In this document: in pieces, positions 1-64,000 of the stretch | Numbering within the stretch: the stretch's first letter is position 1 | Layout of the letters: every line of letters begins with the position of its first letter | The notes under the pieces: generated by a model | What the model saw: the letters and a program-made list of their open reading frames with translations, nothing else | The model's database searches: none | Told to the model about the DNA's origin: nothing | From: an uncultured Gammaproteobacteria bacterium | GTDB lineage: Bacteria > Pseudomonadota > Gammaproteobacteria > CAWCPV01 | Direction: 5' to 3' | DNA: 64,000 nt | Assembly (NCBI GenBank): GCA_963797555.1 | Contig: CAWCPV010000003.1 | Location: 448,001 to 512,000 of the forward strand | Program-made: the position numbers and the translations under genes

Positions 1-1547
1 TGGCTGAGACGCCCTGCACTAACGGCTAACATGAACGCCCGCGCCGCCGTCCGCAGGGTAAAGCTCAGATGACCTAGCGCGGCGGCACTCAGCTCCCTGA
101 GCGCGTGCCTGGCATCCGAGTCGCCAGCCGCCCGCAGCTCTGCCAAGAGATAAGGATGGCAGCGCAGGGCCCCCTGTCCGAAGACGATCATGCTGCGGGT
201 CAAGATATTCGCTCCCTCGACGGTGATGCCGATGGGCAGCGCCTCGTAGACACGGCCCAGCAGGTTGCGAGGTCCCAGGCAGATGCCGGCTCCGCCGTGC
301 ACGTCCATGGCGTCGTTGACCACCCGACGCATCAGCTCGGTGCAGTGGTACTTGACCAGCGCCGAGAGGATCGCTGGGCGCTCCCCCTCATGCAGGGCGG
401 TCAGGGTCAACCGCCGCGCACTGTCCGTCAGGTAGGTGTATCCGCCGATGCGCGCCAGGGCCTCCTGCACACCCTCGAAGCGCCCGATGGGGGAGCCGAA
501 CTGCTCGCGCACCCGCGCATAGGCCCCGGTCACGCGGCTGGCGAGCATGACGGCACCGGCACTCAATGCAGGGAGCGAAATGCCGCGGCCGGCGGCCAGA
601 GACTCCATCAGCATGCGCCAGCCCTGCCCGGCTCGCTCCGCGCCGCCGATAATCCACCCCACCGGAGCGAATACGTCGCGGCCCGTGATGGGACCGTTCT
701 GGAACGCAGAATCGAGAGGCAAATGGCGGCGTCCCGCAACGACACCCGGCGTGTGCGTGGGGATCAGCGCCACGGTTATCCCGAGATCCTCCGCGCCTCC
801 GAGCAGCCGCTCGGGGTCGAACAGGCGGAATGCCACGGCGGCCACCGTGGCCACCGGACCCAGGGTGATGTAGCGCTTCTGCCACGTGAGGCGCATGCCG
901 AGGACCTCTTGCCCATGCAACGTTCCCCGACACACGACACCATGGTCCGCAACCGCGCTGGCGTCGCTGCCCGCATCGGGTCCGGTCAAGGCGAAACACG
1001 GGATCTCCTCCCCGCGCGCGAGTCTTGGAAGATAGTGCTGGCGCTGGGCGGCTGTGCCGTAGCGCAGGAGCAGCTCGGCCGGACCCAGCGAGTTCGGGAC
1101 CATCACGGTCACGGCCGCCGTCAAGCTGCGGCTCGCGACCTTCAACACGACCGCCGAATGGGCCGCCGGGGAGAATTCGAGGCCGCCATATCGGCGGGGT
1201 ATGATGAGCCCGAAGAACCCGTTCGTCTTGAGGAACTGCCACACCTGGGACGGCAAATCCAGGTCCTCGTGAGTGATGCGCCAGTCGTCCAGTATCCCGC
1301 ACAGCTCCTGGACAGGGCCGTCCAGGAACGCCTGTTCCTCGGCGGACAGACGGGGGGCAGGCGTGGACGCTAGCCACCGCCAGTCCGGACGCCCCACAAA
1401 CAGGCTGCGTTCCCACCATACGGTTCCCGCAGATAGGGCCTCCTGCTCCGTGGACGAGAGGGTCGGCACGGCTGCGCGGACCCTGCGCAGCAGACTCATA
1501 CGCAGGCCCTCCCCGGCGTAGAGGCCGCGGCTGGGCCAGCCGTTCAC
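1..1547 (-). CDS. fadE: Acyl-CoA dehydrogenase FadE (runs off the window start)
   Basis: Manual minus-strand translation gives ...MSLLRRVRAAVPTLSSTEQEALSAGTVWWE...GITVEGANILTRSMIVFGQGALRCHPY, typical FadE motifs. The frame appears open to position 1. The GTG at 1547 overlaps the upstream stop; an alternative ATG is at 1499. Confidence 0.88.
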   Translation of the reverse strand, partial: MNGWPSRGLYAGEGLRMSLLRRVRAAVPTLSSTEQEALSAGTVWWERSLFVGRPDWRWLASTPAPRLSAEEQAFLDGPVQELCGILDDWRITHEDLDLPSQVWQFLKTNGFFGLIIPRRYGGLEFSPAAHSAVVLKVASRSLTAAVTVMVPNSLGPAELLLRYGTAAQRQHYLPRLARGEEIPCFALTGPDAGSDASAVADHGVVCRGTLHGQEVLGMRLTWQKRYITLGPVATVAAVAFRLFDPERLLGGAEDLGITVALIPTHTPGVVAGRRHLPLDSAFQNGPITGRDVFAPVGWIIGGAERAGQGWRMLMESLAAGRGISLPALSAGAVMLASRVTGAYARVREQFGSPIGRFEGVQEALARIGGYTYLTDSARRLTLTALHEGERPAILSALVKYHCTELMRRVVNDAMDVHGGAGICLGPRNLLGRVYEALPIGITVEGANILTRSMIVFGQGALRCHPYLLAELRAAGDSDARHALRELSAAALGHLSFTLRTAARAFMLAVSAGRLS

Positions 1548-2467
1548 GTGATCTCCTCGCGGCTGTCCGCCGGCACCTCGTCCGTCGCGACCGCGGCGCT
1601 CTCGAACTCAGGCTCGGCCGCCGTGGACCCAGCATCCGACCGCACCACGTAGCAGTCGCCGGGTCCGTTGCACACCAAGCCCTCGGCGTTCCAGGGTAGC
1701 TGCCGGTAAAGCGGCAGGTCCTCGATGCCGAGGAACGGATACTTGATGATGTCGAAGTAGGGTGAGCTGTCGAAGTCCTTCGGCGTGAAAAGGCGCGGGT
1801 TCCGCTTGTACAGCCGGACGCTGCCGTCGGCACTGCGCTCTATGAACGGCAGTATCGGGAAGTGTACGGCGTTGAAGGCTTCCGCCAGCATCGAACAACA
1901 TACGGTCCGGGTCGGCTCACCCAAATCGTACTCGAACAGACTGGAGCGCCAGCGGCGCGGCAGGATGCCATAGGGGAACAGGAACCGTGCCAAGTCCAGC
2001 AGGTGGCGCAGGTCGTACGCGTTCCCGAGGCGCCGCGCGGCGAAGCCAATCACGTGCTGGGCGTCCGGGCGTGACAAGCCCTTGGGCCGGCATATGCGCA
2101 AGTGGCGCTCACGGTACTTGGACAGGGGGCTGACGATGGTCCCCTCCCCGAGCAATGCCTCGATCACCAACTGCTGGTTCGGATCGCCACGGTAAAAACC
2201 CCCGACACGCGCCCGAACCGCAGGCTCATCGATATCGTGCAGGCGACCCAGGTACAGGGCGGAATGAGTCCACGGGCTCTGGGTGATGAGTTTGATGACC
2301 TCGCTCACCCGGCTGGAGCCTTCGACCAGCAGCACGTCCGCGGGACGCACCTCGTAGCAGAGGCGATCGAAGTCGTATAGCGAGGCGTTACCGGATCGCG
2401 GCTCGCGGTCCTTCACCAGCCAGTCGATAACTCCCCGTTGGAGTCTTTGGGTGAGAGTGGGACGCAT
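1544..2467 (-). CDS. YiiX/YebB-like permuted papain (NlpC/P60) family protein
   Basis: PADVLLVEG..SRVSEVIKLITQSPWTHSALY (His) and downstream VCCSMLAEAF (Cys), in permuted order. Start trimmed to ATG 2467. Confidence 0.8.
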   Translation of the reverse strand: MRPTLTQRLQRGVIDWLVKDREPRSGNASLYDFDRLCYEVRPADVLLVEGSSRVSEVIKLITQSPWTHSALYLGRLHDIDEPAVRARVGGFYRGDPNQQLVIEALLGEGTIVSPLSKYRERHLRICRPKGLSRPDAQHVIGFAARRLGNAYDLRHLLDLARFLFPYGILPRRWRSSLFEYDLGEPTRTVCCSMLAEAFNAVHFPILPFIERSADGSVRLYKRNPRLFTPKDFDSSPYFDIIKYPFLGIEDLPLYRQLPWNAEGLVCNGPGDCYVVRSDAGSTAAEPEFESAAVATDEVPADSREEIT

Positions 2468-2792
2468 CTGAGGTCGCCGCGGCGCGAGCCCGCACGCGCC
2501 ATAAAGAATGCGAATAACGCTATGTGGTTGATTAGACTCCGGAGCTTTGGACGAAGTTGCACGGGCGTGCGCTGGGGGCAAGAGCAGACGCCCTCCCGCC
2601 TTGCTTCCCATCAGCGCCCCTACGGCACCTTGGAGTACGTCAGCGGGGACGCACGCCAGGGCACCCAATGGCGCAGTTCCTCCCCTGCCCGACAGCTAGA
2701 CGAATGGGTGTCGGGCCAGCGCGATGCCCGCGCTCGAGCTCATCCGAGATGCCCTTGACAGTGCCTGCTACCCCCGGATACCCTGGCCACGC

Positions 2793-2968
2793 CTCAGGTG
2801 CTCCGCTTCGGCGGAGTGAAACGGGAAGCCGGTGCGCCCTTTCGGGCCAAGCCGGCGCTGCCCCCGCAACGGTAGGCGAGTCAAGGCGGGTCATGCGGCC
2901 ACCGTGCTACGGCACGGGAAGGCGGCCTGTCCGGTGTCGAGCCACTCGCGAGCCCGGAGACCGGCCTG
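2793..2968 (+). ncRNA. Cobalamin (B12) riboswitch
   Basis: Conserved elements GGGAAGCCGGTG...CCGGCGCTGCCCCCGCAACGGT...GCCACCG...GGGAAGGC...GAGCCCGGAGACCGGCC, directly upstream of a BtuB-like receptor. Confidence 0.92.
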
Positions 2969-3102
2969 GAGCATGTCCAGGCGTGTCGCGGAGGGCGGCA
3001 ACCGGTGAGGCTCCAGCGCCGCGCTCGAAAAGCGCGCCTCTCCGTCTGCACCGCGTCCTCCGCACACAGCCCCCGCACGGGTGTGTGCAGTGGAGGACCG
3101 GC

Positions 3103-4893
3103 ATGAGACGCCTGCCCGCGGCCGTTCTGGCCGCATCCCTGTCTGCACCGTTGGCCCATGCCAAGGAGTACCAGCTCGAGCCCGTCGTCGTTACCGCAAC
3201 GCGTCTTCCGGAACCAGCGGACGAGTCCCTGGCTTCGGTGCTGGTGATCCCCGAAGAGGAGATCCAGCGCACTCAGGCCACGGACGTGGTGGACTTGCTG
3301 CGTTTCCACGCCGGCTTGGAGGTCGGCCGCAACGGCGGACCCGGCCAGGCGACCGCGGTGTTCCTGCGGGGCGCCAACAGCAACCAGACGCTGGTGCTGG
3401 TGGACGGGGTGCGCATCAACCCGGGAACCATCGGCACCCCGGCGCTCCAGAACATCCTCCCCAACCTGGTGCAGCGCGTCGAAGTCGTGAAAGGGCCCTA
3501 CTCGACTCTGTATGGCTCGGACGCCATCGGCGGCGTCATCCAGATCATCACGCACCCCGATGAGCAAGGCACCACGGTGGGCGCGAGCGCTGAAGCCGGC
3601 TCCTTCGACACCCGCGATATCTCGGCCGCGGTCAACCGCCGGGACGGCGATACCCGGGCGGGCCTCGGTGTCGGTTATCTGGACAGCAACGGGTTTCCGA
3701 CACGGGTCGGGTCGCACGTCGACCGCGGCTTCGACAACCTGAACCTCAACGTCTATGCGGGCAAGCGACTGGGCCCCGTGGACGTGGAGCTGAGCCACTG
3801 GCGGGCGCAGGGGACGGTCCAATATCTGGATTTCCTCCTGAGCCCCCTGGACCAGGACTTCCTCAACGCCGCCACGGCCCTGACGTTCCACGCCCAACCG
3901 AGCCACGACTGGAGCAGCACTTTGCGCCTGAGCGGAATGCAGGACGATATCACGCAGAACCAGAGCAGCGACTTCGCCCGCACCGCGCAGTACACCCTCG
4001 ACTGGCAGAACGACTTGGCCTTCGGCGAGCACCACGCGGTGACCGCCGGGCTCTACGGCTCACACGAGGACACCGCCTCGCGCATCTTCGGCGCGCGCGT
4101 CGACGCAAACACTGACCAGTCCGCAGCCTTCGCCCAGGACGATATCCGCTACGGGGCGCACCGGCTGATCGCCGCCGCCCGCTACACCCACCAGGAGGGT
4201 TTCGCGAGCCCCTTCACCTGGAACCTGAGCTACGGCTACCAGGTCGGTCCGGACAGCCTGCTGTCGGCCGCGGCCGGAACCGCGTTCCGCGCGCCGGACA
4301 GCACCGACCTGTATGGCTTCGGCGGCAACCCGAACCTCCAAGCGGAGACCTCACTCAGCATCGAGGCGGGCATCCGCCACCGCATTGGGGCCGGGCAGTC
4401 GGCTTCCGTCAGGCTGTTCGACAACGACATCCGCAACCTCATCGTGTTCACGGCGAGCAGTGCATTCCCGGACGGCCGGCTGGAGAACATCGGACACGCC
4501 CGCATCCAAGGCGTGGAACTGGCCTACCAGTGGACTTCCGGGTCTTGGCAGGCCCAGCTCGCTGGGGTCCTCCAGAACCCGGAGGACCAGGGCACCGGCG
4601 AGATGCTTCCGCGGCGCGCCCGCCAGAATTTCACCGCCGCCCTGGTCTACCAACGCCCGCGCTACCAGGCCGGGGTCGACTTTCTGGCGACGGGACCGCG
4701 CAAGGATTCCAACTTCAGCGACGTCGAGGACGGCGGCTATGGGCTCGTCAGTCTCACGCTGCAGGTCCGCCTGGCGGCGCGTTGGCAACTGCAGGCCAGG
4801 CTGGAAAACGTGCTCGACAAGGATTACGCTCTGGCCGCGGGCTACAACCAATCCGGTCGCGCGTTCTACGCGGGGGTGCGCTATGACTTGTGA
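3103..4893 (+). CDS. btuB: TonB-dependent vitamin B12 receptor
   Basis: Signal peptide, TonB box EPVVVTATR, plug motifs (LRGANSNQTLVLVDG; VEVVKGPYSTLYGSDAIGGVI), C-terminal aromatic beta-strand, and a B12 riboswitch upstream. Confidence 0.9.
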   Translation: MRRLPAAVLAASLSAPLAHAKEYQLEPVVVTATRLPEPADESLASVLVIPEEEIQRTQATDVVDLLRFHAGLEVGRNGGPGQATAVFLRGANSNQTLVLVDGVRINPGTIGTPALQNILPNLVQRVEVVKGPYSTLYGSDAIGGVIQIITHPDEQGTTVGASAEAGSFDTRDISAAVNRRDGDTRAGLGVGYLDSNGFPTRVGSHVDRGFDNLNLNVYAGKRLGPVDVELSHWRAQGTVQYLDFLLSPLDQDFLNAATALTFHAQPSHDWSSTLRLSGMQDDITQNQSSDFARTAQYTLDWQNDLAFGEHHAVTAGLYGSHEDTASRIFGARVDANTDQSAAFAQDDIRYGAHRLIAAARYTHQEGFASPFTWNLSYGYQVGPDSLLSAAAGTAFRAPDSTDLYGFGGNPNLQAETSLSIEAGIRHRIGAGQSASVRLFDNDIRNLIVFTASSAFPDGRLENIGHARIQGVELAYQWTSGSWQAQLAGVLQNPEDQGTGEMLPRRARQNFTAALVYQRPRYQAGVDFLATGPRKDSNFSDVEDGGYGLVSLTLQVRLAARWQLQARLENVLDKDYALAAGYNQSGRAFYAGVRYDL

Positions 4894-4995
4894 CGGTCAG
4901 GGCTGCGCGCTCGCGGGCGCCGGCCGCGGTTCGTCCGCATGCGACCCGCCGTCTCCGTCGGGCGCGCCCCATGGATACCCCCCGACACTCGACCG

Positions 4996-5556
4996 ATGAG
5001 CTACCGCTTGACTCAGATCTATACGCGGACCGGGGACGACGGAGCCACCGGTCTGGCGGGTGGGGAGCGCATTCCGAAGGACTCCTCGCGCATCGAGGCG
5101 ATCGGCGCCGTAGACGAACTCAACAGCGCGATCGGGCTGCTGCTGACCGAAGACCTACCCGAGGGTCTCAGGTCCGACTTGGAGGAGGTTCAACACCGGC
5201 TGTTCGACTTGGGCGGAGAACTCAGCCTTCCGGGCGAGGCACTGCTCCGGGAAGCGGAGGTCGGCTATCTCGAAAAGCGGATGGATACGATGAACGGCGC
5301 GCTCGGGCCGCTCACCGATTTCATCCTCCCCGGAGGGAGCCGACCCGCGGCGCTGTGCCACCTGGCACGCGCTGTCTGCCGACGGGCCGAGCGGCGCCTG
5401 GTCACGCTGGGAAGGCAGGAAACCGTTTCGGAGACGGTCCGCATGTATCTGAACCGCCTGTCCGACTTCCTCTTCGTCGCAGCGCGCGCCATCAATCGTC
5501 ACGCGGGCGCCCGGGAGGTGCTGTGGCAGCCCGCGCGCAGAGAGGAAAGGAGCTAG
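4996..5556 (+). CDS. PduO-type cob(I)alamin adenosyltransferase
   Basis: IYTRTGDDGATGL, GAVDELNS, ARAVCRRAER and YLNRLSDFLF motifs. Confidence 0.92.
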   Translation: MSYRLTQIYTRTGDDGATGLAGGERIPKDSSRIEAIGAVDELNSAIGLLLTEDLPEGLRSDLEEVQHRLFDLGGELSLPGEALLREAEVGYLEKRMDTMNGALGPLTDFILPGGSRPAALCHLARAVCRRAERRLVTLGRQETVSETVRMYLNRLSDFLFVAARAINRHAGAREVLWQPARREERS

Positions 5557-5633
5557 ATCTGCGCTGAGGTCGAAGTGTGGCGCCGCGTCGGATGTCCGCC
5601 AAGCCGTGCGGGACGTCGGCGGCAAGGGTCCTC

Positions 5634-7130
5634 TCAGGCCCCGGCGCAGCGAATCCCCAAGCCCTGCTCGGCCAAGGCCACGGCCCGAAAGATGGCGCGG
5701 CCCTTGCTCATGGTCTCTTCCCACTCACGCCGCGGCACCGAATCGTACACGATGCCCGCGCCCGCCTGGATGTGCAGCGCTCCGTCCTTGATGACGGCCG
5801 TGCGGATGGCAATCGCCGTGTCCATGTTGCCGTTCCAGCCGAGGTAGCCGACCGCGCCGGCGTAGATGCCGCGCTTCACCGGCTCCAGCTCCTCGATGAT
5901 CTCCATCGCCCGGATCTTGGGCGCCCCGCTCACCGTCCCCGCGGGGAAAGTAGCGCGCAACACATCCACGGCGGTAAGCCCCGGTTTGAGACGGCCATTG
6001 ACGTTGGAGACGATGTGCATCACGTGCGAGTAACGCTCGATCACCATCTGCTCGGTCACGTGCACCGTGCCGGTCTGGGCGACGCGCCCCACGTCGTTGC
6101 GCCCCAAATCGATGAGCATCAGGTGCTCGGCCCGCTCCTTGGGATCGGCGAGAAGCTCCCGCTCGAGGGCCAGATCCTCGTCCTCGCTGGCGCCTCGCGG
6201 ACGCGTGCCGGCGATCGGGCGCACCGTGACCAAGCCGTCCTCGAGGTGGACCAGTATCTCGGGCGAAGAGCCGACGATGTGGAAGTCCCCGAGGTTGAGG
6301 TAAATCATGTAGGGTGACGGGTTCAGCGTACGCAGGGCGCGGTACAGATCGATGGGAGCCGCGCGAAACGGGATGGATAGGCGCTGCGACAGCACCACCT
6401 GCATGATGTCGCCGTCCACGATGTACTCGCGGGAGCGCGCCACCGCCGCCTCGAACCCCTGCTGCGTGAAGCCGGAGACGAAGTCGCTCTCGCGCACGGG
6501 GGCGGCCGCGGCTAGCCCGGTGTGGACAGGTGTCGGCTGGCAGAGACGGCTGACCAGCTCGTCCAGCCGGGCCTGGACCCGATCCCAGGCATGCGGGACC
6601 TCCGGGTTCACGTGGATCACGATGTACAGCTTGCCGCTGAGGTTGTCGAACACGACCACCTCATCGGACACCATGAGCAGGATATCCGGCGTGTCGAGGG
6701 GGTCCGGTTGGGTGGGACCGCCCAGGCGCGGCTCGATGTACCGGACCGTGTCGTAGCCGAAATAGCCCACCAGCCCGCCGGTAAAGCGCGGCAGACCTCG
6801 GATCTCCGGCGGCATCCGGTAACGGGCCTGGAATCCCACGATCCAGCCCAAGGGATCGCGAACCGTCACCCCCTCGACCTCCTCGCCATCGCGGCAGACG
6901 CGGATGTCATAGCCGCACACGGTCAGGTGAGTGCGGCTCGGCAAGCCGATGATCGAATAACGGCCCCACTTCTCGCCCCCCTGCACGGATTCGAACAAGT
7001 AGGTGTAAGGCTGGTCCGCGAGCTTCAGATAGGCGCTGAGGGGCGTATCGAGGTCGGCCAGCACCTCGCGCATCACCGGGATGCGGTTGTAGCCTTGGGA
7101 AGCCAGCGCACGGAATTGTTCAGGGGTCAC
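5634..7130 (-). CDS. trpE: Anthranilate synthase component I
   Basis: [42 protein letters not shown] and [12 protein letters not shown] motifs. Confidence 0.95.
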
Positions 7131-7181
7131 GGCAACTCCGGCGTCTGCCTGGTGCCGCCCCGCGCATGTCGGCCAGCGGCG

Positions 7182-7911
7182 TCACGCCGCCCGCGCCTTC
7201 AGGAGGTCCCTAAGCTCCAGCAGCGAGTCGACGACCGCATCGGGGCGCGCCTCGCGGATGTCGCGGCCGTGATTATAGCCGTAGGTGACGCAAACCACCG
7301 GGAAGCTCGCCGCCCGGGCCGCTTCCACGTCGTTCACCGAATCCCCCACGAACAGGGCCGCCTCCGGTGGGACCCCGAGGCTAGCCGCAGCGTGCAGCAA
7401 GGGAGCCGGATGGGGCTTCTTCTGGGGCACGGTGTCTCCGGACACCACGACCCGGAAGTAGTGACGGATCCCCAGCGCATCGAGCAGAGGCTCCGTGAAC
7501 TGCGCCGCCTTGTTGGTCACGCAGGCGAGCCGGAAACCACTCCCGCGGAGCCATCCCAGGATCTCCCCGCACCCCCGGGTAAAGCCGGCTGAGCCGGCAA
7601 GTGTTCTCTCGATAGCACGCCATGAACAGGGGGAGGGCGCGCTCGTACAGCTCCCGCGGCGGCTCGCCTTCCAGCCGCCCCAGCAGAGCGCGCTGCACCA
7701 GCCGCTCGACCCCGTTGCCCACCCACTGCCGCACGCGCTCCACCGGGCGTTCCGGCAGGCCGAGCTGAATCAGGGCGACGTTGACGCAGTGGGCCAGGTC
7801 CGGCACGCTGTCCACCATCGTCCCATCGACGTCGAGGAGCACCATGGCCGGCGTGAATAGCGGCCGAGGCTCCCCCGGGCCGCCCCCGACGCCCGCCTGC
7901 CGTGCTGACAC
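7182..7911 (-). CDS. gph: Phosphoglycolate phosphatase (HAD), one frameshift near 7570
   Basis: N-half LLDVDGTMVDSVPDL (ORF 7381..8448) and C-half TNK...KKPHPAPL...VGDSVNDV (ORF 7182..7520). Lies in the canonical rpe-gph-trpE order; the shift is in a G/C homopolymer. Confidence 0.88.
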
Positions 7912-7928
7912 GCGGCGAGCCCCGACCG

Positions 7929-8603
7929 CTAACGGCGGACCTGAGCGAGCTCTGCGCGCATCGCTCCGATGGTCGCCTGATAGTCGGAAGTGGAGAAGAT
8001 GGCGGAGCCGGCCACGAAGGTGTCGGCCCCCGCCTCGGCGATCTCCCGGATATTGTCCACCTTGACGCCGCCGTCGATCTCCAGACGGATCGGCAGCCCG
8101 CTCTCGTCGATCATGCGGCGCGCTTCGCGCAGCTTGGTCAAGGCGGAACGGATGAACTTCTGTCCGCCGAACCCGGGATTGACGGACATGAGCAGCACCA
8201 TGTCCACCTTGTCCATGACATACCGCAAGTGATCCAATGGAGTGGCCGGATTGAGCACCAGCCCCGATTTGCAGCCACTCTCCCGCACCAACTGGAGGGA
8301 GCGATCGATATGCTCGGTGGCCTCCGGGTGGAACGTGATATAGCTCGCCCCGGCCTCGGCAAAATCGGGAATGATCCGGTCCACCGGCTTGACCATCAGG
8401 TGCACGTCGATCGGCGCGGTGACGCCGTACTTGCGGAGTGCCTGGCATACTACCGGCCCAATCGTAAGGTTGGGGACGTAGTGATTGTCCATGACGTCAA
8501 AGTGGATGATGTCCGCCCGTGCCGCGAGGACCTCGTCCACTTCCGCTCCCAGGCGCGCGAAGTCCGCCGACAGGATCGATGGCGCAATCCAGTAGTCCTG
8601 CAT
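7929..8603 (-). CDS. rpe: Ribulose-phosphate 3-epimerase
   Basis: [34 protein letters not shown] and DGGV motifs. Confidence 0.97.
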
Positions 8604-9064
8604 GGGTCCTCCTGTGTTTGCCGGGCACGCCTGCCAACCGGTCTGCTCGGCGGCGCAAGAGTCGTCACTTTACCCGATCGGCCCCGAAAATTCAGCCCGG
8701 CCGCAGGCTTTAGAGAGCCCTCACGGGATGTAACGATTGGCCTCTGGTGGCAGAATCCCCTCGTCCCGAAGTGTCTTTGCCGGGGCGCGCGCGTCGGCAG
8801 AGTCGATAGAAAAGCCTGTTTCTGTTCGTAACTTGCCACACCAGCAGGCGCACTGCGGTAGAATGTGGCGTGCGAGGAACCATGACGGTGGGAGGCGCCG
8901 GAGCGCTGAGCCCGCGGTGACGCGGCGGGTGCGCCCCGCTTCTCGATGTTAGACCGTTGCGGAACCGTGCCGGGCAGCGAAACAGGCAGGGGCGTGCCCC
9001 GTGAGGACATGAGGGCTGCCGCCCGTCCTGGTTTCATGGCTCCTAATCGTTCGTGGTGAAGCTT

Positions 9065-12000
9065 ATGAGCAGAGAGTCTCAACCAGGGTTCCCTTCGCGC
9101 TACGGTCTCTACGATCCGGCTTACGAGAAGGATAGTTGCGGCGTCGGATTCGTGGCCCACATCAAGGGAAGCCGCAGCCACCAGATCGTGTTGGATGCCG
9201 ATCAGGTCCTGCGCAACATGAATCACCGCGGAGCCTGTGGTTGCGAGCCGAATACCGGCGACGGCGCAGGAATCCTGACGGCCCTCCCCCACCAGTTCCT
9301 GGCCAAGGCGGCGCGGAACGACTTGCGAGCCGATCTGCCGGCGCCGGGGCAGTTCGCCGCGGGTCTGGTCTTCCTGCCCAAGGATTCCGAGGAACGCGCT
9401 CACTGCAAGCACGTGGTCGCCGAGTTCGTCGCACAGCAGGGGCAGCGGCTAGTCGGCTGGCGCAAGGTGCCTACTCAGGCCGACGTGGCGGATATCGGGC
9501 CGACGGCCCGTGCCGCCGAGCCGTTCATCGAACAGCTATTCGTGGCAGCGAGCGCGGGCCCCGACGGCCAGCCGCTCAGCGGCGATGCGTTCGAGCGCCG
9601 GCTCTATCTGATTCGCAAGCAGGCCAGCCACCGACTGCGCGGCGACGGGCGGCTGAACCAGGCCAAGGCGTTCTACGTCTGCAGCCTGTCGACCAAGGTG
9701 CTCATCTACAAGGGCATGCTGACGCCCGATCAGCTACTGCCCTACTTTCCGGACCTGGCGGACCCCGACTACACGACGCACCTGGCGATGGTCCACTCGC
9801 GCTTCTCGACCAACACTTTCCCCAGTTGGGACCGGGCGCAGCCGAACCGCTTCATGAGCCACAACGGCGAGATCAACACGCTGCGGGGCAACGTCAACTG
9901 GATGCGGGCCCGCGAGGGTGTCGCGCATAGCGACGCGTTCGGCGGCGAGCTATCCAAGCTGTTCCCCGTCGCCGAGCCCGACTGCTCCGACTCCGGCACG
10001 TTCGACAACGTGCTGGAGTTCCTGCTGATGACCGGGCGCACGCTCCAGGAAGCCGTGATGATGATGATTCCCGAGGCGTGGCAGAAACACGAGAGCATGC
10101 CCGAGAACAAGCGCGCGTTCTACGAGTATCACTCCTGCCTGATGGAGCCATGGGACGGCCCCGCCTCCATCGCCTTCACCGACGGCCAATACATCGGCGC
10201 GGTCTTGGACCGCAACGGGCTGCGCCCGAGCCGTTACTACCTGACCCATGACGACCGGGTGATCATGGCGAGCGAGGTCGGTGTGCTGCCGCTCGACCCC
10301 AGACTCATCAAGGAGAAGGGACGGCTCCAGCCGGGCCGTATGTTCCTGGTCGACTTCGCGCAGGGCCGGCTCATCCCGGACCAGGAGCTGAAGGCCGAGT
10401 TCTCGGATCGCCGGCCGTACGGCGAATGGCTGAACGCAGGCCGTATCAGGCTGCAGGACTTGCGCCCTCAGAAAGAGCCGCACGGTTTCCATCCGGAGAC
10501 GCTACTGGCGCGCATGCAGGCATTCGGCTACACGACGGAGACCATGCAGTTCATGCTGCTGCCCCTGGCTCAGGAAAAACGGGATCCGGTCGGCTCGATG
10601 GGCAACGACTCGGCGCTGGCCTGCCTGAGCGACAAACCCCGCATGCTGTGCGACTACTTCAAGCAATTGTTCGCTCAGGTCACCAACCCGGCCATCGACT
10701 CCATCCGGGAAGAGATCATCATGTCGCTGGAGTGCTACATCGGCCCCGAGCGCAACCTGCTGGAGACGACGCCCGAACACTGCCAGCGACTGTTGGTCCC
10801 GCATCCGATCCTCACCAACGAAGACCTGGCGGCGATCAAGCACGTCGATTTGCCGGGCTGGCGTACCAAGACCATCGACATCACGTTCCCGCGCGCTGCC
10901 GGCGCTGAGGGGCTAACCGAAGCCCTGGAGCGGATTTGCCGAGAGGCCGAGCAAGCGATAGCGGAAGGCTACAGCATCGTCATCCTGTCCGACCGCGGAA
11001 TCTCCGCACAGCGCGTCCCGCTGAGCAGTCTGCTCGCCTGCGGTGCCGTGCACCACCACTTGGTGCACCAAGCGAAGCGCACGCGGCTGGGCTTAGTGCT
11101 CGAGACGGGGGAAGCCCGCGAAGTCCACCATCACTGTCTCCTGATCGGCTACGGCGCCGACGCCGTCAACCCCTACCTGGCCTTCGAGGCCCTGTGGCAG
11201 GCGCGCCGCGACGACCTACTCGACTCCCAGGTGTTCCCGAACGACTCGAAGGTCGTCTGGGCCTACCGAGACGGCGTAGCCAAGGGACTGCTCAAGGTGA
11301 TGGCCAAGATGGGCATCTCCACGCTGCAGTCGTACAAGGGCGCCCAGATCTTCGAGGCCGTCGGCCTGCGCGACGAGGTCATCGAGCGCTGCTTCGTGGG
11401 TACGCCCAGCCGCGTGCAGGGAGTCGACTTCAAGGTGCTGGCAGAAGAGACGTTGCGGCGGCACGCGTTGGGCTTCCCTGATCACCCGGAGGACAGCATG
11501 CCGGCGCTGCCCAACCCCGGCGAATTCCACTGGCGCGCCGACGGCGAGCGCCACGCCTGGGACCCGCAGGCCATCGCCGACATCCAGGTCGCGGCGCGCA
11601 ACAACGACGCCGAAGCCTACTGGCGTTTCGCACGACACGCCAACGACGATGCCCGGACCCGCTATACGCTGCGCGGGCTGCTGAAGTTCAAGTCCGGCGC
11701 CGCTGGCGCCCCGCTGCCGCTGGAGGCCATCGAGCCGGCCAGCGCGATCGTGAAACGCTTCTGCACCGGCGCGATGAGCTTTGGATCGATCTCGGCCGAG
11801 GCCCACGAGACGCTCGCCATCGCCATGAACCGCATTGGCGGCAAGAGCAACACCGGCGAGGGCGGCGAGGACCCGGAACGTTTCATCCGACTGCCCAGCG
11901 GCGACTCCAGACGGTCCGCGATCAAGCAGGTGGCTTCGGGGCGGTTCGGCGTCACCATCTGGTACCTGACCAACGCCGACGAGTTGCAGATCAAGATCGC

Positions 12001-13702
12001 GCAGGGCGCCAAGCCCGGAGAGGGCGGCGAGCTGCCGGGACGCAAGGTGGACGAGACCATCGCCCGCATCCGCTACGCGACGCCGGGCGTGGGCCTGATC
12101 AGCCCGCCCCCTCACCACGACATCTACTCCATCGAAGACCTGGCCCAGCTCATCCATGACCTGAAAAACGCCAACCCGTCCGCGCGGGTCAGCGTCAAGC
12201 TGGTCTCGGAGGTGGGCGTCGGTACCATCGCCGCGGGCGTGGCCAAGGCGCACGCCGACCACATTCTGATTTCGGGCGACGCGGGCGGAACCGGGGCCTC
12301 GCCGCTGACCAGCATCAAGCACGCCGGACTCCCCTGGGAGCTGGGAATCGCGGAAACGCACCAGACGCTGGTCCTGAACGACCTGCGCTCGCGCGTCGTG
12401 CTGCAGACCGACGGCGGATTGAAGACCGGACGCGATGTGGTGATGGCGGCGCTGCTCGGCGCCGAGGAGTTCGGGTTCTCCACCGCGCCCCTCATCACGC
12501 TCGGCTGCATTATGATGCGCAAGTGCCACCTCAACACCTGCCCGGTGGGGATCGCCACGCAGGACCCGGTGCTGCGCAGCAAGTTCATGGGTAAGCCCGA
12601 GCACGTGATCAACTACCTGTTCATGGTGGCCGAGGACGCCCGGAGGATCATGGCGGACCTGGGTTTCCGCACTTTCGACGACATGATCGGGCGGGTGGAT
12701 TGCCTCGACGTCCAGCACGCCGTCGACCACTGGAAGGCGGACGGGCTCGACCTCTCGGCCAGCCTAGCACCGGCGTGCAAGCCTCATCCTGGCGTCCAGG
12801 TGCGTTGCCTGATCAAGCAGGACCACGGACTCGATCGTGCCCTCGACCAACGGCTGCTCGCGGCAGCGGCTCCGGCCCTGGAGAGGGGCGAGCGCGTGGA
12901 GCTCGAGTTTCCGATCGTGAACACCCACCGCACGGTCGGCACTATCTTGAGCCACAACCTGGTGAAACGATGGGGCGAGAAGGGCTTGCCCGACGACTCC
13001 ATTCACATCCGGCTGCGCGGATCGGCCGGCCAGAGCTTCGGGGCGTTCCTCGCGGGCGGGATCACGCTCGAGCTGGAAGGCGACGCCAACGACTATGTCG
13101 GCAAGGGGCTGTCAGGAGGCCGGTTGGTCATCTACCCGCCGCGCGAGAGCACCTTCGTGCCCGAGCAGAACATCCTCGTCGGCAACGTCGTCCTTTACGG
13201 CGCCACCGGCGGGCGCGCCTTCTTCCGCGGCCGCGCGGCGGAGCGGTTCTGCGTGCGCAACAGCGGTGCCTGGGCAGTGATCGAAGGCGTCGGCGACCAC
13301 GCTTGCGAGTACATGACCGGCGGCCGCGCCGTCATCCTCGGACCCACCGGGCGCAACTTCGCGGCCGGCATGTCGGGCGGGGTGGCCTACGTCTGGGACG
13401 TGGACGGAGAATTCGAGAGCCGCTGCAACGTCGGAATGGTCGAGCTGGAACCCTTGCAGGAGAATGGAGACATGGCCGAGCTGCTGGAGATGATCGAGCA
13501 GCACCACGAACACACCGGCTCGACCGTGGCCCAGTGGATGCTCGACCGGTGGCCGCAGATCCTCTCGCAGTTCGTGAAGGTCATGCCCATCGACTACAAG
13601 CGGGTGCTGGCCGAGCGGACACGACACGATGAGGAGGCCGAGACCAGGCTCCACAGAGAGGCCGAGGTCCACACCCAGCCCAAGAGGGTGGCGGCCGGCT
13701 GA
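9065..13702 (+). CDS. gltB: Glutamate synthase large subunit
   Basis: CGVGF N-terminal nucleophile, [30 protein letters not shown] and [13 protein letters not shown] motifs; ~1545 aa. Confidence 0.97.
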
Positions 13703-13804
13703 GCAATCCCCCGCGGGCCCCGCCTTGCCACCGTCGGCGGAGCTTCTTGACTGGCCGGACGCGACCTCGCACACACCGTCCTGTTTGCAACGGAACCACT
13801 GACC

Positions 13805-15325
13805 ATGGGAAAGCCGACCGGCTTCAAGGAATTCCCGCGTAAGGCCGTGCCCTATCGAGCACCCTTGGACCGCGTCCAGGACTTCCGGGAGATCTATACC
13901 GAGGCGGACGAGGATCACCTGCGAACCCAGGGAGCGCGGTGCATGGATTGCGGCGTACCTTTCTGCCAGTCCGACACCGGCTGTCCCGTCGACAACCTGA
14001 TCCCGGAGTGGAACGACTTGGTCTTCCGGGGACGGTGGCGGGAGGCGCTGGACCGGCTGCACAAGACCAACAACTTCCCCGAGTTCACGGGCCGCACCTG
14101 CCCGGCGCCCTGCGAAGGCGCCTGCGTCCTCGGGATCATCGATCCGGCCGTCACCATCAAGAACATCGAAAACGCCATCGTCGACCGCGGCTTTGCGGAG
14201 GGCTGGATCAGGCCGCAGCCGCCGCGTCAGCGCACCGGCAAGCGGGTCGCGATCGTGGGCTCGGGTCCGGCCGGGCTGGCTGCCGCCGCCCAGCTCAACA
14301 AGGTCGGCCACCAGGTCACCGTCTATGAGCGCGCGGACCGGGTCGGCGGGCTGCTGATGTACGGCATCCCCAACATGAAGCTGGACAAGGGAGTGGTCGG
14401 GCGCCGGCTCGAAATCCTGGAGGCCGAGGGAGTCAGATTCGTCACCGAAGCGGACGTGGGCCGAACCATCGACCCCGGGCAGTTGCTGGAGGAGAACGAC
14501 GCCCTGCTGCTCGCGACCGGGGCCACGCGAGCCCGCGACCTGCTCGTCCCAGGGCGCGACCTCCAGGGTGTCCACGTGGCCATGGAGTTCCTGACCGCCA
14601 ATACCCGCAGCTTGCTGAATAGCGAGCTGCGCGACGGCACGTTCATCAGTGCGAAAGACGAGGATGTCATCGTCATCGGTGGCGGGGACACCGGCACCGA
14701 CTGCATCGGCACTTCGCTGCGCCACGGCTGTGCCAGCCTGGTGAACTTCGAGCTGCTGCCCGAGCCGCCCGCAAGCCGCGCCCCCGACAATCCGTGGCCG
14801 CAATGGCCGAAGATCTTCCGCGTGGACTACGGCCACGAGGAGGCGCGCGCGAAATTCCAGAAGGACCCGCGCGAGTACTGCGTGCTCACCAAGGAGTTCA
14901 TCGGCGACTCGAACGGCCGGGTCATCGGCGTGCGCAGCATCCAGGTCGACTGGACCCAAGAGAACGGGCGCTGGAAGCTGAGCGAGGTCCCGGGCAGCGA
15001 GCGCACGTGGGAAGCGAGCCTGGTGCTGCTCGCCATGGGGTTCGTCGGCGCCGAGCATTACGTGTCGGAGCCCCTGGGCATCGAAGTGGACCGCGATCCC
15101 CACAAGACCCCGACCACTTACCGGGCGCAGTACGGCAGGTTCGCGACCAGCGTCCCTGGCGTGTTCGCAGCCGGCGACTGCCGCCGCGGTCAGTCCCTGG
15201 TGGTGTGGGCGATCGCCGAAGGACGCGGTGCCGCCCGCGCCATCGACATCTACCTGCAGGGCCGCAGCACCCTGCCTGCCCCCGGAATCACCCAGGGGTC
15301 GGCTCTCGCGGAGGCCGTATTATAA
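13805..15325 (+). CDS. gltD: Glutamate synthase small subunit
   Basis: [38 protein letters not shown] and [14 protein letters not shown] motifs. Confidence 0.97.
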
Positions 15326-15646
15326 AGTCCGATGGGCGGCGCCCGAAGACCGGCATGTCGGCAGGCGTAGCCCGAAGGGAGGCTGAACAGGCGGGCGGGC
15401 GTACGCGAGAGGTTCCGCCGCTCGCCCATTTCCGGCCCACCCGGTGCCCGCGCCTTCCGCGCCGTCGGCACGACGGGTGGCTGCTCGATTAGGATAGGGC
15501 TGGTCGGGAGGACACCTCCCGCGAGTCCAAGCCATATGGATCTGGCCGCGACCCTCATGGGGCTGCTGCGGGAAACGCTGTTAGAAACGCTCTGCCGTGG
15601 GTCTCCCCGGGAAACCCTCTACTGACGAGGCGTCCACATTCAGACG

Positions 15647-16411
15647 CTAACCGCTGGCGGGACGGTTTTCCCCGGCACGGTGCGGCGGGCCGAGGCGCAG
15701 GAGCTTCTTTAGCTGAGCGACCATGCTCTCCTTCGGGACCTCGAAACCCGACCCTTGCATGGTGTGCAGAATGCTGCCGACGGCGGATTCTAGGGGGACG
15801 CGGTCGGTATTCAGTATGAGGTCATAGGCTTCGGGCTCGTTCAGGTCCCGTCCGCAAAGCTGTTTGCAGAAGGCCGCATGGTCCTCGCGGGCCTGCAGGA
15901 CCTGCTGGCGGGCCTCGTCCACGGGAATCCGCTCGCGCTCGGCAAGGCGCCCCGCGCACACGTCTGGAGACCCGACGATACGCACTCGAAATGCCTTATG
16001 ATTGGCCAGAATGAAAGGCGCCGCATTCCGCCCCACAATCACTCCGCTCTTGCGGCCGATGTTGAGGACGACATTGATGAGCTGGCGGCGATATTCATCG
16101 AGCGCACTCTGGCCGAAGATGATCTGGCGCATGACTTCGTCTCGGGTATGGCTCACCTGCTTGTCCAGACGTTCCATGAGAATCCGGTCTTGCGGCACCG
16201 CTTCGATGATCGCATCCAGGATTTCCTTATCGTAGTATTCCACGCCAAGGCGCGCGGCAAGGCGGCGCCCGACCTCCCGGCCACCGCTTCCCCGATCATG
16301 GGCCAAGGTCACCACGTTCCCCCTTGGGATGTAACGGCTTCTCTCCCAGCGCTCGGCGGTGAGCTCCGCTTCCACCAGGGCGTTTATCATTCGACCAGCG
16401 TCTATAGTCAC
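15647..16411 (-). CDS. Cytidylate kinase-like family protein
   Basis: VVTLAHDRGSGGREVGRRLAARLG, VIVGR and YDLILNT motifs. Confidence 0.8.
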   Translation of the reverse strand: MTIDAGRMINALVEAELTAERWERSRYIPRGNVVTLAHDRGSGGREVGRRLAARLGVEYYDKEILDAIIEAVPQDRILMERLDKQVSHTRDEVMRQIIFGQSALDEYRRQLINVVLNIGRKSGVIVGRNAAPFILANHKAFRVRIVGSPDVCAGRLAERERIPVDEARQQVLQAREDHAAFCKQLCGRDLNEPEAYDLILNTDRVPLESAVGSILHTMQGSGFEVPKESMVAQLKKLLRLGPPHRAGENRPASG

Positions 16412-17082
16412 AATCGCTCACTCCTCTCTCTAAGGTTGTGCTCGCGCGGCTAATATCTGATTGGCAGCGCCGGTCCTGAGCCTGTCTCGACGATTTATCG
16501 TCGCGAGGGTCCCGGCCGGCGGTGGTCAGGCAAGCTGTCGAGCCCGGCGGGAATGCTCCCGGGCGGCATGACGCGAGCCTGGGCGAAGCCGTCCCGGCCG
16601 AAAGGTCGGATGCGCGCTGCAAGCTTCGCGGTAACCGGCCCGCCCCGTTCCGAGCCTGATCGCGCCGCTGGGGCTACTCGCGCGGACCCCAGTCCTCGAC
16701 GGCTGGCGTGCGCCCCCACGGAGGCGAGCGGCCCACACTCGCCGGCCCCATCGCAGCGCACTCTAGTGGGAGCTGTCGCGGCGAGCGCTCTGCCAGCGGC
16801 GGTCCGTGCCGATGTCCCTCCCTCCCCCGCGGCCCCTTTACGCGGGTCTTGGGGAACCCGGCGCAGCATACCGCGGGATAGGCAGTGGGTCGAGACGCGT
16901 GGCAGGCGGTGAGCGGACCATCTCGGCTCCCGGCCAGCAGACGATCTGCACGTCCGCCATCAGATGGCCTACAATGCCGGCAAATAACAAGTCGCGACAG
17001 AGCATTACGCGGCTCGCCCGACCTAACGGCAATGAGCCGGCGGTGCAGATTCATTGGACCCGCACCGCCGCGGCGCTGCCAC

Positions 17083-17190
17083 ATGGCGTCTTCGGCGACA
17101 ACGATCCTGCAGGATCTGGAACGTTCGGCATGGCACAGGGTGGTCATCGACGAGGCCCATCAATGTGTGCGCAGGAACGCGGTCGAATAA
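17083..17190 (+). pseudogene. Short superfamily-2 helicase remnant (DEAH box)
   Basis: ...LERSAWHRVVIDEAHQC..., ending just before brxF. No other helicase motifs are nearby. Confidence 0.4.
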
Positions 17191-17214
17191 GCCGCGCTCG
17201 GGAGGGGATCACTG

Positions 17215-21541
<4,327 letters not shown>

Positions 21542-21545
21542 TCCC

Positions 21546-22034
21546 ATGGCAGCCAGGTTCTCGGACCACGAAATCGTCCAGATGCTTCGAGAGCGGAAGC
21601 ACTTGCCGGGGGATTACCAGGCGAAGCTACACTTGCGGGAAAAGCGTGGCCATAAGGAACGTGAGCTTGACTTGGAGGGAGAACAGGGGAGCCAGTACCG
21701 GCTGATATTGCGCCAGAGCAATTTCAACTTGCTGGATTTTTCCATCATCCTCGCCTATAGCCCACCGGCTTCGACCCAATTGTTCCGCCTTCGCCGCTAC
21801 AACGGGAAGAGCCACGAACACACCAACCACATCGAGACCACCACGTTCTACGATTTCCACATCCATCAGGCGACCGAGAGATACCAGGCGATCGGTACAC
21901 GCGAGGATGCTTACGCGGAGGCCACCGATCGTTACAGCGACTTCCGCTCGGCGCTTCGATGTCTGTTGGAAGACTGCGGGTTTGAGCATCCCGAGGGTGC
22001 CCAGAAGTCCCTGTTCGGGGAGTTCGATCTATGA
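21546..22034 (+). CDS. Hypothetical protein with His-rich motif (possibly DUF6978-like)
   Basis: Clean 162-aa ORF with [14 protein letters not shown]...FHIH. ATGA overlap with the next gene. Confidence 0.7.
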
Positions 22035-22840
22035 CCATCCAAGCTATTGAACAGGATTTTCGAACGAAGGTCTGCTCCAAGATCCGGCTTGCCGAGGAAG
22101 GTGTCGAACGCTTCCGGGTGTTTACCCCTTTCCTTTTCGAGGACGGGGACCACCTTGCCATCGTCATGAAGCGGGAACCGACCGGTTGGGTGCTGTCCGA
22201 CGAAGGACATACCTATATGCACCTCACCTACGATCTGGACGAGAAAGACCTCCAGCGGGGCACCCGGCAGAAATTGATTGCTGGTGCGTTATCGGTCTTC
22301 CATGTGGAGGACCGGGAGGGGGAGCTGGTCCTGCGTGTCCCGGAGGAGCATTTCGGCGACGCCCTCTATTCCTTTGTCCAGGCGCTGCTCAAGGTCACCG
22401 ACGTTTCCTTCCTCTCGCGGGAACGGGTGCGGTCCACGTTCATGGAGGACTTCCGTGAGATGGTGGAGTCCGCCGTCCCAGAGGATCGGCGGACCTTCGA
22501 CTGGCGCCATCCGCAGCACGACCCCCACGGGATGTACATCGTGGACTGCCGGGTCAACGGCATGACCAGGCCGCTGTTCGTCTATGCCCTCCCGAACGAC
22601 GACCGCGTCAGGGACGCCACCATCGGGCTGCTGCAGTTCGAGAAGTGGGGTGTTTCCCATCGATCCCTGGGGATCTTCGAAGAGCAGGAGTCCATCAACC
22701 GGAAGGTGCTGGCGCGCTTCAGCGATGTGTGCGAGAAACAGTTCTCCAGCCTGGGCGCAAACCGAGAGCGGATCACTCGATACCTGGAAGAGACCACGCA
22801 GGAGGTGGACGCTGAGCAGACCAATGGGCGTGACCATTGA
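22031..22840 (+). CDS. DUF1828 domain protein
   Basis: N-terminal [13 protein letters not shown]...WVLSDEGHT is typical of DUF1828. The C-terminal GMYIVDC region may be restriction-endonuclease-like. Confidence 0.75.
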
Positions 22841-22980
22841 ACGAACAGGCTTGGGGACCTGGCACCTCCAATTCCTTGCGGGCCATCGATCGCCTTCGGC
22901 CGACCCTCCAATTGTTCCCGAACAGGCTTACCACGGGCGTGCTAGCATATCGATACCAAAACGGTATACAGGAGTTGCCT

Positions 22981-23292
22981 ATGGCTTCCGTGCTGATAAA
23001 GAACCTGCCTGACGATCTCCACCGCGCGTTGAAGCAGCGAGCCGAGCGCCACCATCGCAGCCTGAACAAGGAAATCATCGCGCTGATCGAGTCGGCCCTG
23101 ACCGGCCAGGCGGGAAAGGAGCCACCGCAGCCCGCCGGGCTGCGTAGGCCCCTTGCGCAAGAGGTGCTGGATGAGGCCCGGCAGAAAAAGGCGGCGCGCG
23201 TCCTTGCGCTGCGCGGAAAGTACCGGAACTCCGTTTCGTCGAGTGAGGAGTTCGCCGCGCGCAAGGCAGCCGAGATCGAGCTGGAACGCTAA
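22981..23292 (+). CDS. Arc/FitA-like ribbon-helix-helix antitoxin
   Basis: MASVLIKNLPDDLHRALKQRAERHHRSLNKEII. CAGGAG RBS upstream; precedes a PIN gene. Confidence 0.85.
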   Translation: MASVLIKNLPDDLHRALKQRAERHHRSLNKEIIALIESALTGQAGKEPPQPAGLRRPLAQEVLDEARQKKAARVLALRGKYRNSVSSSEEFAARKAAEIELER

Positions 23293-23350
23293 CCGGTCAT
23301 GGCGATTGTCGCCACCCCAGATTATGAAGGCACTTGCGCCATGACCGGTT

Positions 23351-23385
23351 CCCTCACCCCTCCCTCTCCCGCAGGCGGGCGAGGG
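23351..23385 (+). repeat. CCCTCACCCC-type REP-like palindrome
   Basis: CCCTCACCCCT-CCCTCTCCCGC-AG-GCGGGCGAGGG imperfect hairpin between antitoxin and toxin. Confidence 0.55.
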
Positions 23386-23423
23386 CGAGGCGGAGCGCCT
23401 GCGGCGCCTCTTCAGACGAACGC

Positions 23424-23822
23424 ATGAGCTACGTCCTGGATGCGTGCGCTCTCATTGTCTTCCTTCGCGGGGAGGCGGGATCGGAGATTGTCGAAAAACG
23501 CTTGATCGAGGGGACCTGCTACGCGCACGCAGTCAACCTGTGCGAGGTCTACTACGACTGCATCCGCGTCGGGGGAGAGGCCCAGGCCGAAGCGCTGGTC
23601 CGCGAGCTGCTGGATGCGGGTCTGAGCAGCCGTACCGATATCGACGAGGACTTCTGGAAGGACGTCGGGCGGACCAAGGCCGGCGTTGGGCGGATCTCGC
23701 TTGCGGACTGTTTCGCGATCGCCCTGGCGAGGCGGCTGGGCGTGCCCGTACTGACCTCCGATCACCACGAATTCGACGGCATCCTGGCCCAGGGAATCTG
23801 CGCCGTGGAGTTCATTCGGTGA
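23424..23822 (+). CDS. PIN-domain (VapC-like) toxin
   Basis: YVLDACAL, NLCEVYY, ISLADCFAIALA and LTSDHHEF acidic PIN motifs. Confidence 0.9.
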   Translation: MSYVLDACALIVFLRGEAGSEIVEKRLIEGTCYAHAVNLCEVYYDCIRVGGEAQAEALVRELLDAGLSSRTDIDEDFWKDVGRTKAGVGRISLADCFAIALARRLGVPVLTSDHHEFDGILAQGICAVEFIR

Positions 23823-26800
23823 CCGATCGACAGGCAGGCTTGCTCGAGTCGGAGGAAGCAAACAGCGGCGGGCCCCTGACCTGCCTGGGGCTAACCTTCC
23901 CGAACGACGGGGAGCGCCGAAAGCACTTCCTCGGCATTCTGCGCGAGAAGCTGAAGGACCCCGAGTTCCGCAAGATCGAGGGTTTCCCCATCGGCTCGGA
24001 CGAGGACATCCTGCGCCTCTCCGACCCGCCCTATTACACCGCCTGCCCCAACCCTTGGCTCACCGACTTCGTGGCCCATTACGGCCGGCCCTACGACGCG
24101 GCCGAGCCTTACCGCCGCGAGCCCTTCGCCGTGGACGTGAGCGTGGGCAAAACCGACCCGCTCTACAAGGCCCACGGCTACCACACCAAGGTGCCCGCAC
24201 CTCGCCATCGTCCCCTCCATCCTCCACTACACGCGCCCCGGGGACATCGTGCTGGACGGCTTCGCCGGCTCCGGCATGACCGCGGTCGCCGCCCAGTGGT
24301 GCGGCGCCGCCCCGGCCGCGTACCGTTACGAGCTGGAAGCCGAATGGAAGAAGGCCGGACGAGAAAGGCCCCAATGGGGCGCCCGCCGCGCCATCGTCGG
24401 TGACCTCTCGCCCGCTGCCACCTTCATCGCCGCCGGCTACAACCTGCCCTTCGACGTGACGGCCTTCGAGAAGGCTGCGAAACGCCTCCTCGGGGAGGTG
24501 GAGAACGAGATCGGGTGGATGTACAAGACCCTGCATGTGGAGCCTGCTTCCAGCAGGCTCATCCAGCAAACGGGTTTTCAAAAGCCCACTGGAATCGAGC
24601 CGGCTGCAAGCGGGCTCTCAGGCAGGCGGACCGAAGGGATTTCGGAATTCACCGCCCGCCGTGACAACCTCCCACACTGGCAAAGTCCTGGCGCCTTCTA
24701 TTTCCTGACCTTCAACACCAGTCAACACCGTGAATTGTCTCCGGGCGCGCGGGATATCGTGGCTGCAGCCCTGCGACACTGGCACGGGGAGCGGTTGCAG
24801 CTTATCGCCGCGGTCGTCATGCCGGACCACGTTCATGCGTTGATCCAACCGCTCGAAAAACTACCCGGCGTATGGTGGGACCTGGCCGAGCTACTTCACA
24901 GCATCAAGAGTTATTCCGCCAACGAGATCAACAAGCTGGACGACCGTCGGGGCGAGCCTGTGTGGCAGACTGAGAGCTATGACCGGATCGTCCGTGACGA
25001 ACGCGAATACGGCTTCGTGCTGCAATACATCGCCTGGAACCCGATCCGGCAGGGCTTGTGCGACGCTCCGGAGGAGTACCGGTGGTGGATCCAGGGGGAG
25101 GGGTTGAGAAAGGCCGGCTGGAAGCCGGCCCACCGGGCAGGATCAACTACACCGTCTGGAGCGAGGTATTCACCTGTCCCGAGTGCTCGGGCGAGGTGGT
25201 GTTCCTGGAGCAGGCGCTGGACCCGCAGACCAAGCGGGTGAAGGAGGCATTTCCCTGTCCCCATTGCGGGGCGGGACTACCAAGAAGCCGCATGGAGCGG
25301 TTTTACGAGTCCAGGTACGACGCCGCCACCGGTCGACCCGCCGCGTACCCAAGCGCGTGCCCGTGCTCATCAACTACAAGGTGGGTAAGCACGTATTCGA
25401 GAAGGCGCCGGACGCCCATGATTTTGAGATCATCCGCCGCATCGAGGCAGTGCCCCTGCCGCTCGAAGTGCCCACCGACGAGATCCCCCATATGCACATG
25501 ACGCATGAGCGGGCCCGCATGGATCCCGCGGGCGTCACCCACCTCCACCAGTTCTTCCTCCCCCGCCAGGCCCAAGCCCTGGGACTGCTGTGGCGCAAGG
25601 CGCAGGCGGAGGCCGATCCGACGTTGCGGCGGATGCTGCTATTCCTCGTTGAGCAGGCGATCTGCGGGATGTCGGTGCTAAACCGATATGGCCACGCAAG
25701 TTCTCCCAGGTCAACCAGTACCTCCCCGGCGTCTACTACATTCCTCCCAGATCTGCGAGGTCTCGCCCTGGTACGCCTGGACGGCAAGGCCAGCCGTCTC
25801 GGGACGGTTTTCCGGAAGTGGGGCCGGCTTCCAGCCGGCTGAGCCGACAGGATGGTGACTACACATGCGTCACCACTGGCACCGCAGCCGCGCTTGGCAT
25901 CCCGGACAACAGCATCGACTATATCTTCACCGACCCGCCCTTCGGCGAGAACATCTATTACGCCGACTTGAACTTTCTGGTGGAATCCTGGCATCGGGTA
26001 CGCACCGACGCCGAGCCGGAGGCCATCGTGGACCAGGCCAAGAAGAAGGGCCTGCCCGAGTACCAGCATCTGATGCAGCAGTGCTTCGTCGAGTATTGCC
26101 GGGTGCTCAAGCCCGGCCGCTGGATGACGGTGGTCTTTCACAACTCCAGGAACGCGGTCTGGAACGCCATCCAGGAGGCCATGCAGGCGGCGGGCTTCGT
26201 GGTGGCGGACGTGCGCACCCTGGACAAGCAGCAGGGCTCTTACCGCCAGGTGACCAGCACCGCGGTCAAGCAGGACCTGGTCATTTCCGCCTACAAGCCC
26301 AACGGCGGTCTGGAGCAACGCTTCCAGCTCGCCGGCGGCACCGAGGAAGGGGTCTGGGATTTCGTGCGCGCCCACCTCGGGCAACTGCCCGTGTTCGTGG
26401 CGCGCGAGGGCCGCGCCGAGACCATCGCCGAGCGCCAGCCCTACTTCCTCTATGACCGCATGGTCGCCTTCCACGTCCAGCGGGGCATGACCGTGCCGCT
26501 CTCCGCAGCCGAGTTCTACCGGGGGCTGCAGACCCGCTTCATCCCGAGAGACGGCATGGTCTTCCTCCCAGACCAGGCATCCGAATACGACAGGAAGCGC
26601 CTGACCGTCCGGGAGGTGGCGCAGCTCGAAATCGCCGTCTCCGATGAAGCTTCCGCCGTCGGATGGCTGCGTCAGGAACTCTCCAGGAAGCCGCAGACCT
26701 TCCAGCAGCTTCAGCCGCGTTTCATGGAGACCACTCGCGCCGGCTGGCAGAAGCACGAGAAGCCCCTGGAGCTCATGGAGCTGCTGGGGCAGAACTTCCT

Positions 26801-27263
26801 GCACTACGACGGCACGAACCCTATCCCCGCCCAGCTCGTGTCTTGGATGAGACAGAGCGAACCCCTGCGCAAGCTCATCGAGGAAGCCGTCGCGTCCGGC
26901 GATGCCGAGCTGGACAATGGGCAACTGCGCTTCTGTGACGAACGGAAAACGCCGAGCGCCGAACTCAGAACACGCGCCAAAGCGCGCTGGTATGTCCCGG
27001 ACCCGAATAAGGCCGGCGACCTCGAGAAGCTGCGCGACCGTGCGCTCCTCAAGGACTTCGAGGAGTATCGGACCTCCAGCCAGAAGCGCCTGAAGGTCAT
27101 CCGCATCGAGGCCGTCCGCGCCGGATTCAAGAAGGCGTGGCAGGAGCGCGATTACGCCACTATCATCACCGTGGCCCGCAAGATTCCCGAAAATGTCCTC
27201 CAGGAAGACCCGAAGCTCCTCATGTGGTGCGACCAAGCGTTGACCAGAACAGGAGGTCACTGA
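23819..27263 (+). CDS. pglXI: BREX type III DNA methyltransferase PglXI with an inserted RAYT-like domain (several frameshifts)
   Basis: LSDPPYYTACPNPW, YHTKVP, SAM motif VLDGFAGSGMT, zinc ribbon CPEC...CPHC, catalytic YIFTDPPF, RVLKPGRW and C-terminal WYVPDPNKAGDLEKLR. GTG start overlaps the vapC stop. Confidence 0.88.
24537..25133 (+). mobile_element. REP-flanked RAYT-like (HUH/Y1 tyrosine transposase) cassette inside pglXI
   Basis: Encodes RRDNLPHW, FYFLTF, HUH motif VMPDHVHAL, IKSYSA, VWQTESYDRIVR and YIAWNP. Bounded by inverted REPs GTGGAGCCTGCTTCCAGCAGGCTC (24537-24560) and GGCCGGCTGGAAGCCGGCCCAC (25112-25133), with a degenerate copy at 24597-24617. Confidence 0.88.
25818..25840 (+). 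repeat. Solitary REP copy within pglXI
   Basis: GTGGGGCCGGCTTCCAGCCGGCT, the same family as the cassette ends. Confidence 0.8.
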
Positions 27264-27264
27264 C

Positions 27265-29283
27265 ATGCCATCCGAAACAAAGGCCACCCGTTCGGTTATC
27301 ACACCGAACGACCAGTTCCTTCGCGACGTTTTCGGTGTTTCGAAAGCATATTATGTTGACATCTACCAGCGCGAGTACAAGTGGACGAAAGATAATGTCG
27401 AAACACTCCTCAAGGACATTGAGGGGTATTTTGAGGAGAAACCACGTAACAAAACCGATCCCCGCGACATCCAAGCTGAAGTCAAGGAGGACTTTGAGCC
27501 CTATTTTATCAACACCTACCTGACACACAGTACGGCTAAAAACGTCTCCATTGTTGACGGCCAGCAGAGGCTGACCACTTTCCTTCTGATTCTCATCAAG
27601 CTCTACCATGTACTGAAGACGGTTGAAAAGGACAGTGCGCACTCTGGCAGAACGTTTAGCAGTCAGGCCATCGAGAAGCTAATTTTCGAGAGTGACGACT
27701 TCGGCGGCGCAGGTCGCTTCAAAATATTCAACGAAAACCGAGAAGCAACATTCAGAAGACTCGTTGAGTGTCAACCGATCCAACCGAAAGACGAAACTCA
27801 AAAGCGCATCAAGGACAACTATGACACAATTAGTGAATATTTCGACCGATTCCTTGCCGCGAACGAAGAGCCCGAACGTTACAGCCTGCGTAAGATTACG
27901 TATTACCTTTGCTATTTGCTCGATCGCGTTTCGATCGTTGAGATCAAGATAGAAAAGCAGAAAAACGTGCCCATGATTTTTGAAGTCGTCAACGATCGCG
28001 GGCTAGGTCTTTTGCCATATGAGATCCTCAAGGGCAAGCTGATCGGCAATCTGCCAGTTGAACAAAAGGAACACGCCAATTCTGTTTGGACCCAATTGCA
28101 GGACGACTACTTCAACGCCAACGCTGAGCTGAAGAACAGCACTGAAGCACAACTTGACCTTGACATGTTTTTTCGTACATTCCTGCGCGCCAAGTTCGCG
28201 GACTCGGAAAGCGAGTATGACAAGTTCGAAGGCGATTATCATAACAAGATGTATCGAGATCCGAAGGTACGAGCTTACTTTCAGGATTTTGCCGATCATA
28301 ATCTACTCTACAGCCGTGTTACAGGAGATATCAAATACTTCACAGACATCTATCTGTGGCTAAGGACGACTTACGATAACGAGTACTTGATTTTTAACAA
28401 GCTGTTGGATCAGAACCTACAATACCTACTGATTCTATCGAACCTCACGGCCAACGATCCCGAACTATCCACGAAAGTAACAGGAATTGCGAAAAAGTTC
28501 GATCAGTTCCACGCCGTAATCCGGTTGTTGGACATATACGAAAGTAGTGCGTTTCAGAGAACCATTTTCCCTGTCAATCGGGATATAAGGGATCGGTCGG
28601 TTCCTCAGGCCAAAGCGGTCTTTGATCGGGAATTGATTCGTAACCTGGAAGAATCTGAGGCAGTTCGTACAGGTGAGGTAAGGACAATGGAAGACCTTTT
28701 TACCTTCGAAAGATTTCGGGGAGTCCGCAATAGGTGGGTCAATTTCAGCAAGTACGTGTTGATGCGTGTCGACCGCTATCTAGCGGAACAACTTGACAAG
28801 CCATCCTATGCTAGTGGCCCTCTGGAAGATCTGGAGGAGCACTTCAATAGGACGACGAGACGCAGGTATGGCATGCATCTGGAACACATTTACGCTAACA
28901 ATGAGGCCAACATGGCGCTTTTCGCTCAAGGTGAGTACGGATTTGACGAACAAGCTTTCAATACAGAGCGCAACAAGCTAGGTATGGTCCTTTTATTGAA
29001 GGACAGTCAAAACCTCAGCAGTGGCAATGATAAATATTGTGGCAAGGTGGATACTTACGCGAAGAGCAACTTCATTTGGAATGAGATGCTGGCAGGCCAT
29101 CTGCCTTCTGTTGACGAACGTAACCTTCCCGAGGATTTACGTGTAGGAGCCGTTCCGCCTGATATGTCTGGTGTCTTCCCAAGAGACAAGATCGAGGATC
29201 GGCAACGGCTTATTTATAATGCAATAAGACGTCTTTGGTATGAAAATGTTGGCGACGACCGAGCAACAGCTTCCGACTGCTAG
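27265..29283 (+). CDS. GmrSD-like (DUF262 + DUF1524/HNH) putative modification-dependent restriction endonuclease
   Basis: YQREYKW, IVDGQQRLTT and FEVVNDRG (DUF262); LEHIY...NKLGMVLLL...NLSSGN (HNH-like). Visibly AT-richer than its flanks. Confidence 0.85.
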   Translation: MPSETKATRSVITPNDQFLRDVFGVSKAYYVDIYQREYKWTKDNVETLLKDIEGYFEEKPRNKTDPRDIQAEVKEDFEPYFINTYLTHSTAKNVSIVDGQQRLTTFLLILIKLYHVLKTVEKDSAHSGRTFSSQAIEKLIFESDDFGGAGRFKIFNENREATFRRLVECQPIQPKDETQKRIKDNYDTISEYFDRFLAANEEPERYSLRKITYYLCYLLDRVSIVEIKIEKQKNVPMIFEVVNDRGLGLLPYEILKGKLIGNLPVEQKEHANSVWTQLQDDYFNANAELKNSTEAQLDLDMFFRTFLRAKFADSESEYDKFEGDYHNKMYRDPKVRAYFQDFADHNLLYSRVTGDIKYFTDIYLWLRTTYDNEYLIFNKLLDQNLQYLLILSNLTANDPELSTKVTGIAKKFDQFHAVIRLLDIYESSAFQRTIFPVNRDIRDRSVPQAKAVFDRELIRNLEESEAVRTGEVRTMEDLFTFERFRGVRNRWVNFSKYVLMRVDRYLAEQLDKPSYASGPLEDLEEHFNRTTRRRYGMHLEHIYANNEANMALFAQGEYGFDEQAFNTERNKLGMVLLLKDSQNLSSGNDKYCGKVDTYAKSNFIWNEMLAGHLPSVDERNLPEDLRVGAVPPDMSGVFPRDKIEDRQRLIYNAIRRLWYENVGDDRATASDC

Positions 29284-32116
29284 TAAATGGTACTACAGCC
29301 CGGACCACGGGCAGCTCTGTCAGGTCATCGAAACCCAGACGCTCTGGGGTGAGACGACCTGCCGCGTCTGGCTGCCCGGGCGTGACTCCGTGGTCCGCAT
29401 CCCGGCTTCCAGGCTCAAGCCCCTGGAGAGCCGCGGTACCGGTTCGCCGGACGATATCGCCTACGTCGCTGCCGCCGCGCGGGTGGCCGACGCCCTGACC
29501 CAGGACGTTCTGCTCGCACCCATCGAGTCCTCCGTCATCCCGCTGCCGCACCAGATTCGGGCCCTGTCCCGCGCCATCGCCAACGACCGGGTGCGCTATC
29601 TGCTGGCGGACGAGGTCGGCTTGGGCAAGACCATCGAGGCCGGGCTCATCATGCGGGAGCTGAAGCTCCGCGGGCTGGTCAAGCGGACGCTGGTCGTTGC
29701 CCCGAAAGGACTGGTGAGCCAGTGGGTCAGCGAGATGCGCTTTCACTTCGGGGAGACCTTCCAGCTCGTGCTGCCCGAGGACATCAAGACACTGAAGCGG
29801 ATTGCCCCGACGACGGGTCCGGGAAGGGGCGAGCGTGGCAATCACGACCTGAAGGTTCTTCCCGCCAACGCCTGGCAGATGTTCTCCCAGATGGTCGTGC
29901 CGATGGATTCGGTCAAGCCCCTGGACAAGCGCCGCGGATGGAGCGCCGCCCAGGTGGGCGAGTACAACCGCGAGCGGTTCGAGGACCTGATCTCTGCCGG
30001 CTGGGACCTGGTCATCGTCGACGAGGCGCATCGCCTCGGCGGCAGCACCGACCAGGTAGCCCGCTTCAAGCTGGGCCAGGGGCTCTCCGAGGCCGCGCCG
30101 TATCTCCTGCTGCTTTCGGCCACCCCGCACCAGGGCAAGACCGACGCCTTCCATCGGCTCGTCTCCTTGATCGACGCCCAGGCGTTCCCGGACATCGGCA
30201 GCGTCACCCGCGAGCGGGTCCAGCCGTATGTGATCCGCACCGAGAAACGCCGCGCCATCGACGCCGAGGGGAAGCCGCTGTTCAAACCCCGGCGAACCGA
30301 GCTTGGGCCGGTCTCCTGGCAAGAGCGCCACCGCGATCAGCAGCTCCTCTACGAGGCGGTCACCGAGTACGTCCGCGAGGGCTACAACCAGGCGATGCGG
30401 GAGAAGCGCAGCTACATCGGCTTCCTGATGATCCTGATGCAGCGCCTGGTGGTCTCCAGCACGAGCGCCATCCGCACCACCCTCGAAAAGCGGCTGGAGG
30501 TGCTCGCCGAGCCCGAGGAACAACTGACCCTGTTCCCGCTCACGTCCGAGGACGAATGGGCGGACCTGGACGGCCAGGAGCAGATGGACGTGCTCCTTCG
30601 CACCCGCCTCAAGGCGCTCAAGAACGAGCGCGCCGAGGTCAGGCTGTTGTTGGAGGCCGCGGCCCGCTGTGAGCAGGCCGGTCCGGACGCCAAGGCCGAG
30701 GCGCTGCTCGACTGGCTCTACCGCCTTCAGTCCGAGGAAGGCGACCCGGAGCTCAAGGCGCTGGTGTTCACCGAGTTCGTGCCCACCCAGGAGATGCTGC
30801 AGCGGTTCCTGACCGAGCGGGGATTTTCGGTCGTTTGCCTCAACGGCTCCATGGACATGGAGGAGCGCAAGCGGGTCCAGGAGGCATTCGCCCAGGACGC
30901 CCGCATTCTCGTCTCCACCGACGCTGGTGGCGAGGGGTTGAACCTCCAGTTCTGCCATGTGGTGGTCAACTACGACATTCCCTGGAACCCGATGCGCATC
31001 GAGCAGCGGATCGGCCGGGTGGATCGTATCGGGCAGTCCCATACCGTGCGCGCGGTCAACCTGGTCTTCGAGGACTCGGTCGAGCACCGGGTCCGGGAAG
31101 TGCTGGAGCAGAAGCTCGCCGTCATCTTCGAGGAGTTCGGCATCGACAAGACCGGTGACGTGCTCGATTCGGCGCAGGCCGGCCGGATGTTCGACGAGAT
31201 GTATGTCGAGGCGATCCTTCATCCCGAAACGGTCGATGAGTCGGTGGACAGCGTGGTCGCCCGACTGCGGGAGGAGGTGCGCGAGGCGCGCGCGACCGCA
31301 TCGGTGCTCGGCGCGAGCGAGGAGCTGGAGCCCGGCGCAGCCCAGCGGCTGCTGAGCCACCCCTTGCCGCATTGGGTGGAGCGCATGACCGTGAGCTATC
31401 TGAAGGCTCATGGGGGCCGGGCGGAGAGGAAGGGCCAGGGCTGGAACCTGACCTGGCCCGACGGCCAGACTTACGACAATGTCGTCTTTACGGGCAAGGA
31501 GGCCGAGAGGCTTCCGGCCGCCCGCCATCTCACTCTGGAAGACCCGAAGGTCCGCGGCCTGGCTATGCGGCTTCCCCGCTTCGCGCCCGGCCAGCCGGTC
31601 CCGGTGGTGTCGATCCCGAGCCTTGCCGAGGAGGTCCGGGGCATCTGGTCCCTGTGGCGGATCGCCATCGCCGCCGCGGAGTGGAACCGCCGTAGGATCA
31701 TGCCTCTCTTTCTGGCCGACAACGGCAGGGTCTTCATGCCGACGGCCAGACACATCTGGGACCAGCTCCTCGGGGCCAGCCCGAAGGTCCGGGCCACTCT
31801 CGATCCCGACGCCTCGCAGGCCGCCTTCGCGCAGCTCCAGAAGGTCGCGGAGGAGCACGGGCGGCCCATCTACGAGGCGCTCGTGCAGGAGCACCAGGCC
31901 CGCATCGCCCGCGAGCGCGAGAAGGCCGACTACGCCTTCGCCGCCCGCCGCAGGACCATCGAGCGGAGCGGCCTGTCGCAGGTGCGCCACCATCGCCTGA
32001 ACCTGCTTGCGCAGGAGGAGCGGAGTTTCCAGGAGCAGCTTGACCAGAAGGCCCATGCCTATCCCGAAATGGTGCCGCTGCTTGTGATTCGGGTGGAGGG
32101 CGGTGGCCATGAGTAG
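29240..32116 (+). CDS. brxHII: BREX type III SNF2-family helicase BrxHII
   Basis: LLADEVGLGKT, IVDEAH, LSATPHQG, STDAGGEGLNLQF and PWNPMRIEQRIGRVDRIGQ motifs; located between pglXI and pglZ. Confidence 0.9.
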   Translation: MKMLATTEQQLPTASKWYYSPDHGQLCQVIETQTLWGETTCRVWLPGRDSVVRIPASRLKPLESRGTGSPDDIAYVAAAARVADALTQDVLLAPIESSVIPLPHQIRALSRAIANDRVRYLLADEVGLGKTIEAGLIMRELKLRGLVKRTLVVAPKGLVSQWVSEMRFHFGETFQLVLPEDIKTLKRIAPTTGPGRGERGNHDLKVLPANAWQMFSQMVVPMDSVKPLDKRRGWSAAQVGEYNRERFEDLISAGWDLVIVDEAHRLGGSTDQVARFKLGQGLSEAAPYLLLLSATPHQGKTDAFHRLVSLIDAQAFPDIGSVTRERVQPYVIRTEKRRAIDAEGKPLFKPRRTELGPVSWQERHRDQQLLYEAVTEYVREGYNQAMREKRSYIGFLMILMQRLVVSSTSAIRTTLEKRLEVLAEPEEQLTLFPLTSEDEWADLDGQEQMDVLLRTRLKALKNERAEVRLLLEAAARCEQAGPDAKAEALLDWLYRLQSEEGDPELKALVFTEFVPTQEMLQRFLTERGFSVVCLNGSMDMEERKRVQEAFAQDARILVSTDAGGEGLNLQFCHVVVNYDIPWNPMRIEQRIGRVDRIGQSHTVRAVNLVFEDSVEHRVREVLEQKLAVIFEEFGIDKTGDVLDSAQAGRMFDEMYVEAILHPETVDESVDSVVARLREEVREARATASVLGASEELEPGAAQRLLSHPLPHWVERMTVSYLKAHGGRAERKGQGWNLTWPDGQTYDNVVFTGKEAERLPAARHLTLEDPKVRGLAMRLPRFAPGQPVPVVSIPSLAEEVRGIWSLWRIAIAAAEWNRRRIMPLFLADNGRVFMPTARHIWDQLLGASPKVRATLDPDASQAAFAQLQKVAEEHGRPIYEALVQEHQARIAREREKADYAFAARRRTIERSGLSQVRHHRLNLLAQEERSFQEQLDQKAHAYPEMVPLLVIRVEGGGHE

Positions 32117-34116
32117 CTGGCGCGATCAAATTCTGAAGGAGTTCACGCCGAAGGTCGCCAGACTCACCTTGGTGGCGGACCCGGACGGGCTCCTGCTCGA
32201 AGAGGGGATTCTCGAAGGTATTCGCGAGCGCGGATTCGAGCTGATCCCGTTCGAAGACCCCATCGCCTTCCGCTACGCCTACGAATCGAAGTTCCGCTCC
32301 CGCTGGGACCGGGGCGAGCACACGGACCTCGTAGTCGTATTGCGTTCCCAGGACGCACGACCTCGGCTCTCTGCCCTATGACCTCCTCCAGGCCGGCCGC
32401 AAGCTATCCTTCAGCCTCGGTGAGATCTTCCCGAACCTGAGCTACCCGGTCGTGGCTGCTCTCGACCGCGGGGACCTGGAGGCCCTCTACGAGGCCCAGA
32501 AGCGGCATGCGCCCGGCCAGTTGGGCGAAAACGCCACGAAGGAATTCATCCTCCGGCACGTCTTTGAAATTGCCCCGGAGCTGATCAAACAGGCGTCGGA
32601 CCTGCTGCGGGTGCTGTTGCGGCGGCATTATCGCGGTCAGCGAATCCCGACCGTCCTCGACGAACGGTTCATCCAACTACTGCGCCAGAGCAACGCCTTC
32701 GACGATTGGCCGCTTCAAACCCTCGTATCGGACCGGGAAGTTTTCTTCGCATTCCTCCAGGAGCGCTGGTCGATCTTCCTCGACCGCGAGGCGGCCAAGG
32801 GGCCGTCTGGCGTTCAGGAACACAAAGAACCTTATCGTCTGGCCACGGAGGGACCCGTCGATCTGCCCTTCGATCATCATGACATCAGGGTCTACGTCGA
32901 CAACCTGTTCATCGAAGGCCTGCTCCACTCCGTACCCCACGACCAGGCAGGTGCTCTTTCCAAGACGTGGGCAGGCATCGGCGTTCGAGCCGAACCAACC
33001 GAGGACCGGTCTCGTCGCCTGACCAAGCTCATCGAAAGCCTGCAAGCATCCGTTCCGGCCGAGGACGCCAGGTACGGGGACTGGCTCCACTTCGCCCGCC
33101 GATGGGCGGAGCTGGTCCTGCTGGCCAACGAGCGGACCGAGGCCCTTCCCGCGCAGACGAGTGCCACCGTCAGAGAGCTACAGGCGCAGGTGGATTCAGG
33201 GTTCGCTGCCTGGCTCTCGAAGCGGTATGCGGGTCTCGTCAACCTGCCGCCGGTTCCTCCGGTCATGCTGCACCATCTTCCGCGGTTTCTTTCCCGCCAA
33301 CTGGGGGAAGGCCGCAGCGCCAAGATCGCGCTGCTCGTGGTCGACGGCCTCGCCATGGACCAGTGGCTGGTCGTCCGCGAAGCGCTGGCCTCGCGGCAGT
33401 CCGGCTTCCGTTTCCGGGAGCAAGCGATCTTCGCCTGGATTCCCTCACTCACGACCGTCTCGCGCCAGGCCGCCTTCGCCGGCAAGGCTCCAATCTTCTT
33501 CCCGAACAGCATCCAGACGACGGACAAGGAGCCCGCACTATGGGCGCAGTTCTGGCTGGATCAAGGCTTCACGTCAAACGAGGTCGTGTACATCAAGGGA
33601 CTGGGTGACGGCAGTCTGGAGACCGTTTCCGAAGCGCTTTCTCATCCCAAGGCAAGGGTCGCCGGGCTGGTCGTGGACAAGGTCGACAGGATCATGCACG
33701 GGATGGAAATGGGGACGGCCGGAATGCATAACCAAGTGCGCCAGTGGGCACAGCAGCCGTACCTGAGCATGCTCCTCGATATGCTCCTGGACAGGGGGTT
33801 CCGTGTCTATCTAACCAGCGACCACGGCAATCTCGAAGCAGAGGGCTGCGGCCGTCCGGCAGAAGGGGCTGTGGCAGACGTGCGCGGTGAACGAGTCCGC
33901 ATCTACCCCAACGCGGCCCTTCGCAAAAATGTGAAGCAGCGTTTCCCGGGTGCCCTCGAGTGGGACCCCATCGGTCTGCCCGACGATTACCTCGCTCTCC
34001 TGGCTCCTGCTCGGCAGGCGTTTGTCCGCGAGAAGCAGCGCACCGTGAGCCATGGCGGCATCTCGGTCGAGGAACTCATCGTCCCTCTGGTTCAGATCGA
34101 GAGGAGTGGTGAATGA
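32109..34116 (+). CDS. pglZ: BREX type III alkaline-phosphatase-fold protein PglZ (frameshift near 32360)
   Basis: MSSWRDQILKEF...LVADPDGLL, then LLVVDGL, PSLTTVSRQA, LTSDHGN and SHGGISVEELIVP. Confidence 0.9.
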
Positions 34117-34865
34117 CCGCAGCACGGACAGGCCAGATCGGATTCAGTCAGCGCGTGCGTCTGGAATGGCTCGAGCAGACAGCCAACTTGGTCCTCGCCG
34201 GGAACGACAAGGCCGCGGTCAACGATGCCTTGCAGGCGCTCCTGAAAGACAAGGTGTCCGTCGGCGGCCAAGCCAAGCGCGGCAATCGCGAGAAGATCAT
34301 CAGCATCCTGACCAAGGTGTGGGTCATGGCTCCGGCCAGGCTGAAGTCCCTCCGAGCAAGTGGCCTGGAGCTGCTCAAGCGCGTCCCGCAAACCGATCAC
34401 GTGGCCGTCCACTGGGGCATGGTCATGGCCGTCTATCCGTTCTGGTCGGACGTAGCCACCCAGGTTGGCCGCCTTCTGAGGCTGCAGGGCTCCGCGGCTG
34501 CGGCGCACGTCCAGCGTCGCGTCCGGGAGCAGTACGGCGAGCGGGAAACGGTTTCCCGGGCCGCTCGTCGCGTCCTGCGCTCGTATCTGGATTGGGGCGT
34601 GCTCAAGGAAACCGGCGACACGGGCATCTACAGCGCGAGTGCCGTCTTGTCAATCGACGATTCTCGGCTGATCGCCTGGCTAGCCGAAGCATCCCTCCAT
34701 GCGCGCGCTAACGGTTCCGCCCCGCTCAAAGACCTCATCGACAGCCCGAACCTTTTCCCGTTCCGCCTCGAGCCAATTCACGCTCAGAGCCTGCTGGCGG
34801 CGTCTACTTGCCTCCATATCCTTCGTCACGGTCTGGACGACGACCTAGTGATGCTGCGGAAATAG
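34113..34865 (+). CDS. brxA: Putative BrxA-like DNA-binding protein (last BREX type III gene)
   Basis: 250-aa ORF overlapping the pglZ stop (ATGA), at the brxA position of type III BREX. Assignment rests mainly on synteny. Confidence 0.65.
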   Translation: MTAARTGQIGFSQRVRLEWLEQTANLVLAGNDKAAVNDALQALLKDKVSVGGQAKRGNREKIISILTKVWVMAPARLKSLRASGLELLKRVPQTDHVAVHWGMVMAVYPFWSDVATQVGRLLRLQGSAAAAHVQRRVREQYGERETVSRAARRVLRSYLDWGVLKETGDTGIYSASAVLSIDDSRLIAWLAEASLHARANGSAPLKDLIDSPNLFPFRLEPIHAQSLLAASTCLHILRHGLDDDLVMLRK

Positions 34866-34988
34866 GCCCGGACCAGGCGCCCGACAACTGGAGAGAACAA
34901 GAACAGCACACTGCGTCTTCGATTGAACGCACCAGGAGCGCCTGTGCACGTCTGCCTGGGTGGATTTTTGGTTCCCGTGCGATACCGA

Positions 34989-35213
34989 ATGGATCACCTA
35001 AATCGCATCACAGTCGACCCCGAGGTCTGCGGGGGGCGCCCCTGCATCCGGGGGCTGCGCATTCGCGTCAGGGACATCCTCGGAATGCTGGCGGGCGGGG
35101 CAACATGCGAGGAGATCCTGGAAGACTACCCTTACCTGGAGAGCGACGACATCACCGCCGCCCTGGAGTACGCGGCCCGTCAGACCGATCACCCGGTTCT
35201 GCGGAGCGCGTGA
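34989..35213 (+). CDS. DUF433 family antitoxin-like protein
   Basis: RITVDPEVCGGRPCIRGLRIRVRDIL...EILEDYPYLESDDITAALEYA. Confidence 0.9.
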   Translation: MDHLNRITVDPEVCGGRPCIRGLRIRVRDILGMLAGGATCEEILEDYPYLESDDITAALEYAARQTDHPVLRSA

Positions 35214-35300
35214 GGGTGCGTTTCCTGGTCGACCCGCAGCTTCCGCCTTGCCCTCGCCCCCGCCTGAGCACGCAGAGTCAGGTCACTTGCCCTTGCATTC
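35210..35300 (+). pseudogene. Truncated DUF5615-type PIN toxin remnant
   Basis: VRFLVDPQLPP directly after DUF433 resembles the MRFLVDAQLPP N-terminus; similarity is then lost. Confidence 0.5.
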
Positions 35301-35468
35301 CACTGCTGAGCCTCCCAGATCCGACCTGCCCATTCGGGCGATGCACGGCACGCCGCCTTCTGTCACGCTGCTACCCGTGGGATCAGGCTGAGTCTTCGCG
35401 TTCTTCATGGGTGGAATGGCACCCAGGCGCGGGACCAGTAAGATCCGGAGTCCTGACAGGAGGGTCAA

Positions 35469-36396
35469 ATGACAACTGCATTATTGGAGCAATCGAGCCT
35501 GGCTTCGGTTTCGGATCAGTTGGCCGCCATCGTCGAACAGGTCGGGGCCAGCGTGGTCGCCGTGCACGGGCGGCACCGCATTCCTTCCAGTGGAGCGGTC
35601 TGGCAGGCCGGCGTCGTGGTCACTGCCGCACACACGTTGAAGCGCGAAGAAGGCATCACCATCGTGGTCCCGAGTGGCAAGATGCTGAACGCTGTGCTTG
35701 CTGGCCGTGACCCGGGAACCGACCTGGCGGTTCTCAAGGTCGAGGGACTGGACTTAACGCCGGTGCCGACAGGAGATGCGCAGACGCTGAAGGCCGGCCA
35801 CTTCGTGGTCGCGGTCGGCCGCGCCGAGGGCAGTGAGGCGAGCGCAGGCATCGTCGCGGCAGTGGGACCGGCGTGGCGCACCTGGCACGGCAGCCAGATT
35901 CGATCGGCTGATTCGGCTCGACGGCGGGCTCTACGCCGGCTTCTCGGGTGGGCCTTTGGTGGATGCAACGGGCAAGGTGGTGGGCATCTGCACTTCGGGG
36001 CTCATGCGCGGCAACGCGGTGGTGATTCCCGTCTCTACCGTCACGCGCGTTACGGAGGAACTGCTCGCCACGGGCCACGTGTCGCGCGGCTATCTGGGGC
36101 TAGGCATGCAGCCGGTGGCGCTGCCGGCGTCGGCGTCTCGCAAGCTTGGGCTCGAGTCCGACGGTGGAGTGCTGGTCGTTTCCGTTCAGTCGGATGGACC
36201 CGCCGACATGGCTGGCGTGTTCGTCGGCGATGTGTTGCTTGAATTGGGCACGCTGCGCGTCACCGATGTGGACGAGGTACAGGCGGCGATCGCCTCCACG
36301 CGCATCGGAGAGCCCATCAGGGCAATGCTGGTGCGGGCAGGGGAACGGCTGGAGCTGTCCATTACCTTGGGTGAGCGCCCGCGCGGGTCCCACTGA
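35469..36396 (+). CDS. S1C (HtrA-like) serine protease with PDZ domain (frameshift near 35900)
   Basis: Catalytic triad motifs TAAH, DLAVL and GFSGGPL; RGYLGL PDZ start; no signal peptide. Confidence 0.85.
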
Positions 36397-36526
36397 CGGG
36401 CGCCCACCCCCCTGGAATGGCCATGGGGGCGGCCGGCAGGCCGAGGGGTGCCCGGGCTGCCGGCCGTCCGGCCGAGGTGTGCGTGTGCGGATCGCTCGTG
36501 AAAATCGCGCTGAGACCGGGGCAACC

Positions 36527-37156
36527 ATGGTAACCAGCGTGCTGGTCGTGGCCGCATCCTCAGCCGTGCGGGCGAGCTTGGCAGCCGTCATTGCGGCCGA
36601 GCCCGCTCTGGTTCTCGCCGGCACCTTCGGGTGGCCGCCGACGCTCGTAGAGTACGGTCGCGCCCGTGCCGATGTCGTTGTCGTGGACTTGCTCGACGCG
36701 GAAGAGGCTGCCACCGGGGAATGGGGCCTGCCTGCACCGCGTTTCGTGCTGCTGGTGGATGAGCCGGATAGCGACGCGGCGCAGCGAGTGCTGCGTGCCG
36801 ACGCGGCCGCGGTACTACCGCGCGACGCAGCGGCTCAGGAAATTGTCGCGGCGATCGAGTGCGCCTCCCTGGGGCTGGTCGCCATGCGCCCGAACACCTT
36901 GGCGGCGCTCGTCGGTCACGGCGCGGCCGGGCGCTTCGCGGCCGCGCCACTGCTCACGGAAACGCTGACGCCGCGGGAGCTCGAGGTGCTGCAGATGTTG
37001 GGCGAAGGACTCGCCAACCGGGTGATCGCGGGTCGGCTCGGCATCTCCGTGCACACGGCAAAGTTTCACGTCGGGTCGATCCTCGGCAAGCTCGGTGCCG
37101 CCACCCGAGCGGAAGCCGTCGCCCTCGGTATCCGCCGCGGATTGATCATGCTCTGA
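36527..37156 (+). CDS. LuxR/NarL-type regulator with degenerate receiver domain
   Basis: C-terminal LTPRELEVLQMLGEGLANRVIAGRLGISVHTAKFHV HTH. Confidence 0.88.
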   Translation: MVTSVLVVAASSAVRASLAAVIAAEPALVLAGTFGWPPTLVEYGRARADVVVVDLLDAEEAATGEWGLPAPRFVLLVDEPDSDAAQRVLRADAAAVLPRDAAAQEIVAAIECASLGLVAMRPNTLAALVGHGAAGRFAAAPLLTETLTPRELEVLQMLGEGLANRVIAGRLGISVHTAKFHVGSILGKLGAATRAEAVALGIRRGLIML

Positions 37157-37245
37157 CGTCAACCGCCTGGGGCACCCTCGATAGCTCTGTCACGGATTTT
37201 CGAGGCCGTCCGGCGGGGCCGTAGCGCTCGCGCCCTCTCGCCCAC

Positions 37246-38109
37246 TCACGCGCCCCACATCTTGGCGGTCTGCGCTGCGAAGTCCTCAAAACTCCGCGGG
37301 GGGTGTCCGAGCAGCCTGGTCTGACGCTCGATGTCGGCGGGTGTGGCCCGGAGCCCGTGCTCCTGGAAAAACGCGTACATGAGCCTGAAGTCGAATACCA
37401 TCCACGGGGGCAGGTACCGGAGCGACTGCTGCTCCCAGGCGTCGAGGTCGTTGCCGCCATAGGCGATGGCCTTGCCCAAGACCCGGCTCCAGACCTCAGC
37501 GGTGCTCTGCCCCGTGTGCATCTGCGGACCGACCAAGTTGTAAGTCTGGCCCGCGTGGTCACCCGTCGTGAGCGCGATGGCCGCCGCCTCGGCGATGTCA
37601 CGCACGTCCACCCGCGACAGACCCAGGTCTCCGATGGGTTGCGGATAGACCCCGTACTGGAGCATGACATCCTTGAACCAGTAATCGTTCTGAAAGAAGT
37701 TGTTGGGCCGCAGGATGGTGTAGGGGATCCCAGAACCCTGAAGGACGGTTTCGATGGGGAGCTTGGCGCCGAAATGCGGCAGGTGCAGTGCCTGATCCAG
37801 GTGGTGCACCGAAAGGTACACGAGGCGCTTCACGCCCGCCATGCGCGCACCGTTCAAGGCCATGAGACCCTCGTGGGTCTCGCTGGTGCTCACCGCGGTC
37901 AGCAGAAATACGCCCTCCACTCCCCGGAACACCGAGCGCACCGTGCCCGGCTCGAGCAGATCGCCGGTCACGGGCTGAGCGCCGCCCGGCAGGCTCTTGG
38001 CCTTGTCCGCACTGCGTGTCAGCACCTGCACCTCGGCCCCACGCGCCAGCAGCTCGCGCACCACTTGGGACCCCACCGTTCCGGTCCCACCGACCACCAA
38101 TGTCTTCAT
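37246..38109 (-). CDS. NmrA family NAD(P)-binding protein
   Basis: LVVGGTGTVG Rossmann motif, TILRPNNFFQN and VDVRDIAEAA. Confidence 0.88.
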   Translation of the reverse strand: MKTLVVGGTGTVGSQVVRELLARGAEVQVLTRSADKAKSLPGGAQPVTGDLLEPGTVRSVFRGVEGVFLLTAVSTSETHEGLMALNGARMAGVKRLVYLSVHHLDQALHLPHFGAKLPIETVLQGSGIPYTILRPNNFFQNDYWFKDVMLQYGVYPQPIGDLGLSRVDVRDIAEAAAIALTTGDHAGQTYNLVGPQMHTGQSTAEVWSRVLGKAIAYGGNDLDAWEQQSLRYLPPWMVFDFRLMYAFFQEHGLRATPADIERQTRLLGHPPRSFEDFAAQTAKMWGA

Positions 38110-38408
38110 GTCTCGTCTCCTCTGTTGGTACGACTTCCCATACGACCGCTGGGGCTGCCCGGCCATGCAGAAAGGAGCGCGCCCTTAGCCGTGTCTGCAG
38201 CCTCGCCTCCGATCTCGCTTGGCCCGCGTCCCGACCCGTCGCGGCAGCAGCATGGCCCGTCCACCGGCGCCGGTGGTCCGCTGGCGCAGGGACCGCAGCA
38301 CATCGCGTCGCGTCCCGCACCCGCGTGGGCTCGTCACGGGCACTGGGTTCCTCATTATGAGCGCGCGGGCCGCGGTTTTGGCCGCGCACCGTGGCCCGAC
38401 TGAGGGCC

Positions 38409-38642
38409 TCAGAATCGCTCCTCGATGTGGATGGTCTGGAAGCCAATCTCCTGAGCCGCCCTGGTGGCGGCCTCCAGCGAGTGGAAGACCTTCTCGGCAC
38501 CGCTGTGGTCGGTGAGCTTCACTCTCTCGCCGCTTTCGTGCTTGAACAGCATCATCCACCCGTTACCGGTGGCCGAGGGCTCAATCATGGCCCCTTTCAG
38601 GGTGCCCGAGCTAAGCTCCAGACGGACCTGTTCGATCTCCAT
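38409..38642 (-). CDS. Small hypothetical protein
   Basis: 77-aa ORF with a GGAG RBS and protein-like composition (KVFHSLEAATRAAQEIGF). Confidence 0.65.
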   Translation of the reverse strand: MEIEQVRLELSSGTLKGAMIEPSATGNGWMMLFKHESGERVKLTDHSGAEKVFHSLEAATRAAQEIGFQTIHIEERF

Positions 38643-38753
38643 AGCCGCTCCACTCCGTTTGTGGTTGTCCAATCCTGGTGACACGCGGCCGGTGCTTCAA
38701 GCCCTGCCCGACGGCAAAAACCCGCTGCCGTGTCGACTCTATGCGGCGGTCGC

Positions 38754-39884
38754 CTAACGGCTGCAGGCAGCCTGCCAACGCAGCACCTCCAGACTCAGGC
38801 GCTGCTTGGTCTGCAACAGATCCGTCTTGTCGCGCTGCAGGACGGCCACCGTGGCGCCGAGATCCTGGATACGCCGCTCCTGCTGGAAGAGAGCCTGCTG
38901 AAGCTGGGGGAATGCCACAGGCTGCTCCCGCACCGCCTGCGCAGTGCCGCCCCGGTCCTCTGCGGGCGGGCGGCTGGCGCCAGGCGCCGACGTGCCCTGG
39001 CGGGTTCCTCCGGCCGACTTCGCCTGCGGACCCGCTGCCTCACGCTCCAACGCGTGCACGCGGTGCTGGGACAGCTCCAGCGCCTGCTTCAGGCTGGCCC
39101 GCTCTTCGGCAGCCTTGCGCTCGTCATCGGCGCGCGCCTTCGCGAGCGTCGAGCGTTCCCGTTCCATGGCGTTCACGCGGGCCATGAGGTCCTGGATCAT
39201 GCGGTCCTTCTGGCTGAGGTCTTCGACCCCCTGTTCCTGCTGCGCCTCCAACACTTGCTGCTTCCTGACCTGGGTTTGCTCGAGCATGTAGGCGCGGGCC
39301 CGCGCCGCATCGAGCGCAGTCTTCAGGCGCTCCACCTCCCGCTCCAGGGATTCTTTGTCCTTCTGCTTCTCGGCGCTGTCCTTGGCCAGGTGGGCAAAGC
39401 GCGTCTGCAGCTCTTGGATGAGGGAATCCTTCTCGTGGACGCTCGCCTGCAACTCCTGCAGCGCCTGAGTGTGCCGGCTTTGCATCTCTGCCAGCTCCTG
39501 CTGCGCGGCCGTTCTGGCTTGGGAGAGCTGCCGATTCGCCTGCCCTTGCGCATTCAGCGTCTTTTCGAGGTCCGTCGCATGAGCCTCCGCTCGTCGGCGC
39601 TGCGTCTCGCAAGTGTCACGGACGGTCTGGGCCTTCTGCAGAGCACCCCGGATCTGCGTGGCCTGTGTCTGCAGAGCCTCCACCTGCTGTTTGAGGCCTG
39701 CGTTGCGTCGCTGCAACGCCTGCTCGCTCCCCGAGCACTCGGCGGAGAGTCGGTCCACTTTGGCATGCAGGGCGTCGGCCTCGGCTCGCAAAGGCTGATA
39801 CCGGTCCCGGTAGAAGTACGCGGCATAGGCGGCAAGGCATGCGATGACAATCACGAGCATCCACCTGACAAGCCATTTACCCAT
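38754..39884 (-). CDS. Membrane-anchored coiled-coil protein
   Basis: One N-terminal hydrophobic helix followed by Q/E/A/L-rich heptads. Confidence 0.7.
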   Translation of the reverse strand: MGKWLVRWMLVIVIACLAAYAAYFYRDRYQPLRAEADALHAKVDRLSAECSGSEQALQRRNAGLKQQVEALQTQATQIRGALQKAQTVRDTCETQRRRAEAHATDLEKTLNAQGQANRQLSQARTAAQQELAEMQSRHTQALQELQASVHEKDSLIQELQTRFAHLAKDSAEKQKDKESLEREVERLKTALDAARARAYMLEQTQVRKQQVLEAQQEQGVEDLSQKDRMIQDLMARVNAMERERSTLAKARADDERKAAEERASLKQALELSQHRVHALEREAAGPQAKSAGGTRQGTSAPGASRPPAEDRGGTAQAVREQPVAFPQLQQALFQQERRIQDLGATVAVLQRDKTDLLQTKQRLSLEVLRWQAACSR

Positions 39885-39979
39885 GGATCGTTCCCTCTTT
39901 TGCTGGCGCACACCATGACGTCAAGCCAAAAGGGCCGACCGGCACGGCATCTCTGCCCACGGCCGACTCCGACCCGGGA

Positions 39980-40597
39980 TCATTCACCCCCGGTCCAGCG
40001 CGCACGCAGCGAGTCGCGGTTCAGTGCGAGCCATTGTAAGGCGATGATCGGCGTCGCCGAAAGGATGCGGCCTTCCGCCAGCGCGTGGAGCGCTTCGGTC
40101 CAAGGCATTACGAGCGCCCGGATGTCCTCGCCCTCCTCCAGCAGCCCGTGTACGCCATCGACGCCGCTCGCATCTGTGCGGGCGCAGAATAGCGCGATCC
40201 ACTCGGAAGTGCCGCCCGGACTCACCAGGTAGTCGTAGATGGGGACCAGCTCATGGATCACGCAGCCCGCCTCCTCCATGGCTTCGCGCCGAGCGACCTC
40301 GGCCGGCGCTTCGTTCGGTTCGACGATCCCGGCGATGGTCTCCAAGATCCATGCCCCACCGGGAGCCCCGAGGGCACCGATGCGGAACTGCTCCACCAAG
40401 ACCACCTCATCGCGGAATGGGTCGTACGGGAGGACCGCGGCCGCATGTCCGCGATCGAGGAGTTCTCGGGTGAGCAGGGGACTCCAACCACCCCGGAACA
40501 GCTCGTGGCGCAAGCGGTACCGTACCAGGCGGAAAAAGCCCTGATAGGCGACGGTGGATTCGACGAGCTGGATTCTCCGGCCTGGAAGATCGCTCAC
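39980..40597 (-). CDS. nudF: ADP-ribose pyrophosphatase (Nudix)
   Basis: RGHAAAVLPYDP, EQFRIGA, Nudix box AGIVEPNE...ARREAMEEAG, SPGG and HGLLEEGEDI. Confidence 0.9.
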   Translation of the reverse strand: MSDLPGRRIQLVESTVAYQGFFRLVRYRLRHELFRGGWSPLLTRELLDRGHAAAVLPYDPFRDEVVLVEQFRIGALGAPGGAWILETIAGIVEPNEAPAEVARREAMEEAGCVIHELVPIYDYLVSPGGTSEWIALFCARTDASGVDGVHGLLEEGEDIRALVMPWTEALHALAEGRILSATPIIALQWLALNRDSLRARWTGGE

Positions 40598-40818
40598 GGG
40601 CTGCCTCCAGTGCGCGAGGGTGTCTCCAGGCCCTCCAGATCGGCTTCTGTGCCGCCCGCTCGGCGATAGGCCTCGCGGTGCAGCGGTCCCTCGACGGCCC
40701 TGCGCAGATAACGCCGTGACAGCCGCAGGAAGGTGCGCTCCGGGTGCAGGCCGCACCGCTTGCAGCAACAACCGAGACAGCGCCGGCCGACCGCGACGTG
40801 CCCGACCTCCTCCTCTGA

Positions 40819-40926
40819 GAGCTTGTGAAAAAATCGAAAATCTGGCCGGCCTCCACGCGGAAGTAACTGATTTATAACGCTTTTGATATGTAGCAAACGG
40901 TGTCTTGGCGATTTATTCACAAGCTC
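40819..40926. mobile_element. 108-bp MITE-like element
   Basis: Terminal inverted repeats AGAGCTTGTGAAAAAATCG / CGATTTATTCACAAGCTCT (18 of 19 match), flanking TGA (or CTGAG) direct repeats and an AT-rich interior. Confidence 0.7.
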
Positions 40927-41185
40927 TGAGATGAGATGCAGGATAGCCGCGCCGTCTGAAATGCCGTGCGTCCTCCGCCGCGACGCGCACCCAGTCATGG
41001 TCGTAGGCGCGCGGGCATGGCCGGAAAGCGATGTACGGCACCCCAGGCGAGGGTCACTGCGCCGAGCGCGATGTGGGCAAGCCCGTGGATTAGCGCGGCC
41101 CGACCGAAACGGGGCGCCAGGGCGTGGCGGGCGGTTGGACCCAGGGCTATGAGCCGCGAGGCACTCCCTGGCGGCTCCGAACAGG

Positions 41186-43075
41186 TTAGCCCTGCTCACC
41201 GGCCCCGGCCATCAGTAGCATCAGTTCGTTGAGCCGACGCACGAAGGCGGCCGGATCCTCCAACTGCCCCCCTTCGCTCAGCACTGCCTGCTCGAACAAC
41301 ATGGCCGACCAGTCCGCGAAACGGGCCGCGTCCTGCTCGTCCCTGATGCGCAACACGAGCGGGTGCGTGGGATTGACCTCCAGCGCCGGCTTGCTCCGGG
41401 GGACCTGTTGACCGGCGGCGCGCAGCATGCGTTCGAGGTGTGTGCCCAGCCCATGCTCATCCGCGACCAGACAGGCGGGCGAAGATGTCAGTCGTTGAGA
41501 GACCCGGACCTCGGTCACTCGGTCCCCGAGTGCGTCCTTGAGGCGTTTGGTGAGATCCTCGAGCTCGTCCGCGCCCTTATGGTGCTGCTCCTGATCTTCT
41601 TGATCCTGCAGGGCTCCAAGATCCAGCCCTCCCTTGGCTACCGATTGTAGCGGCTTACCCTCGAACTCGGTCAGGTGTGCCACCACCCAGTCGTCTACAC
41701 GGTCGTGCAGCAGCAACACCTCTATGCCTTTCTTGCGAAACACTTCCAAGTGCGGGCTGCTGCGGGCGGTGTTGAAGCCGTCGGCAACCACGTAGTAGAT
41801 CGCCTTCTGCCCTTCTTTCATGCGGCCGACGTAAGCCTCCAGGGACGCATCCTGGGCGGCGCTGTCCGTGTGCGTCGAGGCGAAACGCAGCAGTTTGGCG
41901 ATGCGCTCGCGATTGGCGGGATCCTCGATCACACCCTCTTTGAGCACCTGCCCGAATTCCTTCCAGTAGGCGGCGAATTTCTCCTGCTGGGTCGCTGCGA
42001 GGTCCTCGAGCAGCTCCAGGATCTTGCGCGTGGCACCGGCGCGCAGCGTGTCGATGTCTTTGCTGTGCTGCAGGATCTCCCGCGAGATGTTGAGTGGCAG
42101 GTCGTCCGAGTCGATGACGCCGCGCACGAAGCGCAGATAGCGGGGCAGCAGATGCTCGCTGTCCTCCATGATGAACACCCGCCGCACGTAGAGCTTGATC
42201 CCGTGCCGCTGCTCGCGGTCCCACAGGTCGAACGGAGCGTGGGCCGGGAGGTAAAGCAAAGCCGTGTACTCGTGGCGCCCCTCCATGTGGCTGTGCACCC
42301 AGGCCAGCGGCGCCTCGAAGTCGTGTCCAACATGCTTGTAGAACTCTGCGTAATCGTCGTCACTGATCTCGGACTTGGGCCGCGCCCAGAACGCCGACGC
42401 CCGGTTCACGGTCTCCTCCTCTCCCTTCTCACCGGTCATGAGGATGGGTATCGGGATGTGATCGGAGTACTTGTGCACGATCGCCATCAGCCTGCGGTTG
42501 TCCAGGAACTCGTTCTCGCCCTCGCGCAGGTGCAGCGTCACCTCGGTGCCGCGCTTCGCCCGATCCACCGTCTCGACCGTATAGGCGCCCTCGCCAGTGG
42601 ACTCCCAGCGAACGCCATGCTCACGTCCCAGGCCGGCGCGCCGCGTGATCACGGTCACTTTGTCGGCAACAATGAACGCCGAGTAGAAGCCTACGCCGAA
42701 CTGACCGATCAGCTTGGCGTCTTTCGCCTGATCTCCCGTTAGGGACGCCATGAACTGGCGTGTGCCCGACTTGGCGATCGTCCCGAGCTGGTCGATCACC
42801 TCGGTACGGGTCATTCCGACACCGTTGTCCGACACCGTGATGGTGCGCGCCTCCTGGTCGTACCTGACGCGGATGCGCAGGTCGCTTTCGCCTTCGTAAA
42901 GCGCATCGTCCGTCAACGCCTCGAAACGCAGCCTGTCCATGGCATCGGCGGCGTTGGAGATCAGCTCCCGCAGAAAGATCTCCTTGTTGCTATAGAGCGA
43001 GTGAATCATGAGGTTCAGCAACTGCCGCACCTCGGTTTGGAAGTCCAGTGTTTCCTTGTGCGCATCCACACTCAT
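41186..43075 (-). CDS. htpG: Chaperone HtpG (Hsp90)
   Basis: [41 protein letters not shown] and [11 protein letters not shown]. Confidence 0.97.
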
Positions 43076-43111
43076 CGATACATACCCCCGTCGTATGCAA
43101 CCGGCTGAGGG

Positions 43112-43138
43112 ATAGGGCTACCCTCGGGCGAAATCAAG
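43112..43138 (-). promoter_or_regulatory. Putative sigma-32 promoter of htpG
   Basis: Minus strand CTTGAT-N15-CCCTAT, resembling CTTGAA...CCCCAT, upstream of a heat-shock gene. Confidence 0.5.
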
Positions 43139-43743
43139 TCGTGATCGGTTGCGAAGCGCGAACAGCGGCGGCTGGCGCGCGGACATCGAGGCCGTGCCGG
43201 TTCAGCCGGCATTCAGACTGCCATGCATATCATTGGTCCTGGAACAGATCGAGGCAAGTCCCACGATCGGTAAATCATTTGCATACCAACCGCACCCCTG
43301 CTAATTTCGCAGTCTGCAGCGCGGTTCGGGAGTCGGTTTCGGCCGGCGCCAAGCCCTGGCCCTCTGCCCGCACGGACTCCCTTCAAACCCCCGGCCCGGA
43401 TACCCACACCCCTTAGCCGCGGCCGTCTGCGGCCAAGCCTAGGGACCGCTCTGAGCGGGGTCATGCTCCTTGACCGTCGTGTGTGAATCGGCAGGGCCCT
43501 GGGATATTGAGCACGTCGGGTAGGCCGGGGCCGGCCCCAGTGATGCGGTATTCGTGAGCGGAAATGCACTTCTTGGCACCACTTCCTCGTTATCAGGAAG
43601 ATGGAAGGCGCCCCGGACAACCAGCGCGACAAACCTTTCCCGCCCGCCGGAATTCCGTTAACTTACTGTGTTTCCAGGCAACACGGACTCTGCGGCCACC
43701 GTCTTCCAGGAGTGGCCTTGGAGGATCACCAAACGAGGACGAC

Positions 43744-44526
43744 ATGGGTTTCCTACAAGAGAAACGGGCGCTTATCGTAGGACTTGCCAGTAACCGCTCC
43801 ATCGCGTGGGGCATCGCTCAGGCCATGAGGCGAGAGGGTGCGGATCTCGCCTTTACCTACCAGAACGATAAGCTACGCGAACGCGTAGAGACCCTCGCCG
43901 CCGAGTGCGGCTCTTCCATCGCGCTGCCCTGCGATGTCAGCAGCGACGCAGAGATCGAGCAAGCATTCGAGCGCCTGGACGACTACTGGAGCCACCTGGA
44001 CATCATCGTGCATTCCGTGGCGTTTGCGCCGCGCACGGAACTGCAGGGCAGCTTCTTGGACAGCGTCAGCCGGGAGGGCTTCCGCGTCGCCCACGAAATC
44101 AGCTCATACAGCTTGACCGCGTTGGCCAAAATCGGCCGCGCCATGATGCAAGGGCGTCGCGGGGCGCTCCTCACTCTGAGCTACCTGGGCGCGAAAAAGG
44201 CCGTCCCCAATTACAACGTCATGGGTCTCGCCAAGGCGAGTCTGGAGGCCAACGTGCGTTACCTCGCGCTCAGCCTCGGGGCCGAGGGGATCCGCGTCAA
44301 TGCGATCTCCGCCGGGCCGCTCAGGACGCTGGCCGCCTCAGGCATCACGGATTTCCGCAGGCTCTTGGAATATGTGGAGAAGGGTGCTCCGTTGCGGCGT
44401 AACGTCACCCTCGAGGAGGTAGGGAATGCCGGAGCGTTCCTCTGCTCAGACCTCGCCTCGGGGATCACCGGCGATGTGCTCTATGTGGACTGCGGGTTCC
44501 ATATCGTAGCCGTGGGTGGCATCTGA
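43744..44526 (+). CDS. fabI: Enoyl-ACP reductase
   Basis: [26 protein letters not shown] and [14 protein letters not shown]. Confidence 0.96.
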
Positions 44527-44710
44527 TAGCCGCCTTGGCGCCAGTGCCGCACCTCCGGAGCCCACGCTCCGCACGCCCCGAGCCGTGGCGCGCGGGTAGT
44601 TTGGTCACTGTGAAAATGCGCCCCGGGCGCCCTACGTCTCCCCTCGCGCACGGGACAAGGGAACCGGTCGCGCCCGACTGGACACCCTGTTCTTCAACGC
44701 GGCAAAGATG

Positions 44711-46201
44711 GGTTCTTCCCGGAATCGTGTGGGTAGCAATGCCTATGCCGCAGCGGCATCTGCCTGATCTCTGACACCAGGGGGTGTGTTGAGCGGCGAG
44801 GCGGGCAGGTGGGCGAGATTGCCGGCGATGAGGTAGGCGATGGTGATGAGCGAGTGCGTGGTGCGGTAGCCCCGGGCGCGGGCCTTGGCGGCCTGGATGA
44901 GGGAGTTGATGCCCTCGGCGCGGCCGTTGGTGAGGCCCGAGTGGAACGCGGCGAGGATGCCGTTCCAGTGCTCTTTCAGGGTAGTGGCGAGGCGTTTCAT
45001 GGGCTGCAGGCGGCCGTGCCCAGCTATACCAGCGCCCGAGGGCGCTCTCGGCCTGCTCGAGGGTGCTGGCCGTGGCGTAGATATCGCGCAGCGCCTCCTT
45101 GAGGCGCCAGGCGCGGGCGGTCTTGAGGCGGGCGCGGGAGAGCCAGTGGAAGTCGGTGAGTTGGTCCCAGCCAGGTCCAGCGGGTGCCTCTGAGGGCGGG
45201 CTCGGTCTTGATCTCCTGGCGGCGCACCGCGTCGACCGCCTCGTTGGCGAGCTTGATCACGTGGAAGGCATCGAAGCTCACCGTGGCCTGGGGCAGGTGC
45301 CTGGCCACCCCGGCGCGGTAGGCGGCGGACAGGTCGATGCACACCTGCTCGATGGCCTGCGGGTCGCCGCCGTGCGCCTTGAGGTCGGCGGCGAAGGCCG
45401 CCACGGTGCTCTGGTCGCGGCCCTCGCAGGCGAACAGCAGGCGTTTTCCCGTGAGGTCATGGAACAGGCTGATGTAGTGCTGTTCACGCCGGGCAGCGGT
45501 CTCGTCCAGGCCCACAGCGCTCACCTGCGAGTGGTCCTCCTGAGCGCGGGCACTGCCTACGTAGTGATCGAGCACCCCCCACAGGCGCTCATCGCCCACA
45601 CCCAGGTGCCGAGCCACGGTCGCCACCGGCAGGGCCTGGCACAGCGTGACCACCAGCGCCTCCATCAGCGCCGTGAAGCCACTGTGTGCGCGCGCCCACG
45701 GCGCTTCGACCTGGGTCGTCTTGCCGCAGGCCTCGCAGCGCACCCGCGGCAGATGCGCGTGCAGGTACGCCCGTGACTTAAAGAAGCTCAGGTGCTGCCA
45801 ACTGCGCTCCCGGGTGTCGTGCACCGGCTGGCCTTGCACTCCGCAGGCCGGGCAGGCAAAGCGGCTGCCCTTGGCAAACGCCACCTCGAGGTCGATGCGC
45901 CCAGCCTCGGGGTCGAAGCGCACGTCGGTGACCTCCCAAGGCACCGTCAGGCCCAGTGCCGTGGTAAACAGATGCGTGGGCTGCACGGTGCTCCCCCCTT
46001 GGAGACGGCCTGTGGATTTGTGGACGAGCCCTGCGGAGCGGCCCGCGTCCCAAGGACCGTGTGGACAACCTCCCGGTTGCCCACACTCGCGGGCCTCTCG
46101 CCCACCACCCCACAAGCCCCAACCACAAGATGTTGTGATAAGCGACTAGTCAGGACAGATGCTACTTCACCACCGCGACCCACACAATTTCCGAAAGAGC
46201 C
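44711..46201 (-). mobile_element. ISL3-family insertion sequence
   Basis: Imperfect 24-bp IRs (GGTTCTTCCCGGAATCGTGTGGGT vs GGCTCTTTCGGAAATTGTGTGGGT, 19/24) and an 8-bp target duplication CAAAGATG at 44703-44710 and 46202-46209. Confidence 0.93.
44743..45986 (-). CDS. ISL3 transposase (frameshifted, possibly internally shortened)
   Basis: Zinc finger CPACG...CEACG, GLDET, CIDLS, FDAFHVIKLANEAVD and TNGRAEGINSLIQAAKARARGYR. The frame breaks around 45020-45170. Confidence 0.85.
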
Positions 46202-46239
46202 CAAAGATGCTCATCGTCCCGTTCCGCTCATCCTGACGT

Positions 46240-46286
46240 CGGCCATCGCCGCTATCGGGGCGCACTGCAGATTTATCCACAAACTC
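46240..46286 (-). repeat. Partial copy of the dispersed MITE-like family
   Basis: Minus strand GAGTTTGTGGATAAATCTGCAGTGCGCCCCGATAGCGGCG closely matches GAGCTTGTAAGTAAATCTGCTGCGCGCCCCGATGGCGGCG at ~55562. Confidence 0.6.
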
Positions 46287-48180
46287 AGAGCCGCTCGGAA
46301 TAAATCTTGACGTCGGCCTCCTGGCGGAGGGTCTGCATCCAATCGCCGAAGTCGTCGGCACCCAGTTGCCGTGCCAGATCCCTGGCCGCGGCCTTACGAA
46401 GCTTCTCGTCGACCTTCCCGAGGTCACCGTCCACTACACCTGTCAGCCTCACCAGCACACAGTCTCCCGTGGGGAAAACGACGCTACCGTAGGCAGCCCC
46501 GTGCGGGCCGGGACGAGGCAGGGCGAAGGCAGTGCTGAGCAGGGCAGGGTTGAGGCTATGGTCGTCACGCTTCACGGTCACCGTCGGCGCCCACTCGAGC
46601 CCTTGCCCCTGGGCAAGAGCGGCCGGATCCTTCCCCTGCCGCAGATCCGCAAGCAGCTTCTCTCCGAGGTCCTTCACCTCCGCCTTGGCCTGCTGGAAAC
46701 GCAAGCGCTGCTCGATCTCTGCGCGCACATCCGCGAGGGGCCGCACGGCACTTGGCTTGTGATCCCGCACTCGCACAACAACCAGATCGTCGGGGGCCAG
46801 TTCAATTGCCTGACTGTTGTAACCGTCCTTCAGCACCTCCTGACTGAATGCCGCAGTCAGCACCTTGGGATTGGCGGCGATTCCGCCGCCGCCACCGCGG
46901 CCGAAGAAACCAGTCGTCTTGATCGCCAGATTCAGCTCCTTCGCGGCAAGCTCCAGCGTGTCCGGGTGCTCGTAGGTGAGGTCACCGAGCTTCTCGCCTT
47001 TTTCCAGGAACTCGCGCTCCGCCTCTCGCCGACGGTAGTCAGCGAGAAGCTGTGCGCGAACCTCCTGGAACGGTTTCACGGTGGCGGGCTTCACATCCTC
47101 GAGCTTCACGACGTGAAAGCCGTATGAGGTTCTCGCAAGGCGTATCTCACCCGGCCGCATGGAGAAAACGACTTGGTCCATCGCCGGATCCATCGAACCC
47201 TGACCGAAATACCCCAGGTCACCACCCTGTTTCGCCGATCCCGGATCCTCGGAGAACTCCCGCGCCAGATCGCCCATGTTCTCGCCTTTCTTGATCCTCT
47301 CCAGAAGCTTCTCCGCCTTCTCCCGAGCGGCCTGCGCCGCGGTCTGAGGGGCGTCGTGGGCGACCGCGACGAGGATATGGCGGGCCCGACGCTGCTCTTC
47401 CACGGCGAAATCTCCCTTGCGCTCCTCGTACACCTTGTGCAGTGCATCCTCCGAAGGCTCGGGAATGGCGCGCGCCAAGTCGCCCACCTTGAGCTCCAGA
47501 TAAGCCAAATCGACCTGCTCGGGCGACGTTAGTTGTGTCTTGTGGGCCTCGTAATAGGCACCGACCGCTTGATCGCTGACCTTCGCGGCCTCCATGGACC
47601 GAGCCACCGGGACGACCAGATGACTAAATTCGCGCTCTTGCTCCTTTAGGAGCAGGATCCGATTGACGGCCTCTGAAGTCACCCCATGGCTGGCGCGAAT
47701 TCCCTGGCCCAGTTGGTCGAGGAGCATGCCCTGGCGTAGCTGCGCCTCGAAGGCAGCGGACGTGAGCCCCTGGGATTGAAGGATGCGCGCGTACGCATCG
47801 CGGTCGAAACGACCCCCCTGCTGGAACGCGGGCAGGGACTCGATCTCTCCCCCCAGTTGGGCATCGGTCACATGCAGCCCCATCCCCTGCACAGTCTGGA
47901 TCAGAAGCAACCGGTTGATAAGCGCATCGAGAACTTGCCGCTTGATCGCCTTCTCGTCGACACCCTCGGGAAGTGCCGACCCCAGGCGTTGCCGCTCCTG
48001 CTGATAGGCGCGATCCAGCTCCGCCAGCTTGATATCGCGTCCGTTGACGCTGGCGACGACTACCTCCTTGCCGCCGGAGAAATACTGCTGGATGCCCCAC
48101 AGCGCAAACGGGATGGCGATGAGAATCACTATTACCCACGCCAGCACGCCGGTGGCGCGGTCACGGATACCCTGGAGCAT
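46285..48180 (-). CDS. ppiD: Periplasmic chaperone/PPIase PpiD
   Basis: N-terminal TM helix, SurA-like N domain and parvulin motif ARHILV...SEDPGSAKQGGDLGYF; follows hupB and the tRNAs. Confidence 0.92.
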   Translation of the reverse strand: MLQGIRDRATGVLAWVIVILIAIPFALWGIQQYFSGGKEVVVASVNGRDIKLAELDRAYQQERQRLGSALPEGVDEKAIKRQVLDALINRLLLIQTVQGMGLHVTDAQLGGEIESLPAFQQGGRFDRDAYARILQSQGLTSAAFEAQLRQGMLLDQLGQGIRASHGVTSEAVNRILLLKEQEREFSHLVVPVARSMEAAKVSDQAVGAYYEAHKTQLTSPEQVDLAYLELKVGDLARAIPEPSEDALHKVYEERKGDFAVEEQRRARHILVAVAHDAPQTAAQAAREKAEKLLERIKKGENMGDLAREFSEDPGSAKQGGDLGYFGQGSMDPAMDQVVFSMRPGEIRLARTSYGFHVVKLEDVKPATVKPFQEVRAQLLADYRRREAEREFLEKGEKLGDLTYEHPDTLELAAKELNLAIKTTGFFGRGGGGGIAANPKVLTAAFSQEVLKDGYNSQAIELAPDDLVVVRVRDHKPSAVRPLADVRAEIEQRLRFQQAKAEVKDLGEKLLADLRQGKDPAALAQGQGLEWAPTVTVKRDDHSLNPALLSTAFALPRPGPHGAAYGSVVFPTGDCVLVRLTGVVDGDLGKVDEKLRKAAARDLARQLGADDFGDWMQTLRQEADVKIYSERL

Positions 48181-48250
48181 ACGATTCGGGACTTAGCGCG
48201 AACAAAACGAGCCGCTGGCACGCCTGCCGCGCGCCAGCGCTGCTGGAGTA

Positions 48251-48327
48251 TGGCGGAGTGGACGGGACTCGAACCCGCGACCCCCGGCTTGACAGGCCGG
48301 TATTCTAACCAGCTGAACTACCACTCC
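48251..48327 (-). tRNA. tRNA-Asp(GTC)
   Basis: GGAGTGGTAGTTCAGCTGGTTAGAATACCGGCCTGTCAAGCCGGGGGTCGCGGGTTCGAGTCCCGTCCACTCCGCCA. Confidence 0.96.
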
Positions 48328-48333
48328 TTGGCT

Positions 48334-48409
48334 TGGTGGGTGCTGAGGGGTTTGAACCCCCGACCTTCGCCTTGTAAGGGCGACGCTCTCCCGGCTGAGC
48401 TAAGCACCC
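48334..48409 (-). tRNA. tRNA-Val(TAC)
   Basis: GGGTGCTTAGCTCAGCCGGGAGAGCGTCGCCCTTACAAGGCGAAGGTCGGGGGTTCAAACCCCTCAGCACCCACCA. Confidence 0.96.
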
Positions 48410-48421
48410 GAGGACAACTGG

Positions 48422-48694
48422 TTATTTTACGGCATCCTTGAGTGCCTTGCCAGGCTTGAAGACCGGCGTCTTCGTCGCCGGAATCTTGATCTGAGCCCCG
48501 GTGCGAGGATTGCGGCCGGTACGCGCCGCGCGCTTGCGCACGGAGAACGTCCCGAAACCGACCAGCGTAACGGCACCCCCTTTTTTTAAGGCGCCGGTAA
48601 CGGTCTCCACCATGCTGTCAACGGCACGCGCGGCAGCGGCCTTGGAGATGTCGGAGGACTCTGCAACGGATTGGATCAATTCGGACTTATTCAT
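48422..48694 (-). CDS. hupB: DNA-binding protein HU
   Basis: MNKSELI...[25 protein letters not shown]; located downstream of lon. Confidence 0.95.
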
Positions 48695-48801
48695 TGGTCG
48701 CACCCCTTTGGTGTTGTAAAGACGCCCTACCTCGCACACTACCGTGTTGCGAGGGGACGTTATACCAACTGTCCAAAACGTGCGTCAAGGGGTGGCGCCG
48801 C

Positions 48802-51244
48802 TCAATGGCGCACCGGAGTCCGCTTCTTCTGCCCTCTGTCGCGTCTTAGCCTGGGCCCTACCGCCTTCGATGAGTCCTCGGGTTCTGGTAAGGGCTTTGG
48901 GGCATGTTGCAGCGCAATTTCAAGCACTTGGTCGATCCATTGTACGGGGCGAATCTCGACATCCTGTAGGACGTTCTTGGGAATCTCTGGGAGATCGCGT
49001 TTATTTTCGGCAGGGATCAGGACTCTTTTGACACCCCCCCGATGGGCCGCCAGCAGCTTCTCTTTCAGCCCTCCGATCGGAAGCACCTCGCCGCGTAGGG
49101 TAATCTCTCCCGTCATGGCAACATCCGCGCGGGCCGGAATCCGTGTCAGCGCGGACACCAGCGCCGTGCACATGCCGATCCCGGCACTCGGGCCGTCTTT
49201 CGGTATCGCCCCCTCCGGTACGTGAATGTGAAAGTCGTACTGCTGATAGAAATCCGCTTCGATCCCGAGCAGTGCGGCCCGACTCCGTACAACAGTCATG
49301 GCTGCCTGCACGGATTCCTGCATAACGTCCCCGATCTGGCCCGTGATCAGCAGCTTGCCCTTCCCAGGCACGACCGCTGACTCGATGGTCAGCAGCTCAC
49401 CACCCACCTCAGTCCAGGCAAGACCAGTGACGTGACCCACTTGGTCCTGTTCTTCCGCCCGCCCATAACGGAAACGCCGCACGCCCAGATACTTCTCCAG
49501 GTTTCGGGAAGTCACCGTAACGCGCTTGCGGGCCTTGGTCAGCAAGAGACTCCTTGACCACCTTGCGGGCGATCTTGGCCACCTCCCGTTCCAGATTGCG
49601 GACGCCCGCCTCCCTCGTGTAGTAGCGGATGATGTCGAGCAGCGCCCCGTCGGAAATGCTGATCTCCGGGTCCTTCAGCCCGTTAGCTTGGATCTGCTTC
49701 GGCACTAGGTAGCGGACAGCGATATTCAGCTTCTCGTCCTCCGTATACCCCGGGATACGAATGACCTCCATGCGATCCAGCAACGGCGATGGGATGTTCA
49801 GGGTGTTGGCGGTGGTGATGAACATGACGTCCGAGAGGTCGTAGTCCACCTCCAAGTAGTGGTCGTTGAAGGCATGGTTCTGCTCCGGATCCAGCACTTC
49901 CAAGAGGGCCGAGGCCGGATCACCGCGGAAATCCATAGCCATCTTGTCCACTTCGTCCAGCAGAAACAGCGGGTTGCGTACTCCCACCTTGCCCATGTTC
50001 TGCAGGATCTTGCCGGGAAGCGACCCGATATAAGTCCGCCGGTGCCCACGAATCTCGGCCTCGTCACGCACTCCGCCGAGGGACATACGCACGAACTTCC
50101 GGTTGGTCGCGCGCGCGATGGAGCGGCCGAGGGAGGTCTTGCCCACGCCCGGTGGGCCGACCAGGCAAAGCACGGAGCCCTTAAGCTTCTTCACGCGCTG
50201 CTGCACGGCCAGATACTCGAGGATGCGTTCCTTGACCTTGTCCAAGCCGTAGTGATCCGCCTCCAAGATGTCTCGGGCCGCCGCCAGGTCGTGGCGTACC
50301 TTGCTGCGCTTCTTCCAGGGGACATTGACGAGCCAGTCGATGTAGTTGCGAACCACGGTCGCCTCGGCCGACATCGGCGACATCATCTTGAGCTTGCTCA
50401 GTTCCGCCACGGCCTTGGCCTTGGCCTCCTTGGTCATGCCAGCACGCTCGATCTTCTGTGCCAGCTCCTCGACCTCGTTGGGCGCGTCTTCCAGCTCACC
50501 GAGCTCTTTCTGGATCGCCTTCATCTGCTCATTGAGGTAGTACTCGCGCTGACTCTTCTCCATCTGCCGCTTGACGCGGCCACGAATGCGCTTCTCCACC
50601 TCGAGGATGTCAATCTCCGATTCCACCAGCCCGAGCAGGAACTCCAGACGATCGCGTACGTCCTCCTTCTCCAGCAGCTTCTGCTTGTCTTCGATCTTGA
50701 GCGCCATGTGGGCGGCGACGGTATCCGCCAGCCGACCCGGATCATCGATGTTGGCGAGCGAGGCGAGCACCTCCGGTGGGATCTTCTTGTTCAGCTTGAC
50801 GTACTGGTCAAACTGGGACATCACCGAGCGGGACAATACCTCCACTTCCCGCTCGTCCTGTGCGGCCGGAACCAGCAAAGCGACCTGCCCGACAAAATAG
50901 CCCTGACCGCCCAGAAACTGGACAATCCGTGCACGTTCGGTACCCTCCACCAACACCTTGATGGTCCCGTCGGGAAGCTTGAGCAGCTGTAGGATATTCG
51001 CGATGCAGCCCACCCGATAAACGTCGTCCGGCCCGGGGTCGTCGTCGGCGGCGTTCTTCTGGGCGACCAGCAGGATGCGCTTGCCCTCCTCCATCGCCGC
51101 ATCCAGGGCCTTGATGGACTTCTCGCGGCCGACAAACAACGGGATAACCATGTGTGGATACACGACCACATCCCGCAGGGGGAGTATGGGAAGGACGGCG
51201 GACGGAGAATCGACCCCCTCGGAGGGCTTGTCAGTTCGCTCCAT
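48802..51244 (-). CDS. lon: Lon protease (frameshift near 49545)
   Basis: [20 protein letters not shown] and, in the next frame, PKDGPSAG and [11 protein letters not shown]. Confidence 0.95.
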
Positions 51245-51361
51245 GACGGAGTACCTCTTATGGCTTCATTGCGTATAGGGTGCAGTGCGCGTAACTGTCT
51301 CTCGCATCACCAATCAGCGACGAGAACAGATTACGTAGGCGTACCGCGAACACCACGCATC

Positions 51362-51388
51362 ATGCGGGCCCGCCGGCGCAAATTCAAG
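51362..51388 (-). promoter_or_regulatory. Putative sigma-32 promoter of lon
   Basis: Minus strand CTTGAA-N15-CCGCAT, with the same spacing as upstream of htpG. Confidence 0.5.
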
Positions 51389-51403
51389 GAAGCTAGCGGG
51401 GAC

Positions 51404-52687
51404 TCAGTCCGAGGCCGCGCGCTGGTGCTGCTCCGTACCCTCGTAGATGAGCAGGGGCTCCGATGTGCCTTTGATCACGTCGCCATCGATCACGACCTTG
51501 CTCACGTCCTTCATGGACGGCAATTCGTACATGATGTCCAGTAGAACGTGCTCAAGGATGGATCGCAGCCCGCGTGCGCCAGTCTTGCGCTCCAAGGCTC
51601 TCTTGGCCACCAGGCGCAGTGCGTCGTCGCGGATTTCGAGCTTGGAGTCCTCCATGTCGAACAGCTTGCTGTACTGCTTCACCAGGGCATTTTTTGGCTC
51701 TGTCAAGATCCGCACCAGAGCCTCCTCGTCCAGCTCGTGCAGCGTGGCCACCACGGGAAGTCGTCCGACGAACTCCGGAATCAGACCATAGCGGATCAGG
51801 TCCTCGGGCTCCACATCCTTCAGCAAGTCGCTCACACTGCGCGACTCGGCCTTGCCTCTGACCTCCGCGGAGAAGCCAATGCCGCCCTTTTCGGATCGAT
51901 CGCGGATCATCTTCTCCAAGCCGGAGAAAGCCCCCCCGCAGATGAAAAGAATGTTGCTCGTATCCACCTGCAAGAATTCCTGCTGAGGGTGCTTCCTACC
52001 GCCCTGTGGCGGCACCGAGGCGACAGTCCCTTCGATGAGCTTCAGCAGCGCCTGTTGGACGCCCTCGCCCGACACGTCTCGGGTGATAGAGGGGTTATCC
52101 GACTTGCGCGAGATCTTGTCGATCTCATCGATGTACACAATTCCGGTCTGGGCTTTCTCTACGTCGTAATCGCACTTCTGCAGCAGCTTCTGAATGATGT
52201 TCTCCACGTCCTCACCTACGTAACCCGCCTCGGTAAGGGTGGTCGCATCGGCGATGGTGAACGGCACATTCAGCAGCCGCGCCAACGTCTCCGCGAGCAG
52301 AGTCTTGCCGCATCCGGTCGGCCCGATCAGCAGGATGTTGCTCTTGGAGATCTCAACGTCATCCTTCTTTTTGCCATGCTGGGCCGCATGCATGCGCTTG
52401 TAGTGGTTGTACACGGCAACGGACAGGATCTTCTTGGCGTGAGCCTGCCCGATGACATAGTCCTCCAGGATTTGGCGAATCTCGGCGGGCGTCGGGAGCT
52501 TGCTCCCGCGGGCATTGGACTTCTCCTGTACCTCCTCCCGGATGATGTCGTTGCAAAGCTCCACGCACTCGTCGCAGATGAAGACGGATGGCCCCGCAAT
52601 GAGCTTGCGCACCTCGTGCTGGCTTTTGCCACAGAACGAGCAGTAAAGCAGCTTCCCGCCGTCGCCTCTACTCTGTCTGTCGCTCAT
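51404..52687 (-). CDS. clpX: ATP-dependent Clp protease ATP-binding subunit
   Basis: CSFCGKSQ...ICDECV zinc domain, GPTGCGKT and [14 protein letters not shown]. Confidence 0.97.
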
Positions 52688-52773
52688 AGGCTCACCTCGG
52701 GCTCTGGCGCTTCGGCCAGCCAAACGGCTTCCAGACGATCGTTCACAGACTCCGCACTGCGCTGAACACCCGC

Positions 52774-53403
52774 TTACTTGCTGAGCGGCTTCTCCCGATG
52801 CGACAGCACCGCATCGATTAGGCCGTACTGAGCCGCGTCCTCGCCTCCCATAAAGAAGTCGCGGTCAGTGTCCTGAGCGATCTTCTCCAGCGGTTGACCG
52901 GTATGTTTGGCCAGGATCTCGTTGAGTCGGTCCCGGACCAGCAGGATCTCTCGAGCGTGGATGTCGATATCCGCCGCCTGGCCTTGAAATCCCCCCAGTG
53001 GCTGGTGGACCATCATCCGTGAGTGGGGCAGGCAGTAACGTTTACCCTTGGCGCCCCCTGCCAGGAGCAACGCTCCCATGCTGGCGGCTTGCCCAATGCA
53101 CATCGTGCTCACGTCGGGCCGTACAAACTGCATGGTATCGTAGATAGCCAACCCCGCCGACACCACACCGCCTGGAGAGTTGATGTACAAATGGATATCC
53201 TTGTCCGGGTTCTCCGATTCAAGAAACAAGAGTTGGGCCACTATGAGATTCGCGGAATGTTCCTCCACCGGACCTACCAGGAATATGACTCTTTCCTTCA
53301 GGAGTCGCGAGTAGATATCGTAGGCGCGCTCTCCACGGGCCGTCTGCTCGATGACCATCGGGACTAGATTCAGCCCCCGGATGCTGTCGCCATTGGGGAT
53401 CAC
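52774..53403 (-). CDS. clpP: Clp protease proteolytic subunit
   Basis: [37 protein letters not shown] and HQPLGG. Start codon is uncertain. Confidence 0.95.
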
Positions 53404-53404
53404 G

Positions 53405-54739
53405 TCACGCTCCTCCACTGCCGGCCCCCCCGCCAGAGACGGCGGGTTGCCACGCCACAAGCGCATCGAAGGTCGAGTGGACGTCGGTCACCTGAACATG
53501 CTGCAAGACCCAGTCCACCACCTGATCTTCTATCACCATGGATTCGATCTCCGCAAGCTGCCGTCGGTTGCCGTAGATCCATCGCGTAACTGCGTCCGGC
53601 TCCTCATACGTCGACGCGATGCGCTCGACGGCATCCCGGACCCGCTCCGCAGACGCCTTCATCCCCCCCCGCTTGGCCAGTTCGAGGATGATAAGCCCGA
53701 GCGCCACGCGCCTGCGGGCCGCCGCTTCGAACACGGAATCAGGGAGCGCCTTGGCCGCATCCTGCCTACTCTGTTCGGCACCCTCCGACAACTGGCCTCT
53801 AAGCCGCTGGATTTCCTCTGCAAGCAAGGACCTCGGTAGCTCGATGGGGTGGGCGTTCAGCAGGATATCCATGACCTGCTGTTTGACTCTCCCCTTGACG
53901 GCTTGTTCCAGCTCGCGGCGCATGTTCCCGGCCACCTCGCCCCGCAGCGCCGCCACCCCCCCCTCCTTGACCCCGAAGCCATGCACGAAGTCCTCGTCCA
54001 AGTTGGGAAGCCGCCTGGTTTGCACAGCGGTCACGGTGAGCGTGAACTCGCCATGTTTGCCCGCGAGGTCCTTGGCAGGGTAGTCGGCCGGGAAAGTGAG
54101 CGTGGTGCTGCGCTCCTCGCCCGCCCCCGCACCCAACAGCACCTGCTCGAGCTCCGGCAGCAGCGACGTGCCCCCCAACACGGCCTTAACGCCCCGGGCA
54201 CTCACCCCCTGCTCGCTGCCTTCCACCGTCCCGCGGTAATCGATGGTTACGGTGTCGCCCGCCCCGGCCGGCCGCTCCGCGGGGACCCATTGCGCCCGTT
54301 GCTCCCGCAGGCGCTCTATCATTCGGTCCACGTCCGCCTCTGAGACATCCGCGACGGGGCGCTCGACGCTGTACGCCTCGAGCGCAGCCGAGTCAATCGT
54401 CGGATACACTTCGAAGGTCGCCACGTACTCCAAGTCCTCGCCCGCGCTCTGGGGTTTGGCCTCCACCCTCGGACCGCCCACGGGCCGCAGGTTCTCTTGG
54501 CGAATCGCCTCCTCCAGCGTGGAGCGCACCAACTCGCCGATCACTTCGCCGCGCACCTGTCCGCCGTATTTCTGACTGACCACCCGCAACGGGGCTTTGC
54601 CCGGCCGGAAACCCGAGATGGCCGCACGGCGCGCCAGGGACTGCAGCCGGCGCTGCACTTCTTTCTCTACTGTCTCGGCCGGTACGGCAACCCTGAGATG
54701 GCGTTCTAGCCCTTGGCCGGACTCGACAGACACGTGCAT
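53405..54739 (-). CDS. tig: Trigger factor
   Basis: GFRPGKAP ribosome-binding motif, FEVYP, and FPADY in the FKBP domain. Confidence 0.95.
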
Positions 54740-54850
54740 GGCATGGCCCCTAGCGGACACACGACTGATCCCTCAATCAGCCGCGGAACAGGTTAATGAC
54801 GAAGACCAAGCGGACACAATCCCCAAGAATGTTTCGGTTTTAGAGTATAG

Positions 54851-54932
<82 letters not shown>

Positions 54933-55061
54933 CTTGTCACCGACACCAGGCAGGGCCTGCGGGGCACCCTGGAACGCATTATACATGATACATGCTTTCC
55001 GGATCTCCGAGCACGACGCTGCCGCTACGTCGTTCTGGCTCACTCCGGCGGGCACGCAGGA

Positions 55062-55505
55062 CTATTCGGCGCGTCCGGAGAGCCGCCACCATCGGCGGCG
55101 GGAAGCGACAGGACCGAACGCCGCAGGGAGGTCCACCGGCGGGAGCGTTGAAAGCACCCAGCCGGGCAACGGAGGCCGTTCGCTGAAACCACACACCGAA
55201 CCGAGGCTGTTCGGATCGAAGATCTTGACGAGCGACGGCGCCTCAAAGTTGTCCGCGTATACGATTCCGCAGTAGTCCTCGGTGTGCTCGCGGCGCAGGA
55301 AGCGGTCGATTGCACCGATGAAGTTTTCAAGCTCTGTCGCGCTGACGGGCGTCGATGGCACCGCCTTCCCCACGGCATAGATGTACCACGACGCACCGCC
55401 ACAGTGACGCAAGTTAGCCCATAGCTGGTCGAGCTGTTGCCAGCGCAGCACGCCGCGGAAGCTTCCACGGAAAGCCACGAGATATGGGTTCTCTCCAATA
55501 GACAC
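55062..55505 (-). CDS. Conserved-looking hypothetical protein
   Basis: FRGSFRGVLRWQQLD...HTEDYCGIVYAD...KIFDPNSLGSVCG; protein-like with Cys/His motifs. Start codon is uncertain. Confidence 0.7.
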   Translation of the reverse strand: MSIGENPYLVAFRGSFRGVLRWQQLDQLWANLRHCGGASWYIYAVGKAVPSTPVSATELENFIGAIDRFLRREHTEDYCGIVYADNFEAPSLVKIFDPNSLGSVCGFSERPPLPGWVLSTLPPVDLPAAFGPVASRRRWWRLSGRAE

Positions 55506-55561
55506 GCCGATACCAATCCGCTGCATACCCCGGCTGCCGTCGCAACCCGGCATTATCCCGA

Positions 55562-55767
55562 GAGCTTGTAAGTAAATCTGCTGCGCGCCCCGATGGCGGC
55601 GTCATGGCGCACCCCCCTGTACGCCACCGCTTCGGGGCGTCCTGCGGATGTGCCGAATGGCTGTCCTGCCATTCGGTCGCCCTCGCCCAACTACTCGATG
55701 CGTCTCGTGGCTGCGCTTCGTGCGCCCTGCTGTCGCTCCGTCCGTTGCGACGACCCCTTCACAGCTC
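55562..55767. repeat. Degenerate MITE-like element (longer copy)
   Basis: Begins GAGCTTGTAAGTAAATCTG and ends GCGACGACCCCTTCACAGCTC, related to the 40819 IRs. Confidence 0.55.
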
Positions 55768-55848
55768 TGGGCGTTGTCATCCGCGACAACCCTCACTATG
55801 ATGCTCCATTGGCCTTTTCCCCAGGCTGCGCCTTCGCGGACATCCATT

Positions 55849-56313
55849 GTGGGCAACCAATCCTTTTCCATCAACATAGAACATCTTGAAGGGTACCAAT
55901 TCAGGGTAGAGTTCGACTGGCCGGTGCCAGACATCGTCATGGATGAGCCAGAGCCTCTCGGAGAACGTCGGGGCCCGAACGCCTCCCGGCTCCTTGCGGC
56001 AGCCGTGGGGAACTGCCTGACCGCCAGCCTCCTCTTCTGCCTGACGAAGACCAGGGTGGAACTAGGCGGCGCCAAGACCAAGGTGACCGCAGTCCTTTCG
56101 CGGAACGAGCGCGGGCGACTGCGTGTAGGAAGCCTGGAGGTGAGCATCCAGGTTTCCGTCATGCCGGAGGCGGGTAACAAGGCGGTGCGATGTAGCCAGC
56201 TATTCGAGGACTTCTGCGTGGTGACCGCGAGCGTCCGCGAGGGGATTCCCATCCACGTCACAGTCACCGACGACCGCGGGACGGTGCTTCACCACTCAGG
56301 CAGTCCAGTGTAG
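55849..56313 (+). CDS. OsmC family protein
   Basis: DEPEPLGERRGPNASRLLAAAVGNCL...FEDFCVVTASVREGI. Confidence 0.88.
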   Translation: MGNQSFSINIEHLEGYQFRVEFDWPVPDIVMDEPEPLGERRGPNASRLLAAAVGNCLTASLLFCLTKTRVELGGAKTKVTAVLSRNERGRLRVGSLEVSIQVSVMPEAGNKAVRCSQLFEDFCVVTASVREGIPIHVTVTDDRGTVLHHSGSPV

Positions 56314-56472
56314 CAGAGCGGCATAAGCCATGACCCGCCAAGGGAGCCAAGGCGGACCGAAGGATCACGAATCGAGTACTGCCCAGGACCAAGACCACCT
56401 CCGTCGGCGCATGCCGCATCAGGTTCCAGGCGACTGCCTCGCGTGGGATCTGACCCCGCGCCTCCGCTTCGT

Positions 56473-56859
56473 CTAGGCGCGGCGGGAGCGAGCCTTCAAC
56501 TCGTAAGCGAGCGCGAGAAACGCGCCGATAGCCGCACCTCCCAGCACCCATATGCATACGGTGAAAGGTCGGTGCACATCCCCTCCAAAGTTGACGAAGG
56601 TCCCCGCGAGCCCGCAGCCAAGAACCGCGGCAATCAAGAGGGCCATCCCCATCTCCGAGAGCCGCTGGCCTTCTTCCGCGGGAGTGCGCGCATGCAGGTC
56701 CATAGCGACGGCAGCAAGCAACCCGGCCGTACCCATAGCGATGGACCCTTGCGTCTGGGTGTCCGGCTGACCGGACAGCCAACCCATCGCCAAGCCCAAC
56801 AGAACTCCGGCTAGCGCTCCCCCCGACGACAGCAACACAAATCTCAAAACAGCCTTCAT
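56473..56859 (-). CDS. Small four-helix membrane protein
   Basis: About four hydrophobic Gly/Ala-rich segments; no recognisable family. Confidence 0.5.
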   Translation of the reverse strand: MKAVLRFVLLSSGGALAGVLLGLAMGWLSGQPDTQTQGSIAMGTAGLLAAVAMDLHARTPAEEGQRLSEMGMALLIAAVLGCGLAGTFVNFGGDVHRPFTVCIWVLGGAAIGAFLALAYELKARSRRA

Positions 56860-57348
56860 CACACCCCCCGGGACAGAAGACGGCAGCACCCGTCCCGTTT
56901 CCACCGATGCCGAGTTGCTTCCCCAGAGCCGCTGCTGACACACGCAGCAATACCTTGACACGCTGCGCAGACCGACTCGTGCAGTGCAGTAGCTTAGCAC
57001 AGATGCCCAACCCAACGCCGCCAGCGCAGCCCTTGCGGGACCGCTGGGCCCTGCGGCCAAAACCTTAACGCAGTGGTATGACAGTTTGAGGAAATATCGT
57101 TCGGACAGTGGCCGGGCCGAGGCTGCGGTGCAAGCGAGGTACGCCGGGCTCTTTGCCTGCGAGTTGGCACGGCGACAGACACTTAGGGCACAGGCGCATC
57201 ACCGCGACACCTCCGTCCCCCGATTCATGGCGGTCCGCTCGAGCCAACGTCGCCCTCCGGCACTACACCGCAGCCGACGCGCCGACGCTTTGCTCTCGCG
57301 CTCACGTACGTCATCTGCACGTTTTCGTGTAGAATAAACCCCCTCTGT

Positions 57349-57374
57349 TGAAACCAGCTTCTGAAACCAGCTTC
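57349..57374 (+). repeat. Perfect 13-bp tandem repeat upstream of the ArsR gene
   Basis: TGAAACCAGCTTC x2, followed by the hairpin GACCCG-AAAG-CGGGTC and a GGAGG RBS. Confidence 0.75.
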
Positions 57375-57409
57375 GACCCGAAAGCGGGTCCGCGGAGGGC
57401 ATACCGAGC

Positions 57410-57751
57410 ATGCAGGCACCCTTGCCGGCTCCCCAGGACTACAATCCCGTTGGCCCTGTCATTCGCGACGACGATATCAACCGGGCCTATCGTCATCTCA
57501 AGGCGATGAGTCACCCATTGCGGCTACGTATCTTGTGCGTCCTGGGAGACACCGAGTTCTGTGTGGGAGATCTGGTGGACCGTATCGGGACCTCGCAGAG
57601 CAACATCTCGCAGCACCTGTCCATCCTCCACGACAAGGGAATGCTAATCTCGCGCAAGGAGGCCAATCGCGTTTACTACCGCATCGCGGATCCAGGCATC
57701 CTAAGGCTCATCGGGGTAATGCACGAGGTCTTTTGCACCCCCCGGGGCTGA
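57410..57751 (+). CDS. ArsR/SmtB regulator, BigR/SqrR-like
   Basis: LKAMSHPLRLRILC...SQSNISQHL...VYYRI...EVFC; Cys in helix 2 and near the C-terminus. Confidence 0.85.
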   Translation: MQAPLPAPQDYNPVGPVIRDDDINRAYRHLKAMSHPLRLRILCVLGDTEFCVGDLVDRIGTSQSNISQHLSILHDKGMLISRKEANRVYYRIADPGILRLIGVMHEVFCTPRG

Positions 57752-58127
57752 CCACTCGGCTCCACCTCGGGAGCACCGCAACGCTAACAACGTCGGCATG
57801 CTCTTGCCCTGGCTTCCACCGTAGGCCACCATCGGTTCCCGCACCGCCCTCATAGCCTAGGCAGGCACCTCCTCCAGGGCAAGGGAACCCTGACGCGGCA
57901 GGTGTTATGCCAGAACGCCTGTGCGGCGGCTTGCCTCTCCGAAGACGTGCGCCGGCACTTCTGTCATGTCGTTACGGCTCGGGTTAGAATGGTCGCCGCG
58001 CGGCTAGGCCAAAATAGCCGACCGTCTCGCTGGATAGCCGCCGCGATCCCAGGGAACGGGCGATGACGAGGCCCATCAAGCGCTGAAGCTCGACGCGTTT
58101 CCATACAACCCGAACCGTAACCCGCAG

Positions 58128-58382
58128 GTGCATCGGCGCGTCGCCGACAAGGCTTTCTATGTCCAGGCCAGACTCCAGGACGGCGGGGTCGCGCGTGCGC
58201 ACCTGCAGGTGGGAAATCAGGCGCGGTGCGAGAGCAGCATTCCCCTGCCCGGACGGATCGAATACTCGGTCGCCTTCGACACGCCTGGCATGCGCACTGC
58301 CAAGCTGACGGCAGAAGTGCACGGCAGGACCTATCACCAGCGCCTCCCCCTCTACGTCGACGCGCACGAGTGGAGCGGCTAG
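58128..58382 (+). CDS. Small hypothetical protein (true start probably near 58063)
   Basis: Open frame from ~58040 with coding-like codon usage, ending just before the DAHP synthase RBS. Confidence 0.45.
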   Translation: MHRRVADKAFYVQARLQDGGVARAHLQVGNQARCESSIPLPGRIEYSVAFDTPGMRTAKLTAEVHGRTYHQRLPLYVDAHEWSG

Positions 58383-58393
58383 AGGTGTTACCG

Positions 58394-59536
58394 ATGATCG
58401 TCATCCTACAACCCAACTTGGACAAGCGCGGCCAGGAGTACCACCAGGTCATCCAGTATCTGAGCAACCTGACCAACATCCAGGTGCGGGTGCACGAAGA
58501 GCTGGGAGCCCGCCACGTCCTCACCGAGCTCTATCTGATCGGAGAGACGGGGTCTCTCAATACCGAGGACATCCAGAGCCTGCCAGGGGTAGAGCGTGTC
58601 GTGCGCGTCTCCGAAGACTATCGCATCCTCGGCCGGCACAAAGACGCCACACGCTCCAGCCACTTCGAGTACAACGGCGTCGTCTTCAGCCAGGATAACC
58701 TGAGCGTCTTCGCCGGCCTCTGCGCCGTCGACACGCCCGACCACGCCGCGTTGGTCATGAAGGCGCTGAGGGACAACGGACAAATCTGCACGCGTATGGG
58801 GGCCTACAAGCCGCGCACCAGCCCCTATGCGTTTCAGGGGCACGGCAAGGCTTGCCTACCTTACGTGTTCGACCTCGCCGGCAAGTACGGGATCAAGGTA
58901 GTCGCCATGGAGGTCACCCACGAAAGCCACATCGACGAGGTGCGGGAAACCCTGGACCGGCTCGGTAATCCCACCGGGGTCATGCTCCAGATAGGTACGC
59001 GCAACACCCAGAACTTCGAGCTGCTCAAGAGCGCCGGGCGCCAACAGCAGTTTCCGGTACTGCTGAAACGGGGCTTCGGCATCACGCTCAATGAGTCCCT
59101 CAACGCGGCGGAATACCTGGCGAGCGAGGGTAACCGCAAGGTGATTTTCGGCCTGCGGGGGGTCAAGACCAACATGGGAGACCCCCACCGCAACTTGGTG
59201 GACTTCGGCCACGTCCCGGTCGTCAAGCGGCTTACGCGGATGCCGGTGTGCATCGACCCGTCCCACTCCGTGGGCTCGCGCGAGGTCGCCCCCGACGGCA
59301 TACTGGAGATCGTGCACGCCACCGCGCAAGGTATCATCGCGGGAGCCAACATGGTCCTGGTGGACTTCCATCCCGCGCCGGAGACGGCCCTGGTCGACGG
59401 CCCACAGGCGTTACGCCTGGAAGAGCTGCCGTATTTTCTCGAGGACGTACGCATCGCACGTCAGGCATACGAGGATCGCGCCGCCCTGGCCAAGAAGCTG
59501 CAGAAATCGGCCGTTTGGCAAACGGTTCGCGAGTAG
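58394..59536 (+). CDS. aroF: DAHP synthase, class I-beta with N-terminal regulatory domain
   Basis: AGLCAVD, GAYKPRTSPYAFQG, QIGTRNTQNF, LLKRG, IDPSHSVG and HPAPETALVDGPQAL. Confidence 0.9.
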   Translation: MIVILQPNLDKRGQEYHQVIQYLSNLTNIQVRVHEELGARHVLTELYLIGETGSLNTEDIQSLPGVERVVRVSEDYRILGRHKDATRSSHFEYNGVVFSQDNLSVFAGLCAVDTPDHAALVMKALRDNGQICTRMGAYKPRTSPYAFQGHGKACLPYVFDLAGKYGIKVVAMEVTHESHIDEVRETLDRLGNPTGVMLQIGTRNTQNFELLKSAGRQQQFPVLLKRGFGITLNESLNAAEYLASEGNRKVIFGLRGVKTNMGDPHRNLVDFGHVPVVKRLTRMPVCIDPSHSVGSREVAPDGILEIVHATAQGIIAGANMVLVDFHPAPETALVDGPQALRLEELPYFLEDVRIARQAYEDRAALAKKLQKSAVWQTVRE

Positions 59537-59690
59537 GACTGGGCCGACAAGCGTATCCCCTGGTATCCGCCTGGGCATGGAGTCCTTACGCCAAACCTGG
59601 CTCATGCTGAACTTCGCGGGCGGACGCGGTCTCTGGTGCGGCCGGGCTGGCTGGGTGCTTTTCAATCAAGTGTCGTTGGAGGTCAGTGCC

Positions 59691-59882
59691 ATGCAAAAGA
59701 ATGTTGGAAACATCGACAAAGTCCTTCGGAGCGTTGTCGGAATCGCGCTGCTGAGCCAGGTATTTGCCGGCCCGCTGGGTCCGGTCTGGTGGGGGTGGAT
59801 CGGCATCGTTCCCCTAGCCACCGTTCTCCTAGGCTGGTGTCCAGCTTACGCCCTCATTGGAGTGAGCAGCCGTAAAGGGTAG
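59691..59882 (+). CDS. DUF2892 (YgaP-like) membrane protein
   Basis: MQKNVGNIDKVLR...GIVPLAT...WCPAYALIG. Confidence 0.88.
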   Translation: MQKNVGNIDKVLRSVVGIALLSQVFAGPLGPVWWGWIGIVPLATVLLGWCPAYALIGVSSRKG

Positions 59883-60345
59883 CCTTGCGCGTCCGCAGCT
59901 TGGTCACGGATGGGCCAGCAGCAGACTCGGCAGCCGCGCAGCTTGACCGCAAGCAGTGACCGCGACGCGCCGTGCTAGAGCGGATCGAAGGGGTCGAGGG
60001 GACGCTGCGTGCCCGTGTGCGACCCGTTTTCAGCGTTGCCAGGGGCGGGACTCGGGGACGAAGCGCCAGGCCGATCAGCAGCGCCCGGACACTAAGCCAG
60101 ACGACGGGTAGCGAGTCAAGGGACCGCATCAAGAGGTGCCGCCACGCGTGGCGCATGCGTGTCGGGCTCGCAGACCCGCAGCGGTCCCTGGTGGATGGCT
60201 TACCGGCCGTCGGGCGAACCCACGAAGTACCGCGGGACCCAAGACCCGGATGCTCACCCCGGTTGCTTGGCGGCGGCGGTAAGTGTCTGAACGTACGCGC
60301 CGGGCACCGCAGAACCCCGCACCCCTTCCGAGCACGGGTGTCAAC

Positions 60346-60864
60346 ATGACAGCCAAGTGGGCCGGCTGCGTGCTGTTGGCGCTCGCCGCGTTTGGGTCGG
60401 TCGACTCATCTTGGGCAGGCGCCAGACGGGTCGAGCCGCCGTACCGGCCGCCGCGTGCGGTGTTCGATTTCTATTTCGACGAGCCGGACAAGGTCAACGC
60501 TGCGCTGTATTGGGTCAGGGCGCTCATGAATCCGTTAATGCAGGCGCCCTACGACATGGCGCCCGAGCTGATGAGCATCAAAGTGGTGATCCACGGCACC
60601 GAGATCGTCACTGTCGCCAAGAAGAACTACGAGCGTTATCGCGACGCCGTCGACCGTATGCGCTACTATGCAAGCCTGGGTGTGGAATTCAAGGTCTGCG
60701 GCCTGGCAGCCGAGGATTACGGGTACCGTCTTGAGGACTTCCAGGATTTCGTGGAGGTCGTTCCCTCCGCCATCACCGAGCTAGCTTACTGGGAGCAACA
60801 GGGGTATGCCCTCATCGCACCCCACATCATGGACAGGCGGGACAGCATCGAGCAGATACGCTGA
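60346..60864 (+). CDS. DsrE family protein with signal peptide
   Basis: IKVVIHGTEI, GVEFKVCGLAA and VVPSAITELAYWEQQGY. Confidence 0.85.
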   Translation: MTAKWAGCVLLALAAFGSVDSSWAGARRVEPPYRPPRAVFDFYFDEPDKVNAALYWVRALMNPLMQAPYDMAPELMSIKVVIHGTEIVTVAKKNYERYRDAVDRMRYYASLGVEFKVCGLAAEDYGYRLEDFQDFVEVVPSAITELAYWEQQGYALIAPHIMDRRDSIEQIR

Positions 60865-61001
60865 GTTGTGAATAGATCCGCTGCCGTCCCCAGAGCGGCG
60901 TTGCGCGGTCCTCGCTGCTTGCCCATGTGCTCGGCGTGTCTCGTACCCGCGCTCCCAGCGCCCCGCTCGCGGGCCGCTCGGGACGGTTTCTGCACAAGCT
61001 C
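60863..61001. repeat. Degenerate MITE-like element
   Basis: GAGTTGTGAATAGATCCGCTG...GCGGCGTTGCGCGG...GGACGGTTTCTGCACAAGCTC followed by TGA. Confidence 0.6.
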
Positions 61002-61048
61002 TGATACCCCGACCTCACCTATTTTGTAGCCGCTCGCCGTCGGTCCGC

Positions 61049-64000
61049 GTGAACGCGAAGTCCCCGCATTCCATTCTCGAGCCGCTGCTGGCCAGCGGTC
61101 CGCGTGACAAGGTACGCTGGGGCGGGCTTCAGGGCAGCGGCCTGGGGCTTGCCATCGCCGAGACCTCCCGCAGGCATGCGGGGCTTGTTCTCGTCATCGT
61201 TCCCGATGTCGCCACCGCCCACCGCCTGGAGCAGGAGTTACGTTTCTATCGTGGGGAAGACGAACGCTGTCTGCTACTGGGGCTTCCAGACCGGGAGACG
61301 CTGCCATACGACCTGTTCTCGCCGCACCAAGACATCGTTTCCCAAAGACTCGAGACCCTCTATCGGCTTCCCAGTCTGAGCGCCGGAATTCTCGTCGTAG
61401 CGGCTCCTACCGCGATGCACCGGCTCCCCCCGCGGATTCATTTGGAGTCCCGCGCGCTGCTGGTGTCCAGGGGTCAGCGGCTGCCTCTGGAGTCGTTGCG
61501 CGAACGCCTCCAGGTCGCCGGCTATCAATGCGTCGGGCAGGTCATGGAACGCGGAGAATTTGCCGTGCGCGGCGGACTGCTGGACCTTTTCCCCACAGGC
61601 AGCGGAGTGCCCTATCGCATCGAGCTATTCGACGACGAGGTGGAGAGCATTCGGATGTTCGACCCGGAGACTCAGCGCTCCACGGCACGCATGGATCAGA
61701 TCCGGCTGCTACCGGCGCGGGAGTTCCCGCTGGATGAGGAAGGCGTCACCCGGTTTCGGCAAGGCTGGCGCAGCACCTTCGAAGGAGACCCGCAGGCCAG
61801 CCCAGTCTATCGGGATGTCAGCCAAGGCTTCGCCCCGGCTGGCATCGAGTATTACCTGCCGTTGTTCTTCGAGCAGACTGCAACGCTGTTCGACTATCTG
61901 CCAGGCAGTACTCTGTGCGTGATTCTGGAAGACGTTGAGCGGGCGGCGGAGCGTTTCTGGCAGGACACCAAGCTGCGTTTCGAGCAACGCTGCCACGACC
62001 GGCAGCGACCCGTCCTCGCCCCCAGACAGCTATTCTTACAAACTCCAGAGCTCTTTGCGTCCCTGTCCGGTCTGCCGGCGGTGTACGTGAACGCGGGCCT
62101 GACGGAGCCTCGACAGGGTGCGCTCAACTTCGCTAGCGCCGCTCCCCCGACTCTCCGGGTCAGCGCCCGCAGCCATCACCCCCTAACCGCTTTGGAGGAA
62201 TTCCTGGAGACGTTCCCGGGCCGGGTGCTGTTCGTAGCCGACAGCGTCGGGCGCCGCGAGGTGGTGCTCGAACTGTTGCGTGATCAGAACATCGAGCCGC
62301 TGCCGGTGGACGGGTGGGGCTCCTTCTCGCAGTCTGACATCCGCCTCGGCATAACGGTCGCGGCGCTCGACCAGGGGCTGCTGCTGGCGGAGCCCCCGGT
62401 CGCTGTCGTCACCGAGGAACAACTGTTCGGCGATCGGGCGGCGCAGCCGCGCTCCAGGGAGCGGCCGGTCCGCGATCCGGAGTTGCTGGTGCGCGACCTT
62501 GCGGAGCTCGCGCCCGGGGCGCTGGTGGTCCATGAGGAGCACGGCATCGGTCGCTACCAAGGGCTCCAAAACCTAAACGTGGACGGAGTCGAGTCCGAGT
62601 TCCTGCTGTTGGAGTATGCCGGCGGCGATAAGCTCTACGTGCCGGTCGGCTCACTGCACGCCATTCGACGCTACACCGCCAGCGCCCCCGAGCAGGCAGT
62701 GCTGCACAAACTCGGCTCCGGCCAGTGGGAGCGGGCAAAGCGCAAGGCCGCGGAGCAGGTGCGCGACGTCGCGGCCGAGCTGCTGGAACGTCTATGCGCG
62801 GCGCGCGGCGCGCCGAGGGCATCGGTTCGGCATGGACACGGAAGCTTACCGGGCCTTCGCCGCCGCGTTCCCCTTCGAGGAGACGCCGGACCAGGAGGAA
62901 GCCATACGCAGCGCGCTCGCGGACATGCAGGCGGACACACCGACCGACCGGCTGGTATGCGGCGACGTGGGCTTCGGCAAGACCGAGGTCGCCCAGCGGG
63001 CCGCCTTCGTCGCCGTCCAGGACGGCAGACAGGTAGCGGTCCTGGTGCCGACGACACTGCTTGCACAGCAGCACTACCAGACCTTCCTCGACCGCTTCGC
63101 GGACTGGCCGGTCAAAGTCGAGAGCCTGTCGCGCTTCCGGTCACGCAAACAGCAGCAGGAGGTCTTGGAGGGCTTGGCCGAAGGGCGAGTGGATATCGTG
63201 ATCGGCACCCATCGTCTGCTGTCCCCGGATGTGCACTTCAAGCATCTCGGATTGGTGGTGGTGGACGAGGAGCACCGTTTTGGGGTACGCGACAAGGAAC
63301 GCCTGAAGGCGCTGCGCGCCGAGGTGGACTTGCTGACCCTCACCGCGACGCCCATCCCGCGCACCTTGAACATGGCTCTCTCCGGGCTGCGCGAGATCTC
63401 CGTCATCGCGACCCCGCCGGCGCGACGGCTGGCCATCAAGACGTTTGTCCGCGAGTGGGACGGGCCGCTCATCCGAGAGGCGGTGATGCGCGAGCTGATG
63501 CGGGGCGGTCAGGTGTACTTCCTGCACAACGAGGTGGAGTCCATCGAGCGCGCTGCCCGAGATCTACGGGGCCTGGTCCCCGAGGTCAGCCTCCAGATCG
63601 CCCACGGCCAGATGCGGGAGCGGGAGCTGGAACGCGTCATGCTGGACTTCCACCACCAGCGTTTCAATGTGTTGGTATGTACCACCATCATCGAGTCGGG
63701 GATTGATGTTCCGAGCGCAAATACCATCATCATCGAGCGCGCCGACCGCTTCGGTCTGGCACAGCTACACCAGTTGCGCGGCCGCGTGGGTCGCTCGCAT
63801 CATCAGGCCTACGCTTATCTCATCGCTCCGCCACGGGGCGCCCTCACGGCGGATGCGGCGAAGCGCTTGGAGGCCATCGAGTCGCTGGAGGAGCTGGGGA
63901 GCGGGTTCGTGCTCGCCACTCACGACCTGGAGATCCGCGGAGCAGGCGAGCTGTTGGGGGAGGAGCAAAGCGGCCACATCCAGAACATCGGGTTCTCGCT
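61049..64000 (+). CDS. mfd: Transcription-repair coupling factor (frameshift near 62790; runs off the window end)
   Basis: [36 protein letters not shown], then [30 protein letters not shown] and QLRGRVGRS. Confidence 0.95.

What the first reader, a model, noticed from the sequence alone, without database searches (positions are those of the whole stretch)
24537..25135. A complete REP-flanked RAYT/HUH transposase domain sits inside the BREX methyltransferase PglXI
Seen: ORF 24249..25241 reads without a stop from the MTase SAM motif (DGFAGSG) through WMYKTLH into a ~200-aa insert. The insert carries all the RAYT-type motifs (LPHW, YFLTF, HUH MPDHVH, WQ..YD, YI..NP). It begins exactly at a GTGG-palindrome REP and ends at its inverted partner. 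Adding one C to the homopolymer of the right REP, which makes it match the 25818 copy, gives KPAPP-GRINYTVWS and restores the MTase frame. Known: RAYTs are ssDNA HUH nucleases that normally stand alone between REPs. From memory, PglXI homologs have only a short loop between ..TLH and GRINY. Inference: either an in-frame selfish REP-RAYT cassette tolerated in a surface loop, or a domesticated ssDNA nicking/rejoining domain fused to the BREX specificity subunit.
Basis: partly seen in the sequence, partly recalled or inferred. Interest (0 to 1): 0.88.

Follow-up and report, generated by a model that had tools for sequence, protein, structure and literature searches.

The report
RAYT transposase embedded in BREX methyltransferase
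A small hairpin-flanked transposase gene sits, with the reading frame preserved, inside a loop of a phage-defence DNA methylase; the same arrangement recurs in dozens of unrelated bacteria, so it is a settled way of life for this mobile element and not a one-off accident.

Summary
Window 24537-25133 is a complete REP-RAYT-REP unit (a "REPtron") lying in frame in the loop WMYKTLH|...|GRINYTVWS of the BREX type-3 methyltransferase PglXI. The insert passes NCBIfam's RAYT cut-off. Its predicted fold is closest to E. coli TnpAREP (4ER8). GTGG-tagged hairpins flank it in inverted orientation.

1. The host gene as assembled has at least seven frame breaks, not one, and brxF and brxC are broken too. 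All are single-base changes in short G or C runs, with no extra protein divergence, so they are either consensus errors or very recent. Reads could not settle this.

2. The arrangement is not unique. 36 of 226 PglXI cluster representatives, from many phyla, carry a RAYT at the same codon position, in frame and mostly intact. The REP DNA is nearly invariant, the catalytic residues are kept, and dN/dS is about 0.1. Occupied alleles are scattered over the PglXI tree, and the RAYT tree disagrees with the host tree.

Related RAYTs sit in frame inside AlaRS, ValRS, RdgB, PurH, RecG, PriA and DnaK.

Best reading: a selfish, translated, non-spliced in-frame element. Domestication is not shown. Seven literature searches found no description of it.

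The parts
17215..17730 (+). brxF, broken: only the first 45 residues match the BrxF profile, and a frame change lies near 17330
   Evidence: PADLOC BrxF 1.9e-13, profile positions 1-45 of 158. The L006 BrxF-like ORF matches the window in two frames.
17799..21538 (+). brxC/pglY (DUF6079), 80-87% identical to the BrxC of L007 but read in six successive frames (five +1 shifts)
   Evidence: Breaks lie near 17940, 19266, 19552-19587, 20029 and 20700. Where the extra base could be placed (four of the five; near 19552-19587 it could not) it reads as an added G, three of them lengthening a G or GG run.
23825..27263 (+). pglXI (PF01555-type BREX-3 methyltransferase), host gene of the insert. Motif I DGFAGSG is at about 24258. 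Motif IV DPPFG is at about 25930. As assembled it has at least 7 frame breaks, all between 24190 and 25850.
   Evidence: tblastn of P0003, P0006, P0001 and P0073. PADLOC PglXI 755 bits for 25851-27260.
24537..24560 (+). Left REP: GTGG tag plus a 9-bp stem with loop TCC. Translated as VEPASSRL.
   Evidence: The same 19 nt are found in L005-L008.
24597..24617 (+). Second, imperfect hairpin inside the N-terminal linker of the insert (one mismatch, loop GCA)
   Evidence: -7.6 kcal/mol, z -2.0; weak.
24669..25090 (+). RAYT catalytic core: LPHW at 24669, HUH (HVH) at 24828-24836, catalytic Tyr motif YIAWNP at 25026-25043
25111..25133 (-). Right REP, the inverted partner (GTGG plus an 8-bp stem with loop TCC on the minus strand). 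Translated as AGWKPA. It contains the frame break in a C run.
25818..25860 (+). Third REP (GTGGGG plus a 7-8-bp stem) with a degenerate partner, inserted in pglXI just upstream of the VTTGTA...DPPFG segment. It reads VGPASSRLSRQDGD in frame 0.
   Evidence: P0302 has a REP pair at the homologous site.
27265..29283 (+). GmrSD-type (DUF262/DUF1524) nuclease gene lodged between pglXI and brxHII; intact
   Evidence: Pfam GmrSD_N 3.3e-28 and GmrSD_C 3e-8; PADLOC.
29240..32116 (+). brxHII (SNF2-type helicase); intact
   Evidence: PADLOC BrxHI|BrxHII 1595 bits; Pfam.
32452..34116 (+). pglZ of BREX type 3. The ORF covers profile positions 111-642, so the N-terminal part is not in this frame.
   Evidence: NCBIfam BREX_PglZ_3 693.6 bits.
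34113..34865 (+). brxA; intact
   Evidence: PADLOC BrxA 337.7 bits.

Best explanation
What it is. Window 24537-25133 is a REPtron: a RAYT (Y1 HUH) transposase gene between two inverted, GTGG-tagged REP hairpins. It lives as an in-frame, co-oriented insertion in a variable surface loop of the BREX type-3 methyltransferase PglXI, and it is not spliced out. It has no start codon of its own apart from the GTG of the left REP tag. It is therefore translated as an internal domain of the host protein. The two hairpins are read as short Pro/Ser/Ala/Gly-rich linkers (VEPASSRL and AGWKPAP).

Shown. The enzyme is kept active by selection, and the hairpins are kept as DNA structures. The unit occupies the same codon position in many PglXI lineages that are not each other's closest relatives. 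Extra REP copies accumulate almost only in PglXI genes that carry the RAYT.

Inferred. The element is selfish. It gains expression and protection from deletion by sitting in frame in a tolerant loop of a conserved gene. It acts mainly in cis on single-stranded DNA, as IS200/IS605 and TnpAREP do, cleaving at CA or CT dinucleotides next to the hairpins. It moves between PglXI alleles, either by site-specific transposition or by short-tract recombination.

This window. The host gene as assembled is broken, by consensus errors or by very recent frameshifts. The RAYT reading frame is whole.
For: Identity of the insert.
- NCBIfam RAYT equivalog: 101.1 bits against a cut-off of 80.
- A profile of 50 relatives finds 4ER8 TnpAREP at E 1.1e-14.
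- The AF2 model has pLDDT 88.3, and Foldseek's best hit is 4er8_A at E 1.1e-8, followed by IS200/IS605 TnpA.
- The first 30 residues, encoded by the REP and linker, have pLDDT 53-59.

Recurrence.
- P0073 and P0001 carry the insert at the same site.
- Four of the 7 genome loci found with the insert lie inside PglXI. L007 and L008 are single open frames.
- 38 of 226 PglXI representatives carry a RAYT, 36 of them at this site. One is from an isolate, Desulfonatronovibrio magnus (P0279).

Selection.
- dN/dS of the insert between L006 and L007 is 0.098 (dS 1.07), against 0.077 for the upstream host flank.
- The HUH histidines are invariant, and the catalytic Tyr is invariant (A2) or nearly so (A1), in 63 embedded and 50 mostly free-standing relatives.
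- The 19-nt REP cores are identical in five loci of 46-65% G+C although dS is saturated.

Mobility.
- On the C-terminal PglXI tree, 30 occupied rows of 214 need 18 changes, and starred branches force at least 12. The window's sister is the empty P0006, with 99* support.
- An AU test rejects one clade of occupied alleles: delta lnL 1119, p 5e-7.
- The 112-130 residues just upstream give 17 changes for 35 of 214 rows, and the window groups with the same empty alleles.
- The RAYT tree has two deep groups (100/95*), each found in two host clades.

Cis activity.
- The REP type has only 2-8 copies per genome, mostly on the PglXI contig.
- REP-encoded peptides outside the insert occur in 13 of 36 occupied alleles and 1 of 188 empty alleles.

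Lifestyle.
- Of the 150 best representatives of 8560 hits, 38 have the RAYT internal with at least 100 aa on both sides.
- Host families among 63 extended forms: Ham1/RdgB 11, AlaRS 10, class I aaRS (ValRS) 8, PurH 7, RecG 3, PriA 2, DUF1156 methylases 2, Hsp70 1.
Against: - No experiment or read data show that any fusion protein is made, or that the RAYT cuts its REPs.
- Every occupied allele lacks the same five or six loop codons (TDGKTK) that the nearest empty alleles have. This is awkward for many independent transpositions. It fits one origin plus recombination better, and I did not demonstrate recombination.
- Both sets of 120 PglXI proteins are best-hit lists, not random samples, and I chose the empty alleles for the AU test after seeing the first tree.
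- The FastTree trees have many unresolved forks. The N-flank tree has only 4 changes forced by starred branches.
- A low REP copy number is unlike classical RAYT/REPIN systems, so 'it mobilises REPs' rests only on the association.
- Purifying selection on the RAYT and its conserved catalytic residues would also be expected of a domesticated domain.
Confidence: 0.68

Rival explanations
1. Domesticated domain. The HUH domain has been recruited by BREX type 3, for example to nick single-stranded phage or replication-fork DNA, or to diversify PglXI. The flanking hairpins are its retained recognition sites.
For: - The insert has been kept in frame with catalytic residues intact and dN/dS about 0.1 across distant lineages.
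- BREX has no known nuclease effector (my own knowledge, not tested here).
- Several other hosts are also DNA methyltransferases of defence or R-M type: DUF1156 and MmeI-type.
- Intact BREX-3 operons carry it: L007 has whole BrxC and PglXI.
Against: - In the two best-hit lists 188 of 226 PglXI representatives lack any RAYT, including the window's nearest relatives.
- Presence is scattered on the host tree, and the RAYT tree is incongruent with it.
- Close RAYT relatives live the same way in AlaRS, ValRS, RdgB, PurH and DnaK.
- REP copies damage PglXI in L006, where a REP array is out of frame.
Confidence: 0.12
2. The frame breaks are assembly errors. On this reading the window's pglXI, brxC and brxF are intact in the cell, and this genome makes the same full-length PglXI-RAYT fusion as the other 36. 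This is a rival only on the state of the host gene.
For: - All 13 or so lesions are single-base changes. There is no nonsense substitution and no larger deletion. The PglXI ones lie in short C runs; in brxC, three of the four I could place lengthen a G or GG run.
- They are directional: brxC lesions are all +1 shifts (added G where placed), and six of seven pglXI lesions are -1 in C runs.
- The broken segments are no more diverged from the sister P0006 (78% and 72%) than two intact homologues are from each other (63%). The intact C-terminus shows the same pattern, 81% against 78%.
- The genome is a metagenome-type assembly of 20 contigs at 84.6% completeness.
- Another accessory locus, an AcrB-family gene beside an IS91 transposase and an integrase, is also split over at least four frames.
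Against: - The breaks are confined to BREX genes.
- The 0.6-kb RAYT, the last 1.4 kb of pglXI, the GmrSD gene (2 kb), brxHII (2.9 kb), brxA and the cargo genes at 21.5-23.8 kb show none.
- Long ORFs elsewhere in the window are whole.
- L006 shows that occupied PglXI genes really do get inactivated: a TAG in place of Trp plus a REP array.
Confidence: 0.5
3. One ancient insertion, inherited vertically with PglXI and lost many times. There would be no horizontal movement of the element.
For: - All occupied alleles share exactly the same junctions and the same missing loop codons.
- P0331 is empty at the site but keeps a solo REP, and it is next to the occupied P0275 on the tree, as a loss would leave it.
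Against: - The RAYT tree does not follow the host tree. Two deep RAYT groups each occur in host clades A and B, and starred branches force at least 3 and at least 5 changes.
- L006 and L007 inserts are more alike (82% aa, dS 1.07) than their host flanks (75% aa, dS 2.5, saturated).
- Empty alleles next to occupied ones have the full TDGKTK loop, which simple excision could not recreate.
Confidence: 0.2
4. Plain gene disruption. A transposon happened to land in pglXI, and the open frame across the left junction is a one-in-three accident.
For: As assembled, the right junction is out of frame and the gene is broken elsewhere too.
Against: - 36 other PglXI representatives have the insert in frame at both junctions at the same codon.
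- The insert has no stop in the host frame over 199 codons.
- The REP hairpins are read as linkers in a fixed frame in five independent DNA loci.
Confidence: 0.03

Closest known systems
REPtrons / RAYT (TnpAREP) of E. coli, Stenotrophomonas and Marinomonas (structure 4ER8; Corneloup et al. 2021, PMC8266576, passages read)
   Same: - Y1 HUH fold with the HUH and Tyr motifs.
- The gene is flanked by inverted REP hairpins carrying a GT(A/G)G tag directly 5' of a perfect stem with a 3-nt loop, as in the group 3 REPs described there.
- One copy per genome.
- REPs are clustered near the gene, as reported for Marinomonas.
- A CA dinucleotide lies just 5' of the tag (CAT|GTGG in all five loci). CA is one of the cleavage dinucleotides reported there.
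   Different: - It is not a free-standing gene between genes. The whole unit is translated inside a host protein.
- It has no ATG of its own.
- There are only 2-8 REPs per genome, not tens to hundreds.
- It occupies the same codon of the same host gene in many phyla.
Intragenic in-frame REPs and Rickettsia palindromic elements (Di Nocera et al. 2013, PMC3733652, passages read; Quentin et al. 2018, PMC6006769, passages read)
   Same: - Short palindromic repeats inserted in frame in ORFs and read as 20-30 extra residues. They are often in replication or repair genes and tRNA synthetases.
- REPs are also found in frame inside tnpAREP genes between the HUH and Tyr motifs (subclass 2.4). L008 shows exactly this.
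   Different: Those reports concern the hairpins alone. Here the transposase gene itself, about 190 codons, is the in-frame insert. [quoted passage not shown]
Inteins with homing endonucleases
   Same: - A selfish insert translated within conserved, often essential, nucleic-acid enzymes.
- The same site is occupied in distant lineages, the distribution is patchy, and the insert and host phylogenies disagree.
   Different: - There are no splicing residues. The insert starts Val-Glu-Pro and ends Pro-Ala-Pro followed by Leu, Arg, Gln or Pro.
- The enzyme is an HUH single-strand nuclease, not a LAGLIDADG or HNH homing endonuclease.
- The insert presumably stays in the mature protein.
IS200/IS605 insertion sequences and IStrons
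   Same: - Y1 transposase acting on hairpin ends in single-stranded DNA.
- IStrons also neutralise insertion into genes.
   Different: - The profile and fold are nearer TnpAREP than TnpA of IS200/IS605.
- There is no TnpB and no group I intron.
- Harm is avoided by frame-preserving translation, not by RNA splicing.
BREX type 3 (BrxF, BrxC, PglXI, BrxHII, PglZ, BrxA)
   Same: All six gene families are present in the canonical order.
   Different: - pglXI carries the REPtron and a further REP.
- A GmrSD-type gene and four other ORFs are lodged inside the operon.
- brxF, brxC and pglXI are frame-broken as assembled.

Membership tests
RAYT / TnpAREP (REP-associated tyrosine transposase) | Sequence match to the curated family models above their cut-offs | tested here: met
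   NCBIfam NF047646: 101.1 bits against 80. Pfam Y1_Tnp: 25.6 bits against 23.
RAYT / TnpAREP (REP-associated tyrosine transposase) | HUH motif and catalytic tyrosine in the Y(I/V)xxNP motif | tested here: met
   MPDHVH and YIAWNP are present. H98, H100, Y164 and N168 are invariant or nearly so in 50 relatives and in 63 embedded relatives.
RAYT / TnpAREP (REP-associated tyrosine transposase) | Fold of TnpAREP | tested here: met
   AF2 pLDDT 88.3. Foldseek top hit 4er8_A: E 1.1e-8, TM 0.55 normalised to the query and 0.66 to the target. Profile against PDB: 4er8 at E 1.1e-14. phmmer with the single sequence found nothing.
RAYT / TnpAREP (REP-associated tyrosine transposase) | Gene flanked by inverted REP hairpins with a 5' GTAG-type tetranucleotide | tested here: met
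   GTGG plus hairpin at 24537 (+) and 25133 (-). The tag is GTAG in L006 and L008 and GTGG in L005 and L007.
RAYT / TnpAREP (REP-associated tyrosine transposase) | Single copy per genome together with a dispersed population of cognate REPs or REPINs | tested here: not met
   The single-copy part is met. The REP population is not: there are 3 cognate REPs in 5.35 Mb, all inside pglXI, and 2-8 in four other genomes.
RAYT / TnpAREP (REP-associated tyrosine transposase) | Cleavage and strand transfer on single-stranded REP DNA | not testable with these tools
   Needs purified protein and oligonucleotides.
BREX type 3 | PglZ of the type-3 subfamily together with BrxC, PglXI, BrxHII, BrxA and BrxF in one operon | tested here: met
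   BREX_PglZ_3 693.6 bits. BrxF, BrxC, PglXI, BrxHI|BrxHII and BrxA in PADLOC.
BREX type 3 | Intact reading frames of the core genes | tested here: not met
   As assembled, brxF has 1 frame change, brxC has 5 and pglXI has at least 7. Whether these are real is unresolved.
Intein | N-terminal Cys/Ser, C-terminal His-Asn, and a downstream Cys/Ser/Thr | tested here: not met
   In 36 alleles the insert starts VEP (or VEA, VQA, TSG) and ends KPAP followed by L, R, Q or P then G.
IS200/IS605 insertion sequence | TnpA nearest the IS200 type, with sub-terminal hairpins and usually tnpB, present in several copies | tested here: not met
   It is nearer TnpAREP than IS200/IS605 TnpA: E 1.1e-14 against 1.8e-5. 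There is no second ORF in the 597-nt unit, and there is one copy.

The most novel reading that the evidence does not exclude
A whole branch of RAYT HUH elements has an intein-like way of life without splicing. The complete REP-RAYT-REP unit lives in frame in permissive loops of conserved nucleic-acid and nucleotide enzymes: PglXI and other DNA methylases, AlaRS, ValRS, RdgB, PurH, RecG, PriA and DnaK. It is made only as part of the host protein. It keeps its catalytic centre and its DNA hairpins. It re-enters the same codon-exact site in empty alleles of other lineages, which is homing by a single-strand HUH nuclease or by REP-guided short-tract recombination. In PglXI the tethered nuclease also seeds new in-frame REPs into its own gene, so it reshapes the specificity subunit of a defence system.
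Probability: 0.4. Interest if true: 0.85.

Novelty: new variant of a known kind. Interest (0 to 1): 0.74.

Why it matters
RAYTs are treated as free-standing, single-copy, possibly domesticated genes that serve a population of intergenic REPs. Here a RAYT is a translated internal domain of another protein, kept active, at one exact site of a phage-defence methyltransferase in many phyla. Sister elements sit in the same way inside essential enzymes.

If that holds, three things follow.
- There would be a second route, besides inteins and self-splicing introns, by which selfish DNA hides inside conserved genes.
- There would be a natural set of permissive loops and linker peptides for domain insertion.
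- It would explain a class of over-long "methylase/transposase" or "tRNA ligase" annotations.

For BREX it raises a testable question: does a single-strand nuclease fused to PglXI affect methylation, defence or the evolution of specificity?

Tried and rejected
- Empty-site allele in close relatives. A DNA search of 40 relatives found nothing closer than the same class and no homologous locus. The empty site was therefore judged from protein homologues.
- Reads. One run was listed, holding 8% of the words and kept as contigs. Its three pieces cover 23952-23988, 24532-24682 and 24718-24975 only, at low depth. Nothing covers 25128-25133 or any other break. No RNA holder is listed.
- phmmer of the insert against PDB: no hit. 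A profile was needed.
- dN/dS. dS was not computable (returned -1) for 5 of 10 pairs and above 1.5 for 4 more. Only L006-L007 (dS 1.07) was used.
- Genome-wide scan for codon-phase switches. The BREX stretch has about 15 switches per 8.6 kb, against a genome mean of 8.3 (sd 2.9; 95th percentile 13, 99th percentile 16). It is high but not unique, so the scan is inconclusive on artefact versus pseudogene.
- Intein reading: rejected, because there are no splicing residues.
- Reversible switch by precise excision: considered unlikely. From the GTGG tag to CCAC the unit is 559 nt in L005-L007 (561 nt between the His codon and the Gly codon, less the 2 host bases). That is 1 modulo 3, and the loop codons are missing. 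The true cleavage points are unknown.
- 36-61-residue loops of other PglXI as footprints of the element: not supported. They share a helical EWAEKLRACKTADEIR motif and no REP peptides.
- I did not predict the structure of a full-length fusion. The tool returns confidence and secondary structure only, which would not show how the domains sit.
- Literature. Seven searches found no paper on a RAYT embedded in frame in a host protein or in PglXI. The supplementary tables of Di Nocera 2013 and Quentin 2018 list intragenic REPs and the discarded long proteins. I could not see them, and they may hold such cases.
Full report
**What is in the window.**
- ORF 24249..25241 (+, 330 aa) is real. It runs from the PglXI SAM motif (DGFAGSG) through GWMYKTLH into VEPASSRL ... 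LPHW ... YFLTF ... MPDHVH ... WQTESYD ... YIAWNP ... KAGWKPAH.
- The surrounding genes form a BREX type-3 operon: BrxF, BrxC, PglXI, BrxHII, PglZ (NCBIfam BREX_PglZ_3, 693.6 bits) and BrxA. A GmrSD-type gene lies between pglXI and brxHII, and four other ORFs lie between brxC and pglXI.
- The window is G000:C3:448001-512000 of a 5.35-Mb, 20-contig assembly that is 84.6% complete. It has no relative closer than class level among those held.

**The insert is a RAYT with its REPs.**
- It scores 101.1 bits on NCBIfam's REP-associated tyrosine transposase model (cut-off 80). It scores 25.6 bits on Pfam Y1_Tnp (cut-off 23).
- A profile built from it and 49 relatives finds E. coli TnpAREP (4ER8) at E 1.1e-14, and IS200/IS605 TnpA only at 1.8e-5 or weaker.
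- An AlphaFold2 model (pLDDT 88.3) has 4er8_A as its best Foldseek hit, at E 1.1e-8. The first 30 residues, encoded by the left hairpin and a linker, are of low confidence.
- The left end is GTGG plus a 9-bp stem with loop TCC (24537-24560). The right end is the same kind of hairpin on the other strand, ending at 25133.
- In the whole genome only three GTGG-tagged perfect hairpins have this GCTTCCAGC apex. They are these two and a third at 25818, all inside pglXI.
- The RAYT is single copy. Six other Y1-like matches in the genome are at most 31% identical.

**State of the host gene.**
- brxC is read in six successive frames against the 80-87% identical BrxC of L007, and brxF in two.
- Every lesion I could place is a single base. 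The pglXI ones lie in short C runs: six of seven are one C (or, at the third REP, one G) fewer. In brxC all five are +1 shifts; the four I could place read as an added G, three of them in a G or GG run.
- There is no nonsense substitution and no larger deletion.
- The broken segments are not more diverged from the sister protein P0006 (78% and 72%) than two intact homologues are from each other there (63%). The intact C-terminus shows the same pattern, 81% against 78%.
- The RAYT, the last 470 codons of pglXI, the GmrSD gene, brxHII and brxA are unbroken.
- A second accessory locus, an AcrB-family gene beside an IS91 transposase and an integrase, is also split over at least four frames.
- I cannot decide between consensus errors in poorly covered, strain-variable DNA and very recent inactivation. 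I put it at about even. The only public run that shares words with this stretch covers parts of the RAYT at 99.6% identity or better and none of the breaks.

**The arrangement is widespread.**
- Among the 120 best full-length homologues of the pglXI C-terminus, P0073 (1132 aa) and P0001 carry the same insert at the same place...GWMY(E/H)TLH | VEPASSR ... AGWKPAP | LGRIEYTVWSE.
- 61 of the 120 have the short loop TDGKTK, plus four more that my pattern missed. The rest have loops of 36-61 residues.
- A scan of one genome per species with the insert gave 7 loci. Four of them (L005-L008) lie inside PglXI. L007 and L008 are single open frames, and L007 lies next to an intact BrxC.
- A second protein search, centred on the insert region of L007, raised the count to 38 of 226 PglXI cluster representatives with a RAYT. 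36 are at this codon. Two (P0345, P0358) are at another, N-terminal site with a different REP type.
- Source labels include Thermotogota, Chloroflexota, Rubrobacteraceae, Opitutaceae and an isolate, Desulfonatronovibrio magnus. Automatic names read "REP-associated tyrosine transposase" or [quoted passage not shown].

**Selection on the insert.**
- Between L006 and L007 the insert has dN 0.105 and dS 1.07 (ratio 0.098). That is as constrained as the upstream host flank (0.077).
- The HUH histidines are invariant, and the catalytic tyrosine is invariant or nearly so, in the two alignments.
- Although synonymous sites are saturated between most loci, the 19-nt hairpin cores are identical in five loci whose G+C ranges from 46 to 65%. 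They are AGCCTGCTTCCAGCAGGCT on the left and AGCCGGCTTCCAGCCGGCT on the right. The tag is GTGG or GTAG, and the preceding His codon is always CAT.
- The hairpins are therefore conserved as nucleic acid, not as peptide.
- In P0282 and P0290 the left hairpin is read in another frame (GAGFQPA), with the stem arms swapped and the loop kept.

**Movement.**
- On a tree of the C-terminal 450 columns, which excludes the insert, 30 occupied rows among 214 need 18 changes, and well-supported branches force at least 12. The window's sister is the empty P0006.
- On 66 rows an AU test rejects a single clade of occupied alleles: delta lnL 1119, p 5e-7. I picked the empty rows after seeing the first tree, and four long-branched occupied rows were left out.
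- The 112-130 residues immediately upstream give 17 changes for 35 of 214 rows. They place the window with the same empty alleles.
- The tree of 38 inserts has two deep groups (100/95*), each present in two different host clades.
- Simple vertical descent with losses does not fit. Yet all occupied alleles lack the same loop codons, while the nearest empty ones have them. That argues for a shared junction copied between alleles and against repeated fresh insertions. The mechanism is open.

**Cis activity and harm.**
- The cognate REP has 3, 3, 8, 2 and 6 copies in the five genomes, mostly on the pglXI contig.
- REP-encoded peptides outside the main insert occur in 13 of 36 occupied alleles and in 1 of 188 empty ones. 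They lie at a handful of recurrent loops.
- One of those loops is the site of the window's third REP, which P0302 also uses.
- In L006 a REP array lies out of frame and a TAG replaces a Trp, so that pglXI is dead.

**The wider family.**
- The insert has 8560 relatives at E up to 0.001 among 1.84 billion representatives.
- Of the best 150, 38 have the RAYT internal with at least 100 residues on both sides. Another 26 are extended on one side, and 86 stand alone.
- The 63 extended forms that I scanned (all 64 less the window's own P0121) fall into Ham1/RdgB (11), AlaRS (10), ValRS-type synthetases (8), PurH (7), RecG and PriA helicases (5) and DNA methylases of PglXI, DUF1156 and MmeI type. There is also one Hsp70 and one shikimate kinase.
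- Their borders carry the same hairpin read in different frames: GTGVSPV, GAGFQPA, HRLEAGAT, RRDACPT.
- On a FastTree of all cores, PurH inserts form one clade and PglXI inserts a few clades. AlaRS, ValRS, methylase and helicase inserts are mixed, with weak resolution.

**Comparison with what is known.**
- In-frame intragenic REPs, and REPs inside tnpAREP, are described (PMC3733652 and PMC6006769, passages read).
- REPs clustered near a recently arrived REPtron, and CA/CT cleavage guided by the GTAG tag, are also described (PMC8266576, passages read).
- Quentin et al. say they discarded unexpectedly long proteins as fusions or annotation errors.
- Seven full-text searches found nothing on a RAYT translated inside a host protein or inside PglXI. 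I could not see the supplementary tables.

**Verdict.** In this window the host gene is broken as assembled. The general phenomenon is a new variant of the RAYT/REP system and deserves experimental follow-up.

Noticed in passing
G000:C4:574700-579000 (locus L012 6719-10952, minus strand): An AcrB/AcrD/AcrF-family transporter gene is split over at least four overlapping ORFs in different frames (profile positions 1-54, 35-115, 420-468 and 778-910). It lies next to an IS91-type Y2 transposase and a tyrosine integrase. This was the stretch with the most codon-phase switches in the genome.
   Followed up: partly
window 17799-25850: The frame breaks are directional. All five in brxC and the first in pglXI are +1 shifts (an added G, or an added C at the pglXI one, wherever I could place the base). 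The next six in pglXI are one base fewer. I have no explanation if they are real mutations.
   Followed up: partly
L006 6631 and 7790-7880: The RAYT-bearing pglXI of another genome has TAG in place of a conserved Trp. An array of three or more REPs is inserted out of frame near the HL..LPVFV loop. This shows that the REPs can kill the host gene.
   Followed up: partly
L008 (PglXI residues about 400-440 and 600-640): REP pairs lie in frame inside the RAYT itself, between the HUH and Tyr motifs, and again downstream in the host part. The first matches what Quentin et al. 2018 describe for their subclass 2.4.
   Followed up: no
proteins P0345 and P0358: PglXI proteins with a different RAYT (34-37% identical) at a second site in the N-terminal region, before the YHREPFA segment. 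Its borders carry another REP type (GQAFRPA, GRLESLPH).
   Followed up: no
PglXI homologues P0011-P0119 (loop between GWMY and YTVWS): About half of the RAYT-free PglXI have a 36-61-residue insert at the very same loop. It shares a helical motif (EWAEKLRACKTADEIRSLL, or STKDTKGHEDEILK...CPSW). The loop is a general hotspot for length variation.
   Followed up: partly
window 21546-23822 and 27265-29283: Non-BREX cargo lies inside the operon. Three ORFs have 4-nt overlaps, and one of them matches PADLOC candidate PDC-M24B. A small ORF at 23426-23822 looks PIN-like to me but matched no NCBIfam model. There is also a GmrSD-type (DUF262/DUF1524) gene. All are unbroken.
   Followed up: partly
whole genome G000: Two other families of GTGG-tagged perfect hairpins are more numerous than the one studied here: apex GAGCTTCTC with 16 copies and apex CCGCTCATCGG with 11 copies. 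There are also six other Y1-transposase-like genes (C3, C4, C6).
   Followed up: no
window 32103-32452: The pglZ ORF starts at profile position 111 of 642, so its N-terminal part is missing from this frame. This may be a further frame break just upstream.
   Followed up: no
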